DNA of 64,000 nucleotides from NCBI GenBank assembly GCA_964538375.1, contig CAZIFQ010000010.1, forward strand, positions 12,738-76,737. Direction: 5' to 3'. The notes under the pieces were generated by a model that made no database searches, had not been told where the DNA came from, and saw only the letters and a program-made list of their open reading frames with translations. Origin of the DNA: an uncultured Bacteroidaceae bacterium (lineage in GTDB: Bacteria > Bacteroidota > Bacteroidia > Bacteroidales > GCA-2748055). This document shows positions 1 through 64,000 of this stretch, in pieces (positions within the stretch are counted from its first letter, which is position 1; the number at the start of each line of letters is the position of its first letter). Made by a program: the position numbers and the translations under genes.

Positions 1-66
1 TCCTGATTGAGCAACTAATCCGGAAAAGATTGATGTCAATAATAGTAAAGTGATAAGTTTTCTCAT
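1..66 (-). CDS. 5' end of a secreted protein gene (truncated by window edge)
   Basis: Minus strand from ATG at 66 reads MRKLITLLLLTSIFSGLVAQSG, a typical Bacteroidota Sec signal peptide with A-Q cleavage; open to window edge. Confidence 0.7.
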   Translation of the reverse strand, partial: MRKLITLLLLTSIFSGLVAQSG

Positions 67-190
67 GAGAAAGAATTTTGAAATGTTAGTTTTGAAATTT
101 GCAGAAATGCAATTTACAATATTTTCTAAATTTACAATTTAAACAGGTGCTTAATAGTGGAATGATTTTTGAAGAGAATAATTAGAAAAA

Positions 191-670
191 ATGTTAAGAA
201 AAATCAGAAATATATTTGTGAAAAACACCGATTCAGAGATGGCAGAAAAGAGAGAAAGGAAGATCTTTGCAAAGATATATGCAAGAAAAGCAAAGAAATC
301 ATTTGATTCCGGAGTCAGGAAAATGGGAACCGAGGCAAAGGAAACGAAGGAGATGGCAAAACTGTTTTTCAACCTTCTTGAGCAAAAATTAAATTTAAAA
401 AACCGGAAAGAACCACCAACAAAAGAAGAGGTAAAAGAGGCAATCGAGCAATTAAAAGATGTGGGCAGGGTTTCATTTTTTGCCACAATTTCTATACTGC
501 CGGGAGGAGCTGTTTCTTTAATAGGGATTGAAATGCTGGCAGCAAAATTCGGCATAAAGAATTTCACCTTTATACCCTCTTCATTCAGAAAAAATTCGGA
601 ATGGCACTATCCTAAAGGCCATAGGAAAAAAGGTAAACAAGACCCCCAAACACTCAAAGAGAAGAATTAG
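191..670 (+). CDS. small LETM1-like hypothetical protein
   Basis: 159 aa; C-terminal 'TKEEVKEAIEQLKDVGR..TISILPGG..FIPSSF' resembles bacterial LETM1-domain proteins. Confidence 0.55.
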   Translation: MLRKIRNIFVKNTDSEMAEKRERKIFAKIYARKAKKSFDSGVRKMGTEAKETKEMAKLFFNLLEQKLNLKNRKEPPTKEEVKEAIEQLKDVGRVSFFATISILPGGAVSLIGIEMLAAKFGIKNFTFIPSSFRKNSEWHYPKGHRKKGKQDPQTLKEKN

Positions 671-687
671 CCAAAGTGTATTCAGTT

Positions 688-714
688 CGTAACATTTTGG
701 AAGATTTTACGTAC
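688..714 (+). promoter_or_regulatory. ECF-sigma-like promoter upstream of CotH gene
   Basis: CGTAAC-N16-CGTAC, matching the (T)GTAAC/TGAAAC-N16-CGT ECF pattern, 38 nt before the ATG. Confidence 0.4.
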
Positions 715-751
715 ATTAGGCAGCTCAAATTATCAGCATATTGTACTCATA

Positions 752-3700
752 ATGATTGGATTAATTATACGTATATGCTTCGGGAAGTTAGTGTCGGGAT
801 CGAATAAGATAATTGCCACTTTAGCCATACTCATCTTCATTTTCAGCTCTGACGTCTATTCCCAGTTGGTTCTCAATGAAATGATGCCATTTAACGGCAC
901 AACAATATCTGATCAATTCAATGAATATCCCGATTGGGTGGAAGTTTATAACGCTGGAACGGAAACATTATCCCTTGAAAACTACTGGCTTAGTGATGAT
1001 AAAGCCATTCCAAAGAAATGGAATCTTCCTGCAGTTGATTTACAAGCAGGAGAATATATGGTTTATTTTGCATCGGGAAGAGACATTACCACTGATATAT
1101 CCTACTGGCATACCGTTGCTGATTTGGCAGATCAATGGAAGTATTATTTACCGGTTTCAGATATTGGAGATACGTGGAAAAGCACTGCTTCAGCAGCCAG
1201 TTCCTGGCCCCTCGGGAAGATTGGAATTGGCTATAGTGACAATGATGATTCTACCCAGGTTAGTCATACTATTTCATTGTATATGCAGTATACCTTCGAT
1301 CTTACAGATCCATCCCAGGTTAATCGTGCTGCTCTGTACATGGATTATGACGATGGGTTTATTGCCTATCTGAACGGTTCAGAGATAGCAAGAAGTTCTA
1401 ATATGGGGCAGTATGGAGATGTCTTTGCATATAATGATCCATCCCTCTCAAACAGAGAGGCGATAATGTATAATGGGAATACCCCGGAATTATATAGTGT
1501 GTCTGATTATATTGATCTCCTGCAAAGCGGGGAAAACTTGCTGTCCATAGAAGTGCACAATGTAAGCTTAACTTCTTCAGATTTGTCAGCTATTCCGTTT
1601 TTTCTACTGGGATTTAGTAGCGTTCAAGATCAGTTTTCTTTGGGGAATAGCCATATCGTAGTAAATAACGTTTTCCCTCATACAAATTTTAAGATTGCCT
1701 ATGGTGGAGAAGCCATCTACCTCGCTGATGGAACAGGTTCAATCCTTGACTCTATACCTACATACTATGTGCCGCAGGATTATTCGCTTGGGAGAATAGT
1801 AAGTGATCCGGAACAGTTTGGCTATTTTGAAGAAGCCACACCCGGTTATGAAAATAGTCCGGTCTATGCCATGGAATTTGTTTCTGATTCGGTTGCTTTT
1901 ATTGCAAGCGGAAAGGAGTATGATCCTGTTCAGGACCTTGAATTAAATGCAACTAATCTTGAAGATGTAATTTATTATACAAGGGATGGTTCTGAACCAG
2001 GTTTAAGTTCTTCTGTATACTCTGGGAACCTGTCTGTTAACTCTACGACAGTTATAAGGGCAAGAGTGATCAGGGAAAACCAGCTTCCGGGACCAGTAAC
2101 TACAAAAACTTTCTTTACTGGCCGCAAACCCGAAATACCAAGGGTATCTGTATCAACAGCACCGGGAAATCTATATGATTATAATGAGGGAATTCTAGCT
2201 AACGGACCTAACTGGACTTCCGGGAACCCGCATTGGGGAGCAAATTATTGGCAAGATTGGGAAAAACCGGTGAATCTTGAAATTTATGATACAGATGGAA
2301 CGGAGTGGCTCAACCAGGGTGCCGGCACGAAAGTATACGGAGCATGGTCACGAGCAAATGCCCAGAAGTCTTTGTCTTTCTTCGCAAGGAGCGCATATGG
2401 GGACGGGAGTTTTTCAAAACAACTTTTTGAGAAGAAGGATATCAGCAAATTCGAATCTTTCATCATTCGAAATGGAGGGAATGATTTTAACCAGTCTTTA
2501 TTCAGAGATGCGATATCAGCTTACCTGGCTGATGATATGGATCTTGATCACCAGGCTTACCAACCGGCAGTCGTTTACCTGAATGGCGACTATCATGGCA
2601 TAATGAATATGCGGGAAAAGATTAATGAGCATTTTATTGCTGCTAACAACCATGTACATCCTGGAGATGTCAATCTTCTTGAAGCAGGAGGAAAAGTGGT
2701 TGATGGAAGCGCGGCTTCTTATTCGGTGCTCCTAAATTATATTCGAAACAATAATCTTAGTACTTCTGCAAATTATGAAGCCGTACAATCTATGATGGAT
2801 GTTGATAATTTTATACGTTATTGGATACTGCAGGTATATATCGATAACAGGGACTGGCCGGGTAACAATATTAAATTCTGGTCAACAGATGCGGAAGGAT
2901 CAAAATATCGCTGGATTGTATATGATACTGATTTTGGGTTATGGGGACAGTATTGGGATTCAAATCCTGCATATGTTTATAATACGCTTCGATTTGCATT
3001 CAGTGAAGGTCCGGATATAACATGGGCAAACCAACAATGGGCTACGGAGATAATCAGGAATTTGATCGTAAATACAGAGTTCAAGAACTCATTTATTAAC
3101 CAGGTGGCGGATAGAATGAATACTACATTACTTCCCGAAAATATTATTCATGTCGTTGATTCTTTTCAACTTGCGATACAAGCAGAAGCACCATATCATT
3201 TCCAAAGATGGGGTAATACCATGAGCAATTGGAACAATAAATTAGATAATATAAGAGCTTTTGCAAATGAGCGACCCTCATACATGATTGATGATATGTT
3301 GTTTCAATTTAGTTTGAATGGTACTGCCAGAGTCACTGCGAATGTAACCGATCCCGGTAGTGGTTCAATCAGGGTAAACAGCATCGTTCCAAAGGCATAT
3401 CCATTTTCTGGCACCTACTATAAAAATATTCCAATTCAGCTTGAGGCTATTCCGGCACCTGGGTATAGATTTTCACACTGGGAGGGAGATGTCGAGTCAT
3501 CCTCAAAGATCATTGATTTTAGCATGGCAAAAGGAGGTAGTTTTAATGCTGTATTCTACGCTGCACCGGAGCTCAATATAAACCTGGTTATTAATGAAAT
3601 AAATTATGCGTCATCTCCTGAACGGAATACAGAGGACTGGGTTGAGCTGTATAATGGTTCACTTGTTTCAGTTGATCTGGGGGCTTGGCGATTAATGGAT

Positions 3701-4348
3701 AATTCATCAGGAGGAATATATTTTATACCTTCCGGGACCATAATTCCAAGTAAAGGATACATGGTATTTTGCCGGGATATACCCGATTTTAAAAGGTTTT
3801 ATCCTGAATCATCTCCTGTATTGGGAGAGTTAAGTTTTGGACTGAACAGTGACAGTGATGGTATTTCATTGCTGGATCCTTTTTACAATGTTCATGATGA
3901 AGTAATATACGGATCTGTTGCGCCGTGGCCGGAAGAGCCAAACGGTACAGGAGCTACCCTGGAGCTGATTCATCATAAAATGGATAATGCGATTGCCGAT
4001 AATTGGAAAGCTTCACTTAATGATGAAGGAACACCTAACCAGGTCAACAGTCAGTTTAAGATCGGAATTGATATTCCCGAAATATTGCCGACACTTGATA
4101 TTGAACTTTACCCAACAGTATTCAGTGATATAACAAGCTTGAGATTGAGTATTTCAATGGTTGAACAGGTAAGTGTATCAGTTGTCTCCATGACAGGTAG
4201 AGTGGTTGAAGTATTGGCAAACGGAACACTGATACCGGGAGAATATCAATACGATTGGAGACCGGATGCAAGCATTGAACCAGGAATGTACTTTATTCGT
4301 GTGAGCACCAACAGCAGTGCACAAACATTTAAGGTCATCTACCAGTAG
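752..4348 (+). CDS. CotH kinase family protein with lamin-tail domains and T9SS type A C-terminal sorting domain
   Basis: Signal peptide; lamin-tail motifs (LVLNEMM..DWVEVYN, INEINY..DWVELYN); YYTRDGSEP; CotH motifs YLNGDYHG, REKINE, NRDWPGNN, YDTDFG; C-terminal 'YPT..GMYFIRV..FKVIYQ' CTD. Confidence 0.9.
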   Translation: MIGLIIRICFGKLVSGSNKIIATLAILIFIFSSDVYSQLVLNEMMPFNGTTISDQFNEYPDWVEVYNAGTETLSLENYWLSDDKAIPKKWNLPAVDLQAGEYMVYFASGRDITTDISYWHTVADLADQWKYYLPVSDIGDTWKSTASAASSWPLGKIGIGYSDNDDSTQVSHTISLYMQYTFDLTDPSQVNRAALYMDYDDGFIAYLNGSEIARSSNMGQYGDVFAYNDPSLSNREAIMYNGNTPELYSVSDYIDLLQSGENLLSIEVHNVSLTSSDLSAIPFFLLGFSSVQDQFSLGNSHIVVNNVFPHTNFKIAYGGEAIYLADGTGSILDSIPTYYVPQDYSLGRIVSDPEQFGYFEEATPGYENSPVYAMEFVSDSVAFIASGKEYDPVQDLELNATNLEDVIYYTRDGSEPGLSSSVYSGNLSVNSTTVIRARVIRENQLPGPVTTKTFFTGRKPEIPRVSVSTAPGNLYDYNEGILANGPNWTSGNPHWGANYWQDWEKPVNLEIYDTDGTEWLNQGAGTKVYGAWSRANAQKSLSFFARSAYGDGSFSKQLFEKKDISKFESFIIRNGGNDFNQSLFRDAISAYLADDMDLDHQAYQPAVVYLNGDYHGIMNMREKINEHFIAANNHVHPGDVNLLEAGGKVVDGSAASYSVLLNYIRNNNLSTSANYEAVQSMMDVDNFIRYWILQVYIDNRDWPGNNIKFWSTDAEGSKYRWIVYDTDFGLWGQYWDSNPAYVYNTLRFAFSEGPDITWANQQWATEIIRNLIVNTEFKNSFINQVADRMNTTLLPENIIHVVDSFQLAIQAEAPYHFQRWGNTMSNWNNKLDNIRAFANERPSYMIDDMLFQFSLNGTARVTANVTDPGSGSIRVNSIVPKAYPFSGTYYKNIPIQLEAIPAPGYRFSHWEGDVESSSKIIDFSMAKGGSFNAVFYAAPELNINLVINEINYASSPERNTEDWVELYNGSLVSVDLGAWRLMDNSSGGIYFIPSGTIIPSKGYMVFCRDIPDFKRFYPESSPVLGELSFGLNSDSDGISLLDPFYNVHDEVIYGSVAPWPEEPNGTGATLELIHHKMDNAIADNWKASLNDEGTPNQVNSQFKIGIDIPEILPTLDIELYPTVFSDITSLRLSISMVEQVSVSVVSMTGRVVEVLANGTLIPGEYQYDWRPDASIEPGMYFIRVSTNSSAQTFKVIYQ

Positions 4349-4380
4349 TTGGAAACACTAACTCTTATAATATAAGCACT

Positions 4381-5292
4381 ATGAAAAAAATGATTTTGCG
4401 TGCAGGATGCATTGTTGCGTTCTGTGCAGCTCTTACAATTTCTTGTAAAAACACTTCTGGTGGCAGCAAAACAACTGCTGAATATGATTTTACCTTTGCT
4501 TTTTTAACAGATATCCATGTTGAATTCGACAAAAATGCTGATAAAGGATTTACCAAAGCAATTGAACATGTCAATAGTATAGCACCGGATTTTGTTGTGA
4601 TGGGTGGAGATCTGGTTGCTGATGCCCTGGGACAAACCGAAGAAACGGCTATAAGTTTTTATGATCTGTACCTCAAGTTGAGGAAGGATTTTGAATGTCC
4701 TGTATACAATGCGCTTGGTAACCATGAGGAATTTGGATTTTATGTTCGTAGCGGGGTGTCTCCTGATCATGAACTCTACGGAGACAAGATGTATGAGAAG
4801 AAAATCGGGAAACGATTCTATGCTTTTAATGAAAAAGGATGGCGCTTTTATATCCTTGACTCAGTTGAGGAAACGCCAGATCGTCATTATTTTGGGAGTG
4901 TAGATTCCTCTCAGCTGGCATGGATCAGGCATGATCTTGAATCAGTGGATCCCGCAACTCCTATAGTGATAACAACCCATATACCACTGCTTACGTCTTT
5001 CTCCCAGATACGGGGAGGAGCAATGGCCCAAAATTCGAGGGGACTGGTTGTAGAGAATTCAAAAGAAGTATTGGATGCTTTTGAAGGCCATAATCTTAAA
5101 CTTGTTCTCCAGGGACATCTGCATATATTGGAAGAGGCCTATATCAATGGCATTACTTTTATTACCGGGGGAGCCGTTTGCGCCAGGTGGTGGGAAGGTC
5201 CGAAAGATGGAATGGAAGAGGGCTATGTCCTTCTCAAGGTAAAAGGAGAAGAAATTGACTGGGAGTACATTGACTATGGATGGGAAGTGTGA
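4381..5292 (+). CDS. calcineurin-like metallophosphoesterase lipoprotein (Icc/CpdA-like)
   Basis: Lipobox TISC; motifs TDIH, GGDL, GNHE, HIP, GHLH. Confidence 0.9.
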   Translation: MKKMILRAGCIVAFCAALTISCKNTSGGSKTTAEYDFTFAFLTDIHVEFDKNADKGFTKAIEHVNSIAPDFVVMGGDLVADALGQTEETAISFYDLYLKLRKDFECPVYNALGNHEEFGFYVRSGVSPDHELYGDKMYEKKIGKRFYAFNEKGWRFYILDSVEETPDRHYFGSVDSSQLAWIRHDLESVDPATPIVITTHIPLLTSFSQIRGGAMAQNSRGLVVENSKEVLDAFEGHNLKLVLQGHLHILEEAYINGITFITGGAVCARWWEGPKDGMEEGYVLLKVKGEEIDWEYIDYGWEV

Positions 5293-5325
5293 TATGGATC
5301 AAGGATAAAGTAAAAAGTAAAAAGG

Positions 5326-5357
5326 AAAAAGGGGAAGCACATTGCTTCCCCTTTTTT
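5326..5357. terminator. bidirectional intrinsic terminator
   Basis: AAAAAGGGGAAGCA-CAT-TGCTTCCCCTTTTTT between convergent genes. Confidence 0.85.
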
Positions 5358-5364
5358 ATTATAC

Positions 5365-5387
5365 GGTTCCCGAGCGGAGCCGAAAGG
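5365..5387. repeat. REP-like element remnant
   Basis: GGTTCCCGAGCGGAGCCGAAAGG resembles the 'CCCTGAGCGGAG(T/C)CGAAGGG' intergenic repeat type; lies just 3' of a stop codon. Confidence 0.45.
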
Positions 5388-5394
5388 TTATTTT

Positions 5395-8196
5395 TTACTT
5401 CACTTCTACAAGCACCGGCTCACCGAGGCCTATTTCAGACAGCGGTTTTAATTGTGTCGCTGCATCACCAACCACTACATAGATCATCTTGTCAGGGTTG
5501 ATATACTTCTGAGCCAACGCTTTGTGTTGCTCTAATGTCATGTTGCGAAGGACATCTTCTTCCTTCTTAACATAATCCTTCGGCAGATCAAATGAAATGA
5601 TTTCATCTAACATGCCTTGTAATGCATACAATGTTTCATAATTGAGGGCATTGGATTTCAGCATGGCATCTTTGGTAAAGGCAAGGTCCTCTTCAGGAAT
5701 ACCCTCACGGTATTTATTCATCTCGTCGATGAAGATTTCCACAGCTTCCTTAGTAGCACCGGATCTCACACTTGAACTGGCATTAAACGTACCATAAGTG
5801 TTATTCCTTGAGAAGCCAGAGCGTGCCCCGTAAGTAAATCCTTTTTCTTCACGTAAGATCATGTTGAGATAGCTGTTAAATGCACCGCCCAGCTTATAAT
5901 TCATGACATTAGCTGCGTAATGATCCAGGTAATCTCCTGGCTCATAAAGATTTCCTATACTTATTACAGACTGTTTAGCACCCGGAAAATCTACGAAATA
6001 GATTTTTGACTCCGGCTCGTTGCTTACTTCAATCTTAGAAATATTCACTTCTTTTGGAGCCCAGGCCTCTGCAAGAGGAGCAAAAGCAGCATCAGCATCA
6101 GCTTTATTGATATCTCCAACCACTCTTAGCGTAGAAATGCTGGGCGAGAATATAGTTTCATAATAAGCTTTCAGATCATCAATTGTTATCGCTTCAATAG
6201 TTTCAATAGTTCCACTGTTTGGTAAGGCAAGTAGTGTCCCTTCACCGAACAGCAGATTATTAAATGCCTGCCTGGCAAGATAATTTGAATTGGCTTTGTT
6301 TCTCATCAGCATGTTGATGTTTTTCATCTTGGCCAGTTCAAACTCTTCCTCATCCCATCTTGGCTCTAACAAAATCTCTTGCACCAATTCAATGGTTTTA
6401 TCAAGGTTTCTTGCTAATGTACTTACCGATACTGTAATTGCTTCAGATCCTGTATACATGTAAATATTTGCTCCAAGCATGTCGATGGCCTCTTCCAACT
6501 CTTCAGGTGTTTTATTGGCTGTTCCTTCCATCATCAGGTCAGTAATCAGATTGGCAACACCGGCTTTATCAGGTTTATCCATCAGGTGTCCGCCTTCTAT
6601 TTCAATGACATAATTTATTAGTGGCACTTCGTGATGCTCAATACCTGAAACTTTGATTCCGTTATCAAGCTCTGAGGTCCAGACTTCAGGAACATTAAGA
6701 ACAGGATCAGGACCGAAAGGTGGTTCCACAGATCTGTCAAATGAAGATGGAGTTTTTTCAATTTCCTCATCTTCGGCTATTACTTCCTTATTGCCATAAG
6801 CATTGTCCAGACTCTCTTCTACAATATCAGCTTTTACACAATTTTCTGCTATAAGTCCTACTTCTCCTTTGGGAACAAAACTGGTTAACACATAATTGTT
6901 ATCCTTGATGTAAGTGTTGTATACACGCAGAACATCTTCAATAGTAACAGCTTTGATGTTTTCAATATCCTGTTTTATAAAGCCGGGATCACCGGCATAC
7001 TCATTATAATATGCCAATTGGTATGCTTTTCCCAATACAGAACTGATACCGCTATAGAAACCGGTTTCAAGTCCTGCTTTGATTCTTTCAAGGTCAGATT
7101 CCTGAATTCCTTCTTCTTCAAACATGGCAAATGCTTCAAATATTGCTGCTTCAGCATCTGCAAGACTGGTGCCTGCATTTGCCGGAACGGAGATGTAAAA
7201 TTTACCACCTAATTCCATCGCCCTGTTATACACTCTTACACGAGAAGTCATCTTCTTATCTTTTACAAGAACCTTATACATTGGGGCTTTTTTACCAGTA
7301 CCCAATAATTGACTAAGAAAGCTTAAGGCATAGGCATCGGGGTGGAATTGCTCTACAGTAGGCCAAACCATGGTTAGCAAAGGTGTCCTGGCAAAGTTGT
7401 CTTCATGGTAAAGTTTTTTGGTTTCGTCAAGTGTGAAAGGAATAGGATCCATATCTGTCACTTTTTCGCCTGAAGGAATCTCCCCAAAATATTTTTCAAC
7501 CAGGGGCTTGACATCTTCAATTTCAAAATCACCTGCAAGTACAATTGTTGCATTGTTAGGTACATAGAAACTGGCGTGAAATTCTTTTACATCTTCGACT
7601 GTAGCAGTGAACACATCTTCCATTTCGCCAATGACCTGCCAGCTGTATGGATGTCCTTCAGGGAACAGGTTCCTATCAATAACCCAACCATTATGGCCAT
7701 AAGGATTGTTGTCAACCACCTGTCGTTTCTCGTTTATTACAACGTCTTGTTGATTTGCAAAGGCAGATTGAGTAATAGTATTGACCAGGTACCCCATCCT
7801 GTCTGATTCCAGCCAGAGGGCTAATTCGAGGGCATTTTTTGGGACAATCTCGTAGTACATTGTTCCGTCATTACCAGTTCCTCCATTAAGTGTTCCTCCT
7901 GCACCCTGGATCTTCTTAAAAAATTGATCCTGACCAACGTTTTCTGATTCCTGGAACATCATATGCTCAAAGAGATGCGCAAAACCGGTCTTACCAATTT
8001 TTTCCCTGTTGGAACCAACATGATACTGAATTGCAACAGAAACAATTGGATCTGATTTATCCTGGTGAAGAATAACATCCAGGCCATTTTCGAGTGTATA
8101 ATGCTCAAAATCAATAGATAGGGTTTCTTTGTTGCTCTGACATGAGACTACAAGCAACAGTAGAAATGCGGTTAGAATATAAGTGAGTTTTTTCAT
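5395..8196 (-). CDS. M16 family zinc protease (pitrilysin/PqqL-like), lipoprotein
   Basis: Lipobox VVSC; inverted zinc motif HLFEH; two M16 halves; LREEKGFTYG. Confidence 0.93.
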   Translation of the reverse strand: MKKLTYILTAFLLLLVVSCQSNKETLSIDFEHYTLENGLDVILHQDKSDPIVSVAIQYHVGSNREKIGKTGFAHLFEHMMFQESENVGQDQFFKKIQGAGGTLNGGTGNDGTMYYEIVPKNALELALWLESDRMGYLVNTITQSAFANQQDVVINEKRQVVDNNPYGHNGWVIDRNLFPEGHPYSWQVIGEMEDVFTATVEDVKEFHASFYVPNNATIVLAGDFEIEDVKPLVEKYFGEIPSGEKVTDMDPIPFTLDETKKLYHEDNFARTPLLTMVWPTVEQFHPDAYALSFLSQLLGTGKKAPMYKVLVKDKKMTSRVRVYNRAMELGGKFYISVPANAGTSLADAEAAIFEAFAMFEEEGIQESDLERIKAGLETGFYSGISSVLGKAYQLAYYNEYAGDPGFIKQDIENIKAVTIEDVLRVYNTYIKDNNYVLTSFVPKGEVGLIAENCVKADIVEESLDNAYGNKEVIAEDEEIEKTPSSFDRSVEPPFGPDPVLNVPEVWTSELDNGIKVSGIEHHEVPLINYVIEIEGGHLMDKPDKAGVANLITDLMMEGTANKTPEELEEAIDMLGANIYMYTGSEAITVSVSTLARNLDKTIELVQEILLEPRWDEEEFELAKMKNINMLMRNKANSNYLARQAFNNLLFGEGTLLALPNSGTIETIEAITIDDLKAYYETIFSPSISTLRVVGDINKADADAAFAPLAEAWAPKEVNISKIEVSNEPESKIYFVDFPGAKQSVISIGNLYEPGDYLDHYAANVMNYKLGGAFNSYLNMILREEKGFTYGARSGFSRNNTYGTFNASSSVRSGATKEAVEIFIDEMNKYREGIPEEDLAFTKDAMLKSNALNYETLYALQGMLDEIISFDLPKDYVKKEEDVLRNMTLEQHKALAQKYINPDKMIYVVVGDAATQLKPLSEIGLGEPVLVEVK

Positions 8197-8422
8197 AAAT
8201 TAATGATTAAAGATGAGACGTTTGAATTATTGACGTATAAAAATACCTAATTTCTTCTTAATAAGCAGCTACTATTTTATCAAACATATTGGATGTTGTG
8301 TTAATTTTTTTTTGCGATACGGGTGGAGGATCATCTCTTACATTTTTCTAAATCTCAAATTGAGATAATAAATCTCCATTTTGTGATTTAATTCCCCCAG
8401 TATTAACATTAAAATTGGTCAT

Positions 8423-8515
8423 ATGAGAATTGGTATTGTACTTGCTATCCTGGTAATGTTAGCCTCTTGCCAGGCAAATAAAAATCCGGAAACAGAAGCC
8501 AGTAAAGAACAATAG
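8423..8515 (+). CDS. 30-codon lipoprotein ORF or truncated gene remnant
   Basis: MRIGIVLAILVMLASCQANKNPETEASKEQ*, with a canonical lipoprotein signal (LASC). Confidence 0.45.
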   Translation: MRIGIVLAILVMLASCQANKNPETEASKEQ

Positions 8516-8573
8516 ATATCAGAAAAATTGAACTCCTTGATTTGAGTAAATAAAGGTATTTGCAAATTGTTGT

Positions 8574-9956
8574 TTATTTCACACTTCCCGGAAGAAACAT
8601 ATCTTTGGTTTGAAGGTTGAATTCATGTAGCATTTCAAGTGACCAGTCGAGCTGTCCAAGGTTTTCTGCAGAAGTGTTATTGGTTCCCATGGCAAATTTT
8701 ACACCCTCTTCCTTGGCTCGCTGAATAAATTTCCCCCCCGGCAATTTTAACCTGCTGTTTAACTCCAGTGCGACACCGTTATCTTTTAGCGCCTTGATAA
8801 CACGATCCACCCTTTCATCGGTCCATAGTTCTTCATACCGGTCTTCAATTTCTTTTGGGAGAAAAGTGGGATTTACATAGATAGAGATAGGCTCAGTAGC
8901 AATTTTCTCTATCTGAGCCACCAGTTGTTCCATGAAATCCTCAGGGTCTCCAACCTCGGTTTCTTCGGGGATCCATAAGCGCATACGTTTACCATTAGTA
9001 TTGGTCCATGTCATAGCATCTGTGAAAGCATAGTCAAACCCGGCTATCAAATCGGGAGAAAACATATTTACCCATTCCCGGCCTTCAGCTTGCATGGCTT
9101 TAAAGATTGGTAATCCTTCAATAGAATTCAGGTAATCTTCCAGTTCTTCATTGCTTTGTATGGGAAAGTTAAGGCCGCAGTTAGCTGCAATACCATAGTT
9201 AACTCCCAGAGAAGAAGAAATATGTAATGCCTCATCCATGGTAAGACCTCCCTTGATATGAACATGATAATCGACTACTGGTATATTCCTGATATTCAGC
9301 ATAGTAATTTGTTTTATATAGTGGGGATCATCACTTTTTTGAACCTCGCCGGCAGCAAGTTTCTCAACAGTTAATTTACGTATGCTGAGTTCACTGTTTC
9401 CGTAAAATGTTTTTATGGCAAAGGTGCCTGAACCGAGTCTCCGCTTTTCGTATTCACTCGTGCGGAATGGAATCTCTGGCTCGACATAATTCACAACGGG
9501 AAGGTCATTGACAAATACTTTGATGTGATTTTCCACAACGCGAATCCGTAATTCAAACCAGTCCCCGTCATTCACCATGTTATAGTTTACATTCCTGATG
9601 GATGCCAGGCTTCCGGTTTTAAGAAGCCGGTTCCAGTCTCCAACGGCAGAATTATCAATTTTTATTTCATAGCCACGCTCAGGATCTTTATGTCTTGTAT
9701 GAAACATAAGGGCTCCAGAAGCACCAGGACTGGTTTTTATTTCAGCAAGAAGCTCGAAGTTTTCAAATGTTTTGAAGAGTCCCGGCCGGTATACAAGCGT
9801 CTTGTATTCTCCGCTTATATTAATGACTTCTTCACTTATGTTCATTTCTTCACCACTCCATTTTGAAAGGTCTTTTAAAAGATCAAGGGATTTATTAGTC
9901 GAGTTGCAGCTATACAGGACAAGGATGGCCAATAATAAAAATGTTACTTTTTTCAT
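8574..9956 (-). CDS. DUF1080 (3-keto-disaccharide hydrolase-like) + PHP-like domain lipoprotein
   Basis: Lipobox LYSC; N-terminal FENFEL..GYEIKI..KTGSL..WFELRIRV; C-terminal DYHVHIKGG, ALELNS, FAMGTNN. Confidence 0.75.
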   Translation of the reverse strand: MKKVTFLLLAILVLYSCNSTNKSLDLLKDLSKWSGEEMNISEEVINISGEYKTLVYRPGLFKTFENFELLAEIKTSPGASGALMFHTRHKDPERGYEIKIDNSAVGDWNRLLKTGSLASIRNVNYNMVNDGDWFELRIRVVENHIKVFVNDLPVVNYVEPEIPFRTSEYEKRRLGSGTFAIKTFYGNSELSIRKLTVEKLAAGEVQKSDDPHYIKQITMLNIRNIPVVDYHVHIKGGLTMDEALHISSSLGVNYGIAANCGLNFPIQSNEELEDYLNSIEGLPIFKAMQAEGREWVNMFSPDLIAGFDYAFTDAMTWTNTNGKRMRLWIPEETEVGDPEDFMEQLVAQIEKIATEPISIYVNPTFLPKEIEDRYEELWTDERVDRVIKALKDNGVALELNSRLKLPGGKFIQRAKEEGVKFAMGTNNTSAENLGQLDWSLEMLHEFNLQTKDMFLPGSVK

Positions 9957-10155
9957 GGATCAGGAGAGGTTTACGTGATTGATTGTCAAAATTAACAATA
10001 ACTGTGATTTTCGGGTGTATGTTTTTTTAAAAGCATAGATACACGACTTTATTTCGCGAAATACCTTAAATTTATGGACTTAAAATTCAGAGAGAAAGAA
10101 TAAACATTTTCGATTCCCTGATGTTAGCTAATTGAAAATAAATTTGAAAAATAAG

Positions 10156-11676
10156 ATGAAGAGAAAAACATTGTTAATGATACTCGATGGTTGGGGATTA
10201 GGTGATGGATCCGCTGCCGATGTAATTAGCCGGGTAGCTACACCTAATATGGATAGATTATCAAAGGAATATCCTTATTCGCACCTCCTTGCGTCGGGAG
10301 AGAATGTTGGTTTACCTGATGGTCAAATGGGAAATTCAGAAGTTGGACATCTCAATATTGGTGCCGGGAGAGTAGTGTACCAGGATCTTGTAAAGATTAA
10401 TAAGGCGGTTGAAGACGATTCTATCAAGGAGAATCCGGTTTTGGTTGAGGCATTCTCTTATGCAAGAGACAATAACAAGCAGGTTCATTTTTTGGGTTTG
10501 TTGTCTGACGGTGGAGTTCATTCGCTGAATAAGCATCTATACAAATTATGTGATATGACCGGGAAATATGGTATTGAAAATACCTTTGTTCATGGTTTTG
10601 GCGACGGAAGAGATACTGATCCGAAAAGCGGAAAAGGATATATGGAAGAGCTAAACGCTCACCTGGAAAATTCAAAGGTAAAGATTGGCTCATTTATTGG
10701 CAGGTATTATGCTATGGACCGCGATAAAAGATGGGAAAGAGTGAGTGAAGCTTACCAGCTCCTGGTAAATGGAGTTGGAACAGAATCAAGGGATATTATC
10801 GGGTCAATCCAGGCGTCATATGACAAGGAGGTGACGGATGAATTTATGAAGCCCATTGTAATGGTTGATGAAAACAGTAATCCGGTAGGGAAGATACAGG
10901 AAGGTGATGTAGTTGTATTCTTTAATTTTCGAAACGACAGGGCAAAGGAGTTAACTATTGCTCTTACCCAGGAGGATATGCCAGAACATGGTATGCATAC
11001 CATTCCGCTGCATTATTGTACAATGACTCCTTATGATGCTACATTTAAGGGCTTACACATAATTTATGGTAAGGATAACGTAAGAAATACCATGGGCGAG
11101 GTACTGGAAAATGCCGGATTAAGTCAATTGCGCATTGCAGAGACAGAGAAGTATGCCCACGTAACATTCTTTTTCTCAGGAGGCCGGGAAGCTGTTTATA
11201 AAAATGAAGACAGGATTCTTGTTCAATCACCCAAAGTGCCAACATATGACGATCAACCGGAGATGAGTGCCTACGAATTGAAGGATAAGATCGTTGCGGA
11301 CCTGAATACCAGGAAACACGATTTTATCTGTTTAAATTTTGCAAATGGAGATATGGTAGGTCATACAGGCGTTATAGCAGCTATTGAGAAAGCCATTGCC
11401 ACTGTTGATGAGTGTGTTGGAGAGGTTGTTGCCGCGGCAAAGTCCAATGAATATGATGTAATGATCATTGCCGATCACGGAAATGCTGACTATGCAATAA
11501 ATCCTGATGGTTCACCGAATACTGCTCATTCACTGAACCCCGTTCCATGTATCATGGTAACAGATGATTTTAAATCAATTGACAATGGTATCCTGGCTGA
11601 TGTAGTACCAACACTGTTGCATGTAATGGGTGTGGATATCCCTGAAGAGATGACCGGAAAGGTGTTGGTGAAGTAA
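10156..11676 (+). CDS. gpmI: 2,3-bisphosphoglycerate-independent phosphoglycerate mutase
   Basis: [42 protein letters not shown]; ATG at 10156 preferred over upstream TTG. Confidence 0.97.
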
Positions 11677-11751
11677 TAAAGGGGAAGAATGGGAGATAGG
11701 ATTGATTGTTCAGGAAGCAGTAAACCATTTTTTCAAACCCTATAGTTTTTT

Positions 11752-11854
11752 ATATCCCCTCCTTAAGAAAGGAGGGGATATTTATTTTAAATAGAGAGCT
11801 TTACTTCCCCTCCTTCTCAAGGAGGGGTGCCCGTCGCAGACGGGTGGGGTGGTT
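11752..11854. repeat. two related GC-rich REP-like hairpins, also the likely terminator between convergent genes
   Basis: ATATCCCCTCCTT-AAGA-AAGGAGGGGATAT (11752-11781) and CCCCTCCTT-CTC-AAGGAGGGG-TG-CCCGTC-GCA-GACGGG-TGGGGTGGTT (11807-11854). Confidence 0.7.
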
Positions 11855-14701
11855 TTACATACTCAACACATAATATTCAATCACATAATATCCTTCTTCT
11901 TTTACGCCAGGCTTGAAGGGAGGTAATTCATTGACCGTGCGTCCTTCTTTCAGGATCACGCTTTTATATTCTTTCGTATGTAGGATTGTGCCATTTGTGT
12001 TTTTTATAATCACTTTTAATTTTACTTCCCTTTGATCTCCAATATTCAAAATGACAGGTGTAATAACATCCTTCTTTCCATAAACAACATCAGGGTTATT
12101 GCTGCCGGGCATTACATCCTGCAACACCATTTTATTGGCATAAAAACCAAGTTTTGCATTGCCAAAGGCATCAAGAATTGGTTTTCTATAGGTTCCACTG
12201 TTGGGACCTCCATGCAAGCAATACCAGCTGAAACCATCGATGTCGTGGATGCGTTGCCATTTTGTGGATTCGTAAGCACTGAAGGCCTGCCATGCCTGGC
12301 TGGCTTTCCATTCATCGTACTCAAAGCGCCGACCAATGCTTCCCTCATCATATATGTTTTCGTAGGAAGGCATATTGTACCAGGGTTGCCCTTTTGCCAG
12401 GGAAAAGTTCTGCATTCCGATGGATTCCTCATGCTCAAAGTTTATATATGCCCTGACAATCAGCGGAGCTGTCCACTCTTTAACAGGCACCAACGCATTA
12501 CCATTTTCATCAATAGTTTCTTCATCGTTTCGGTAAACATAATGGCGGTTATATGAACTCGGAGCGATTAACCTGCTTGAATCATTTGAAGCAACGGTAT
12601 TATACATTTTTGTGATGAATCTGTTGGAATATTCCTGTGGTTTTCCCGTGAATTTGTTGGGATGATTTGAACCTTCCCAGATCACGATACTCGGACTGTT
12701 AAATACCTGGTTCATATATATGGGATATCCTTCAAAATTTATTCCTCCCCATTCTCCTTCACGAATCCATGATCCGGTGGGCCATATTAGCATGAGCCCC
12801 AGTTGATCCGCCATTTCAGCTACGCGGGGGTCATTTACGCTGTAAGCGTATGTCCCGCCGGCATGGACATGAATACGCAGGGAATTCCCCATTTTCTTAC
12901 TCACAAGCAGCTCCTCAGCCACTACCGTTGAAGGTGGACAACGGTTCCATTTTGCAATATTTTCAATGGGCATTCTGAACCCCATGGTTTGAGCACCACC
13001 CAGTAATTCCGGTAAGCCATTGATGCGAAAGATTCCACCTTCCTGGGACACTGTGCGGATACCGGTAGTAAAAACTTCATCATCAAAAATTTTTCCTTTG
13101 AGGAGCAGCTTGACTGATACTTTGTAAAGGTTTGGCTGATCATGACTCCAAAGTGCGGGATGGTCAACTATAACCGGGATTCGGATATGAACGGAATCCC
13201 TGGCAAAAATCATGACTTTCTGTTTCACGCTTGCTGCTTTTGCAAAAAGTTCGTTTGGGTGCCAGAGGTAGTAATCAATTTCCAGCTCACCTGAAAAAGT
13301 TGTGTCCGAGTCGTTTACCAGCTCTACCAGGTGTTCCTGTGTGGCTTTATCGCCGATGTTGGATGTATATGCTTTAACATTTTCAATATATGTACTCTCC
13401 GTCAGGTCAAGCCAGGCACGACCGCAGAACCAGCCAATATTTCTGTCATTGGGTGAGTGGTATAGCGCTCCTTTATTGAAGAAGGAAAAAATACGGATGG
13501 CAATGAGATTTTCCTTATATGGATGGAGAAATTCTGTAATATCTATTTTAACAGGATGTTTTTCCCGGGTTACGAATACCACTTCTCCATTGATCCATAC
13601 TTCTCCTCCCGGATCCAGGGATTCAATGTTTAAAAATGCCTTATCAATGGCTCCCAATTTGATCTTTTTCCTAAGATAGAGGTCTTCACCAGATTCAAGC
13701 GCACCACCGTGCACAATGGGAAGAACATCATTTTGCCAATTCGAATCATCATAGCTGCTTTGTGTCCAGTTGGTCAAATCGGGTTTTATGTCAAAACGCT
13801 CTTGAATAAATGGTTCAATGAGATAGGGATGATTTACAAAACAAGCTGTGGTATCAAAGCCCAGTCCAATAATATCATCCAGGGAAACCCCTTCTCCACT
13901 AAGAATTTCAAGTTTATTTACGGAAGCGATATTTTTAAAAGCTACCCAATTACCAGTTTTTTTATCATTGATAATCAGGTTATACCGACCATTTTCCAGG
14001 TCTGCTTCGATTTTGAAGTTATACCATTCTCCCGGGCGATATGCTTCTCCCATCCTGTCATACCCGTTTTCTGTAAAGAAGATGTTACCATTGGAATGAA
14101 ATCCCACTTCCGCAACCACAGTATTGTTATGTTTCAATGCAATACTAAAAGGGACATTCCCATACTTGCTCTTTGCTTTCCATGCGAGGTGAAAACGCCA
14201 ATTTTGATCATCGATGTCCCTGGTTATTTTTGAATTCATTTCCTTGAAGACGAGTGCCCCATTTTCTATGGCAGCATTTTCTCCCAGGGGCCAGGTTTTT
14301 ATATCTTCTACAGATGCTTCATGTCCTTGTTTCCCGTAACCCAGCTTTGACCACTCATCGAGAATAATTCTCTTCCTTTCTGCAGGCAGGGGTTTAGATT
14401 TCAATCCATCCAGAAACCTGTTCCTCTCTGCATCATCAACAACGCGTTTATCTAATGTTGTATCCATGAACCATCTTCCCGCAACAGCTGCATAAACTTC
14501 CAAAAATTCGACTCGTTGCTCTGTGGTAAAAAGCTCATTCTCCCCCTTAAAATCAGTAATTCCATTGGCCTCCTTTTCCTTTGAAAAATAACGCAATTCA
14601 AATGAAGAAGCGATTTGAGCATTTAGTTGTGTGGAAAAAACAAAAAGCGATATCAAGGCGACACCTGTAAACCTACATGGTTTAGTATTATTAAAATTCA
14701 T
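11855..14701 (-). CDS. glycoside hydrolase family 2-like secreted protein (atypical)
   Basis: Signal peptide; sugar-binding domain (VWING), Ig domain (LWSHDQPNLY..TTGIRTV), TIM barrel (ADQLGLMLIW, NSPSIVIWEGSNH). Confidence 0.75.
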   Translation of the reverse strand: MNFNNTKPCRFTGVALISLFVFSTQLNAQIASSFELRYFSKEKEANGITDFKGENELFTTEQRVEFLEVYAAVAGRWFMDTTLDKRVVDDAERNRFLDGLKSKPLPAERKRIILDEWSKLGYGKQGHEASVEDIKTWPLGENAAIENGALVFKEMNSKITRDIDDQNWRFHLAWKAKSKYGNVPFSIALKHNNTVVAEVGFHSNGNIFFTENGYDRMGEAYRPGEWYNFKIEADLENGRYNLIINDKKTGNWVAFKNIASVNKLEILSGEGVSLDDIIGLGFDTTACFVNHPYLIEPFIQERFDIKPDLTNWTQSSYDDSNWQNDVLPIVHGGALESGEDLYLRKKIKLGAIDKAFLNIESLDPGGEVWINGEVVFVTREKHPVKIDITEFLHPYKENLIAIRIFSFFNKGALYHSPNDRNIGWFCGRAWLDLTESTYIENVKAYTSNIGDKATQEHLVELVNDSDTTFSGELEIDYYLWHPNELFAKAASVKQKVMIFARDSVHIRIPVIVDHPALWSHDQPNLYKVSVKLLLKGKIFDDEVFTTGIRTVSQEGGIFRINGLPELLGGAQTMGFRMPIENIAKWNRCPPSTVVAEELLVSKKMGNSLRIHVHAGGTYAYSVNDPRVAEMADQLGLMLIWPTGSWIREGEWGGINFEGYPIYMNQVFNSPSIVIWEGSNHPNKFTGKPQEYSNRFITKMYNTVASNDSSRLIAPSSYNRHYVYRNDEETIDENGNALVPVKEWTAPLIVRAYINFEHEESIGMQNFSLAKGQPWYNMPSYENIYDEGSIGRRFEYDEWKASQAWQAFSAYESTKWQRIHDIDGFSWYCLHGGPNSGTYRKPILDAFGNAKLGFYANKMVLQDVMPGSNNPDVVYGKKDVITPVILNIGDQREVKLKVIIKNTNGTILHTKEYKSVILKEGRTVNELPPFKPGVKEEGYYVIEYYVLSM

Positions 14702-14784
14702 AGAAAAATGGATTTATAAAGCCCAAAGATAATCCGGGATTTTCGAAATTGGCATATTCAACAAAAAAAAAGGATCAACAGCCC

Positions 14785-14826
14785 ACTGCGTAAGCCATAG
14801 CTTTAGCGAAGGATTACTGCCTACTG
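14785..14826. repeat. REP-like element with ACTGCCT heptamer, copy 1
   Basis: ACTGCGTAAGCCATAGCTTTAGCGAAGG matches 25313-25340 at 25 of 28 nt. Confidence 0.7.
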
Positions 14827-15747
14827 TCAATCGTCTATTGAAATCAACTGTTCCCTCATCCGGGTAATGATCTTATTGATATCGGCTAATGTCTCCGGCT
14901 CATATTGGATCTGAACATTTGAAGTTTGAATACGTTTTTGAGTAGTGTCTACACTAAAACCTTCGATGGGGTATCTTATTTCTACCTTATCAAATTCTTT
15001 GCGTAAGCGTTTTACCATCAGCAAATAACGGGTAACGCGCAATGATTCCTGGTGACTACCGAGAATAGAGTATATACTGTTGAGTGTGAATTTTTGTTGT
15101 AAAATTTTATTGGCCATGTCTCGGTTTCCTTCTTCTTCCTCGTAAATGCTTACGCCAATATACATGGCTTCAATCCATCCGCCCAGAAGCGATAAAGAAG
15201 CAAGATTTTCATTTCCATTTTCATTAAAAAATGCATCAGTTTCTGCATAAACACTTTCAATTACAGCAGCGAGAGAATCCTGGTTTCCAATATTATGTTC
15301 CAATTTCCGGGTTGCTTTTTCGAATATTTTATGAGGAATTTGAAGATTTCCGGAAAGCACTTTAATAGATGTATAATATTCAGCAGCAAGTGATGTTTGC
15401 TGCATAATCTTCATATAACTCAGGTCCACACCCAGCACACCAAGCATCACTGCCATTTGCTCCGGATCGGAGTAGAGAGGTAATACGTTTACGGGGGCGG
15501 TTAATTGTGGATTGAAGTTCGTTCCAGGCCGATTAAATAGTTCTGCCATGTCTGTTGGCAGATACATCGAGTAAATGATTTCTTTTACCTCTGAACTCTC
15601 ATTTACACCGGGGTCTTCTGATACAAACTCTTTTGCTTGTTGTTCTGTTGAAGGTTCTGCCTCTGGTTCATATTGTTGAACCGGCTGATTTTTACAGGAT
15701 ATGAGCAATAAAGTGAGAATTAAACCCAGGAATACAACTCTATTCAT
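14827..15747 (-). CDS. hypothetical alpha-helical lipoprotein
   Basis: Lipobox LISC; conserved-looking LGVDLSY and GGWIEAMY motifs. Confidence 0.75.
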   Translation of the reverse strand: MNRVVFLGLILTLLLISCKNQPVQQYEPEAEPSTEQQAKEFVSEDPGVNESSEVKEIIYSMYLPTDMAELFNRPGTNFNPQLTAPVNVLPLYSDPEQMAVMLGVLGVDLSYMKIMQQTSLAAEYYTSIKVLSGNLQIPHKIFEKATRKLEHNIGNQDSLAAVIESVYAETDAFFNENGNENLASLSLLGGWIEAMYIGVSIYEEEEGNRDMANKILQQKFTLNSIYSILGSHQESLRVTRYLLMVKRLRKEFDKVEIRYPIEGFSVDTTQKRIQTSNVQIQYEPETLADINKIITRMREQLISIDD

Positions 15748-15806
15748 GGTTAAATTTTTATTTAAAGGTATAAAAAATGGAGCAAGAGAGAAAGCATGCT
15801 TGTAAA

Positions 15807-16499
15807 CTATAGCATTTTCCTGGTTTTAATGGCCCCTATAATGATGTCAACCATTTCATCAATAGACAGGGTCATACAATTAATTTTCAAATCGAAACGT
15901 GTATAATCATTCCCTTTACCCTGGAAATAGTCACGGAAATGAGCTCTTTTTTTATCAATCGATTGTGCATAATTGCGTGCCTGGTCGATAGTCATTTCAT
16001 ATTTCGAAGCCACACGGACAGCCCTCCACTCAAGTGGCGCTTCCAGCAGAATGTGTAATGAAAGCGGTATGTCTCTTGCAATGGCAACTCCGCCACGACC
16101 AACAATTATCGCATTTCCCTGGTTGGCAAACCTTCTTATCACCTTGGCAATGGTAGTACGAATCTTCAAATCCGACTTATAATAGTCTTTCGATTGTGCT
16201 AAGAGAATATCCTCGAAAACACCACGTGATTTATAGTCGAAAACGTGTTCTATCTGGTCGTAGTCAACATTTAATTGCTTGGCAGATTCGTCGAGAATTT
16301 CTTTGCTGATCCAGTGCCATGGCAGGTCCTTTATTTTTTTTGATTTACGCTGATTAAGCGTATCGGAAAGCGTGTTGGCCAGTAACTTTGCCGGGCAACC
16401 CAACTCCCTGGAGATAGTAATTACCGGTCCGGGAAAGATATTTTTTGCGGGATCATCTTTGTACCAGTCTACCAGATATTTTGAAAGGTCAACTTTCAT
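15807..16499 (-). CDS. cytidylate kinase-like family protein
   Basis: VITISRELGC, IIVGRGG, DKKRAHF..YDL-like C-terminus. Confidence 0.85.
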   Translation of the reverse strand: MKVDLSKYLVDWYKDDPAKNIFPGPVITISRELGCPAKLLANTLSDTLNQRKSKKIKDLPWHWISKEILDESAKQLNVDYDQIEHVFDYKSRGVFEDILLAQSKDYYKSDLKIRTTIAKVIRRFANQGNAIIVGRGGVAIARDIPLSLHILLEAPLEWRAVRVASKYEMTIDQARNYAQSIDKKRAHFRDYFQGKGNDYTRFDLKINCMTLSIDEMVDIIIGAIKTRKML

Positions 16500-16550
16500 T
16501 TGGGCTCTTTTTTTTTGTTTTCCACAATTTAAGATATTTAGACGGCAAAA

Positions 16551-16625
16551 TCAAGTTGAATTGAACTAGAGTCAAGCTGAAGTGAACTAAAGTGAACTAA
16601 AGTTGGAAGTTGGGAGGTCAGGATG
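16551..16625. repeat. degenerate short tandem repeats (AGTGAACTAA-type decamers)
   Basis: ttgaactaga gtcaagctga agtgaactaa agtgaactaa agttggaagt tgggag in a divergent intergenic region. Confidence 0.55.
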
Positions 16626-16775
16626 AGGGTAATTAGCATGAATGATGACGCCAGCGCAAAGTTTGGAAAACATATGAAAAAAGTTAGATAATTGAATTTA
16701 TTATGTTTTCTTTATATTTTTACTCATAGTATCAGTTAATTAGACATTATAATTGTTTACCTAAAACTATAAGAA

Positions 16776-17711
16776 ATGAAGAAAATCACGGTTGTTGGGG
16801 CAGGAAATGTAGGGGCTACCTGTGCCAATGTTATTGCGGCAAAAGATCTTGCCCGGGAAGTTGTTTTACTTGACGTAAAAGATGGTTTAGCTGAAGGAAA
16901 AGCCCTTGATATATGGCAAACATCCCCAATACTTCACTTTAATACCAGGGTAACCGGTTCAACAAATGATTATTTAAAAACGAAAGGGTCAAGTGTTGTT
17001 GTGATTACTTCCGGACTTCCCCGCAAACCAGGTATGTCGAGAGATGATCTGATCAAAACAAATGCCCTTATTGTTAAAGAGGTTACGGAGAAAATTGTAA
17101 AGTACTCCCCGGATGCAATTATAATCGTTGTATCTAATCCCCTGGACGTGATGACTTATGCGGCATATAAAGCAGCAAATAAATCTTCAAATAAGGTATT
17201 TGGAATGGCTGGAATTCTTGACACGGGAAGATATAAAGCATTTATAGCAGATGCGCTAAGTGTTTCCCCGGAAGATATTCATGCTATGCTACTGGGTGGA
17301 CATGGAGATACCATGGTTCCTCTGCCACGCTATACCTCCATAAATGGTATACCGATAACTGAGCTTCTTGGCCCCGATGTTATTGAGAGAATTGTCGAAA
17401 GAACAAGGAAAGGCGGAGGAGAACTTGTTAACCTGATAGGAACATCTGCATGGTATGCTCCTGGTGCTGCTGCTGCCCAGATGGTAGAAGCGATTGTGGA
17501 CGACCAAAAAAGGATTTTTCCTGTTTGCGCCATGCTTAATGGAGAATATGGTTTAAAAGATATTTACCTGGGTGTTCCTGTGAAACTTGGGAAAGAAGGA
17601 ATTGAAGAGGTAATTGAAATTAGCCTGGATGCTTCAGAGAAGAAAATGTTGAAAGCATCTTCAGATTCAGTTAGGGCAGTTATGAAAGTCTTTGATGATC
17701 TGAAAATTTAA
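16776..17711 (+). CDS. mdh: malate dehydrogenase (LDH-like)
   Basis: GAGNVG, PRKPGMSRDDL, SNPLD, GGHGD. Confidence 0.96.
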   Translation: MKKITVVGAGNVGATCANVIAAKDLAREVVLLDVKDGLAEGKALDIWQTSPILHFNTRVTGSTNDYLKTKGSSVVVITSGLPRKPGMSRDDLIKTNALIVKEVTEKIVKYSPDAIIIVVSNPLDVMTYAAYKAANKSSNKVFGMAGILDTGRYKAFIADALSVSPEDIHAMLLGGHGDTMVPLPRYTSINGIPITELLGPDVIERIVERTRKGGGELVNLIGTSAWYAPGAAAAQMVEAIVDDQKRIFPVCAMLNGEYGLKDIYLGVPVKLGKEGIEEVIEISLDASEKKMLKASSDSVRAVMKVFDDLKI

Positions 17712-17869
17712 TGAGCACATTTTTTTAAAATTTAGCGTCTCTTCTTTGACAGGTATTTATACCATTTTATAAGAAAGAGACGTTTTTTCTTTTTTATATT
17801 TCCAGGCCAAGCTTTCCCACCGGCCTTGAACATCCTTACACTATGCTCCGTTTTTCAAAAAAATAGTAT

Positions 17870-17877
17870 TATATTTG
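17870..17877 (+). promoter_or_regulatory. Bacteroidota primary-sigma -7 box for secDF
   Basis: TATATTTG (TAnnTTTG) about 50 nt upstream of the ATG. Confidence 0.65.
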
Positions 17878-17928
17878 CGGTTCGAAAATTCAATGTAAAA
17901 TAACTCACTATTAATAAATTAGTTAAAA

Positions 17929-20900
17929 ATGCAAAATAAAAGTGCTATCAAGTTATTAGCAATTATGTTTGCTGCGATTTGTGTCTACCAGCTGATGTTT
18001 ACGTTTCACTCCTTGAGAGTTGAGCGTAACGCAAAGAAGTATGCTCAAGGAGAAGTTACAGATGAGAAATCATATCTTGATTCAATGAAGAACGAGGAAA
18101 TATATAATTTCTTGTGGATCAAGAAGTATACTTTCCAGGATTGTAAAGAACGCGAGATAAATCTCGGTCTTGACCTTAAAGGCGGGATGAACGTGGTGTT
18201 AGAAATTGCTGTAGAAGACATTATAAGGTCAATGGCAGCTCCACAATACCTGACGGATCCTGTGTTTTTGGAGACCATGTCTCTTGCTAAAGAGAAAAAT
18301 GTCCATTCATCAACAGATCTTATTGACTTGTTCGCAGAGTCTTTTGAAGAGCTGAACCCCGGGGCACAGTTGGCGCAATTTTTTATGACGCCTGACTCCA
18401 GGGGAGAAATTGATTTTAGTACCACAAACCAGGATGTAGTTGCACACCTGAAGCAGGAAGCTGAAGATGCTATTGATAATTCCTATAATGTATTGCGTAA
18501 CAGGATCGACCGTTTTGGTGTTGCGCAGATGAATATTCAACGACTGGAGAGGCAAGGAAGAATTCTTGTTGAACTTCCAGGTGTGAAAGAGCCGGAAAGG
18601 GTAACAAAACTTCTTACCGGAACAGCAAACCTTGAGTTTTGGACTACCTATCAAAACACAGACATTTGGAGCACTCTTGAAGAGGCCAACAGAACAATTG
18701 CGAATATTCAAAAAGCATCAGATGCACTGGAAGGAGATATTTTTACTTCAGAAGAGAAAGCAGCCCCTGAGGAGACAGTTGTAGAAGATGCCAGTGCTGA
18801 TGAACTTCTGACGCTGGATGACGAGCTTGGACTATTGTCTGACACAAGTGATCTAAGCATCCTTGGAAGTTCAGATTCTACAGATCTTTATAGCGATCAG
18901 GAAGCTCAATTCTTAAAGGAGAATCCACTTTTTGCAGTAATGAGTCCTTATGTGGATAATTCAGGACAGTTGATTCCAACAGCCATTGCTGGCGTTGTTG
19001 AGGTGAAAGATACTGGCATAGTAAATACATATTTATCCCTTCCACAGGTGAAACAGCTGTTTCCATCAGACTTAGTGTTTGCATGGCACTTTCAAAACAT
19101 TGGAGACGAGAAACCCTATATTTACTTGTATGCGCTTAAAGCGACAAGGAATGGTCAGCCAGCTATGGATGGAAAATATATCACTGATGCAAGGCCGGAT
19201 AATGACCAATATACAGGTGAGTTTGAGGTTAGCATGAGTATGAATGCTGAAGGTGCTAAAAAATGGGCTAACCTAACAAGGGAAAATGTTCAGAAATCAA
19301 TCGCTATTGTTCTTGACGAAGTGGTGTATTCAGCGCCAAATGTAAATGAAGAAATTAAAGGAGGCAGCTCATCTATATCGGGAAACTTTGCACAAAATGA
19401 TGCTACCGACCTTGCAAATATTCTGAAATCAGGGAAAATGCCAGCCAGGGCTCATGTTGAGTCCAGCGAGGTAATTGGACCATCATTGGGAGCAAAATCT
19501 GTTAAGGATGGTATGAACTCATTCATTATTGCCTTCCTGGTAGTGCTTCTTTATATGGTATTCTACTATAGTCGCCGTGCAGGTCTTGTTGCGGATATTG
19601 CCCTGATTGCAAACATGTTCTTCCTGATTGGTGTTTTGGCATCACTCCAGGCGGCGCTGACCTTGCCAGGTATAGCCGGTATTGTGCTTACTATTGGTAT
19701 ATCGGTGGATGCGAACGTGCTGATTTATGAACGTATACGAGAAGAACTGGCAGCCGGAAAAGGAATGAAAGCAGCAATTAAAGATGGTTATCGGAATGCC
19801 TATTCAGCGATTATTGATGCAAACGTTACTACTTTCTTAACCGCCTTGATACTTTATTTTGTTGGAACGGGACCGATTAAAGGTTTTGCAACAACATTGG
19901 TTATTGGTATTATCACGTCACTATTTTCAGCTGTAATTTTAACCAGGCTTATTTATGAGCGCATGCTGCGTAAAAATAGCAAGCTTACATTCTCTACCAA
20001 GTATACTGAAAATGCATTCAAGAATACAAAAATTGATTTCATTGGAAAACGTAAATTGTTCTATGCCATATCAGGGCTTATGATTGCTCTTAGTATTGGG
20101 TCCCTGGCAGTAAGGGGGTTGAATGGTGGTGTTGACTTCACAGGAGGTAGAAACTATGTCATTAGCTTTAAGCAGGATGTTGAAACAGAAAATATTCGTG
20201 AATATCTAGCTGAAGAATTTGGGGAGTCTCCAACCGTTATCACATTTGGTCAGAAGAATACTGTAAGGATTACTACGAAATATTTGATTAATGACGATCG
20301 TGCAGAGGTGGATTCCTTATTAAAAGCTAAGATGTTTACTGCACTTCAACCGATATTGGATGATGATGTGGTATTGGATGATTTTCTTAACGGGCAAGAT
20401 TATATTATCAGTGCACAGAAAGTTGGGCCAACCATTGCAGGCGATATCAAGAGAAGCTCTGTTTGGGTGATTTTCTTGTCACTGTTCATTATCTTCTTTT
20501 ATATTCTTTTGCGATTCCGAAACTGGCAGTTTGGACTTGGCGCTCTTGCTGCATTGATGCACGACGTGTTCATTGTGCTTGGATTGTTCTCGTTCTTGTC
20601 GGGAATAATGCCATTCTCCTTAGAGATTGACCAGGCATTTATTGCTGCCATACTTACTGTGGTTGGTTACTCCATTAACGATACGGTGGTAGTATTCGAC
20701 CGTATCAGGGAATATGTTGGATTGCACAGGAAGCGTGAAAGGAAAGATATTTTCAACTCTGCCTTGAACAGTACACTGAGCCGTACATTTAGTACATCCT
20801 TGAGTACATTTGTAGTATTGCTTACCATCTTTATTTTTGGTGGAGATACAATACGCGGATTTACATTTGCATTGATGATTGGTGTTGTTGTAGGTACCTA

Positions 20901-20991
20901 CTCTTCACTGTTCATTGCTACACCTGTAGTATATGATACCATCAAGAAAGAGGGAACTATCCGCGTTGTAAAAGGAATACGTAAATCATAA
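17929..20991 (+). CDS. secDF: protein translocase subunit SecDF (fused)
   Basis: LGLDLKGG, RIDRFGV, VDANVLIYERIREE, GVDFTGG, GYSINDTVVVFDRIRE. Confidence 0.97.
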   Translation: MQNKSAIKLLAIMFAAICVYQLMFTFHSLRVERNAKKYAQGEVTDEKSYLDSMKNEEIYNFLWIKKYTFQDCKEREINLGLDLKGGMNVVLEIAVEDIIRSMAAPQYLTDPVFLETMSLAKEKNVHSSTDLIDLFAESFEELNPGAQLAQFFMTPDSRGEIDFSTTNQDVVAHLKQEAEDAIDNSYNVLRNRIDRFGVAQMNIQRLERQGRILVELPGVKEPERVTKLLTGTANLEFWTTYQNTDIWSTLEEANRTIANIQKASDALEGDIFTSEEKAAPEETVVEDASADELLTLDDELGLLSDTSDLSILGSSDSTDLYSDQEAQFLKENPLFAVMSPYVDNSGQLIPTAIAGVVEVKDTGIVNTYLSLPQVKQLFPSDLVFAWHFQNIGDEKPYIYLYALKATRNGQPAMDGKYITDARPDNDQYTGEFEVSMSMNAEGAKKWANLTRENVQKSIAIVLDEVVYSAPNVNEEIKGGSSSISGNFAQNDATDLANILKSGKMPARAHVESSEVIGPSLGAKSVKDGMNSFIIAFLVVLLYMVFYYSRRAGLVADIALIANMFFLIGVLASLQAALTLPGIAGIVLTIGISVDANVLIYERIREELAAGKGMKAAIKDGYRNAYSAIIDANVTTFLTALILYFVGTGPIKGFATTLVIGIITSLFSAVILTRLIYERMLRKNSKLTFSTKYTENAFKNTKIDFIGKRKLFYAISGLMIALSIGSLAVRGLNGGVDFTGGRNYVISFKQDVETENIREYLAEEFGESPTVITFGQKNTVRITTKYLINDDRAEVDSLLKAKMFTALQPILDDDVVLDDFLNGQDYIISAQKVGPTIAGDIKRSSVWVIFLSLFIIFFYILLRFRNWQFGLGALAALMHDVFIVLGLFSFLSGIMPFSLEIDQAFIAAILTVVGYSINDTVVVFDRIREYVGLHRKRERKDIFNSALNSTLSRTFSTSLSTFVVLLTIFIFGGDTIRGFTFALMIGVVVGTYSSLFIATPVVYDTIKKEGTIRVVKGIRKS

Positions 20992-21005
20992 AATAATTTT
21001 AGCCG

Positions 21006-21036
21006 AAAAAAAGCCCGGAATTTTCCGGGCTTTTTT
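21006..21036 (+). terminator. intrinsic terminator after secDF
   Basis: AAAAAAAGCCCGGAA-TT-TTCCGGGCTTTTTT. Confidence 0.85.
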
Positions 21037-21081
21037 GGCTTTATGAAATTTTATTGATGTCAATTTAGTACAGTTATTTTA

Positions 21082-21089
21082 TATCTTTG
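21082..21089 (+). promoter_or_regulatory. -7 box for tatA operon
   Basis: TATCTTTG, separated from the ATG by only 4 nt. Confidence 0.6.
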
Positions 21090-21093
21090 TCAG

Positions 21094-21378
21094 ATGCAGT
21101 TTTCATTTAGTGCCATATTGCTTTTTATTAGCGGACAGGAAGTCATAATTCTCCTTTTATTTATTCTTTTGCTGTTTGGTGCGAAGGAAATACCCCGAAT
21201 GGCAAAAATGTTTGGACAGGGGATGAAAGAATTTCGTCGGGCAACGGATGATATTAAGCGTGAAATTCAAGATAGCTCCGGGGATGTTGTTAAAGACTTC
21301 AAGGAGATAAAAGATGACCTTTCCAAGGATGCCAACGAAGTAATTAAGGGTGTGAAAAAGAACATGGATATCGATTAA
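21094..21378 (+). CDS. tatA: twin-arginine translocase TatA/TatE subunit
   Basis: TM helix followed by LLFGAKEIP..GQGMKEFRRA. Confidence 0.9.
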   Translation: MQFSFSAILLFISGQEVIILLLFILLLFGAKEIPRMAKMFGQGMKEFRRATDDIKREIQDSSGDVVKDFKEIKDDLSKDANEVIKGVKKNMDID

Positions 21379-21392
21379 TCCAAGGGATCCCA

Positions 21393-22340
21393 ATGGACAA
21401 ATCAATAATTTTTTTGATACTTGGACTTATACTTCTGCTTGTCAGTGGTAGATATCTTGTGGAGAGCAGTGTGACCATTGCACGGCATTTTAAGATTCCC
21501 ACTATCATTATTGGTTTGACGATTGTTTCATTTGGAACCTCTGCCCCTGAACTCCTGGTAAGCTTGCAAGCTGCCCTGCAGGGACATCCAGAAATGGCTA
21601 TTGGGAATGTTGTGGGAAGTAATATTTCGAATATTTTGCTGGTTCTGGCTATTACAGCATTTATTTTCCCGATTACGATACAAAAGCAGTTCATTCGTCG
21701 CGACTGGCCCATTATGATGTTCATCTCCTGTCTGCTTGTATTTTTTCTTCTAGACCTGGAACTTAAAAGTTATGAAGGGATAATTCTATTGAGCTTACTT
21801 GTACTATATATTATTTATAGCATAAAACAAGCTCGCAGTCCGAAACACGCAAATGAATTTACACAGGATGTTACTGCCCATGGAATGAAATGGGGAACAG
21901 CCATCATTATATTTGTTGTTGCCTGTGTAGGCCTAAGCTTTGGAGCAGGCTTACTGGTAGATAATGCAGCAATTATTGCGGGAAGAATTGGTATAAGCGA
22001 ACGTGTTATTTCCATATCCGTGGTAGCTGTTGGCACAAGTTTGCCAGAGCTTTCTACCTCGATAATTGCTGCTTTTAAGAAGGAATCAAATATTTCTGTT
22101 GGCAACATCATTGGATCAAACATAATGAACATAATTTCTGTTCTTGGTGTAACCACCATGGTGTCTCCCTTAAAAACTTCTGAGCAGACTTTAAGAGTAG
22201 ATCTTCCATGGATGATTGGTGCATCCTTGTTGCTATACTTGTTTATGATTCCGGCGCGGAGTTCGAAAATATCCAGGATTGAAGGAAGCATAATGCTATT
22301 GGCATATGCCGCATATATTTTCTTTATCTTTACCGTATGA
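21393..22340 (+). CDS. calcium/sodium antiporter (CaCA, YrbG-like)
   Basis: Two alpha repeats: GTSAPE..GNVVGSN and GTSLPE..GNIIGSN. Confidence 0.93.
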
Positions 22341-23002
22341 CGTCTATTATACGTGCACATGAGATCAAAAAAAGCTATGGAAATCTCCAGGTGCTCAAAG
22401 GAATATCCATTGATATTAATGAAGGTGAAGTAGTGTCAGTGGTTGGCGCTTCCGGTGCAGGAAAAACCACCCTGCTGCAGATTCTGGGGACGCTAAGTAC
22501 GTTCGATAGGGGTAGCGTTTTTATAAATGGTTCAGATACAGGAAAATTGCAAGGAAACAATTTGTCGAAATTCAGGAATCAAAATATTGGTTTTGTCTTT
22601 CAATTTCATCAATTACTGCCTGAATTTTCTGCCCTTGAAAATGTTTGTATTCCGGGATTCATTGCGAAGACACCCAGGCGAAAAGTTGAGAAACGAGCTG
22701 CTGAATTGCTTGATTTTTTGAAATTAAGTGAACGGATGGAGCACAAGCCGGGAGAGTTGTCTGGTGGAGAACAGCAAAGAGTAGCGATTGCACGGGCACT
22801 TATTAATGATCCGGCTGTAATTCTTGCGGATGAGCCATCCGGGAATCTCGACACAGAAAACAAGAACGAATTGCACCAACTCTTCTTTCAATTGAGGGAT
22901 GAATTTAATAAGACCCTCGTTATCGTTACCCACGATATGCAACTCGCAAATATGGCTGATCGTATGATCCAGATGAAAGACGGCCTGGTAGTTTCAGACT
23001 AA
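22337..23002 (+). CDS. lolD: LolD-like ABC transporter ATP-binding protein
   Basis: [44 protein letters not shown]. Confidence 0.8.
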
Positions 23003-23009
23003 TTCCGTT

Positions 23010-23729
23010 ATGGGTAATCAATGGTTCCGTTTTAAACACTTTGAGATACAGCAGGACCTGTGTGCCATGAAGGTAGGCACCGATGCTGTTATTTTGGGCG
23101 CATGGACAAGTATAAGTCACGCAGAGAGAGCCCTGGATATTGGAACAGGGACAGGATTGTTGGCTTTGATGCTTGCCCAGAGAAATTTGAAAGTGACTAT
23201 CGATGCCATCGAAATTGAAAAGAACAGCGCACAGCAGGCGGCGTCTAATTTTTCTTTAAGTAAGTTCTCAAGTCGGTTAAAATCGCACGACATTTCTTTC
23301 AGTGAATTTCTCGGGATACAGCATAGTCAGCCATATGATCTGATAATCTGTAACCCTCCATATTTTTCTGCTTCCTTAAGAGCTCCAGTGAAAGAGAGAT
23401 CACTTGCCAGGCATGATGATAGCTTGTCGCTGGAAGAACTATTTAAAGGCGTGGCATCCTTGCTTCACTCAAATGGACGATTCAGTTTGATATTACCAGC
23501 TGGTGCATATGATAGGTCGAAAAGGATTGCTGAGAAATACGCACTTTATCCGGCAAGAATCCTCCATGTGAAACCAATTCCTGATAAGGAGCCAATTAGA
23601 ATCTGCATGGAATATAGTTTTGAACCAGGCACAACCGAGGAGAAAACCCTGCTTATTGAAGAAGGAGGAAGACACATCTATTCAAAAGACTATATTAAGC
23701 TAACCAATGATTTCTACCTGGATTTATAA
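23010..23729 (+). CDS. tRNA1(Val) adenine(37)-N6-methyltransferase (TrmN6/YfiC-like)
   Basis: FRFKHF..AMKVGTD, LDIGTGTG, NPPYF, ARH. Confidence 0.88.
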   Translation: MGNQWFRFKHFEIQQDLCAMKVGTDAVILGAWTSISHAERALDIGTGTGLLALMLAQRNLKVTIDAIEIEKNSAQQAASNFSLSKFSSRLKSHDISFSEFLGIQHSQPYDLIICNPPYFSASLRAPVKERSLARHDDSLSLEELFKGVASLLHSNGRFSLILPAGAYDRSKRIAEKYALYPARILHVKPIPDKEPIRICMEYSFEPGTTEEKTLLIEEGGRHIYSKDYIKLTNDFYLDL

Positions 23730-23730
23730 T

Positions 23731-25086
23731 CTATACACTTCCAACATCCAAAGGCATATTTATTTCTTCCTCGACAAACTTAATACCATACTTTTCCAAT
23801 TTTTTCAATACGGGATTGTATACTTCCTTCATGATTGGCAGGTGCACTCCTGTGAGGGTTATTTTTTTCTCCATGATTAGCCTGGCAGTAATGGCAATAG
23901 GCAATCCAACAGTGACGGCCATAGCTGTATTATAGGTGTCGGAGCCGATGTAACTCAGGGTTGAATAAATCTTCTTACGAGAGCCATTTTCGTTATAGTC
24001 AAACTGATGCTGCATGAGAATCATATCTTTATCACCAGGGTCCAAACTCCATTTTTCTTCTAGAATTTGTTGCAGAATTTTAGCCGGAGACAATCCCTCG
24101 ACCCCAATTTTTTTGTCTTCAAATATTCCCAGCCAGCGCAATCTTTCCATCATAGGGGAGTTTCTGTCGATACCCAGATATAAAGCAAGCTTTTCTTCCA
24201 CAGGGATGTCTACCCTGTATGCCATAAAGCTGTTGATGAATTCCCTGTAAGTCATTTCTTTGGTCTTTTCCATGCTGTAGGAATCATCTGTTGCTCCAAG
24301 TTGTACGAATGTATCCCAAGCTTCGCAGAACCCGGGCCGGCGTATTGTCCCCCTGAACATAGTCTCCAGGTCATGCAAACCGTAAGTTTCACGGTACTTC
24401 AGGGAATCACGGTTACCATAAACTTCAAATTCACCTAATACTGGAACATGAATGGTTTCAATGCGTTGAAAAAGTTTCTGGTAGGGAATATATTTAAATT
24501 TACCATTGTGCAAAAATCTGGCACCATCTTTACCTGCCAATACTACATTTCGTGGATTCCATGTGAATTTATAATGCCAGGGATTGTTTTCAAAGCCAGG
24601 CGCCACAAGTCCCCCGGTGCTGGATTCAAAAGCGGTGAGCTGAAGTCCTTTTTCTTGTATTTTATGGATCATTTGCATGGCCGACATATGGTCAATGCCA
24701 GGATCAACGCCACACTCATTCATTATTATAATTCCATTCGCTTTTGCTTCATCATGAAGGGCCCTAACTTCATCGCTTATATAGGAAGCGGTGACCATAT
24801 TTCGCTTCTGGTCAACACAGGTTCTTGCAACCAGCGGGTGCATTATTGCAGGTAACATCGAGATAACAATGTCTGCATTTGTAATTTCAGTGACTCTTTG
24901 TTTTTCATTGTTAACGTCAAATTCAAACGCACTGGTGTTTTTTGCCCCCTTGGTTTTCGACATAGCCGTTTTCAGGGAAATATCACCCACCCGCAAATGA
25001 ATATTCATTTCAAGGGCATTGTCAATGAAATATTTTATCAATGAATTTGATGATAATCCGGCTCCCAGAATTAGTACAGTTTTCAT
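23731..25086 (-). CDS. saccharopine dehydrogenase family protein
   Basis: LGAGLS Rossmann motif, TASY, ECGVDPGIDH, YKFTWNPR, AMAVTVG; ATG at 25086 chosen. Confidence 0.9.
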   Translation of the reverse strand: MKTVLILGAGLSSNSLIKYFIDNALEMNIHLRVGDISLKTAMSKTKGAKNTSAFEFDVNNEKQRVTEITNADIVISMLPAIMHPLVARTCVDQKRNMVTASYISDEVRALHDEAKANGIIIMNECGVDPGIDHMSAMQMIHKIQEKGLQLTAFESSTGGLVAPGFENNPWHYKFTWNPRNVVLAGKDGARFLHNGKFKYIPYQKLFQRIETIHVPVLGEFEVYGNRDSLKYRETYGLHDLETMFRGTIRRPGFCEAWDTFVQLGATDDSYSMEKTKEMTYREFINSFMAYRVDIPVEEKLALYLGIDRNSPMMERLRWLGIFEDKKIGVEGLSPAKILQQILEEKWSLDPGDKDMILMQHQFDYNENGSRKKIYSTLSYIGSDTYNTAMAVTVGLPIAITARLIMEKKITLTGVHLPIMKEVYNPVLKKLEKYGIKFVEEEINMPLDVGSV

Positions 25087-25218
25087 AGATGTTAGCATTT
25101 GAAAAGTGAAAGATTAAAGATACAAACTGGGAGGAGGAATCATCAGGAAGAAAGAATCTTATAAAACATATATTTCGGATTTTTTTATGCTTTAAGGGCA
25201 TGGAATTCACTAAAAAAA

Positions 25219-25250
25219 ATACGTATATAATAAGCTTATTATATACGTAT
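25219..25250. repeat. 32-bp perfect palindrome (possible ribE terminator)
   Basis: ATACGTATATAATAAG|CTTATTATATACGTAT; followed by a T-run on the minus strand. Confidence 0.8.
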
Positions 25251-25291
25251 ATTCTTTAAACCGCCGACATCCTGAGCTTTAGCGTAATCTC

Positions 25292-25341
25292 ACTGCCTAC
25301 TGCCTACTGCCTACTGCGTAAGCCGAAGCTTTAGCGTAGGC
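25292..25341. repeat. ACTGCCT x3 heptamer repeat plus REP-like element, copy 2
   Basis: (ACTGCCT)3-ACTGCGTAAGCCGAAGCTTTAGCGTAGGC directly after the ribE stop. Confidence 0.75.
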
Positions 25342-25944
25342 TTACTTCCCCTTCATCTGTGCTTTTAAAATCCTGGCAATATATTTTCCAATAATATCGA
25401 ACTCCAGGTTAACAATGGTTCCCGCTTTGAAGGTATGGAAGTTTGTTACATCGTAAGTAAAAGGTATGATGGCTACTTCGAAGGAATTGTCTTTTGAATT
25501 AACCACTGTTAGACTAACTCCATTGACTGATACAGAGCCCTTTTCAACAGTAAGATGTTCCTCATTTTGAGGATCAAATTCGAAGGTATAGTACCAGCTT
25601 CCATCTGCTTCACGCACATTTTTACAAGTGGCAGTGAGGTCAACATGACCCTGCACCATATGACCATCTAGTCGACCGTCTAATTTGGTGCTGCGTTCAA
25701 GATTGACCTTGTCGTCTAATTGTAATAGTCCAATATTTGATTTGATCAGGGTTTCTTTAATTGCCGTAACAGTATAAGTATTATCTGTAATATCAACAAC
25801 GGTTAAGCAAACGCCGTTGTGCGACACGCTTTGATCTATTTTTAGTTCATTAACAAATGAACATTCCATGGTAATGTGCAGGTTTTCCTGGTCCTTGACC
25901 AGCTTCACAACCTTTGCCGTTTCTTCAACAATTCCTGAAAACAT
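25342..25944 (-). CDS. ribE: riboflavin synthase alpha chain
   Basis: MFSGIVE N-terminus (ATG 25944), NGVCLTV, VNLER, GHMVQGHVD, NGVSLTV. Confidence 0.95.
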   Translation of the reverse strand: MFSGIVEETAKVVKLVKDQENLHITMECSFVNELKIDQSVSHNGVCLTVVDITDNTYTVTAIKETLIKSNIGLLQLDDKVNLERSTKLDGRLDGHMVQGHVDLTATCKNVREADGSWYYTFEFDPQNEEHLTVEKGSVSVNGVSLTVVNSKDNSFEVAIIPFTYDVTNFHTFKAGTIVNLEFDIIGKYIARILKAQMKGK

Positions 25945-25965
25945 TTCGTTTTGTGTTTTTTTAAT

Positions 25966-25993
25966 GTAGAGACCTTGCATGCAAGGTCTTTAT
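25966..25993. repeat. GTAG-family REP palindrome
   Basis: GTAGAGACCTTGCATGCAAGGTCTTTAT; shares GTAGAGAC with 48653. Confidence 0.7.
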
Positions 25994-26018
25994 GAATGTA
26001 AAAGTAACAGGAGATTAG

Positions 26019-27275
26019 CTATAGTCCAAACGCTTTCTTAAAGGTATCTACGTAATCCAGTTTTTCCCAGGTAAATAACTCAACTTCCAGTTCCAACTTT
26101 GGCCAGTACTGTGAGTCAAATACTTTCTTCACGGTTCTGGGTGTACGTCCCATATGTCCATAGGCAGCAGATTCTCTGTAAATTGGAGTTCTTAATTTCA
26201 GGTGCTCTTCAATTGCTTTGGGCCTCAGGTCATACACTGATACGACCTTATCAGCTATTTCACTATCGCTTAAGCTGATCTTCGATTTCCCATTAGTATT
26301 TACATATACTCCAACAGGACGGGCAACACCAATAGCATAAGATAATTGAACCAATACTTCATCAGCAACACCAGCAGCAACAAGGTTTTTGGCAATATGA
26401 CGAGCTGCATATGCAGCTGAACGGTCTACTTTTGAAGGATCTTTTCCCGAGAATGCACCACCACCGTGGGCTCCTTTTCCTCCATATGTGTCAACGATAA
26501 TTTTTCTACCTGTTAGGCCAGTATCGCCATGTGGTCCGCCAATAACAAATTTTCCTGTTGGATTAACGTGCAGGATAAAGTCATCTTTAAAAAGCTGTTG
26601 TATTCTTTCCGGCAATTTTGTTTTTAATCTTGGAATGAGAATATCCCTGACATCAGATCTGATCTTATCAAGCATACGCTCATCATCCTGGTCGAATTCA
26701 TCATGTGAGGTAGAGATAACGACAGTATGTATTTTCAACGGCACATCATTGTCGTCATATTCAATGGTTACCTGTGATTTTGAATCAGGACGCAGGTAAG
26801 TCATTTCTTTGCCTTCCCTGCGAATATCAGCAAGCTCCTGGAGGAGTTTATGGCTGAGATCAAGTGGAAGAGGCATGTAGTTGTCGGTTTCAATTGATGC
26901 GTATCCAAACATCATTCCCTGGTCACCAGCACCCTGATCCATTGGATTAGCACGTTCAACACCCCGGTTTATATCCGGTGACTGTTCATGTATAAGTGTC
27001 ATTATACCGCAACTGTTCGCTTCAAACTGGTATTCACTCTTTGTATACCCGATATTACGAATTACCTCTCTGGCGATTTTCTGAACGTCGATATAAGTTT
27101 TAGTTTTTACTTCACCTGCAAGTACAACCTGGCCGGTTGTAACAAGTGTTTCACAAGCTACTTTAGAATCTGGGTCAAACGCTAGAAATTCATCCACAAG
27201 AGCGTCAGAAATTTGATCGGCTATTTTGTCAGGATGCCCCTCTGATACGGATTCGGACGTAAATAAATATGGCAT
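26019..27275 (-). CDS. metK: S-adenosylmethionine synthetase
   Basis: [33 protein letters not shown]. Confidence 0.98.
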
Positions 27276-27338
27276 TATTTATAATGTTTAGTTAACTAAT
27301 ATTTATTTATGGAAAGAGATTGATTGTATCGGAGAGAT

Positions 27339-27389
27339 ACTGCTTTAGCATTTTTTTTCCGTGGTTGCAATCAGTCAAATCATTCCACA
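27339..27389 (-). ncRNA. SAM-II class riboswitch
   Basis: Minus strand UGUGGAAUGAUUUGACUGAUUGCAACCACGGAAAAAAAAUGCUAAAGCAGU: P1 GUGG/CCAC, GAUUU, UUGCA, A-rich loop, GCUAAA, ACUG/CAGU pseudoknot; sits in the metK leader. Confidence 0.88.
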
Positions 27390-27431
27390 AAATTGATATA
27401 CAAAGTAAATCATTATTTGAATCTAAACAAA

Positions 27432-27464
27432 AAAAAAGCAGCGAATTAACAACGCTGCTTTTTT
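27432..27464 (-). terminator. intrinsic terminator after TPR gene
   Basis: AAAAAAGCAGCG-N9-CGCTGCTTTTTT. Confidence 0.8.
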
Positions 27465-27481
27465 AAAGTATATGATAGATT

Positions 27482-28468
27482 TTACTGACAGTTTGATGTC
27501 ATCATCTTTTTTTCGGCCTTATCAAAGAAATCTTTATGGGTTACTTTTTCATAGGCTGCGCATGCCTCTTTATATCTAACTGTATTCTGGTAAGCCACGC
27601 CCAATTCATAAAAGATTGCAGAGCGTAATTTTTCATCAAAATCAGCTGCATACTTAATTGCTTTTTCTCCATATTCAATGGCAGCATCGTATTCTATTTG
27701 TTTATTTTTTGCAGAAATTGCATTATAATATGCAAAGGCGTTATTGTCATTTGCCTCAAGGGCCTGATCACAAATATCTATAAGGAAGGTATAATCTTCT
27801 TCCTCCGGATCAATCATCATAAGTTCTTCTTCAATAAGTCCGCGAAAATACTTATTAATTGATGAGTTAATTTGTCCAATTACTTTTTGATCTCCTTTTT
27901 CAGTGGCCATATCTTTCGCAATAGCGAAAGAAGCAAGCATTTCTTCTGGTTGATCAAGTTTTTCATAAACAAAACCTTTACCCTGGTGTGCCTTATATAT
28001 TGAGGGCTGGAGTGAAAGAACTTTATCGTAATGTCCAAGAGCTGCATCATACTCTCCTTTCTTAAATTCTGTTTGACCAGCAAACATTGAAGAGAACACA
28101 ACTCTTTTCTTTGCTTTTACAGCAATATCTTCTTTTACTCCAAACTTTTTAGAAAGCTTGACTGTTTCTTCATACAAAGGGACAGCTTCGCTATAGTGTT
28201 TTCTCTTTTCAAGAGTGCTTGCCTGGCTGTAGTGTACATAAACCAACTGCTCTTTTGCAGTTTTGACCATATCGTCAGCTTCTGTACCAACAACATCAGA
28301 TAATGAAAGGGTGTTATTGAGATAAATATAAGCGGAATCGTATGCTTGGTTATTTAAACACCTGACACCTGAGTTATATTCGATAACTACGTCGGCAAAG
28401 GATTGTGACAGAAGGATTCCTGTAATAGAAAACAGGCCTGCAATGATTGCTAATACTCTCTTTTTCAT
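27482..28468 (-). CDS. tetratricopeptide repeat protein, exported
   Basis: Signal peptide and repeated TPR-like helices (YDAALGHYDKVL, FYELGVAYQN). Confidence 0.85.
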   Translation of the reverse strand: MKKRVLAIIAGLFSITGILLSQSFADVVIEYNSGVRCLNNQAYDSAYIYLNNTLSLSDVVGTEADDMVKTAKEQLVYVHYSQASTLEKRKHYSEAVPLYEETVKLSKKFGVKEDIAVKAKKRVVFSSMFAGQTEFKKGEYDAALGHYDKVLSLQPSIYKAHQGKGFVYEKLDQPEEMLASFAIAKDMATEKGDQKVIGQINSSINKYFRGLIEEELMMIDPEEEDYTFLIDICDQALEANDNNAFAYYNAISAKNKQIEYDAAIEYGEKAIKYAADFDEKLRSAIFYELGVAYQNTVRYKEACAAYEKVTHKDFFDKAEKKMMTSNCQ

Positions 28469-28503
28469 AAGTTAAAACTCTTTTTTTTTGGTTTTCGAAT
28501 CGA

Positions 28504-28545
28504 CAAATATATGAATATATGAATATGTTTACAAATACAATGCCA
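28504..28545 (-). promoter_or_regulatory. candidate tandem promoters for TPR gene (sigma54-like and -7 box)
   Basis: Minus strand TGGCAT-TGTAT-TTGT (28545-28531) and TATATTTG (28511-28504). Confidence 0.45.
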
Positions 28546-28704
28546 GAAAATATTATTGTAATTATATTAATGATCAATAAGTTAGACAAGCCCTTTGTGC
28601 CTGATCGACAGGAATTTCTGCTTATGCTTGAAAATTCAGAGATGAAAATGTGGAGTAGAAATATGAAATAGTTGAAAAAATATCTTCCGCAAGGAATGAA
28701 AAAC

Positions 28705-29622
28705 TTATTGTTTTGTAGTTAATTCTCTGAATACTTCCTCCAGACTTTTCTCTTTGCGGTTGAGAGAAAGTACGGACAGGTTTTGTTCAACAGCGAATTG
28801 GAATATACTCGACCGGATATCTTTGTTTTGTGATGTTGCAAGCAAGTAAATATGACCAGGAAGCTCAAGGACTTCTTCCACTCCTTCCACTTTTTTCCAG
28901 AGATCAGGAGATACAGGGGATTCGAGTTCTATCTGGATTGTTTGTCCGGAAATATTGTTTTTACCAATATTACCGGCATCCTCATCGGCTTTAATATTTC
29001 CTTCGTCAAGAATGATTACCCTGTCGCAAATTGCCTCTACTTCCTGCATGATATGGGTCGACAACATTACAGTTTTCTTAAGCCCCACATTTGATATGAG
29101 ATTGCGAATTTCAATGATCTGGTTGGGATCAAGCCCGGAAGTTGGCTCGTCAAGAATCAATACTTCAGGATCATGAATCAGTGCCTGGCTGATTCCTACA
29201 CGTTGTTTATATCCTTTAGAAAGCTTTCCTATTTTCTTGTTTTTCTCCGGACCAAGCCCTACCAATTCAATGATTTCATCAACACGTTTAGCTGCTATTT
29301 TCCCTTTAATACCATAAAGACCCGCTGAATAAAGGAGGTATTCTTTTACGTACATATCATAATATAGCGGATTATTCTCGGGAAGGTAACCAATCATTTT
29401 TTTAATTTCCATGGGCTTATCCCGCGTGTTCAATCCATTGATGAACACTTCTCCGGATGTGGGGGGTAAATAACCGCTTATCATCTTCATCGTAGTGGAT
29501 TTCCCGGCTCCATTAGGACCAATGAACCCAACAATTTCACCACTTTTAATTTCAAATGAGATGTTATTTACTGCCCATTGCCCGCCAAATCGTTTTGAAA
29601 TATTTTTTACGCTTATTGACAT
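28705..29622 (-). CDS. gldA: gliding motility-associated ABC transporter ATP-binding subunit
   Basis: GPNGAGKST, IGYLPENNPLY, LSKGYKQRVG, LSTHIMQEVEAICDR, SLEEVFRELT. Confidence 0.85.
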   Translation of the reverse strand: MSISVKNISKRFGGQWAVNNISFEIKSGEIVGFIGPNGAGKSTTMKMISGYLPPTSGEVFINGLNTRDKPMEIKKMIGYLPENNPLYYDMYVKEYLLYSAGLYGIKGKIAAKRVDEIIELVGLGPEKNKKIGKLSKGYKQRVGISQALIHDPEVLILDEPTSGLDPNQIIEIRNLISNVGLKKTVMLSTHIMQEVEAICDRVIILDEGNIKADEDAGNIGKNNISGQTIQIELESPVSPDLWKKVEGVEEVLELPGHIYLLATSQNKDIRSSIFQFAVEQNLSVLSLNRKEKSLEEVFRELTTKQ

Positions 29623-29693
29623 GCTTTCAAATTGCTGGTAATAGCCGTGATAAAATGGGAATAAAATTCTGTTTATGCAGAGACAGACCGAAT

Positions 29694-30536
29694 CTAACCA
29701 TACATAAATTGTGAAACCTTAGCAAAATTAGATTTTGGATTCACACACATCACTGGTATTTTCTCCTCATTGGATATGAGGTACTGCTCATGGGCACCAA
29801 ACACATAATCCATAGTTGTAATATGCTTGGTCGTGGTTATCAGAATCAGGTCAGCCTCGATGCTTTTAGTGAATGCCAGAATCTCTTTTGTGAAATTCTT
29901 GCTCTTTCTTGCTGTATGTATCTCGTATTCAATATTGTTCTGAATCAGGAAGCGAATAGCAAAATTCAGGTTTACATTCATTTTTTTAAGAAGCGATTTG
30001 TCTGTAACCGGGGCCTTATATAGATGAATTTTTGAACTCAGGTATTTCCCGAGGAATATTGCCCACTGAAGTTTTTCTTTGTTCTCGGATTTGAAATCAA
30101 TGGGGAAGACAATATCTGTATAGCGATCTTTTTCAGGAGGAGGTGCCTGTACAACAATGAATGGTACGGTAGATCCTGAGATAACTTTCAGGGCCCAACT
30201 TCCAAAAAATTTCTGTGCCCCTTTCATGCCATGGGTACCCATGATAGCAAAGTTCACATTATTCTCTTCTTCTGATGCAAAGGCTGAGATTTCTTCAAAT
30301 ATGGTACCTTCTCTCAGGACATAACCAATCTCATGGTTCAACTCCTTCGATAAGCGTTTAGTATCTTCTTCAAGCTTCTGTTCCAATTCAGGTAATTGCT
30401 CCTTTTCCTTGGTCACATGAAACAATGCAACATGATCATCTACTATCTTCGAAATTCTGATTGCGTGCTTCAGTGCATTTAGGGATACTTCTGAAAAATC
30501 CCATGTAACCAGTATGAATTTTTTTTCTTTGGTCAT
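29694..30536 (-). CDS. tandem universal stress protein
   Basis: ILVTWDFS, IMGTHG, second USP domain IVFPIDF..IPVMCV. Confidence 0.88.
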   Translation of the reverse strand: MTKEKKFILVTWDFSEVSLNALKHAIRISKIVDDHVALFHVTKEKEQLPELEQKLEEDTKRLSKELNHEIGYVLREGTIFEEISAFASEEENNVNFAIMGTHGMKGAQKFFGSWALKVISGSTVPFIVVQAPPPEKDRYTDIVFPIDFKSENKEKLQWAIFLGKYLSSKIHLYKAPVTDKSLLKKMNVNLNFAIRFLIQNNIEYEIHTARKSKNFTKEILAFTKSIEADLILITTTKHITTMDYVFGAHEQYLISNEEKIPVMCVNPKSNFAKVSQFMYG

Positions 30537-30713
30537 CTTTCTCTATTTGATTGAGATTGTAAAATTAACGCATTCTTTTTATAATGTAAAGAATGTAAGA
30601 GAAAAACGTACTTGATCTTCATCTTATTATCTATTTGGATAGATAGTGAGGGTTCTTTTTCTCTTCCTTAAGTATAAAATAGTATTTTTGTACTTTGTGA
30701 AAAATAGAGATAA

Positions 30714-32102
30714 ATGAGAAGATCAACAGTAAAAGAATTATTTGCAGCAGGAGAAGTGAACAGTGAAGTTTTGCTAAAAGGCTGGGTGAGGACAAAAAGG
30801 GGTAATAAGCAAGTTGCATTTATTGCTGTTAATGATGGAACATCTATTCATAGCATACAGGTTGTGGCCGATACGGAAAAGTTTCCGGAGGATCTTTTGA
30901 GAAATGTTACAACCGGGTGTTCTGTATCTGTTACAGGTAAATTGGTAGAATCAATGGGAAAAGGCCAGAAGGTGGAAATTCTGGCTGAGTCGTTGGAAGT
31001 GTTGGGTAAAGCAGACCCGGAACAATATCCGCTTCAGAAAAAAGGCCACTCCTTTGAATTTCTTCGTGAGATTGCTCATCTAAGATTCAGAACAAATACT
31101 TTTGGTGCAGTTTTCAGAATTCGGCACGCACTGGCATTTGCCATTCATAAGTATTATAACGACAAAGGATTTTATTATCTCCATACGCCGATTATTACTG
31201 CATCAGATGCTGAGGGAGCCGGTGAGATGTTTAAGGTAACAACGCTTGACCTGGACAATGTTCCTAAAGATGAACAGAAAAAAATTGATTATACCCAGGA
31301 TTTTTTTGGAAGACCTACCAATCTTACAGTTTCGGGACAGCTTGAAGGTGAATTGGGAGCGCTTGCACTCTCTTCCATATATACATTTGGACCTACTTTC
31401 CGGGCAGAGAACTCCAATACACCCAGGCATGTGGCAGAATTCTGGATGATTGAGCCTGAGATGGCGTTTTATGATATTACCGATAACATGGACCTGGCAG
31501 AAGATTTCCTGAAATACCTTGTTGCTTATGTGTTGGAGAATTGCAAAGATGACCTGGAATTTTTGAATAACATGGTAGATAAGGAGCTTCTTGAGCGCTT
31601 GCAGTTTGTGATCGACAATGAATTTATACGACTTGGGTATACAGAGGGAATTGAATTGTTGAAGAAATCTGGTAAGAAGTTTGAGTTCAAAGTTGAATGG
31701 GGACTGGACCTTCAAGCAGAACATGAGCGTTACCTGGTTGAGGAGGAATTTAAAAAGCCGGTTATCCTCACAGATTACCCCAGGGATATTAAGGCGTTTT
31801 ATATGAAGCAGAATGATGATGGGAAAACAGTGAGGGCAATGGATGTGTTGTTTCCAAGAATAGGAGAGATTATTGGGGGATCACAGCGCGAAGAGGATTA
31901 TGACAAACTCGTTAACAGAATGAGGGAAATGGAAATTCCGGAAAAAGAATTGTGGTGGTACCTTGATACTCGAAAATTTGGTACCGTAGAGCATAGCGGA
32001 TTCGGATTGGGCTTTGAGAGATTATTGATGTTTGTTACAGGTATGAGTAATATCAGAGACGTCATCCCCTTCCCGAGGACGCCAAATTATGCAGAGTTTT
32101 AA
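30714..32102 (+). CDS. asnS: asparagine--tRNA ligase
   Basis: GWVRTKR OB fold, [30 protein letters not shown]. Confidence 0.97.
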
Positions 32103-32112
32103 CAAATAGAGG

Positions 32113-33555
32113 ATGCTTAAACAAAGACTTCAGCAAAAACTTTTACAAAAGTTATCGCCACAGCAGATTCAGATGATCAAGCTGCTGGAGATTCCCGCCA
32201 TACAGCTGGAGCAAAGGATCAAGAAGGAATTGGAAGAAAATCCTGTATTGGAAGAAGGGGCTGAGGACCAGTATACTGATGAGGATACAGATCCACTGGA
32301 CAGCACAGATCAGGAGGAATTTTCGCTCGAGGACTATATGCAGGATGATGAGATTCCTACCTATAAACTCCAGTCTCAGAACTACTCAAAAGATGATAAA
32401 CATGAGGAAATTCCTTTTTCACTGGGGAGCAGCTTCAAGGAGCAGTTAAGCGATCAGCTTGGACTCAGGAAACTCTCAGAAAAGCAAATACTACTGGCAG
32501 AATATATCATTGGTAATATTGACGATGACGGATATGTCAGGCGTGAATTAGAAGCGATCTCGGATGATCTTGCATTTGCATACGGAACCGAAACATCTTA
32601 TGAAGAACTGCATGAAGTATTGATGGTTATACAGGACTTTGATCCTGCAGGAGTCGGAGCAAGAAGTTTGCAGGAGTGCCTGATGCTGCAATTAAAAAGA
32701 AATGATATTGAGGATCCTGTGCATGAAACGGCATATAAAATTCTGAAATTCCATTTCAATGAATTTACAAACAAGCATTTCAACAAGATCATCCAGCGTT
32801 TATCTATTACCGAAGAGGAACTTAAGGAGTCTCTGGATGTAATACTGAAATTAAATCCAAAGCCGGGAGGAGCATTTGGAGATGCTCAAAGCAAATCATT
32901 TCACCAAATCGTGCCGGACTTTATCCTGGAAGTAAACGAAGGTGAATTTCAGCTTTATCTCAATTCAAACAATGTTCCAGAATTGCGGGTAAGTAAGACC
33001 TATTCTGAAATGTTGGAATCTTATAGTGCCAACAAAAAGAACGCAACAAAAGACGCCAAGGATGCCGTGACATTTGTAAAGCAGAAATTAGATTCTGCCA
33101 AGTGGTTTATCGATGCAATTCGCCAGAGACAAAACACCTTGTTGTCAACAATGGAGTCCATCCTTGAGTATCAATCGGCCTATTTTACTGAGGGGGATGA
33201 AACTATGATGCGCCCCATGATATTAAAAGATATAGCTGATATTACAGGGCTTGATATATCTACAATTTCAAGGGTAGTTAACAGCAAATATATTCAAACT
33301 CATTTTGGAATATTTCCATTGAAATACTTCTTCTCTGAAGGGATGCAAACTGATTCGGGAGAAGAGGTATCAACACGTGAAATAAAGAAAATCCTTCAGG
33401 ATTGTATCGATGGAGAAGATAAGCGTAAGCCGCTTACTGATGACCGGCTTGCAGTAATCTTACAAGAAAAAGGATATCAGATAGCTCGTCGGACCGTGGC
33501 AAAATACAGGGAACAGCTCAACTTACCGGTGGCACGATTGCGAAAAGAATTATAA
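32113..33555 (+). CDS. rpoN: RNA polymerase sigma-54 factor
   Basis: Q/L-rich region I, STISRV HTH, RpoN box ARRTVAKYRE. Confidence 0.98.
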   Translation: MLKQRLQQKLLQKLSPQQIQMIKLLEIPAIQLEQRIKKELEENPVLEEGAEDQYTDEDTDPLDSTDQEEFSLEDYMQDDEIPTYKLQSQNYSKDDKHEEIPFSLGSSFKEQLSDQLGLRKLSEKQILLAEYIIGNIDDDGYVRRELEAISDDLAFAYGTETSYEELHEVLMVIQDFDPAGVGARSLQECLMLQLKRNDIEDPVHETAYKILKFHFNEFTNKHFNKIIQRLSITEEELKESLDVILKLNPKPGGAFGDAQSKSFHQIVPDFILEVNEGEFQLYLNSNNVPELRVSKTYSEMLESYSANKKNATKDAKDAVTFVKQKLDSAKWFIDAIRQRQNTLLSTMESILEYQSAYFTEGDETMMRPMILKDIADITGLDISTISRVVNSKYIQTHFGIFPLKYFFSEGMQTDSGEEVSTREIKKILQDCIDGEDKRKPLTDDRLAVILQEKGYQIARRTVAKYREQLNLPVARLRKEL

Positions 33556-33563
33556 TTACACTT

Positions 33564-34181
33564 ATGGAGAAACTTCTTGCAAAAATCTTCTCTGTCTTGT
33601 TTCACCCACTTTTAATGACTACAGCCGGATTGCTGATACTTTTTAATTCGGGAACCTCACTTGCAGTAGTCCAGCCAGAGGTAAAAAGAATATCCATGAT
33701 TGTGGTTTTTTTGTTTACCTGTGTGTTTCCCATTGGACTCTTTGTAATGCTATACTTGACGAAGATGATCAAAGATTTTGAAATATCTGAAAAGGGAGAG
33801 AGAACCTTGCCCATTGCGCTGACCATTGTCCTTTTGCTATTTACTTTTTTTGTGATGAGAGGGATTCCTCAATTGGAACGCGGACATATTTCATTTTTAT
33901 TGGCACCTTCAGTTGGGATGTTACTCGTGCTGATTATTAACAATTACATGAAAGTTAGTATACATATGCTTGGGATAGGAGGGGTCCTGGGAATGCTACT
34001 TATCGTCATCGTATTTTACAATGCGCCATTACAAACGCTGTTCGTATTGATGATACTTGCTGCGGGAATTACTGGTACAGCGAGGTTAATTCTTAAATCA
34101 CATACTCCTAAAGAGCTATTGGTAGGTTTGCTGACAGGGTTTATGACTACCGCTATGATAATGATTATTTTCTTAATCTGA
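33564..34181 (+). CDS. integral membrane protein, PAP2-like
   Basis: Multiple TM helices; KVSIH and ARLILKSHTPKEL motifs. Confidence 0.7.
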   Translation: MEKLLAKIFSVLFHPLLMTTAGLLILFNSGTSLAVVQPEVKRISMIVVFLFTCVFPIGLFVMLYLTKMIKDFEISEKGERTLPIALTIVLLLFTFFVMRGIPQLERGHISFLLAPSVGMLLVLIINNYMKVSIHMLGIGGVLGMLLIVIVFYNAPLQTLFVLMILAAGITGTARLILKSHTPKELLVGLLTGFMTTAMIMIIFLI

Positions 34182-34676
34182 TATTTTCAGCCCCCGGGAT
34201 TTTGGAACGGGTTTGTTCCTGGATCTTTTCGGCCGTTCAGGGTCAACTTCCTTATAGACTTTCTTCTGAACTTCCTCCTGTATGTTCTCTTTTTCAACTT
34301 TCTGTTCCTTATCAAGTTGATCCTTCAACAGGTTTAGCTTCATCAGGACTTCATCATACAAATCGTCTAGTAAATGAGGATATTTTGTATACTCTTTTAA
34401 CGTTAGTTCAAATGTTTCTCTTTCAACTTCGTGATCAACAAAAATCAATCCATACAAATCAATGCTATCGTTTGGATTGTATTTGCGGTAATAAGATACA
34501 TCATTCGTGATTCCATCCAGAAGATGAATATCCACCATTAGCTCAACCATCTCATCCCGGGGTAGAAATTTTTTTCCCTTGATTTGTTTTTTTTCATTAC
34601 AGCCGGAGGCGAGAAGTATAAATACTGATGCCAGGAGGATTGAAATACCTGGTCGAAAAGATCTATTTGATGTCAT
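34173..34676 (-). CDS. DUF4296-like lipoprotein
   Basis: Lipobox ASGC; MVELMVDIHLLD..IFVDHEV..EYTKYP..LYDEV. Confidence 0.75.
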   Translation of the reverse strand: MTSNRSFRPGISILLASVFILLASGCNEKKQIKGKKFLPRDEMVELMVDIHLLDGITNDVSYYRKYNPNDSIDLYGLIFVDHEVERETFELTLKEYTKYPHLLDDLYDEVLMKLNLLKDQLDKEQKVEKENIQEEVQKKVYKEVDPERPKRSRNKPVPKSRGLKISD

Positions 34677-35559
34677 TGAACCTGTATCCTATCATTAATT
34701 CATGTGAACCCAAATTGTATTTTCTCAAGTCAGTGATACCAATATCATAGGCATATCCGAAGTAGAATTTGTCATCGTAATTATAGCCAGCCATTAGACT
34801 AATGGCTTCGTGAAAACGGTATCCGATTCCCGCCCAAACCATCTCCTGCCATTCAACTTTAGTGTTTAGTTCGAAACGGAATTCTTTTGGAGCAGTGGCC
34901 TTTATAATTACTGCCGGTTCCAGGATCCAATCTGGGTCAACCTCAAATCTATATCCCCCGGTAATAAATAGATGGCTCTTGAGTTTATTCAGGCCGGTTT
35001 TTTCATCAAATATTGTGAGTTTATTATTCAAAAGTTGAGCAACAGAGATACCTGCATAAAACTCATCTGCATACATATATACTCCAATACCCGCATCAGG
35101 CACATAAGTAGTACTTACTACTCCCTGGATAACATAATCAGAAGGATCTTGAGGGGTAAGCTGAGTACCATCAATTTTATATTGTAACACACTGAAAGAA
35201 AGCCCCATTGACAGCCTTATGTCTGGTGTAATAGCAATATTGTAAGCATATGATCCGGTAGCGCCGGTTCTACTGGTCGGGCCAGTAACATCGGTATAGA
35301 TATATCCTCCAAATCCCATGTCCATTTTTGTATGGGGTCCATAAAATGCTATCGAGTTGGTAAGGGGCGGATCTACCATGCCAACCCATTGAAAGCGATG
35401 ATTTGTCCGAATTTGATAGTAGTCATGAACTCCGGCCAGGGCAGGATTGATAACGAAATCATTGAACATGTATTGAGAATACTGTGGCAACTGTTGTCCT
35501 GTAAGATTCATTGATCCGGCAAGAAACAGCAACAATATGTATGTATATAGTTTTCTCAT
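34663..35559 (-). CDS. T9SS membrane protein, PorP/SprF family
   Basis: QQLPQYSQYMFN..INPA, RFQWVG, GYAYD, GSHELMIGYRF; directly downstream of a type B CTD protein. Confidence 0.93.
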   Translation of the reverse strand: MRKLYTYILLLFLAGSMNLTGQQLPQYSQYMFNDFVINPALAGVHDYYQIRTNHRFQWVGMVDPPLTNSIAFYGPHTKMDMGFGGYIYTDVTGPTSRTGATGSYAYNIAITPDIRLSMGLSFSVLQYKIDGTQLTPQDPSDYVIQGVVSTTYVPDAGIGVYMYADEFYAGISVAQLLNNKLTIFDEKTGLNKLKSHLFITGGYRFEVDPDWILEPAVIIKATAPKEFRFELNTKVEWQEMVWAGIGYRFHEAISLMAGYNYDDKFYFGYAYDIGITDLRKYNLGSHELMIGYRFNDIK

Positions 35560-35562
35560 TCT

Positions 35563-38500
35563 TTACCGTATAATCGTTACATTACCTGTTATTGGTGTTG
35601 CGTCAGGATAAGGTATAATTATATAATAATATGTGCCAATAGGAACGTCTTTGCCTTTAGATGTACCATCCCAGCGTTTGTCATCTGAATACCCGATGGA
35701 AGAAAATACCCTGCTTCCCCAGCGCGTGTAAACTTCGACTAACATTTGTGGGAATCGACTTGCATTTTCAATCTCAAAATACTGGTTAATGTCATCTCCA
35801 TTATTTGGAGAAAAAGCATTGAAAACTGTAATGTCCTCAATAACCTCAATACGCACAGAATCTGATTCAACACATCCATTTTCGTTGGTTGCATAGACGA
35901 CGTAAATAATCGTACTTTGTGCTGTTGCAAGCGGATCAGCTATATCATTGGCGTCCAGACCGGATGAAGGAACCCAGTTATAAGATTCAATCGGGCCACC
36001 AATTGCTTCAAGCTGAATTGTTTGTCCTTCAAGAGCAACAGTATCCTGTGTGACTTCTATACCAACAATTGGCAGTATAGTTATAGTCATTGAATCAATA
36101 TCATAACAACCATATGGGGATGACGTTTCAGTCTCAGTATATGCATAGGTAATTGTTTCAATTACCTCAACAGCAATTGGATTAGATATACCCTGGTTGC
36201 TCAGGTAGGTTACTGGTTCCCAAAGCACAACATCTCCTGCTTTTCCATCAAGTATAATAGTTTCACCCTGGCAGATTGTTGTGTCCTGTCCGGCATCAGC
36301 ATTTAAAATGATCAGCGAAGAAATAAAGATATCCTCTGTAATACTGCAGCTAGTGTTATCTGTAATTATAACACTGTAATTTCCCGCAACAACATTAGTT
36401 AAATCCTCTGTGGTGCTCCCGTTGGACCAGCTATATGAATAAGCTCCAGTTCCTCCGGCTACTGTAATATCAACTGCGCCGGTCTCACTGAATGCATTGC
36501 AATTGGCTGCTGTTGGAATAGAATTTACCAGGAGCTGATCTGGCTCATCAATATAAACAGAATCCCAGTATAGCTTGCCGTCTTCATCGAAAGCTCTTAA
36601 AATGTACATGATGTCTCCGGGAAGGTCTTCAAAGCGTGCTGAAGTAACATAAATTGCACCATCATCAATGGAATATTGTACTTCTCCGACACCATCCTGG
36701 GGTTGGAATTCAATGAAACCATCATCAGCACCAAAGCATGATACATCGCTTGAATCAATGATCATGATTAAGGGTAATATATCATAGATATGGATAGTTT
36801 CTTCATGTACACAGCCAAGGGCATCTCTCACAACTACATCATAGTCTCCTGTAACAAGGTCTGTATAAGACATGGTTGAAGAGAATGTTCCTGTTAATCC
36901 GTCAATGGAATAATCATATGGAGGAGTTCCGCCAGATGGAGAGGATATGGTAATGGTACCAAGTACATCATCTACATAATCAGTTTTATCGATTGTGGCA
37001 GTAATTTCTAATGGCTCATTGATTGTAACGTCAACGGTGGATGTGCATCCTCCTGTATCTCTCGCGTAGATGGTATATTCTCCGCCTGCTATTCCGGGAA
37101 AGTCGCCGCTGGCCTGGTAAGTCATTCCGCCGTTTGAATATTCAAATGATTCCCACCCGCCGGTTGCTGTTGCGGAAATGATCCCGTTCGTTCCTCCATA
37201 ACATGGAGACACGTGTGTAAGCAATGCGTTAAGGGAAATAGGTATCGGATTAACAAATGTATAATCATTTACATGCAATGCGCAGCCATTGTTGTCTTTC
37301 ACATATACTTCGTAGGTGTCAGGTATTAAGCCAGTAAATGAAGCAGAGCTTCCAAAAGTAACTCCATTGTCAATAGAGTATTCGTAAGGAGGTGTTCCCC
37401 CGGAAATATATATATATATTTCGGCATCATTTGATCCGTTACATGAAATGAAATCAGTTCTTACGGAGTCAACAACTATGACTGTGGGTTCTTTTACAGT
37501 AATGATGTTGCTTGTAACAGGGCCACATAGAGCTGCATCAACAACATCCACAGTATAGTCACCTGCCGGTAGACCACTGAAGGTTCCATTATTCTGTGGC
37601 GGCAATAAAGCTGGATTCAGAGTAAAGATATATGGCGTTGTTCCTCCCGTAACGTTTGTCAAGACTGAACCGGTTGATGCACCGTTGCAAGCAACTGCAA
37701 TAGTGTCCTCCAAAATAAATGTTATCGGGTCAGGTTCAGTTATTGTTAACAGCGTATCTGTTTTACATCCATTAATATCTTTCGCTGTAGCCGCAGTGTC
37801 GCCTGCAACCAAACCTGTAAATAATCCTAAAACCTGGAAGCTCAGGTCATTCAATGAATACTGTGGTACCCCGGTTCCTCCTGTAGCATGTAAGTCTAAT
37901 TCCCCATTGTTTCCTCCGCTACATCCTGTAACGTTGGTGATGTCTGCCTGGTCAAAAACCAACTTGTCAGGTCTCAAAACCTCCATTAAGGTATCTTTTG
38001 TACACAAACTATCATCAATGATCTGAACATCATAAGATCCTCCTATAAGATTCAGAAATTCGCCGTTGATTTGAGTTGCTCCTCCATTTATTGAGTATAA
38101 CAGCGTTCCTGTCCCTCCACTGGCAATTAAGGCGATACGTCCCTCGGGAGTGTCCCAACATTCAGTAACATTATCTACTTCATGAAAAGGTATAGATATG
38201 GGGAAAGGTTCATCAACCTCAAGAGCGCCATTGATGGTTCTTTCGCACCCGACATTGTCTTTTATCCTGAAGTCATAAAAACCTCCAGGAAGATTTGGAA
38301 AGGAACTTTCCGTTTGCCAGTTGACGCCTCCATTGATAGTGAATTGATAGGGAGGTACACCTCCACTATATGTATTCACAGCAATTTCTGCATCAGCATC
38401 TCCATTGCAGGTATTAGACCCAAAAACACCATAGTCGGTATAACTAATCTGCCCTGGCTGATTCACTGCAATTGCATCACTTGTTTCACAGCCATTGAAA

Positions 38501-41484
38501 TCTTTGGTATAAATAGTGTATGTTCCTGCTGGTAGTCCTGTAAATAAGTTACTTCCCTGGTAGGGGAATCCAAGCTTTCGGTATTCATATGGTGCAACAC
38601 CACCGCTTGGTGTAACTTCTATTTCTCCTGTTAATTCACTATAGCAAGTAACATCTGTTGGAGTAAGTATTGATGAGAGTTCAGCGGGCTGTGTAAGTAT
38701 TACAGCATCAGGATAAGTAACCATACAAATACTGTTATCAGTAACTTCAAGGGTGTATTTATTTGCTGAAAGAAGGATTGGATCCTCATCCGTTGAAACG
38801 ACTGTCCCAAGGCTGTCTTTCCAAACAACGCTGTAAGGTGCTGATCCTCCGGAAATTGATATGTCAATATCACCATTATTATCACCAAAGCACAAGAGGT
38901 TGGTTTGTCCGTCAAATGATACGGTAATAGCTGTCGGTTCACTAATGGTTGCTACGTTCGTAAATACATTTGAACAGGTATGGGAATCTGTTACAGTAAG
39001 GTCGTATTGTCCAGCTTCCAGACCGGTAACATCTGCAGTGGTTTCGTTAAATCCATTTGGTCCGGACCAAAGAAAAGTGTATCCTGGTGTTCCTCCGGCG
39101 GGAATAACTGAGATTGTTCCGTCATCATTCCCATTACATGTAATATTATCAGATGTTGCACCGAAGGTAATCTCTGTAGGTTCACTTATGGTGACCTCAT
39201 TGGGATAGTCAGTACTACATAATTTGGAATCCTCGAGCAGCAAAGAATAGTCACCAGGTTCGAGTCCGCTTATATCTTTTGTAAATTGGGGGAAGGCTCC
39301 CGGACCATTCCATGTGAAATTATATGGTGCAGTTCCTCCGCTAAGGGTTATGTCAATTGCTCCGTCGTCTGATTCAAAACAATTTGCATCTAAAGGGCTA
39401 AATATTGCTACCAGCGGATCCGGTTCAGAAACTTTTTCTGCCGGGAAATCCTGGGTACAAAAAAGAGCGTCTGTTACTGTTAATGTATAATCCGCTGCTG
39501 CTAGTCCTGCAATATCTTCAGTGTTATTCGTATAGGGAAGTGGACTGTCCCAACTATAAGTATATGGTCCAACACCTCCATTTATTGTAGCATCAATTGC
39601 GCCATTTCCAGATGCATTACACTGGAGGTTAGTGACATCGAATGTGGCAGTGATTTCTGTGTTTTCGTTTACTACAAGGCCTCCGAATACTTCAAAGCAT
39701 GAATGTGAATCAGTAATCGTTACTTCGTATGTTCCGGCAATTAGGCCGGTTTGATCTTCACTGTTTGGTGAGGAGATACCGGGGCCTATCCAGACAAAAC
39801 TATAGGGAGAGGTTCCTCCGGCCGGTGAAATATCAATTGCACCTGTTGCACCGGTATGACAATTGACAGGCGTGATAATTTCTGTCTTGGTAATTACAGC
39901 AGGTTCACCAATCACTGCGAAGTTATTAATTATTAGTTCACATGCCTGGTTATCAGTGAGTTTAATCTTATAAGTATCAGCAAACAAGTTAGTCGGATTA
40001 GTTCCCGTACTGGTGTGAGCGGGATTTATCCCTGTCCACTCAATTGTATATCCCGGAGTGCCTCCACTAACTGTTGCCTCCGCAGTTCCATTATTATCAC
40101 CATTACATATGGCATTTTTTGAGCTTAGCAGGGATGCTGCGACTGCCGTTGGTTCCCCAAGATTTATCGTATCCGAAAAGATTTTAGGACATCCTTTGTT
40201 ATCTATAACCTGAAGTGTATATAAGCCGGCAGAAAGTATACCAGTTGGATCTTCATCACCTGAGTTAACCGGTCCTGTCCAATTGGTGCTTGCATATGGT
40301 TGAGTACCACCGCTGATTGATACTTCAATGGAACCATCGGAGAACCCATAACATGTAGGTTCAACAACTTTATCAATACTTAGGGCAATCAGCTTAGGCT
40401 CAAAGATTTCAGCCGCCGGGTTGTATATTTTTGTACATCCGTCATCGTCAATTATCGTTACCTTGTATTCATCAGCGATCAGGTCATCAGGATTTCGTTT
40501 TGTACTTGTATGCCCTGTAGTAAGCCCTTCCCATAAGAAAGTAACAGGATTTTTTCCGCCGGTGAGAGAGATATTTATCTTGCCTGTACTTCCTCCATAG
40601 CATAAGACGCTATCGGAAGAGACTACAGTCATGATTATCTCCGCGGCTTCTCCAACTGTATAATCACCGCCTAAAACAGTACATTCATTTGCATCGGTAA
40701 CGGTCACTTTGTAAGCCCCTGCTATTAATCCAGTTTGGTCTTCAACGGTTGGGAATACAATACCGGGCCCCTCCCAGAAATAAGTATAGGTAACTCCACC
40801 AAATGGTGTTCCTCCTGCAGCAGTAATATCAATGGAACCGCTTGCATCACCATAGCAAAGGGCATCAGTAATTAAATCATCAGTTACTGTTAACAGGGGC
40901 GGTATGTCAATAAACAAATTTGTGGTGTCATCAGTACTTAAACAGGAACCGGTATTGTCTGTAACCGTAACAGTATATGTACCTGTACCCAGATCGATAA
41001 ATAGCCCATCAAGATTATTCTTTGAGTCGGCTCCGGTTAAGGTATAAAGCAGATTGCCTGCTTCACCAGTAGCTTTCACATCAATGATTCCGTCATTGAC
41101 CCCGGCACAATTGATGTCAGAAATAGTTGTTGATATTATTTGAATAGGATCAGGACCTCCAATAGTAACCGGATTCAGAAATAGAGGAGATGTTTCAGTA
41201 TGACCTATGTCGTCAATAATAATGTATCCAACCCCTTTAGGATGATCTTTGAATTGGACTATTCTGCTCGCAGTAAAAGCTGCGTCAACCACCACGCCCT
41301 CTAGAAAAAAGGTGTAACTCAGATTCCCAATCCCTCCGCTTACTTCAATATCAACAATTCCGTCTGAAAGACCACCACAACTAACATTGGTAATGGAAGA
41401 ATCAACAAGTGTGATCGTCTGCGCCTGCATGGTGATTGTAGTCACCAACAGCAGAAATATATTTATGAATACCTTTTTCCCCAT
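35563..41484 (-). CDS. SprB-repeat large adhesin with T9SS type B (gliding motility-associated) CTD
   Basis: About 20 Cys-containing repeats (C-G--G-I----GG--PY-Y-W..L--G-Y---V-D---C); C-terminal NAFSPNNGDDIN..WDG..GTYYYI..VTIIR. Confidence 0.92.
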   Translation of the reverse strand: MGKKVFINIFLLLVTTITMQAQTITLVDSSITNVSCGGLSDGIVDIEVSGGIGNLSYTFFLEGVVVDAAFTASRIVQFKDHPKGVGYIIIDDIGHTETSPLFLNPVTIGGPDPIQIISTTISDINCAGVNDGIIDVKATGEAGNLLYTLTGADSKNNLDGLFIDLGTGTYTVTVTDNTGSCLSTDDTTNLFIDIPPLLTVTDDLITDALCYGDASGSIDITAAGGTPFGGVTYTYFWEGPGIVFPTVEDQTGLIAGAYKVTVTDANECTVLGGDYTVGEAAEIIMTVVSSDSVLCYGGSTGKINISLTGGKNPVTFLWEGLTTGHTSTKRNPDDLIADEYKVTIIDDDGCTKIYNPAAEIFEPKLIALSIDKVVEPTCYGFSDGSIEVSISGGTQPYASTNWTGPVNSGDEDPTGILSAGLYTLQVIDNKGCPKIFSDTINLGEPTAVAASLLSSKNAICNGDNNGTAEATVSGGTPGYTIEWTGINPAHTSTGTNPTNLFADTYKIKLTDNQACELIINNFAVIGEPAVITKTEIITPVNCHTGATGAIDISPAGGTSPYSFVWIGPGISSPNSEDQTGLIAGTYEVTITDSHSCFEVFGGLVVNENTEITATFDVTNLQCNASGNGAIDATINGGVGPYTYSWDSPLPYTNNTEDIAGLAAADYTLTVTDALFCTQDFPAEKVSEPDPLVAIFSPLDANCFESDDGAIDITLSGGTAPYNFTWNGPGAFPQFTKDISGLEPGDYSLLLEDSKLCSTDYPNEVTISEPTEITFGATSDNITCNGNDDGTISVIPAGGTPGYTFLWSGPNGFNETTADVTGLEAGQYDLTVTDSHTCSNVFTNVATISEPTAITVSFDGQTNLLCFGDNNGDIDISISGGSAPYSVVWKDSLGTVVSTDEDPILLSANKYTLEVTDNSICMVTYPDAVILTQPAELSSILTPTDVTCYSELTGEIEVTPSGGVAPYEYRKLGFPYQGSNLFTGLPAGTYTIYTKDFNGCETSDAIAVNQPGQISYTDYGVFGSNTCNGDADAEIAVNTYSGGVPPYQFTINGGVNWQTESSFPNLPGGFYDFRIKDNVGCERTINGALEVDEPFPISIPFHEVDNVTECWDTPEGRIALIASGGTGTLLYSINGGATQINGEFLNLIGGSYDVQIIDDSLCTKDTLMEVLRPDKLVFDQADITNVTGCSGGNNGELDLHATGGTGVPQYSLNDLSFQVLGLFTGLVAGDTAATAKDINGCKTDTLLTITEPDPITFILEDTIAVACNGASTGSVLTNVTGGTTPYIFTLNPALLPPQNNGTFSGLPAGDYTVDVVDAALCGPVTSNIITVKEPTVIVVDSVRTDFISCNGSNDAEIYIYISGGTPPYEYSIDNGVTFGSSASFTGLIPDTYEVYVKDNNGCALHVNDYTFVNPIPISLNALLTHVSPCYGGTNGIISATATGGWESFEYSNGGMTYQASGDFPGIAGGEYTIYARDTGGCTSTVDVTINEPLEITATIDKTDYVDDVLGTITISSPSGGTPPYDYSIDGLTGTFSSTMSYTDLVTGDYDVVVRDALGCVHEETIHIYDILPLIMIIDSSDVSCFGADDGFIEFQPQDGVGEVQYSIDDGAIYVTSARFEDLPGDIMYILRAFDEDGKLYWDSVYIDEPDQLLVNSIPTAANCNAFSETGAVDITVAGGTGAYSYSWSNGSTTEDLTNVVAGNYSVIITDNTSCSITEDIFISSLIILNADAGQDTTICQGETIILDGKAGDVVLWEPVTYLSNQGISNPIAVEVIETITYAYTETETSSPYGCYDIDSMTITILPIVGIEVTQDTVALEGQTIQLEAIGGPIESYNWVPSSGLDANDIADPLATAQSTIIYVVYATNENGCVESDSVRIEVIEDITVFNAFSPNNGDDINQYFEIENASRFPQMLVEVYTRWGSRVFSSIGYSDDKRWDGTSKGKDVPIGTYYYIIIPYPDATPITGNVTIIR

Positions 41485-41535
41485 ACTATACCTTTAAGGT
41501 CTGCCGAATTGTATCGCACACTAAACTGAGAGCTT

Positions 41536-41563
41536 ATACGTATTACGTTCGCATAAAGTTTCG
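41536..41563 (-). promoter_or_regulatory. ECF-sigma-like promoter upstream of SprB-like gene
   Basis: Minus strand CGAAAC-N17-CGTAT, 52 nt before the ATG. Confidence 0.4.
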
Positions 41564-41673
41564 TGTATTTTGTCAAAGTTTTACCTTAACTCATAAATTT
41601 AGAATATTTTTAAATAGGCCTGTTATTATTTATCAACAAGTTCATGTAGCGTAAAGAGTTAATAAATAGCCAA

Positions 41674-42912
41674 TTAACTCATGTTTCCGCTTTCCATCTG
41701 TTTTAAATATCTTTTACTGATTACTCTCACAGGGTACATGGCTGCAAGGAAACCTATAAATAACACGGTCAGCCACACCAGCAATACATCTCCAATTTGT
41801 AAATCAACCGGATAAGCATCAATAATAAATGTTCCGCTTCCGCTTAGTTTTATAAGTTCAAATTTATCCTGTATCCAACTGATTCCTGCGCCAAAAAATA
41901 GTCCGATAAAAGATCCGGTTATGGAAATAAGCCATCCTTCCATAAGGAAAATTCTACTGATCAGTTTTTCAGTAGCACCCATATTCCTCAAACTTCTGAT
42001 ATCGTTCCTCTTGTCAATGATCAGCATGCTCAACGATCCAATGATGTTGAATGAGGCAATGATTAGTATAAAAGTGAGAATCAAGAAGATAGCCCACTTT
42101 TCTGATTTCATTACTTTGTAGAACAGTTCATTTTGCTCTGCCCTGTTTTTTACATTATAGTCGGGACCCAGGATTTCAATTATTTGGTTCTGAGTTTTTT
42201 CCGGATCAAAAGCATGATCCAGTTTCAATTCTACGGAAGTAATCTCTTCAGTATATTCCAGGAGGTCCCGCATGAATTCAATGGGAACGATTACATACCT
42301 GGAATCGTAATCCTGTTCAATACTAAATATTCCTGAGGGAAAGATATGTTTTCTTCTAAAGGCATCATCCGGATTGGCAACATTGATTTGTCCTAAACGC
42401 TTTGGCATATATACGAAAAGAGGATTTATAAAATTCAGACCAATCTGCAGATTATAGGCCACTCCCTGGCCGACCACAGCATATGATCGGTTCTTATCTT
42501 TAAGTTTCATATTGCCATCGTATACCATAGAGTCGATTCCGGTTACCTGGATAAATGACTCTTCCACGCCTTTGATAGTTGCAATATGCTGTCTCTCTCC
42601 ATACTTAAGTAAGGCGTTTTCTTCAAGGATTTCAGCATAAACAGCTACGCCGGGAAGGTCTTTTAAGGATTCGAACTTTTCATCCGGAATAAAGGTTTTT
42701 CCTTCTACAAGACTTATTTTAATATCGGGATCAAAGGAGTTGAAAAGAGACTTTACTACCTCGTCAAAGCCATTGAAGACAGAAAGGACTACAACAAGTG
42801 CCATTGTACCAACAGCTACCCCAAGCATTGAGATGGCCGAGATAATATTTATGGCATTCTGAGCTTTTCTCGCGAACAGGTATCGACGTGCTATGTAGAG
42901 CGATACTCTCAT
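41674..42912 (-). CDS. lolE: LolC/E-family lipoprotein-releasing ABC permease
   Basis: IARRYLF..AINIIS, SVFNGF, ASFNIIGSLSMLIIDK, LRNMGA; ATG 42912 overlaps the upstream stop (ATGA). Confidence 0.85.
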   Translation of the reverse strand: MRVSLYIARRYLFARKAQNAINIISAISMLGVAVGTMALVVVLSVFNGFDEVVKSLFNSFDPDIKISLVEGKTFIPDEKFESLKDLPGVAVYAEILEENALLKYGERQHIATIKGVEESFIQVTGIDSMVYDGNMKLKDKNRSYAVVGQGVAYNLQIGLNFINPLFVYMPKRLGQINVANPDDAFRRKHIFPSGIFSIEQDYDSRYVIVPIEFMRDLLEYTEEITSVELKLDHAFDPEKTQNQIIEILGPDYNVKNRAEQNELFYKVMKSEKWAIFLILTFILIIASFNIIGSLSMLIIDKRNDIRSLRNMGATEKLISRIFLMEGWLISITGSFIGLFFGAGISWIQDKFELIKLSGSGTFIIDAYPVDLQIGDVLLVWLTVLFIGFLAAMYPVRVISKRYLKQMESGNMS

Positions 42913-43718
42913 TTGATGCATTTAACAATCAAACCGGTGCCTGTTTTGTGGGTTTGATAAACGTCTATTATATTTAATACAAAACTAAAAGGAAAGGTAA
43001 CCAGGTAGTAGAATGGGAGGATCACAAGAAAGACTTTGCTTGCGTTGACCATCTTGATAGGAATTTTCATAGAAAGGCGCCATGAAATTTTACCGGGAGA
43101 TCCATAGGAATATTTCGATTCTATTTGCTTGAATCCTGCACTCTTGAGTTTTTCTTCGATATCAGAAATGGCATACCCATCGCGAACATGCTCTTCAATA
43201 AAGGAATCCTCATGGTCGTGGTGAACATCGCTACCCCCCTGGTCTGAAGGAGTTGAAATAAGCAGGACCCCTCCGGGTCTCATACTTTTATAGAGATTCT
43301 TAAATACAGCAACATCATCTTCAATATGCTCCATTACGTCGACAGAAAGAACAAAATCATAGGCCCCAGGATTTGAAAACTGTGCCAGATCTGCGTATTG
43401 AAACTGAACGCGGTCGCCACGCTTGATCTTTTTAAAGAAAGTATTGCAATCATCGATCTGTTCCTGTTTGATATCCAACCCTGTGATTTTTGCAGTTGGG
43501 AACTGTAGCGACATCGTGTAATCGTACTGTCCGAATCCAGATCCGGCATCTAGTATTTCAGGATTGGCGGGAAGAGATGACTTCATCTTCCGTATTGTAC
43601 TTCTGATGTGCCATGAGCGCAACAATAACAGGTTCAATAAATGATAGAAGACCTTACGTAAAAATGGTGTTTTATTAAAAAACGCCCCCAAACTCCTCTT
43701 AACCGGATCGTACTTCAT
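42909..43718 (-). CDS. class I SAM-dependent methyltransferase
   Basis: ILDAGSGFG, VDVMEHIEDD, RPGG. Confidence 0.88.
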   Translation of the reverse strand: MKYDPVKRSLGAFFNKTPFLRKVFYHLLNLLLLRSWHIRSTIRKMKSSLPANPEILDAGSGFGQYDYTMSLQFPTAKITGLDIKQEQIDDCNTFFKKIKRGDRVQFQYADLAQFSNPGAYDFVLSVDVMEHIEDDVAVFKNLYKSMRPGGVLLISTPSDQGGSDVHHDHEDSFIEEHVRDGYAISDIEEKLKSAGFKQIESKYSYGSPGKISWRLSMKIPIKMVNASKVFLVILPFYYLVTFPFSFVLNIIDVYQTHKTGTGLIVKCIK

Positions 43719-43721
43719 TCT

Positions 43722-44060
43722 TTACTCTTTTAACAGATTATCTATTCTATCTATGTAATCCAATGAATCATCAAGATAATATACAAATTCAGGTATGGCG
43801 CGAACCTGATTTTTGATCTTCTGACCAATCTCATGTCTTATTTTAACCGCATGCTTTTTAAGTGTCTCTATTGGTTCATCATCATTTTTTAATGGAAAGA
43901 TACTCAGGTATACTTTGGCCACACCCAGATCGGGACTTACCCTTACTACGGTTACCGTGATCATCTTCCCCGGAAGTAATTTCCGGCTGTTTTTCTGGAG
44001 ATATTCTCCCATCTCTTTTTGTAGCAGCCTGGCTACTTTTTGCTGACGTGTTGATTCCAT
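43722..44060 (-). CDS. rbfA: ribosome-binding factor A
   Basis: RQQKVARLLQKE, VRVSPDL..AKVYLS, IPEFVYYLDDSLDY. Confidence 0.95.
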   Translation of the reverse strand: MESTRQQKVARLLQKEMGEYLQKNSRKLLPGKMITVTVVRVSPDLGVAKVYLSIFPLKNDDEPIETLKKHAVKIRHEIGQKIKNQVRAIPEFVYYLDDSLDYIDRIDNLLKE

Positions 44061-44184
44061 AATCTTATAATTCCCCGATAAAATACAAATAATTGTCTCT
44101 CAATCTCCCTGGTTTTATCAACAGACCCTGTTTATCAGGGGTTTAAGAAAGCAGACAAAAGTACAATATTTAAATAACATTTTA

Positions 44185-44192
44185 TAGTTTTG
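44185..44192 (+). promoter_or_regulatory. -7 box for trpS
   Basis: TAGTTTTG about 30 nt upstream of the ATG. Confidence 0.55.
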
Positions 44193-44222
44193 TAGTTATT
44201 ACAATAAAGGACTAATACAGAC

Positions 44223-45212
44223 ATGGAAACGGTATTAAGCGGTATACGATCAACGGGAAATCTGCATTTGGGGAACTACTTCGGTGCAGTACAGAATTTT
44301 GTGAAAATGCAACATAAGTACAAATGTTTTTTTTTCATAGCTGATATTCATTCGCTTACTACCCATCCCAAGCCCGATAACCTGCATGATAATATTAGAA
44401 AAGTTCTTTCTGAATATATTGCCTGCGGGATTGATCCGGAGCTTGCTACCATATATATTCAAAGTGATATTCCTGAAATTTCTGAGCTCTACCTTTTGCT
44501 CAACATGAATGCATATGTTGGAGAGCTGGAGCGTACTACTACATTTAAAGAAAAAATCAGGAAACAGCCAGAAAACGTAAATGCCGGATTGCTCACATAT
44601 CCTGTTTTGATGGCGACTGATATTATCATTCACAATGCAGATAAAGTGCCGGTAGGAAAAGACCAGGAACAAAACCTTGAAATGGCTCGCAAGTTTGCCA
44701 AACGTTTTAATCATATGTATGGTGTGGAGTATTTTAAATTGCCTGAACCATTCAATTTTGGAAGTGATTTAGTAAAAGTGCCGGGATTAGACGGAACGGG
44801 TAAGATGGGTAAATCAGACGGAAATGGTGTTTTCCTGATTGATGAACCGGGCATCATCAGAAAAAAGGTGATGAGAGCAGTGACCGATTCAGGACCAACA
44901 TCTGAAAATTCACCCATGCCGGAACCTATCCAAAACTTATTCTACCTGATGGACCTCATGTCTGAAAAGGAGACTATTGAACATTATAAAAACGCTTACA
45001 ATGATTGTTCAATACGTTATGGTGATTTGAAAAAACAGTTGGCTGAAGACATAATTAAGTTTACAACTCCCATCAGAGAAAAGATTCTTGATGTATACAA
45101 TGATAGTGATTACCTGGGTAAAGTTGTGAAGAGAGGTGCTGAGCAAGCAAGAGAAAGCGCTTCTAAAACACTGAGGGATGTAAGAGAGATACTCGGCTAC
45201 AAACCCTTTTAA
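44223..45212 (+). CDS. trpS: tryptophan--tRNA ligase
   Basis: HLGN, YPVLMATDI, VPVGKDQ, KMGKS. Confidence 0.97.
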   Translation: METVLSGIRSTGNLHLGNYFGAVQNFVKMQHKYKCFFFIADIHSLTTHPKPDNLHDNIRKVLSEYIACGIDPELATIYIQSDIPEISELYLLLNMNAYVGELERTTTFKEKIRKQPENVNAGLLTYPVLMATDIIIHNADKVPVGKDQEQNLEMARKFAKRFNHMYGVEYFKLPEPFNFGSDLVKVPGLDGTGKMGKSDGNGVFLIDEPGIIRKKVMRAVTDSGPTSENSPMPEPIQNLFYLMDLMSEKETIEHYKNAYNDCSIRYGDLKKQLAEDIIKFTTPIREKILDVYNDSDYLGKVVKRGAEQARESASKTLRDVREILGYKPF

Positions 45213-45242
45213 AAATAAAGAGTCCGCCTCTGAGAGACGGAC
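45211..45242 (-). terminator. intrinsic terminator, minus polarity
   Basis: GTCCGTCTC-TCA-GAGGCGGAC-TCTTTATTTTT; the U-tract is only on the minus strand. Confidence 0.8.
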
Positions 45243-45285
45243 CGTGCCCCGAAATTTGTCAGGTATATGCTTGGATGAACTGTCA
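45211..45285 (-). ncRNA. candidate sigma54-dependent small RNA (about 70-75 nt)
   Basis: Bounded by a consensus sigma54 promoter (45296-45311) and a minus-strand terminator (45211-45242); no ATG ORF. Confidence 0.5.
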
Positions 45286-45295
45286 ACTAAAAAGA

Positions 45296-45311
45296 TGCAA
45301 ATTCTGTGCCA
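45296..45311 (-). promoter_or_regulatory. sigma54 -24/-12 promoter
   Basis: Minus strand TGGCAC-AGAAT-TTGCA, an exact match to TGGCAC-N5-TTGCW. Confidence 0.75.
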
Positions 45312-45406
45312 AAGTCTCGGGTTTGGGGGTCTTTTTTGTGTTTCTTAGCATGATTTCCCCCAATTCCAGTCTTTCCCCCATAGAAGGGAAAGGGTTGAGC
45401 ATATGC

Positions 45407-46084
45407 TTATACCCCCCAGTTCACCTCTTCAATGCCTTTCTCTCTTAAATACTCATTTGTTTTTGAGAAGTGCTTGCATCCGAAAAAACCATTGTATGCC
45501 GAAAAAGGTGAAGGATGAGCTGCTTCAAGTACAAGGTGTTTTGTTTCGTCGATGAGTGGTTTTTTCTGCTGGGCAAATCTTCCCCATAGAATAAATACCA
45601 CATTTTCCTTCTTTTGAGAAACAGTCTGAATGACTTTATTGGTGAACGTTTCCCATCCCTGCTTCTGATGTGATCCAGCTTGTGAAGCACGCACTGTGAG
45701 GGTTGCATTAAGCAGCAACACACCATTGCTGGCCCAGGATTCCAGGTTACCATGCGCGGGAACAGGCAGATTAAGGTCTGCATGAATTTCCTTGAATATA
45801 TTGACCAGGGAGGGAGGCGGTTTAATTCCCAATGGAACCGAAAAGCATAAGCCATGGGCTTGTCCTGTACCATGATATGGATCTTGGCCCAGGATTACCA
45901 CTTTCAGCTTGGACAGTGGTGTTTTATTGAATGCATTGAAGATAAGCGGACCCGGAGGATAGATAGTGTGCTGAATTCTTTCGGTAACAAGAAAGGCTTT
46001 TAGCTTTTGGAAATAGTCTGCCTGGAAGTCTTGCCACAAAGCATTTTTCCAGCTTTCATGTATCGTTGGATTAATACTGCTCAT
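45407..46084 (-). CDS. ung: uracil-DNA glycosylase family 1
   Basis: ILGQDPYH, PPSLVNI, GVLLLN, HPSP. Confidence 0.97.
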   Translation of the reverse strand: MSSINPTIHESWKNALWQDFQADYFQKLKAFLVTERIQHTIYPPGPLIFNAFNKTPLSKLKVVILGQDPYHGTGQAHGLCFSVPLGIKPPPSLVNIFKEIHADLNLPVPAHGNLESWASNGVLLLNATLTVRASQAGSHQKQGWETFTNKVIQTVSQKKENVVFILWGRFAQQKKPLIDETKHLVLEAAHPSPFSAYNGFFGCKHFSKTNEYLREKGIEEVNWGV

Positions 46085-46129
46085 CAGACCATGAAATTAT
46101 CAATTATCTAACAGAAACCAATAACAAAA

Positions 46130-48514
46130 TCAAAATACAGTTCTGATGGAAAAAATGAAATTCCGGCCCGGTGCGCTGACTCCGGATGCATAAGGTTTAT
46201 AGAATTGATCGAAGATATTTTCAATGGCAAGTTGCAGTATAATAGAATTGTTGACCTTATAAGAAGTATTTACATTAAAGGTCCACCAGCTCGGGTACCC
46301 AAACACGCCTGCTTCCGATTGGTTGTCTTCACCATAGGGAGAGAATTCATCACTAAATTTCCATCCATTGTAATACACATAACTCTCAAAACGGAAGTCT
46401 TTATAGTCGTAACTGATGCTTACTCTTCCAAATACTGGCGGGATATGGCCCAGAGGAACATCGTCGCTCAGGTTCCATCCTTTGGCATAATTGAGAGATC
46501 CTTTCAGAATGATGTTGCGGTTAAAATCTGAAAGGACATTGATGGTAGCTCCATAGATATACGCCTGAGATGCATTATAGTTTGTCGCGATCTTATACAA
46601 ATCGCCATCATACATCATGGAATCCTGTCCGTTTAATGTAAAATCGGTACGTACAATTGCATTGGTAATCAAGGTATAATATCCAACAACATCGAGTCGA
46701 ATGAATCCCTCCAGAATTCGGCTAATCCCAAGCTCAGCATTGTAGGTGTATTCTGGTTTAATATCATTGTTTGGGACCAGTATATAATCATCTTTTGCTC
46801 TTACTTTTCCATAGTCGTCGACATTAGGATTCCTGTAACCGGTGGAGAGGATAGCATTGATTTGCCATTGTTGTGTTGGATGGTAAACAATACTTGTACT
46901 TCCTGTGACAGACCCATTTGTAATATCGGTTCTGTCGAATGGAAGGGCCGGATTGGTATATACCGAATGGAGGGAAGAGAAATTAAATCTCAAACCGCCA
47001 TTAAACACGAGATTATTGTCAAATATTCTTTTATAATTACCATACAAAGAAGAAGAAAGGGTATTGCTTCCACCGGAAGGATACCTGGTCTGAGCCGGCA
47101 TTACCTCATCGATTGATATATTCTGGTAATAGGCCCCTGAACCCACAAGGTTATATAGCAGATCGTATCCATAGTTAAGTTTCCTGTTTACATTCCACAC
47201 TTTCAACAGGTCTATGTTTGTACTGAGCACATTAACAGTTTCCAGTTGGAAGAGCCGGTTGTCGTCTCCAAACTTTCGCGTGATTCTGTCTTCATCGATG
47301 CGTTGATATGCAAATGTTGTTGTAGAATGGGTAAAAAATTTATTGTCATTCCGGTTCTGGTTTTTCACTGATGCCAGCAAGCGGTTTTGAGGTCCGTAAT
47401 AATACTCCGCATATTTTAGCACTCCGTTTTTATAATCGTTCAGTTTGTCCAGTCGATGAATATCTGATGAAGTGGAATATTGTAAATTCAGGGTCCAGTC
47501 AATATAGGGAGAAACAATATATTTGAATTTCTGTACCAGGTCCACCTGGCTAAAACCTGTATACTTTTGAATATTTTCATCGGGGTTGACAAGCATAGAA
47601 TCTTTTTCGACAAACCTTTCTGCGTAGTTCAATGTCTTGCCCCAATCGCTGTAGAACAGGTTCCGATTTGAGCCCATCCTAATCTCTCCAAAATCCTTGT
47701 AAGTTATACTGCTTAACGAACCAAATTTCTTTCCCGCAATATTCATGCTGATATGCCCAACTTTCCCTTTGTTTGCTGTGGAATATTGTGCATATGCATT
47801 TCCTCCTACTTCAGTTTTGTAGTCTTCAGCAAATTCAGGGTCCTTTGTGTAATAATGTATTACTCCGCCCAGGGCATCACTTCCATAAATAAGCGAACTT
47901 GGACCGAAAATTACTTCTGTCCTCTCCAATATTGCATTATCAATGGTTATGGAGTTTTGTAAATGTCCGCTTCGATAGATGGCATTATTAAGCCGCACAC
48001 CATCAACAACCAACAAAATTTTATTTGCCTCAAATCCTCTTAATATAGGACTCCCACCCCCTGCCTGGCTCTTTTGTATAAGAATGTTTCCTGTTGATTG
48101 CAGAAGGTCTGCAGATGTTTGTGCCGGGCTTTGGGATATGGCCCTCTCCTCCATCACGCTCACCGTATAAGGCAATACCTGCTTACTTTCCCGTGATTTT
48201 GATGCTGAGATGACGAATTCATCCATCAGGATGTTTCTCTTGCTAAGAAAAATAATTTTTTTGTGGAGGACTTCTGAATAGGTGTATAAAACAATATTGT
48301 ATGATGGGTGGCGAAAAGTAATGGTGTCATCCATAGAAAAAGGAAGTGTACCCGTAAACCCGAGACTGTCTGTTATTGCCGCTTTTTCCCTTGAAGTATT
48401 GAAGAGGGTTACATTTTCAATGGCTTTTCCTGTATTTTCAGATAATACCCTAATGCGCTGTCCATAGGACTGGGAGGCCATTGCCAACAAAATAAAAAAA
48501 AGAAGATGTTTCAT
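46130..48514 (-). CDS. TonB-dependent receptor (heme/hemoglobin receptor-like)
   Basis: Plug domain GGGSPILRGF..DGVRLNNAI..GPSSLIYGSDALGGVI; ENIFD..PGRNF; C-terminal Phe. Confidence 0.9.
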   Translation of the reverse strand: MKHLLFFILLAMASQSYGQRIRVLSENTGKAIENVTLFNTSREKAAITDSLGFTGTLPFSMDDTITFRHPSYNIVLYTYSEVLHKKIIFLSKRNILMDEFVISASKSRESKQVLPYTVSVMEERAISQSPAQTSADLLQSTGNILIQKSQAGGGSPILRGFEANKILLVVDGVRLNNAIYRSGHLQNSITIDNAILERTEVIFGPSSLIYGSDALGGVIHYYTKDPEFAEDYKTEVGGNAYAQYSTANKGKVGHISMNIAGKKFGSLSSITYKDFGEIRMGSNRNLFYSDWGKTLNYAERFVEKDSMLVNPDENIQKYTGFSQVDLVQKFKYIVSPYIDWTLNLQYSTSSDIHRLDKLNDYKNGVLKYAEYYYGPQNRLLASVKNQNRNDNKFFTHSTTTFAYQRIDEDRITRKFGDDNRLFQLETVNVLSTNIDLLKVWNVNRKLNYGYDLLYNLVGSGAYYQNISIDEVMPAQTRYPSGGSNTLSSSLYGNYKRIFDNNLVFNGGLRFNFSSLHSVYTNPALPFDRTDITNGSVTGSTSIVYHPTQQWQINAILSTGYRNPNVDDYGKVRAKDDYILVPNNDIKPEYTYNAELGISRILEGFIRLDVVGYYTLITNAIVRTDFTLNGQDSMMYDGDLYKIATNYNASQAYIYGATINVLSDFNRNIILKGSLNYAKGWNLSDDVPLGHIPPVFGRVSISYDYKDFRFESYVYYNGWKFSDEFSPYGEDNQSEAGVFGYPSWWTFNVNTSYKVNNSIILQLAIENIFDQFYKPYASGVSAPGRNFIFSIRTVF

Positions 48515-48652
48515 TTATAAGATATCATATAGCGGCAAATAATGCCACAAAAATTGTACCAAGGAGCATGAAGTTATTGTTCCCGGAAAAAATATGGTGT
48601 AAGTTACATTTTTAAAGGGAATTGGCGGTTCATTGGTTCATCGGGTTCGACC

Positions 48653-48677
48653 GTAGAGACGCGATTTATCGCGTCTC
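48653..48677. repeat. GTAG-family REP palindrome flanked by octamer repeats
   Basis: GTAGAGACGCGATTTATCGCGTCTC; upstream GGTTCATT/GGTTCATC, downstream GAATGATG/GAATAGTG/GAATAATG units. Confidence 0.75.
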
Positions 48678-48853
48678 ACCATTAAATAGAATGATGGAAT
48701 AGCTAGTAGAATAGTGGAATGATAGATTACTGCATTAAATGAAAAGAAGGAATAATGGAATAGCAAAAATATGGCTTAAAAACTTCAATGAAAAACAATT
48801 ATACCTTTATGACTGTTATCTTATCTTAGCATATGAATTCAATATAATTGCCG

Positions 48854-49387
48854 ATGAAAATAATAGGATTTGCAGCAAGTAACAGCACTCAGTCGATCAA
48901 CAAAAAATTGGTTGAATATGTCATTTCCTGTTTTAGAGACAAAGAAACAGAGGTTTTGGATATCAATGATTTTGAGATGCCAATATATAGTTCAGACAGG
49001 GAAGAGGGTTCAGGAATACCCCAACTCGCCCGTGACTTTGCCGGGAAGGTTATGGAATCAGATCTGATTGTTATTTCCTTTGCTGAACACAACGGAGCAT
49101 ATTCGGCAGCATTTAAGAATATTTTTGACTGGATTTCAAGGATTAGAGACATGGATGTATGGAAGGATAAGAAGTTGTTTTTGATGGCCACATCTCCCGG
49201 GGGCAGGGGTGGACAATCAGTTTTAAAGTTAGCTGATGAACGTTTGCCGAAGCATGGAGCGATAGTACTTGATACGTTTAGTTTACCAAACTTTTTTGAA
49301 TCCTTTAGCGAAGGGGAAGGGATCATAATAGAGGAGTTACGGGCAGAGCTAGATGAGAAGATTAAGAATTTGGTAGAGAAAAAATAA
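48854..49387 (+). CDS. NADPH-dependent FMN reductase (flavodoxin-like)
   Basis: AASNSTQSIN, AEHNGAYS..FKNIFDW, ATSPGGRGG. Confidence 0.9.
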   Translation: MKIIGFAASNSTQSINKKLVEYVISCFRDKETEVLDINDFEMPIYSSDREEGSGIPQLARDFAGKVMESDLIVISFAEHNGAYSAAFKNIFDWISRIRDMDVWKDKKLFLMATSPGGRGGQSVLKLADERLPKHGAIVLDTFSLPNFFESFSEGEGIIIEELRAELDEKIKNLVEKK

Positions 49388-49478
49388 CTGATCATAGATT
49401 TTGCTTTGATTTGAAGGCTTAGTTGTGTAATTTCGTCCACACATTTAAAAGAATACCCAGAAAGAGTATTCAATACTA

Positions 49479-50228
49479 ATGGATCGAATTACAACAATAG
49501 TGAATGAATTTACTCCGATATCATTACCGGAGATGGATTCCGTGAAGTTGATGAACAGGATTGACACAAAATATGTCTTGTCTGCCAATCGTTTGCCTGG
49601 TCTACTTGTTGAAGCAAAAGATAAGTATCGTATTCTTGAGATAGACAAGCAAAGGGAACTGCTTTATCGAACAACCTATTTTGATACAGACGATTATAAG
49701 ATGTACAATGCCCATCAAAATGGGAAGCTGAACAGGTTTAAAATCAGAACCAGGGAATACGTTGTGTCACAAATTCATTTTCTCGAAGTAAAGTTTAAGA
49801 ATAATAAGGGAAGAACACTGAAAGACAGGGTGAAACGTGTTGAAGGATCAATGTCTTTTAAGGAGAAAGAATCTTTATTTCTTGAGGATGCGGCTCCTTT
49901 TTCTATTAATGACCTTAGTCCAAAACTTTGGAATAAATTTACCCGGCTGACATTGGTTCATAAAACAGCCCAGGAAAGAATCACAATTGACTTTAATCTC
50001 TCGTTTAAAAATGATAAAGACAAGGAGATAGAACTTCCTAAGTTATCCGTTATTGAGGTGAAGCAGGATAAATACACAGCAAATTCCGACTTTCTTCAGA
50101 TCTTGAAGAAGAACCACATATATGAAATGCGATTTAGCAAGTACTGTGTTGGGTCGGCACTTCTTAATCCTGATTTAAAGTATAATCGCTTTAAGCAGAA
50201 ATTAATGACTATTGACAAATTAAATTAA
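49479..50228 (+). CDS. polyphosphate polymerase (VTC/CYTH) domain protein
   Basis: LMNRIDTKY, YFDT, RFKIRTREY, LEVK, ERITIDF, IEVK, FSKYC. Confidence 0.88.
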   Translation: MDRITTIVNEFTPISLPEMDSVKLMNRIDTKYVLSANRLPGLLVEAKDKYRILEIDKQRELLYRTTYFDTDDYKMYNAHQNGKLNRFKIRTREYVVSQIHFLEVKFKNNKGRTLKDRVKRVEGSMSFKEKESLFLEDAAPFSINDLSPKLWNKFTRLTLVHKTAQERITIDFNLSFKNDKDKEIELPKLSVIEVKQDKYTANSDFLQILKKNHIYEMRFSKYCVGSALLNPDLKYNRFKQKLMTIDKLN

Positions 50229-50234
50229 CAAGTA

Positions 50235-50972
50235 ATGATTGATTTTATACAAGAAGGTATAGATGCCATAAGCCCGGTTTTACTCCAGGCCGATGATGCA
50301 AATGCTGTTAGGTTTTTAGGAATAAAACTCATAAACACTGCTGATTTCATTGAACTCCTGATCAGGTTTGTCTTTAATATGACCATTAGTGTAATAATTG
50401 TAAGGTATCTATACTACGCTGCGGCAAAAAGAAAAGATTACCTGTTTACTTATATTCTTATTAGTGCAACGGTTTTCCTTCTTTGTTATTTACTTGAAAG
50501 TGTAAAACTTGAGTTAGGATTTGCTCTTGGACTCTTCGCTATATTTGGGATAATTCGCTACAGAACCTCCCAGATAGCTATTAAGGAGATGACCTATTTG
50601 TTTATTGTCATTGGACTATCTGTAATCAACGCCCTCGCCAATAAAAAGGTGAGTTATGCTGAGCTTGTATTCACAAACCTGGCCATTGTTGCTATTGTTT
50701 GGGGCCTTGAGCGTATCTGGTTGATTAAGCACGAATCAAGCAAAAGGATTACTTATGAAAAAATTGATCTGATTAAGCCCGAAAGGTATAATGAGCTGGT
50801 TGCTGATGTTGAGAAGAGAACAGGTCTAAAGGTTAACCGTGTTGAAATTGGATCGATCAATTTTTTAAGAGACACGGCGAATGTAAAGGTATATTATTTT
50901 GCAAGTGAAAATCGTGTTAACCAGGCAGATGAAGATACTCTGGATACAAGGAATAACGAGGGCCGAAACTAA
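50235..50972 (+). CDS. DUF4956 membrane protein
   Basis: GFALGLFAIFGIIRYRT..KEMTYLF; follows the VTC gene by 6 nt. Confidence 0.88.
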   Translation: MIDFIQEGIDAISPVLLQADDANAVRFLGIKLINTADFIELLIRFVFNMTISVIIVRYLYYAAAKRKDYLFTYILISATVFLLCYLLESVKLELGFALGLFAIFGIIRYRTSQIAIKEMTYLFIVIGLSVINALANKKVSYAELVFTNLAIVAIVWGLERIWLIKHESSKRITYEKIDLIKPERYNELVADVEKRTGLKVNRVEIGSINFLRDTANVKVYYFASENRVNQADEDTLDTRNNEGRN

Positions 50973-51064
50973 AAATCCTCTGGATCAAGGGCACATTCTT
51001 CCATTGTTGGTAAGTTATCCCGGATAAAAACTCATTTTTCCTAATTTTGAATAAAAGTCAAAAT

Positions 51065-53819
51065 ATGGTAAAAAGGATTCTTGTCGGCGGAATATTTGCG
51101 CTTGTTGTCATTGGTTTATTATTAATTTATTTTTTTTCCCGGACCAATACTTTTGAATCAGCTGAGGCATCCCAGGCAGTATCTGAAGATGCAATCCTAT
51201 TTGCAGAAAATATTGATTATGCATATTTTTCCGGGGAGTTTATCTCTGAAAACCAGGTATGGAAAGAGTTAAGAACATCCGGGACGTCTTTTTCAGCATA
51301 TGATTCTGTGTTTAAATTTTTCTCCTCTTTACTGGATTCCCAACCTCTTCTGAAAGATGCCATTGAAAAAGGTCCTTTAAGTATTTCCTTGCACTTGATG
51401 GGAAAGAGTAAGCTGGCAGTAGTAATTTATTTTCAACCGGGCGAGAACATAACTATTAATGATCTTGAAACAGAGATCACGGCTTTATTTGGTGAAAATG
51501 CCATTGTGAACGAAAGGAAGTATGAGGCAGTGAATTTGAAAGATGTCTCACTTGCAAAAGGAGGCATTATACCGTCTCTCACTTATGGGAATAAGAATAG
51601 ACTCTTTATATTGAGCACATCTTCCATTCTTGTTGAGGATGCAATTCGAAATCTGAACTCCAAAGGAGGAATATATTATCAGAAAGGATTCCAAAAAGTT
51701 GCTAATACAGCCGGGAAATATGTGAATGCCAATATTTATATAAACTATGCTATGCTGGAGCAAATATTTTATCCGGCTATAGAAAACAATAACAGGCATA
51801 TTCTTAATCAATTTTCGAATCTGGCTGATTGGGGAGAGCTTGATGCTGATTTGAATAATGATGCCCTTGTATTTAATGGGATGACATGCTCAGAAGATTC
51901 CCTGGCACAGTATCTGAATTTGTTTAACGGACAGTCATCTGTTAAATTGGAATCCGTATCGATGATACCTTCAAATACCACAAGGTATCTGTGGGCAGGG
52001 ATCAGTGATGCAAATCTTTTCAAAAAGAAAGTAGAAGAACACTACACAAAGCTCGGGCGTATCCAGGAGTTTAGATCTGCAGACAATAAGCTGAAAACTC
52101 TTTTTGGGGTGAGTCCTTATTCAGATTTATTGGAGATTATGAAGGATGAGGTTTTTTGGTTAAAAATGGACGCACAAAGCTCAGTTGAAGAATATGAAGT
52201 GGTTGGAATTGAAGTCAATAGCAGGAGCGAAGCCATAAGTCGCTTAAAGTCGTGGACATTGAATTATGCAGCCGAAAAAGGCATTGATCATTCTTTGCTT
52301 GTCAGCCAATATCAGCTTGACGATCAAACCAGTTATGAGATTTATCATTTACCTGTGCAGATGTATGAGGGATTTTTCCAGGAGCATTTTTTGAAATCAT
52401 ACTTTGCTATCTATGACAGATTTATTTTTTTCAGTGACTCTAAAGAGGCCATATCAAGAACGATTTACCAGAATGTATTACATAAAACCCTTAACAATGA
52501 AGCATCTTACGCTAAGGTAAATAACTTTTTATCCAGCAAGGGGAATTTAACGCTCTATATTCGTCCTGATAGATTCCTGGAGAGCATATCTGGTTATCTT
52601 GAAAAGAAAACAAAGCTCCTGGTAAGGACGCTCGAACCCGCATTGAAAAAAGTTCCTGGAGTAGTTTTTCAATTTGTAAGTGAAGGGGATGTGTTTTATA
52701 CAAATTTCACCTTGAAATTTACTTCCCAGGTAAAAGAGAAGTCACTTACCGAATGGGAAAGTCTTCTTGATTCAATGGCTATTATCAAGCCAGCGTTGGT
52801 TACAAACCATAATACTTCCGCAAAGGAGATTCTTGTTCAGGATGCCACCAATTCATTGTACCTGATTAACAGCACAGGAAGGGTTCTCTGGAAGAATAAG
52901 TTAGATGACAGGATCAAAAGTGAGATCTTTCAGATTGATTTTTATCAAAATGGGAAGCTTCAGTATCTTTTTAATACAGCATCGGGTATACACCTGATTG
53001 ACAGAAACGGAAATTACGTGGAGCGATATCCAGTTAAATTCCGTGCAGATGCAACCAACGGGCTTGCTTTATTCGACTATGATAATAGAAAAGAGTACAG
53101 GATTTTTGTGGCATGTTCAGACAGGAAAGTGTATGTCTATGATATTGAAGGGAATATAATCCCGGGATGGAAATTCCCCCAATCGGAAGGAGTAGTTGAG
53201 AAGACTATCCAACACTTTAGATTGAAGGAGAAGGATTATATTGTATTTTCTGATCCGATCAGAACATATATGCTGGATCGTCGCGGAAGAGAAAGAGTGA
53301 AGCAAAAGGAACTGGTTGCGGTTTCTAAGAATAATCAATTCTACCTTGATATGAATTTGTCACCCCAGGCTGCTTACAACTGATATCGGAGGAAATGTCA
53401 TTGAAATTGATTTTGAGGGAAATATGAAGAAAATTCTTACAAATAGTGCAAGCGGGGATCATTTTTTTCGTATAAAGGATATTGATCAGGATGGTGCTGT
53501 TGAGTTTATTTTTGCAGATGGAAATGAATTGAAAGTGATTGATTCTGAAGGCGAAAGATTTTTTTCTTACAAAATAAAGAGCGATATTGAGATGTTACCG
53601 GATATATATCAGTTTTCAGTTTCAGATGTAAAAATTGGTATAACAGATTCTGAAAATAACAGAATCTATCTTATAAATTCCGATGGTTCTGTATATGAGG
53701 GCTTTCCTCTTGAAGGAAATACGCGCTACAGTATCGGATATTTTACGGGCTCCGACAGCAGGTTTAACCTGATAGTGGGAAGTGCCAATGGATTTATATA
53801 TAATTATTCAATTGAATAG
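51065..53819 (+). pseudogene. membrane-anchored envelope protein (DUF3352-like plus beta-propeller) split by a +1 frameshift near 53362-53366
   Basis: ORF to 53383 ends abruptly 'DMNLSPQAAYN'; the +1 frame reads PRLLTTDIGGNVIEIDFEGN straight into ORF 53424..53819, which continues the propeller repeats (GFPL, DIDQDG). Confidence 0.7.
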
Positions 53820-53821
53820 CC

Positions 53822-55501
53822 ATGAAACGCACACGAATATTACCAATACTTCTAGTTGCAGCTATGATTTTTGCATCATGGTCATGCAGTAGATTTGAAG
53901 CATTTAAACTGGATAACCTTGACACAGAGATGGAGTTTAAACCTAGTGTTGCGGCTCCATTGGCTTACGGCAGTTTTAATTTGCAGGATGTGCTGGAAGC
54001 CGTTGATTCCACTGGCTTGGTATCGCAAACAGAAGACAGCTTGCTCTATATTTATTATACCGACACCGCTTACTCCGTAAAAGCCAGTGAAATAGTTGAC
54101 CTCCCGGATAAAGTAACCAGTCAGGACTACATTGAAGCAGATATTACAATACCTGATTGGAACGCACTTCCGGATGGAGATTCTTTGATATTTACCAAAA
54201 CTAAAATACTGGATTTTGAGATCGAAGCAGATGACCAAATTGATAGCGTCAGACTCAGTGGGGGCAGTCTCACCATGGATGTAACGAGTGGCTTTCGTCA
54301 TTCTGGATCGTTAACGATTTCAAGCAGTCACATTTATGATGATAATGGCGATTCGCTTAATCTTAAGTTTACTATCAGTGAACCTGATGGTATGTATGAC
54401 TCCCTCTCTACTTATCCTATGGAGGGATATACGCTTTACGTTCAGGAAGACGCAGGGACTGCCTTTCTAAGAATAAATTATAATCTGACTTTAATAAAGG
54501 AAGCAGGTAATGGGGTTACTCTTGGTGACAGAGCAGATATTGAGACCTCTTTCGATGATATGGAATTTAGTCATATTTATGGTTTTGTGTCCGATCGGGA
54601 AGTACTTAATGTGAATCAGACGCTCTCTCTTGGCTTTTTTGATATTGCCTCAGCACTTAAGGATATTACTTTAAAGGCGCCTGAATTTAATCTTCATGTG
54701 GATAACTCTTATGGAATTCCTATGGAGATAGATCTTTCAAATATAACAGCCAGGTCTACCAGCGAGGGGACCACCTTGCCTTTGATATTTGATCATGATT
54801 CCCTGAAAACTTTTAACGTGGATGCCCCTTCCATTGAACAATTGGGACAAACGGTTAATTCTATACATTATATAAACGGTGACAACAGTAACCTGGAGGA
54901 AATCCTGGCATCATCTCCCAATAAACTGGATTTTGATATCATTGCAAACACAGGAACGACACCTGGCGTCCAGAATTTCATCTTGGACACCAGTAAAATG
55001 GATATTATCATAGAAGTGGTATTACCGATGTGGTTGCAAACAGGAGGATATACAATGCAAGACACCATTGATATGGATATCGGATCCATTGTTGGAGACC
55101 TGAATTTTGTTGATAGTGCGTGGATTACAATGAAATATGTCAATGAATTACCGCTGGAAGTAAGGTTGCAGGGATATTTCCTCAATTCAGCGGAAGTGGT
55201 CCTGGACTCACTTTTCAGTGAAGGTACTGTTGCATTACTTGAAGCCGCACAGGTTGATGAGAATGGGGAAATAGTGGAAGAATTATTGACCGAAGAAACA
55301 TTTGTAATTGAAATGACCGGAGAGCAAATGGCGAATCTTTCTGATGCCACATTATTATGGTTTAAAGCAGATGCTTCGACCACTGATAACGGAACAAAAT
55401 TCGTCAAGTTCTATAGCCACTATGAGTTAAGTTATAAATTATTTATTGAAGCATATTTCTCAATAAATACAACTGAAATGGATTTCGGATCCGAAGAATA
55501 A
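53822..55501 (+). CDS. acidic beta-rich lipoprotein, unknown function
   Basis: Signal peptide ending SWSC; repeated NSYGIPM / NELPL beta-sandwich-like motifs. Confidence 0.75.
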   Translation: MKRTRILPILLVAAMIFASWSCSRFEAFKLDNLDTEMEFKPSVAAPLAYGSFNLQDVLEAVDSTGLVSQTEDSLLYIYYTDTAYSVKASEIVDLPDKVTSQDYIEADITIPDWNALPDGDSLIFTKTKILDFEIEADDQIDSVRLSGGSLTMDVTSGFRHSGSLTISSSHIYDDNGDSLNLKFTISEPDGMYDSLSTYPMEGYTLYVQEDAGTAFLRINYNLTLIKEAGNGVTLGDRADIETSFDDMEFSHIYGFVSDREVLNVNQTLSLGFFDIASALKDITLKAPEFNLHVDNSYGIPMEIDLSNITARSTSEGTTLPLIFDHDSLKTFNVDAPSIEQLGQTVNSIHYINGDNSNLEEILASSPNKLDFDIIANTGTTPGVQNFILDTSKMDIIIEVVLPMWLQTGGYTMQDTIDMDIGSIVGDLNFVDSAWITMKYVNELPLEVRLQGYFLNSAEVVLDSLFSEGTVALLEAAQVDENGEIVEELLTEETFVIEMTGEQMANLSDATLLWFKADASTTDNGTKFVKFYSHYELSYKLFIEAYFSINTTEMDFGSEE

Positions 55502-55525
55502 TAGCAACCTTCAGAATAAATATCT

Positions 55526-56968
55526 ATGAAACGAGCTAAAAAAATATTAATTACCGGGACATTTATAATCTTTGCAGCATTGCAAGTTGGAGCTCAAATT
55601 CCAAATTCAATGTTTTTCATGCCTGGTGTCCCCCAATCTAACCGGATTAACCCTGCCATACAACCAGGATGTGGATTGTATCTTGGTATGCCGGCATTGT
55701 CACCATTCAGAATGCAAATAAGTTCCAGTTCCCTGGCATTTCAGGATGTAATTTATTACAATTCTGATCTGGGTGTTCCAATCACTGCTTTTCATCCTTT
55801 GGGTGATAAGGAAGCGTTTCTTGCCAATCTTGATCCTGTAAACTTTATTTTAAGTGATTTGGGTACATCATTGATATCTTTAGGTTTCAGAGCCGGGAAA
55901 AATTTCTTCTCCTTTGATTTAACTACGAGGGTTGATGCGAATATTTATTATCCTAAAGGTTTATTTGAACTTCCAATTTATGGTCTACCTGATGGTGCAA
56001 CAACATCGTTTAATGGAATAGGAGTTGATTTCACAGGTTTCATCGAAACATCCCTTGGATGGTCGCGAAAGGATCTTGTTATACCAAATCTTGACCTGGG
56101 AGTCCGGGCTAAATTTCTTTCGGGTTTGGCGAACGTGACTACAGTGAATTCAGTAATGGAAGTGAGCACTTCAACTGATGCGATAAATTTGAACTCAGAT
56201 ATGCAGTTCAATATTGCTGCGCCGTCAATGATAGGCATTACCGAAGCAGACAGCTCTTTTTTCCCGGATATTCAACAGGATGATGAATATTTTAGCAATA
56301 CTTCTCCAGTTGATATTGTTAAAGATGTTTTTCTTGATAATGTTGGTTTTGGGGTTGATATAGGTGTTAATTATCAACCAATTCCCCAGGTGATGGTAAG
56401 TGCATCGTTACTGGATTTGGGGTATATAAATTGGAACAATACTATTGCAGGAAGCATGGCATTTGCATATGATTTTATTGGTGTTGATGCAAATCCTTTT
56501 ACAGGTATTGATACTACTTTCATACAGGAGATGCTGGATTCAGCAGAAGCTTCAGTAGGTATAACTGCAGGGCAGCCATATGCCTCACGACTAAATACTA
56601 AATTATTTATCGGGGCTTCCTACTATCCTATTGAGAAGATTGGCTTTGGCTTGTTGTCAAGAACTGATTTTTTGAATGACAAAATTGCTCAGCAGTTTAC
56701 CGCAACGGCTAATATGACGACTGGCAGATTCATCAACCTGTCGCTAAGCTATACCTACATGGACAGGTCACCGAAGAACTTTGGGGCAGGCTTATCATTT
56801 AATGCCGGCCCGTTTAATCTGTATGTAATTTCTGATAATATAATTAGCGGTGCTTTATGGCCGACCCAAGCACGTTCTGTTAATTTATGGTTTGGAATGA
56901 ACCTTTGCTTTGGTTATAGGGTTGATAAGAAAGTGCCACCACCAAAAGACCGACCGCTAATCTTATAG
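55526..56968 (+). CDS. DUF5723-like outer membrane beta-barrel
   Basis: Signal peptide; PQSNRINPA, GFGVDIGVNY, SLLDLGYINW, WFGMNLCFG. Confidence 0.75.
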   Translation: MKRAKKILITGTFIIFAALQVGAQIPNSMFFMPGVPQSNRINPAIQPGCGLYLGMPALSPFRMQISSSSLAFQDVIYYNSDLGVPITAFHPLGDKEAFLANLDPVNFILSDLGTSLISLGFRAGKNFFSFDLTTRVDANIYYPKGLFELPIYGLPDGATTSFNGIGVDFTGFIETSLGWSRKDLVIPNLDLGVRAKFLSGLANVTTVNSVMEVSTSTDAINLNSDMQFNIAAPSMIGITEADSSFFPDIQQDDEYFSNTSPVDIVKDVFLDNVGFGVDIGVNYQPIPQVMVSASLLDLGYINWNNTIAGSMAFAYDFIGVDANPFTGIDTTFIQEMLDSAEASVGITAGQPYASRLNTKLFIGASYYPIEKIGFGLLSRTDFLNDKIAQQFTATANMTTGRFINLSLSYTYMDRSPKNFGAGLSFNAGPFNLYVISDNIISGALWPTQARSVNLWFGMNLCFGYRVDKKVPPPKDRPLIL

Positions 56969-56974
56969 CAGCTA

Positions 56975-57724
56975 TTACTTCGTCTTGATTTGTTGCGCGA
57001 GATTAGTAGCGAAGACGAAATCGTTAAGGTCCTTATTGTCTGTATGGAGCACCTCCTTATTGGTGCCCTCCCAGCTTTTCTCACCATTGAACATATAAAT
57101 GACTTTCTCCCCAATCTCAAGCACTGAATTCATGTCATGAGTGTTCACGATTGTAGTAATCTGAAATTCTTCAGTAAGGTCTTTGATAAGATTATCAATC
57201 AGAATACCTGTTTTTGGGTCCAGGCCTGAATTAGGCTCGTCGCAGAACAAATATTTGGGAGACAGCGAGATTGCCCTGGCGATAGCTGCTCGTTTCTGCA
57301 TACCGCCGCTGAGCTCAGAGGGCAACATTGTATTGACATTTTTCAATCCAACACGTTCCAGGCAGAAATTTGAACGATCCTGCATTTCTTTCTTAGACAA
57401 TTTTGAGAACATATTAAGGGGAAACATAACATTTTCCTCAATTGTCATTGAATCGAAAAGGGCGGCACCCTGAAAAAGCATTCCCATCTCTTTTCTCAGC
57501 TTGTTCATTTCTCTTCTGTTCATGCTTTGATAATCCTGGTCATCATAGAAAACATGCCCCCTGTCAGCAATCAATAATCCAACTATGGTTTTTAGCAGTA
57601 CTGTTTTCCCGGAACCGCTTTCACCAATGATCAGGTTACACTTTCCCCGCTCAAAGTTGGCTGATACATTTTTCAAGACGTAGCGGTCGTCAAAATGCTT
57701 ATGTATATTCTTTACAGTGATCAT
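56975..57724 (-). CDS. mlaF: MlaF-like ABC ATP-binding protein
   Basis: GESGSGKT, GMLFQGAALFDS, LSGGMQKR, DEPNSGLDP; ATG overlaps the mlaE stop. Confidence 0.88.
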   Translation of the reverse strand: MITVKNIHKHFDDRYVLKNVSANFERGKCNLIIGESGSGKTVLLKTIVGLLIADRGHVFYDDQDYQSMNRREMNKLRKEMGMLFQGAALFDSMTIEENVMFPLNMFSKLSKKEMQDRSNFCLERVGLKNVNTMLPSELSGGMQKRAAIARAISLSPKYLFCDEPNSGLDPKTGILIDNLIKDLTEEFQITTIVNTHDMNSVLEIGEKVIYMFNGEKSWEGTNKEVLHTDNKDLNDFVFATNLAQQIKTK

Positions 57725-58464
57725 TACAGGATAATATTCGTGAGAACCAGGTCGGCAAGGAGAATCAGGATGCAACTCAGTACTACGGCCCTGGTGCTGG
57801 CTTTTCCTACTTCCACAGCCCCTCCCTGCACATGGAACCCATGGTAAGCAGACAAGGTTGATATTATAAAGCCGTAGAAAGCAGTTTTTATCATCGCGTA
57901 AGAGAGATAATGAGGATAGAAGCTATATTGAATTCCTAATTTATACTCATGGACAGGGATAACATCTCCAATAAGGCAAACCAGGTATCCTCCTATCAAT
58001 CCCATCCCAACACTTATTACACAGAGCATAGGAGTGAAAAAAACTGTGGCAATTATTTTTGGAAGTATCAGATATCCGGGGGCATTAATACCCATAACTT
58101 CAAGTGCATCAATTTGCTCAGTTACTCTCATCATGCCAATTTCCGAGGCAATACTGGATCCAATCTTTCCTGCGAGGACAAGTCCTATCATGGTTGAAGA
58201 AAACTCCAGGAGCAGGGAGTCTCTTACCGCCACCCCAACTAAGTAACTTGGCAATAGGGGGTTTTCAATATTGTAATTCGTTTGAATGGTTATTGCAGCG
58301 CCCACGAAAATAGATACAATGACTACAATTAATATGGAGCCGATACCATGATTCTCTATTTCCCTGAGTGTTTGCCTGTAGTAAACTAAGGTTTTTTCTG
58401 GCCTGGCGAATGTTTTTTTAAGAAGAATAAGGTATTTCCCGATATTTCTAATCGCTTTAATCAT
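57724..58464 (-). CDS. mlaE: MlaE-like ABC permease
   Basis: AGKIGSSIASEIG.MRVTEQIDALEVMG, GAVEVGKASTRAVV. Confidence 0.9.
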   Translation of the reverse strand: MIKAIRNIGKYLILLKKTFARPEKTLVYYRQTLREIENHGIGSILIVVIVSIFVGAAITIQTNYNIENPLLPSYLVGVAVRDSLLLEFSSTMIGLVLAGKIGSSIASEIGMMRVTEQIDALEVMGINAPGYLILPKIIATVFFTPMLCVISVGMGLIGGYLVCLIGDVIPVHEYKLGIQYSFYPHYLSYAMIKTAFYGFIISTLSAYHGFHVQGGAVEVGKASTRAVVLSCILILLADLVLTNIIL

Positions 58465-58571
58465 TGGGCTAAATTTAATAATAATTCCTTGGGCATAATA
58501 TAAAACATGCCAGTTCTTATAATCGTATGCTTTTTTGCAGTATTTTTATTTATCAATGGAAAATTTCTTCT

Positions 58572-59666
58572 ATGAATAAAGATTATTATTGCGTAATAAT
58601 GGCTGGTGGGGTTGGCAGCCGTTTCTGGCCTTTAAGCAGAGCCAGGTATCCCAAGCAATTTATTGATATTTTGGGTGTAGGAAAAACGCTCCTGCAACAA
58701 ACATATGATCGGTTTAATGTATTAATTCCTGAGGAAAACATCTTCATTGTTAGCAATGAAGAGTATAAGAATTTGATTGCTGAGCAATTGCCGGACTTAC
58801 CTGTAGAGAATATTCTGCTTGAGCCATCAAGAAGAAATACGGCTCCGTGCATTGACTATGCCAATTTCAGGATATTACATCAAAATCCCAGTGCCAAAAT
58901 TATAGTAGCGCCTTCTGATCATCTGATACTTAAAGAGGAGGTTTTTCTTGAATGTGTAGGCCAGGGAATGGAATTTGTAGGGCAAACTAATGCCTTATTA
59001 ACCCTGGGGATAAAGCCCAACAGGCCTGAGACCGGGTATGGTTATATACAGGCAGTGCAGCAGCCGGTAAAGGGCTTTGAGAAAGTAAATCTTAAAAAGG
59101 TTAAGACTTTTACAGAAAAGCCGGATATTGAATTAGCAAAGGTGTTTTTTGAAAGCGGTGAATTTTTCTGGAATTCCGGGATCTTCTTCTGGTCGCTAAG
59201 TTCTATTATGAAGGCCTTTGATAAGCACCTTCCGGAAGTGCACAGTTTATTTAAAGAAGGTGAGACTATTTTTGGATCAGCGAAGGAGAAGAAGTTTATT
59301 AAAAATGCTTATGAGGAGTGCAAAAATATAAGCATTGATTATGGCATCATGGAGAAGGCGGATAATGTATATGTATTAACTTCTGATTTTGGATGGTCTG
59401 ATCTTGGTACATGGGGCTCCTTATATGAGCAGATGCCAAAAGATAAAAAGAAGAATGCTGTGAATGCCAAGCATGTATTTTTATATGATTCTTCAGGTAA
59501 TATTGTTAATGTACCAGATGATAAACTGGTATTGCTACATGGATTAAAGGATTATATAGTCGTTGAGTCTAACAATATCTTGCTTATTTGTAAGCGTGAA
59601 GATGAACAGAGAATAAAGCTGTTTGTAAATGATATTCGAGCAGAGCTTGGGGAAGATTTTATTTAA
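58572..59666 (+). CDS. manC: mannose-1-phosphate guanylyltransferase
   Basis: IMAGGVGSRFWPLSR, RNTAP, ETGYGYI, FTEKP, SIDYGIMEK, WSDLGTW. Confidence 0.93.
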   Translation: MNKDYYCVIMAGGVGSRFWPLSRARYPKQFIDILGVGKTLLQQTYDRFNVLIPEENIFIVSNEEYKNLIAEQLPDLPVENILLEPSRRNTAPCIDYANFRILHQNPSAKIIVAPSDHLILKEEVFLECVGQGMEFVGQTNALLTLGIKPNRPETGYGYIQAVQQPVKGFEKVNLKKVKTFTEKPDIELAKVFFESGEFFWNSGIFFWSLSSIMKAFDKHLPEVHSLFKEGETIFGSAKEKKFIKNAYEECKNISIDYGIMEKADNVYVLTSDFGWSDLGTWGSLYEQMPKDKKKNAVNAKHVFLYDSSGNIVNVPDDKLVLLHGLKDYIVVESNNILLICKREDEQRIKLFVNDIRAELGEDFI

Positions 59667-59667
59667 A

Positions 59668-59701
59668 AAAAAAAGCTGTCAAATCTTAGACAGCTTTTTT
59701 T
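59668..59701. terminator. bidirectional terminator
   Basis: AAAAAAAGCTGTC-N8-GACAGCTTTTTTT between convergent manC and gldN. Confidence 0.85.
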
Positions 59702-59718
59702 ATGAATATGATGTTCTG

Positions 59719-60618
59719 TTAATATTCCCAGAGATCGTGCTCTTGAACGAATATATCACTTTTGATACGTTCTGCTTCCATTAAAGCATCCTGTCCACTC
59801 ATAAAGTCGATGATCAACCTGTTGGCATGGATATTTGTTTCTCCTGCTATAGTGCTGGCGAATCTTCTCTGCATAAACAGGTCATCAAAGGAAATACTTT
59901 GTGAATCGTTGTTTGGATTAAATACTGGATGTGTAGCAAACATTCTCCGGCACTCAGGGAAATACACATAATACGGTACAATTCTGTTAGTTCCTGAACC
60001 TTGTACTTTAGGTAAAACAAGCACGGGAGCAAGAGCAACAATACGCACCCTCATTTCTGAATGTTGCTTATCGAAGTACCATTTTTCCCTTACATAAAAC
60101 TGTTTTACATAGGTGCCTCTTACATCTGCAAATTCAATTTGTGATGAATCAGCATTATAGATAAATGTTGCTCCTATTTTTTTATAGATTTGGTCTTTGG
60201 TGGTCCTGGCCTGGAATGGATTGTTCCAGTTATCATTAGATTCATAGGGTGTAATCTGCTCAGAAGCAATACCTTCCATTAATAAAAGGTACAAGCTATA
60301 ACGACTTTCAATTGGATCAGTTTCAGGATAACGCAATGGATAGTTCATTCGTTGTCTAAGGTCGATAATTCTCCAGACATCTTTTGCCCACATCACATCT
60401 GCTTCTCTTATATATGAATAAGGCACAGCTTTTTTTGTAGGAATGATATTCTCTCTTGAATAGACATCTTCAGGGGCTACATAATTAGCCGCTGGAGGTG
60501 GCGTAGAAAGATTACCAGGTGTTAACGACGTTGTAGGAGTAGGTGTATTTTGGCCATTAGAAATGGCCAAGCCAGCGCCCAACAAAATTACAACGAATAG
60601 ATACTTCATGGCTTTCAT
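59719..60618 (-). CDS. gldN: T9SS/gliding protein GldN/PorN
   Basis: READVMW..WRIIDLRQRMN, EKWYFDKQ, SFDDLF..RRF, EHDLWEY. Confidence 0.93.
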   Translation of the reverse strand: MKAMKYLFVVILLGAGLAISNGQNTPTPTTSLTPGNLSTPPPAANYVAPEDVYSRENIIPTKKAVPYSYIREADVMWAKDVWRIIDLRQRMNYPLRYPETDPIESRYSLYLLLMEGIASEQITPYESNDNWNNPFQARTTKDQIYKKIGATFIYNADSSQIEFADVRGTYVKQFYVREKWYFDKQHSEMRVRIVALAPVLVLPKVQGSGTNRIVPYYVYFPECRRMFATHPVFNPNNDSQSISFDDLFMQRRFASTIAGETNIHANRLIIDFMSGQDALMEAERIKSDIFVQEHDLWEY

Positions 60619-60620
60619 GA

Positions 60621-62222
60621 TTATATAATTTTAATAGATATAACATTGACATCACGGACAACTCCGTCAGGCCCAATGGCCTTGATATCTTCAATATTCA
60701 CCCTTTGTCCGGGTCTCATTCTTCTCAATATTGTTTGTTGTGCACCTGTAAACTTACTGTTTTCAGATGGTTCAATAAGGTTTACACCACCTGAACCCAA
60801 CACGTTTACTTTGAATTCAGTTACTTCATATTGAACATCGAAAAGGAAATTGTCTGCAATTGCTACAAGCTCTGTTATGCTTACCAGTTCACTTAGTGAC
60901 ATAGATCCACTACCTTTTCTGAAACCGGTTGGTATTACCGGTTTGCCCCCAACTCTTTTAGCAATAGTGGCAGTTGGGTCAGGAAGATTTTCTACCCTGA
61001 ATAACTGCTGGCCCATCATACTTTGTTTTCCATCTACTTCAGCATAAACGCTCACAGTACTTTTGGTTTCTTTTGGTCCACAGCGAACAATATAATCACC
61101 TGCGGATACACGGTTAATCCTTCCGGCAGTTATTCTGGGCCTAACGGCTGTTTCAGGAACTCCAGAAGCAGAAACAGAGACAGGATTATCCACCCCTCTG
61201 TAGAACACGTTCATTTTTGTTGCTGAAATCACTGCATTGGCTGCAGAAACGGTATATGTAGATTCAAATTCCCTGGTAATAATCTCGCCATCATTGTCTA
61301 ACCTAAGCACGCCTCCCCATGTTCTTGTTCCTTCTGAACTTGAGGTAGCGGTGTAGATCCCTTTCCCAAATTCAACCGGGAGGATGTTTCCACCTTTGAG
61401 AATTACTTCTGGTATTTTTGTTGAATCATAAGCAGCTAGAAATACCTGCGCCCTGTATTCCTGTCCTTTGAATACATTGCTATTTTCTGCCAGCACAACA
61501 GCATCAATAACATTTACTTTAAAGTCTTTTGCATCAACTTGTTGTAGCAGGTAACCCAATACGTCAGATTCAACATTTCTAACATCGGCCTGAATGGCTG
61601 ATAAACGTGTAATTACACCAGCGAGGGGCAAATGCTCAAAATTATAACTTTCCCAGGGAGCTGCCTCCTGTCCTGCCTTTTTAGCAGGGTGATCGTGTGT
61701 AGACAGGTTTCCAAGGATTGCCTCCAAAAGAGGTGCGAATGTAGAGTCTTGTCCGATCAATTCCTCCAGATATTCTCTGTAGTCATCAATCATAAGTTTC
61801 AGCTCTTTCCCTTTCCCTTTGGTAATCATCACCTCTCCCGGGGTGTTGTTATTATCCTTTACTTTTACAAGGTCAAGATCAACTTGACCATCGATAATCG
61901 CGTCTGGATCCTTCACACTAACGATTTCAACCTTACACTCATTAAGAAATTCGTACAATTCACTGGTCTTTTCCTGCACTTCATCAGCTCTTATTTTCCA
62001 GTCTCCAACCTTTTCTGGATTCTGTGAATAGGCAAAATCAAAAGTACTGTAGATACCTCTGTTTTTCGCAGCAAAATTTTCGGTTGTTTGAACCAGACCC
62101 TTATCGACAATAACAAAAGCATCCAATACTTCTTTTGATACATTCAATGCTAACATTGCAGTTAGAATTAAATACATCATGCCGATCATTTTTTGTCTCG
62201 GAGTTTCTTTTCCGTGTCCCAT
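60621..62222 (-). CDS. gldM: T9SS/gliding motor protein GldM/PorM
   Basis: TPRQKMIGMMYLILTAMLALNVS, KMNVFYRGVDNP. Confidence 0.95.
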   Translation of the reverse strand: MGHGKETPRQKMIGMMYLILTAMLALNVSKEVLDAFVIVDKGLVQTTENFAAKNRGIYSTFDFAYSQNPEKVGDWKIRADEVQEKTSELYEFLNECKVEIVSVKDPDAIIDGQVDLDLVKVKDNNNTPGEVMITKGKGKELKLMIDDYREYLEELIGQDSTFAPLLEAILGNLSTHDHPAKKAGQEAAPWESYNFEHLPLAGVITRLSAIQADVRNVESDVLGYLLQQVDAKDFKVNVIDAVVLAENSNVFKGQEYRAQVFLAAYDSTKIPEVILKGGNILPVEFGKGIYTATSSSEGTRTWGGVLRLDNDGEIITREFESTYTVSAANAVISATKMNVFYRGVDNPVSVSASGVPETAVRPRITAGRINRVSAGDYIVRCGPKETKSTVSVYAEVDGKQSMMGQQLFRVENLPDPTATIAKRVGGKPVIPTGFRKGSGSMSLSELVSITELVAIADNFLFDVQYEVTEFKVNVLGSGGVNLIEPSENSKFTGAQQTILRRMRPGQRVNIEDIKAIGPDGVVRDVNVISIKII

Positions 62223-62241
62223 AGGTATGGATTAATTTTTA

Positions 62242-63204
62242 TTACTTCTTCTTCATGCTCATCGCAGAGAGCATGTTGCCGTAAATATTATTCAGTTCGG
62301 AGAGGCTCTGGCTTAGTCTGGTAATTTCGTCTTTGTATTTTTGTGTTTCATCTACTGAAACTTTTAGACTGCTTACCATTTCATTAAGTCCTTTATATAC
62401 ATCTGCGGTTCCCTTAAGATGTTCTTTGCTTCCTTCAACCTGTTGTGTATATGTGCCATTCAATTCAGCCAGACTTTGACTGAGTCCATCCAATTGAGAT
62501 TGGAATTTCTTCTGACTATCAGAGATTTGAGCATGTTCTTGCTTTACCTCACCGCCCATTGCTTCATATGCTGCTGTTAAGTTTGCACTTGATGCAGCAA
62601 ATTTTTCAGCAATCTCAGTTCCTTTTTGATCGATCATCTGAGATGATTTCTTATAAGAAGCAGCCAGAACATTCACTTGCTCATTTAACTCACCGGTATT
62701 AGTTCCATAGGCAGTTGCTACATTGTCCATGTTGGTAGCGGCAGAACCCATTTTGTCAAAATACTCTTTGGTGGCCAGAGATGATGTAGTAATATCGGCA
62801 ATTGTTTCAGTGGTTGATGAGATAGACCCGAGGCTTTTGCCAAGTTTCTTTATATCTGATTCATTGATTTGAGATTCCTGCATCAGCTCATCGAATTTCT
62901 GAAGTCCTACATTTCTGTCGGCAATTGCTTGTTCCTTATACTCATCTATTTCGTCTGGATCAGACATTCCTGCTAATTCAGGATATACCATGGTCCAGTC
63001 TAATTCTTCGTGTAAGGGCTCAAATGCTGAGAAGAAGAAGATAATGGCTTCAATAATCAAACCGAAAGAAAGAGCAATTCCAGCTCCGGGCCAGTGCATA
63101 ATTTTAAATAGTGCTCCAAGAATAACAATGGAGGCTCCGAATCCATATAATTTGGCCGTGAACGATTTCCAGCCCGACGTTTCGACAATTTCTGTAATTC
63201 CCAT
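62242..63204 (-). CDS. gldL: T9SS/gliding motor protein GldL/PorL
   Basis: YGFGASIVILGALFKIMHW..EAIIFFFSAFE..W..VYPEL; C-terminal LNNIYGNMLSAM. Confidence 0.95.
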   Translation of the reverse strand: MGITEIVETSGWKSFTAKLYGFGASIVILGALFKIMHWPGAGIALSFGLIIEAIIFFFSAFEPLHEELDWTMVYPELAGMSDPDEIDEYKEQAIADRNVGLQKFDELMQESQINESDIKKLGKSLGSISSTTETIADITTSSLATKEYFDKMGSAATNMDNVATAYGTNTGELNEQVNVLAASYKKSSQMIDQKGTEIAEKFAASSANLTAAYEAMGGEVKQEHAQISDSQKKFQSQLDGLSQSLAELNGTYTQQVEGSKEHLKGTADVYKGLNEMVSSLKVSVDETQKYKDEITRLSQSLSELNNIYGNMLSAMSMKKK

Positions 63205-63223
63205 AATATAAAATTTAGTTTTA

Positions 63224-64000
63224 TTATGTACCTAAATATGAACGTACACAACGGAATCCCACATAGGATTTAGCGGTATCCTGATATTCATAGTCTCTCA
63301 TACTTACCTGCAGATATCTTGCTACATCTTTCCAGGATCCTCCACGAATTACTTTACGTTTCATCACCGGTGGATCTTCGGGAAGAGCATTGTATTTGTA
63401 GTTTGGATTAAGTGTGGCTGAGAATACGTATGCTGAAGGATCGTATGCATTAATTGTCCATTCGGCTACATTACCTGCCATATCATATAATCCATATTCA
63501 TTTGCTGAGAATGTGGCAACCCGCTCTGTTGTTAAGGCACCGTCGTCAATATAATTACCACGCAAAGGCTTGAAGTTGGCAACAAAACAACCCAATTTAT
63601 TTCTTAAATAAACACCACCCCATGGGTACATACTGTGATCAAGGTTACCCCTGGCAGCAAATTCCCATTCTGCTTCAATAGGCAGTCTGTAATCCTGTAC
63701 TAATGGCTGATTGGCTTGATGAAGAGCATCATTAAGGAAATTTGTTCTCCAGTTGCAGAAAGCATTTGCCTGTTTCCAGGTTACTCCAACTACCGGATAA
63801 TTATCGTAAGATGCATGCCAGAAATACATGTTTGTCATTGGCTCGTTGTAGGAATATGTGAAGTCGGCAATCCACACAAGCGTATCAGGATAAACTAAAA
63901 TATTCTCTTCCATCAGGAATGATTTCCGCCCGCTAATTGTATCTGCAACTCCAAGGGCATCAATTACTTTTCCGCCACTATAGGAAGCAACTTTTGTTAT
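63224..64000 (-). CDS. gldK: T9SS/gliding lipoprotein GldK/PorK (3' part; start beyond window)
   Basis: FGE-sulfatase-like fold: YPDTLVW, YPVVGVTW, RLP.EAEWE, DMAGNVAEW, RGGSWKD, GFRCV; frame open to 64000. Confidence 0.93.
   Translation of the reverse strand: MTKVASYSGGKVIDALGVADTISGRKSFLMEENILVYPDTLVWIADFTYSYNEPMTNMYFWHASYDNYPVVGVTWKQANAFCNWRTNFLNDALHQANQPLVQDYRLPIEAEWEFAARGNLDHSMYPWGGVYLRNKLGCFVANFKPLRGNYIDDGALTTERVATFSANEYGLYDMAGNVAEWTINAYDPSAYVFSATLNPNYKYNALPEDPPVMKRKVIRGGSWKDVARYLQVSMRDYEYQDTAKSYVGFRCVRSYLGT

Follow-up and report, generated by a model that had tools for sequence, protein, structure and literature searches.

Known sigma-54-dependent small RNAs and the locus under study

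CrcZ is a sigma-54-dependent small RNA (sRNA) of Proteobacteria, and RybB and MicA are sigma-E-dependent envelope-stress sRNAs of enterobacteria. To our knowledge, Bacteroidota possess no Hfq. The locus analyzed here resembles RybB and MicA by analogy only, as it combines an alternative-sigma stress promoter with a short RNA that has its conserved seed right at the 5′ end and stops at a terminator; the sigma factor is another one, there is no homology, and a clade-specific rpoC candidate is the only target obtained here. Other sigma-54-dependent sRNAs of Proteobacteria are Qrr1-5 (with LuxO) and GlmY/GlmZ (with GlrR) (PMC3045617, PMC10162802, PMC3730234). As far as the available parts of these sources describe them, they share with our locus an orphan -24/-12 promoter and a short, terminator-ended RNA, and the multicopy or tandem versions present in some of our genomes recall the Qrr siblings. 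They differ from it in sequence and structure, which show no similarity, and the locus described here has neither conserved activator sites nor an adjacent bEBP gene.

Within the Bacteroidota, the available sections of a study on Flavobacterium psychrophilum list Rfp36, a putative regulatory RNA, among the promoters with a sigma-54 motif (SM4), together with groESL, lon, dnaK, htpG, skp, gliding genes and others (PMC9723704). Rfp36 is likewise a Bacteroidota RNA under a sigma-54 motif, and the SM4 list, as given in these sections, resembles the promoter set found here (PMC9723704). The sequence-only reading of our locus had known of no matching described family, which holds for Rfam families; the novelty of a sigma-54 sRNA in Bacteroidota as such is to be tempered, given what these sections report for Rfp36. 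Still, the two RNAs, compared by description and not by sequence, are probably unrelated families, because model R2 of our RNA had no true match in a sample of 150 genomes of the class outside the order. No publication on sigma-54-driven sRNAs of Bacteroidales emerged from our literature search.

The window, i.e. the whole 64-kb stretch of DNA that was analyzed, contains the following features at and around the locus:

45407..46084, minus strand, ung (UDG superfamily), upstream neighbour on the same strand
45354..45380, minus strand, two direct repeats TGGGGGAAA (plus strand TTTCCCCCA), unconserved and of unsupported function
45306..45311, minus strand, sigma-54 -24 element TGGCAC, read from the sequence, with GG at 45310-45309
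45297..45300, minus strand, sigma-54 -12 element TTGC, with G 45298 invariant in orthologues and the C varying as C/T/A
45286..45296, minus strand, promoter spacer from the -12 element to the start, fixed in length and variable in sequence (gap-free unconserved columns in a 16-genome alignment)
45211..45285, minus strand, predicted small RNA of ~72-75 nt, with the putative 5′ end at 45285/45284 and the putative 3′ end in the U-tract
45264..45284, minus strand, putative seed GACAGUUCAUCCAAGCAUAUA, a conserved 5′ stretch without pairing in the MFE or centroid fold
45248..45263, minus strand, predicted hairpin 1 (CCUGA / UCGGG) with a variable loop
45211..45243, minus strand, intrinsic terminator with a 10-bp stem (45243-45234 / 45230-45221) and a U-tract (45220-45211)
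44223..45212, plus strand, trpS (class I W/Y tRNA synthetase), convergent downstream neighbour

Our preferred reading, to which we assign a probability of roughly 70%, is that this locus encodes an independently transcribed, sigma-54-dependent sRNA of ~73 nt, which most likely acts in trans by base-pairing via its 5′ seed.

Conservation of the sigma-54 promoter

The minus strand carries an exact TGGCAC-N5-TTGC sequence at 45311-45297 (TGGCAC at 45311-45306, AGAAT, and TTGC at 45300-45297). It is the single occurrence within the window, and 100 shuffles contained a mean of 0.04, with at least one occurrence in 4 shuffles. This box and the other elements that the sequence-only reading had pointed out, namely a hairpin with a U-tract on the minus strand only, upstream repeats, two UGACA words and an rpoN gene in the window, were all present at their positions. 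BLAST similarity of relatives starts at query positions 155-158, corresponding to 45313-45316 of the window and hence to the -24 box. The aligned loci show TTTGGCA[C/T]-N4-TTTG, followed by an ungapped but variable 14-nt spacer and then by the conserved RNA body.

The promoter was conserved together with the RNA in every comparison. TTGGCA[C/T] occurred at a fixed upstream distance in all 41 true RNA-model matches examined. Since the query of model R1 contained no promoter, the box and its fixed distance could be assessed separately in the 31 true R1 matches that were not seeds, and both were found in 31/31 (41/41 with seeds). Body-only queries recovered 60 true copies, all with the -24/-12 box at the fixed distance, and TGGCA[C/T]-N4-TTTG was retained in every true copy. 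The -24 box also preceded the RNA in 8/8 divergent family members (in one of them as TGGTAT) and in 21/21 metagenome copies; 6 chance matches of the search word had no box, and it was missing as well from 5 weak R1 matches that lacked the RNA 5′ block. Because these comparative data show promoter and RNA body to be co-conserved, we regard the locus as a real gene. The proposal made from the single sequence, a sigma-54 promoter leading into a terminator-ended RNA of about 70-75 nt, was thus borne out by this co-conservation and by the covarying terminator and inner hairpin described below. Taken together, the comparisons strongly support that an orphan sigma-54 promoter drives a terminator-ended sRNA of ~70-75 nt with a predicted start near 45285.

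The same comparisons bear on the idea that the sRNA arises from the 3′ UTR of ung by processing or read-through and that TGGCAC-N5-TTGC is part of this RNA or a chance sequence. Such an origin would fit the position of ung, which lies upstream on the same strand in 54 of 87 distinct loci; our genome shows no canonical terminator for ung between 45407 and 45311. However, no true copy lacks the box, not even at the 33/87 loci without ung upstream, and the 14 nt from box to body keep their length while their sequence varies freely, which is the behaviour expected of a promoter spacer. Moreover, a terminator hairpin separates ung from the box in some relatives (L024 and L026), and the same type of box precedes ~27 genes in the genome. 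Hence, we consider it highly improbable that the sRNA derives from the ung transcript.

Extent, fold and covariation of the RNA

The start site was placed 12-13 nt past the C of the -12 element, and conservation of the body begins 1-3 nt past this position. Covariance model R1 scored 89.7 bits (E 3.7e-16) at the locus, which is the sole real copy in the genome. The predicted fold had an MFE of -21.2 kcal/mol (z = -2.66). The 21 nt at the 5′ end form the most conserved block in alignment A1 and among the body-model matches; the sequences of alignment A2 were gathered by a pattern that fixes CAGTTCWTCC, and block conservation in A2 is therefore given by construction. The most widely conserved blocks are AUAUACC before hairpin 1 and GGGCAA after it.

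Compensatory changes were observed in 4/5 pairs of hairpin 1 among 68 sequences (90.7% of cells paired) and in 10/10 pairs of the terminator stem, and both-sided changes occurred in 14/15 base pairs. Overall, 88.3% of the cells were paired, compared to 75.3% in shuffles (0/500 reached 88.3%) and at most 57% when the structure was slid; covariation was counted on an alignment fitted to the model, and such an alignment favours the structure. Misalignment of the terminator arms in the raw MAFFT alignment limited RNAalifold to 3 recovered pairs.

Only on the minus strand does CTTTATTTTT follow the terminator hairpin (45243-45221, 10 pairs), and a T-tract lies 3′ of the stem on the RNA strand in all copies listed. 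The last two positions of the U-tract overlap the stop codon of trpS on the opposite strand, and in the direction of trpS no T-tract follows the hairpin. This arrangement would suit a role in cis for trpS, in which the terminator of the RNA also ends the convergent trpS gene, trpS read-through is perfectly antisense to the RNA, and the two interact only locally, by transcriptional interference or as an RNA duplex, with no targets in trans. It is also in line with the frequency of the neighbourhood, as 56/87 distinct loci have a convergent trpS no more than 400 nt away; among them are 5 genomes from other families, in which ung is not the gene upstream. A purely cis-antisense role would leave primary sequence unconstrained, though, and the 5′ block has been preserved from genus to genus; in addition, trpS is not adjacent in 31/87 loci, and tandem copies occur away from it. 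An exclusive cis function is thus quite improbable in our view.

Two small open reading frames overlap the region on the minus strand. One is a 39-aa ATG frame (45402-45283) that spans the upstream region and the promoter, so the earlier statement that there is no ATG frame was incorrect as worded; what stands is that no frame is conserved, since both are disrupted in relatives by missing start codons and 1-nt indels. The other, a 25-codon TTG frame (45286-45209), exists inside the RNA of this genome and could in principle encode a small protein. In relatives its TTG is replaced by TAA, CAA, CAT and others, 1-nt indels interrupt it internally, and conservation is structural without triplet periodicity, which leaves a coding function with a negligible probability.

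Distribution and novelty of the RNA family

Covariance models of the RNA body detected one copy in 81/91 genomes of the family, which consists of uncultured marine Bacteroidales, and the arrangement of promoter, body and terminator anticipated by the sequence-only reading was conserved in the true copies examined. The RNA was present in 50/54 of the high-quality genomes of the family and in 14/14 of its genera. It was also found in 8 genomes from other families of the order, and 12 of the 151 genomes in the order sample had a match, 10 of these being true. Some genomes contain multiple or tandem copies, and tandem copies also occur beyond the family, elsewhere in the order. The named records that carry the RNA are all metagenome-assembled genomes, and the 28 metagenome contigs with the search word all have a length of at least 1.2 kb and are genomic. 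Loci with a promoter plus the word in Prevotella or other phyla (14 of the 80 loci listed) were not matched by R1 and were attributed to chance.

None of the Rfam 15 covariance models, including those of Qrr, GlmY/GlmZ, CrcZ and Bacteroidota motifs, matched at its gathering score, and with E values up to 10 only two noise matches appeared (mir-3136, E 5.8; SOX2OT, E 6.3). This result fits the earlier claim that no described family corresponds to the RNA. Our sequence data strongly support that the RNA belongs to no described family and that its promoter class is unambiguous.

Sigma-54 system of the genome and candidate activator sites

The window also contains the gene for sigma-54 itself:

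32113..33555 (approximate bounds, from the ORF table), plus strand, rpoN (sigma-54), sole copy in the genome

Its product was recognized by a Sigma54_DBD match (G000:C10:45807-46283, 183.9 bits) in an open frame of 481 aa. The genome encodes five bEBPs (Sigma54_activat, 219-239 bits), and according to our preferred reading sigma-54 RNA polymerase would initiate near 45285 when one of them is active. These proteins include a REC-AAA+ protein without an HTH domain (G000:C6:52998-54182), which occurs order-wide (116/151 order genomes), and an AAA+-HTH protein without a REC domain, encoded on C22. Co-occurrence with the RNA was considered as a clue to the activator but does not discriminate, as the HTH-less protein is distributed far more widely than the RNA. 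No bEBP gene adjoins the RNA gene in any locus.

A genome-wide scan for TGGCA[CT]-N5-TTG[CTA] yielded 82 sites. The regions outside ORF cores represent 14.6% of the genome and contain 35 of these sites (binomial p = 7e-10), and 27 sites are located less than 250 nt upstream of an ORF on the same strand. Genes behind such sites code for Hsp70 (dnaK), Hsp90 (htpG), Lon, Hsp20, SecA and a T9SS plug protein, and envelope genes are found behind the same promoter type as well. The TTG[C/T/A] form of the -12 element recurs at gene-proximal sigma-54-like promoters of this genome. These sites suggest control of chaperone/protease and envelope genes by sigma-54 in this lineage. Because dnaK, htpG, lon, hsp20, secA and envelope genes are preceded by the same type of promoter, the sRNA may be the non-coding branch of a sigma-54 regulon for stress and envelope functions.

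The two copies of TTTCCCCCA at 45354-45362 and 45372-45380, 18 nt apart, and the TTCCC-N8-GGGAA element can be read directly from the sequence and had been proposed to be the promoter's own activator sites. This part of the sequence-only reading found no support in the comparison. Among the orthologous loci, TTTCCCCCA and TTCCC-N8-GGGAA occur at that place in this genome only, the word as such was present in just 2/41 orthologous upstream regions, and no copy lies near any other sigma-54-like promoter of the genome. The repeats were therefore rejected as activator sites. The UGACA word, which occurs twice in the transcript, was likewise rejected as a motif, as it is not kept in orthologous loci. 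The sRNA has 0 TGTCA/TGACA words upstream, whereas dnaK (3) and hsp20 (4) show an enrichment of them. The frequency of G5/C5 runs upstream of intergenic sigma-54-like sites (7/35) differed only weakly from that in background windows (10.6%). The orthologous upstream regions contain no conserved enhancer ~80-150 bp upstream of the box, and in the largest genus (g2) the stop codon of ung is located 5-15 nt from the -24 box. As these regions reveal no conserved enhancer, lineage-specific sites may serve to bind the activator, or the activator may be the order-wide REC-AAA+ protein without a DNA-binding domain. The order-wide existence of this HTH-less bEBP also makes enhancer-independent activation possible.

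Candidate targets of the RNA

Nucleotides 2-14 of the RNA are perfectly complementary (13 nt) to rpoC codons for LDELS, ~610 nt into the gene (~nt 612-626). The complementary sequence TGGATGAACTGTC is exact in the rpoC of 16/16 genomes of genera g1, g4 and g6. In a 1.2-kb alignment of 15 g1 and g4 genomes with 81% mean identity, the site is the sole invariant run longer than 6 nt, and synonymous constraint coincides exactly with the complement of nt 2-14; four consecutive synonymous positions are invariant across the three genera. Predicted duplexes reached -24 to -27.6 kcal/mol in g1, g4 and g6, and most of the remaining genomes tested gave -5.6 to -17.3. Within g2, the exact site was present in 1/6 genomes sampled blind and in 3/49 by pattern, and two of the genomes with it (G022 and G079) had duplexes of -25.1 and -23.7 kcal/mol. 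The site is missing in g3, g5, g7, g9, g11, g12, g13 and 5 other families. Most genomes with the same seed lack the rpoC complementarity, and pairing with rpoC can therefore not explain the family-wide conservation of the seed. The rpoC site was found post hoc. Based on these sequence comparisons, rpoC mRNA is the best candidate target in the RNA's own clade, i.e. in three genera. It is possible, albeit somewhat doubtful, that the 5′ end of the sRNA pairs inside the rpoC coding region and thereby links an alternative-sigma stress programme to the supply of beta′.

Other target searches found no target conserved family-wide. A scan of 2743 start regions gave a best value of -24.4, which was no better than those of five shuffled seeds (-21.6 to -26.4), and trpS, ung, rpoN and the bEBP genes showed nothing notable. 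Several individual candidates were discarded. The 13-nt and 11-nt complements in a sodium:solute symporter gene (G000:C4:107767-109518) did not recur in 4 orthologues, 2 of which have an identical seed. A complement in nusG (VDELS) was exact in 14/49 g2 genomes but absent from g1 and g4, and since the Leu and Val codons vary freely in the other g2 genomes, it was ascribed to chance. Complements of nt 12-25 in g2, with 1 mismatch allowed, were scattered and revealed no conserved second site. Mimicry of an anticodon (UCCAA beside trpS) was dismissed because CCA is missing in divergent true copies, e.g. in G036 and G206.

That the target searches returned nothing conserved across the family would also be expected if the sRNA were real and driven by sigma-54 but bound or titrated a protein, such as an RNA-binding protein, instead of pairing with mRNA. 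The AUAUACC and GGGCAA blocks flank hairpin 1 in the manner that protein sites often do. Yet the RNA has no repeated short motifs of the sponge kind, its longest conserved block is unpaired and located at the extreme 5′ end, and the synonymous constraint in rpoC matches the complement of nt 2-14 exactly. Protein binding as the main function is thus unlikely, although it appears less so than the alternatives weighed above. In our preferred reading, the sRNA would act in trans by pairing through its 5′ end, with rpoC mRNA as a candidate in three genera.

Implications for Bacteroidales

Regulation by small RNAs has been little explored in Bacteroidota, and the sRNA family described here has been defined purely by comparative genomics; its covariance models could become an Rfam family. 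The set of chaperone/protease and envelope genes behind sigma-54-like promoters agrees with the transcriptome-based inference for F. psychrophilum, as presented in the available sections of that study (PMC9723704). If true, pairing with rpoC would represent an unusual feedback of an alternative sigma factor onto the synthesis of the core polymerase. The sRNA family can mark the sigma-54 regulon in uncultured Bacteroidales from marine and sediment environments.

Locus architecture

The elements of the small RNA locus between trpS and ung are, in window positions:

44223–45212, plus strand: trpS, separated from ung by a gap of 194 nt
45407–46084, minus strand: ung, on the other side of the gap
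45311–45306, minus strand: sigma-54 −24 element TGGCAC, followed by AGAAT
45300–45297, minus strand: sigma-54 −12 element TTGC
After TTGC, minus strand: T-rich spacer of 11 nt
Between the spacer and the 5-bp hairpin, minus strand: RNA 5' stretch, UGACAGUUCAUCCAAGCAUAUACC
45263–45259 pairing with 45252–45248, minus strand: 5-bp hairpin, followed by GCAC
45243–45221, minus strand: GC-rich 10-bp hairpin, followed by CUUUAUUUUU

The minus-strand promoter proposed in the sequence-only reading, TGGCAC-AGAAT-TTGC, was recovered at 45311–45297. The strict sigma-54 consensus has no other occurrence within the 64 kb of the window, against a mean of 0.04 over 100 dinucleotide-preserving shuffles, four of which contained at least one match. 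A terminator scan detected a T-tract after the hairpin on the minus strand alone, in agreement with the proposed one-directional U-tract. The predicted small RNA folds with −21.2 kcal/mol (z = −2.66), and its first 21–22 nt are unpaired. The gap had been described as free of ATG ORFs, which did not hold: a 39-aa minus-strand ATG ORF overlaps the region, upstream of the RNA, and a 25-aa ORF with a TTG start lies inside it. This TTG is missing in relatives and 1-nt indels are present; judged by these sequences, the small RNA is non-coding.

Of 87 distinct loci, 54 have ung upstream on the same strand. In 56, a convergent trpS lies no more than 400 nt away; five genomes of other families, without ung at this place, are among them. 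The terminator adjoins or overlaps the convergent trpS stop codon in 56 of the 87 loci; in the window the region concerned is 45209–45243, with the U-tract overlapping the stop. Given this position of the terminator, and since no T-tract follows its hairpin in the direction of trpS, trpS transcription may continue past the gene, antisense to the small RNA. In some relatives, ung and the promoter box are separated by a terminator hairpin.

Conservation of the RNA together with its promoter

In a BLAST search of 45150–45470 against 41 related genomes, 18 matched. The alignments of the 12 promoter-covering matches start at query positions 155–158 (window 45313–45316), at the T's before GGCAC, while four others start ~30 nt later within the RNA body and two span the trpS end only. 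An alignment of 16 loci was unalignable upstream of the promoter and then showed TTTGGCA[C/T]-N4-TTTG, 14 ungapped yet unconserved positions, and a conserved RNA body with co-varying hairpin arms. Transcription from sigma-54 promoters usually starts 12–13 nt past the −12 C; the conserved transcribed part begins 1–3 nt past this position.

A covariance model of the RNA body alone, with the promoter columns excluded (R1), found one real copy in the window's own genome (89.7 bits), the three other matches (E 0.03–0.56) being terminators only. In the family, an uncultured family of Bacteroidales, R1 matched 81 of 91 genomes, 50 of the 54 high-quality genomes and all 14 genera, nearly always as a single copy; the window's genus has one further genome (88% complete), in which no copy was found. 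Matches occurred in 12 of 151 genomes of the order sample. The RNA 5' block was present in 41 of the 46 R1 matches whose flanks were read, and the arrangement of promoter, core and terminator, whose conservation the sequence-only reading had set as a check, is conserved: all 41 carry TGGCA[C/T]-N5-(T/C)TG at a constant upstream distance, 31 of them outside the seed alignment. The five matches without the block (two weak ones from the order, three weak ones from the own genome) also lack the box. Eight of eight additional divergent family members have it, one reading TGGTAT. A word search of metagenome contigs with the RNA body only returned 28 stretches, 27 with enough upstream sequence; the box preceded the RNA in 21/21 stretches with the full RNA, and the six box-less stretches were chance matches in coding sequence. 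When a second model (R2) was run on the class sample, 150 other genomes contained no real copy; its single weak match had neither box nor 5' block. Every named record with the RNA is a metagenome-assembled "Bacteroidales bacterium" genome, and the public runs in which the window's DNA occurs carry the label marine metagenome. From these comparisons, a conserved small RNA gene driven by a sigma-54 promoter is very probably real.

Tandem copies of the gene, ~150 nt apart with a box on each, were seen in genomes of other families (G145:C572, loci L054/L064; G034:C49, L056; L128; L158).

RNA structure and family status

Compensatory changes affected 14 of 15 base pairs, including 10/10 in the terminator, among 68 model-aligned sequences; this alignment is fitted to the structure, and its sequences were gathered by a pattern with CAGTTCWTCC fixed. 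Paired cells amounted to 88.3% vs 75.3% in column shuffles, none of 500 shuffles reaching the observed value, and to at most 57% when the partner was slid by 1–3 columns. With the terminator arms misaligned in the raw MAFFT alignment, RNAalifold recovered only three pairs from it. The RNA had been thought to match no described family, and Rfam indeed gave no match at the gathering score and just two noise matches at E up to 10. The small RNA constitutes a family of its own, new but of a kind already known. Elsewhere in the window, a SAM-II (long-loop) riboswitch lies at 27335–27394 (minus strand; 77 bits vs a gathering score of 44).

Candidate activator sites

The two TTTCCCCCA copies that had been proposed as the promoter's own activator sites do exist upstream of it. 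The comparisons do not support this role: of 41 orthologous upstream regions of 260 nt, two contain GGGGGAA/TTCCCCC, at the proposed position only in this genome, and TGGGGGAA, with 107 copies in the genome, never lies near another sigma-54-like site. In genomes of the largest genus, 5–15 nt separate the box from the stop codon of ung, so any enhancer would have to lie within ung there. No gene for a bEBP (AAA+ activator of sigma-54) was found in any sRNA locus examined. The activator sites may be lineage-specific, or else activation may be enhancer-free. A candidate activator for the enhancer-free case is a REC-AAA+ bEBP without HTH or other DNA-binding domain, encoded beside a Ppx/GppA gene (G000:C6:52998–54182, plus strand; G000 is the window's genome) and represented by one orthologue (~390–400 aa, 61–82% identity) in 116 of 151 order genomes.

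In the 185 nt upstream of the sigma-54-like promoters of dnaK (C5:139597) and hsp20 (C13:36821), TGTCA/TGACA words occur three and four times, against a background mean of 0.33 with at least three in 1% of windows; none is at the sRNA promoter. They are a possible activator site for a heat-shock subset.

Candidate base-pairing targets

Across 2743 scanned start regions, duplex energies were no better than those of shuffled seeds. One complement of 13 nt, located in a symporter gene, was rejected, as it is not preserved in orthologues. The family was searched for exact complements of nt 3–15 and later nt 2–14 of the RNA, which uncovered a second site common to many genomes, in rpoC (RNA_pol_Rpb1_1; G000:C26:35539–35552), about 610 nt into the gene in the codons for LDELS. 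This site was identified post hoc. TGGATGAACTGTC was exact in rpoC of 16/16 genomes of genera g1 (2), g4 (13) and g6 (1), with predicted duplexes of −24 to −27.6 kcal/mol. A 1.2-kb rpoC alignment of all 15 g1 and g4 genomes, not selected by pattern (mean pairwise identity 81%), contained 350 invariant runs of 1–2 nt, 19 of 3–6 nt and one of 13 nt, which is the site; four consecutive synonymous positions are frozen there, and nearly all other third positions vary. Genomes elsewhere argue against the site having a general role: in g2, a genus with an identical seed, it was exact in one of six genomes sampled blind and in 3/49 by pattern. Other genera and five other families had no rpoC complementarity (−5.6 to −17.3 kcal/mol). 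A similar word in nusG, exact in 14/49 g2 genomes, shows free synonymous variation and is absent from g1 and g4; we treat this match as chance and as a null. Tentatively, rpoC may be a real, clade-specific target of the small RNA, and we lean slightly towards action through 5'-end base pairing. The combined reading, a conserved sigma-54 sRNA gene that would act by 5'-end base pairing, has a probability of roughly 0.7.

An exact 14-nt complement of the RNA 5' end also lies at G000:C7:88641–88654 (plus strand; −29.2 kcal/mol), within an ORF whose product has a twin-arginine signal and no Pfam match; orthologous places in genus g4 had none.

The putative sigma-54 regulon

The genome has a single rpoN, which is in the window as had been stated (about 32113–33555), and encodes five bEBPs: three REC-AAA+-HTH proteins, one receiver-less AAA+-HTH protein and the HTH-less one. 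TGGCA[CT]-N5-TTG[CTA] occurs at 82 sites genome-wide, 35 of them in the sequence outside ORF cores, 14.6% of the genome (binomial p = 7e-10), and at 27 sites an ORF on the same strand begins <250 nt downstream. Pfam assigned the genes behind these sites to Hsp70, Hsp90, Lon, Hsp20, SecA, a T9SS plug protein, a thioredoxin-like protein, TPR proteins, patatin-Omp85 and others. Genes for chaperones, proteases, secretion and the envelope have such promoters 18–220 nt upstream (in G000, C5:139597 dnaK, C2:108138 htpG, C2:61143 lon, C13:36821 hsp20 and C3:117703 secA), a pattern suggesting that sigma-54 drives the heat-shock/proteostasis regulon in this lineage.

Three further sigma-54-like promoters are orphans: G000:C6:90905 (plus strand), with a strong terminator ~80–104 nt downstream beside a tRNA gene, a candidate second sRNA; G000:C2:125192 (minus strand), with a hairpin ~60 nt downstream; and G000:C1:72407 (minus strand), which fronts a small signal-peptide-like ORF.

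In a transcriptome of F. psychrophilum, the list of promoters with a sigma-54 motif (SM4), as excerpted, includes a "putative regulatory RNA Rfp36" and is similar to the promoter set of this genome (PMC9723704). Because this set fronts stress and envelope genes, like the SM4 list, the small RNA plausibly belongs to a sigma-54 stress/envelope regulon.
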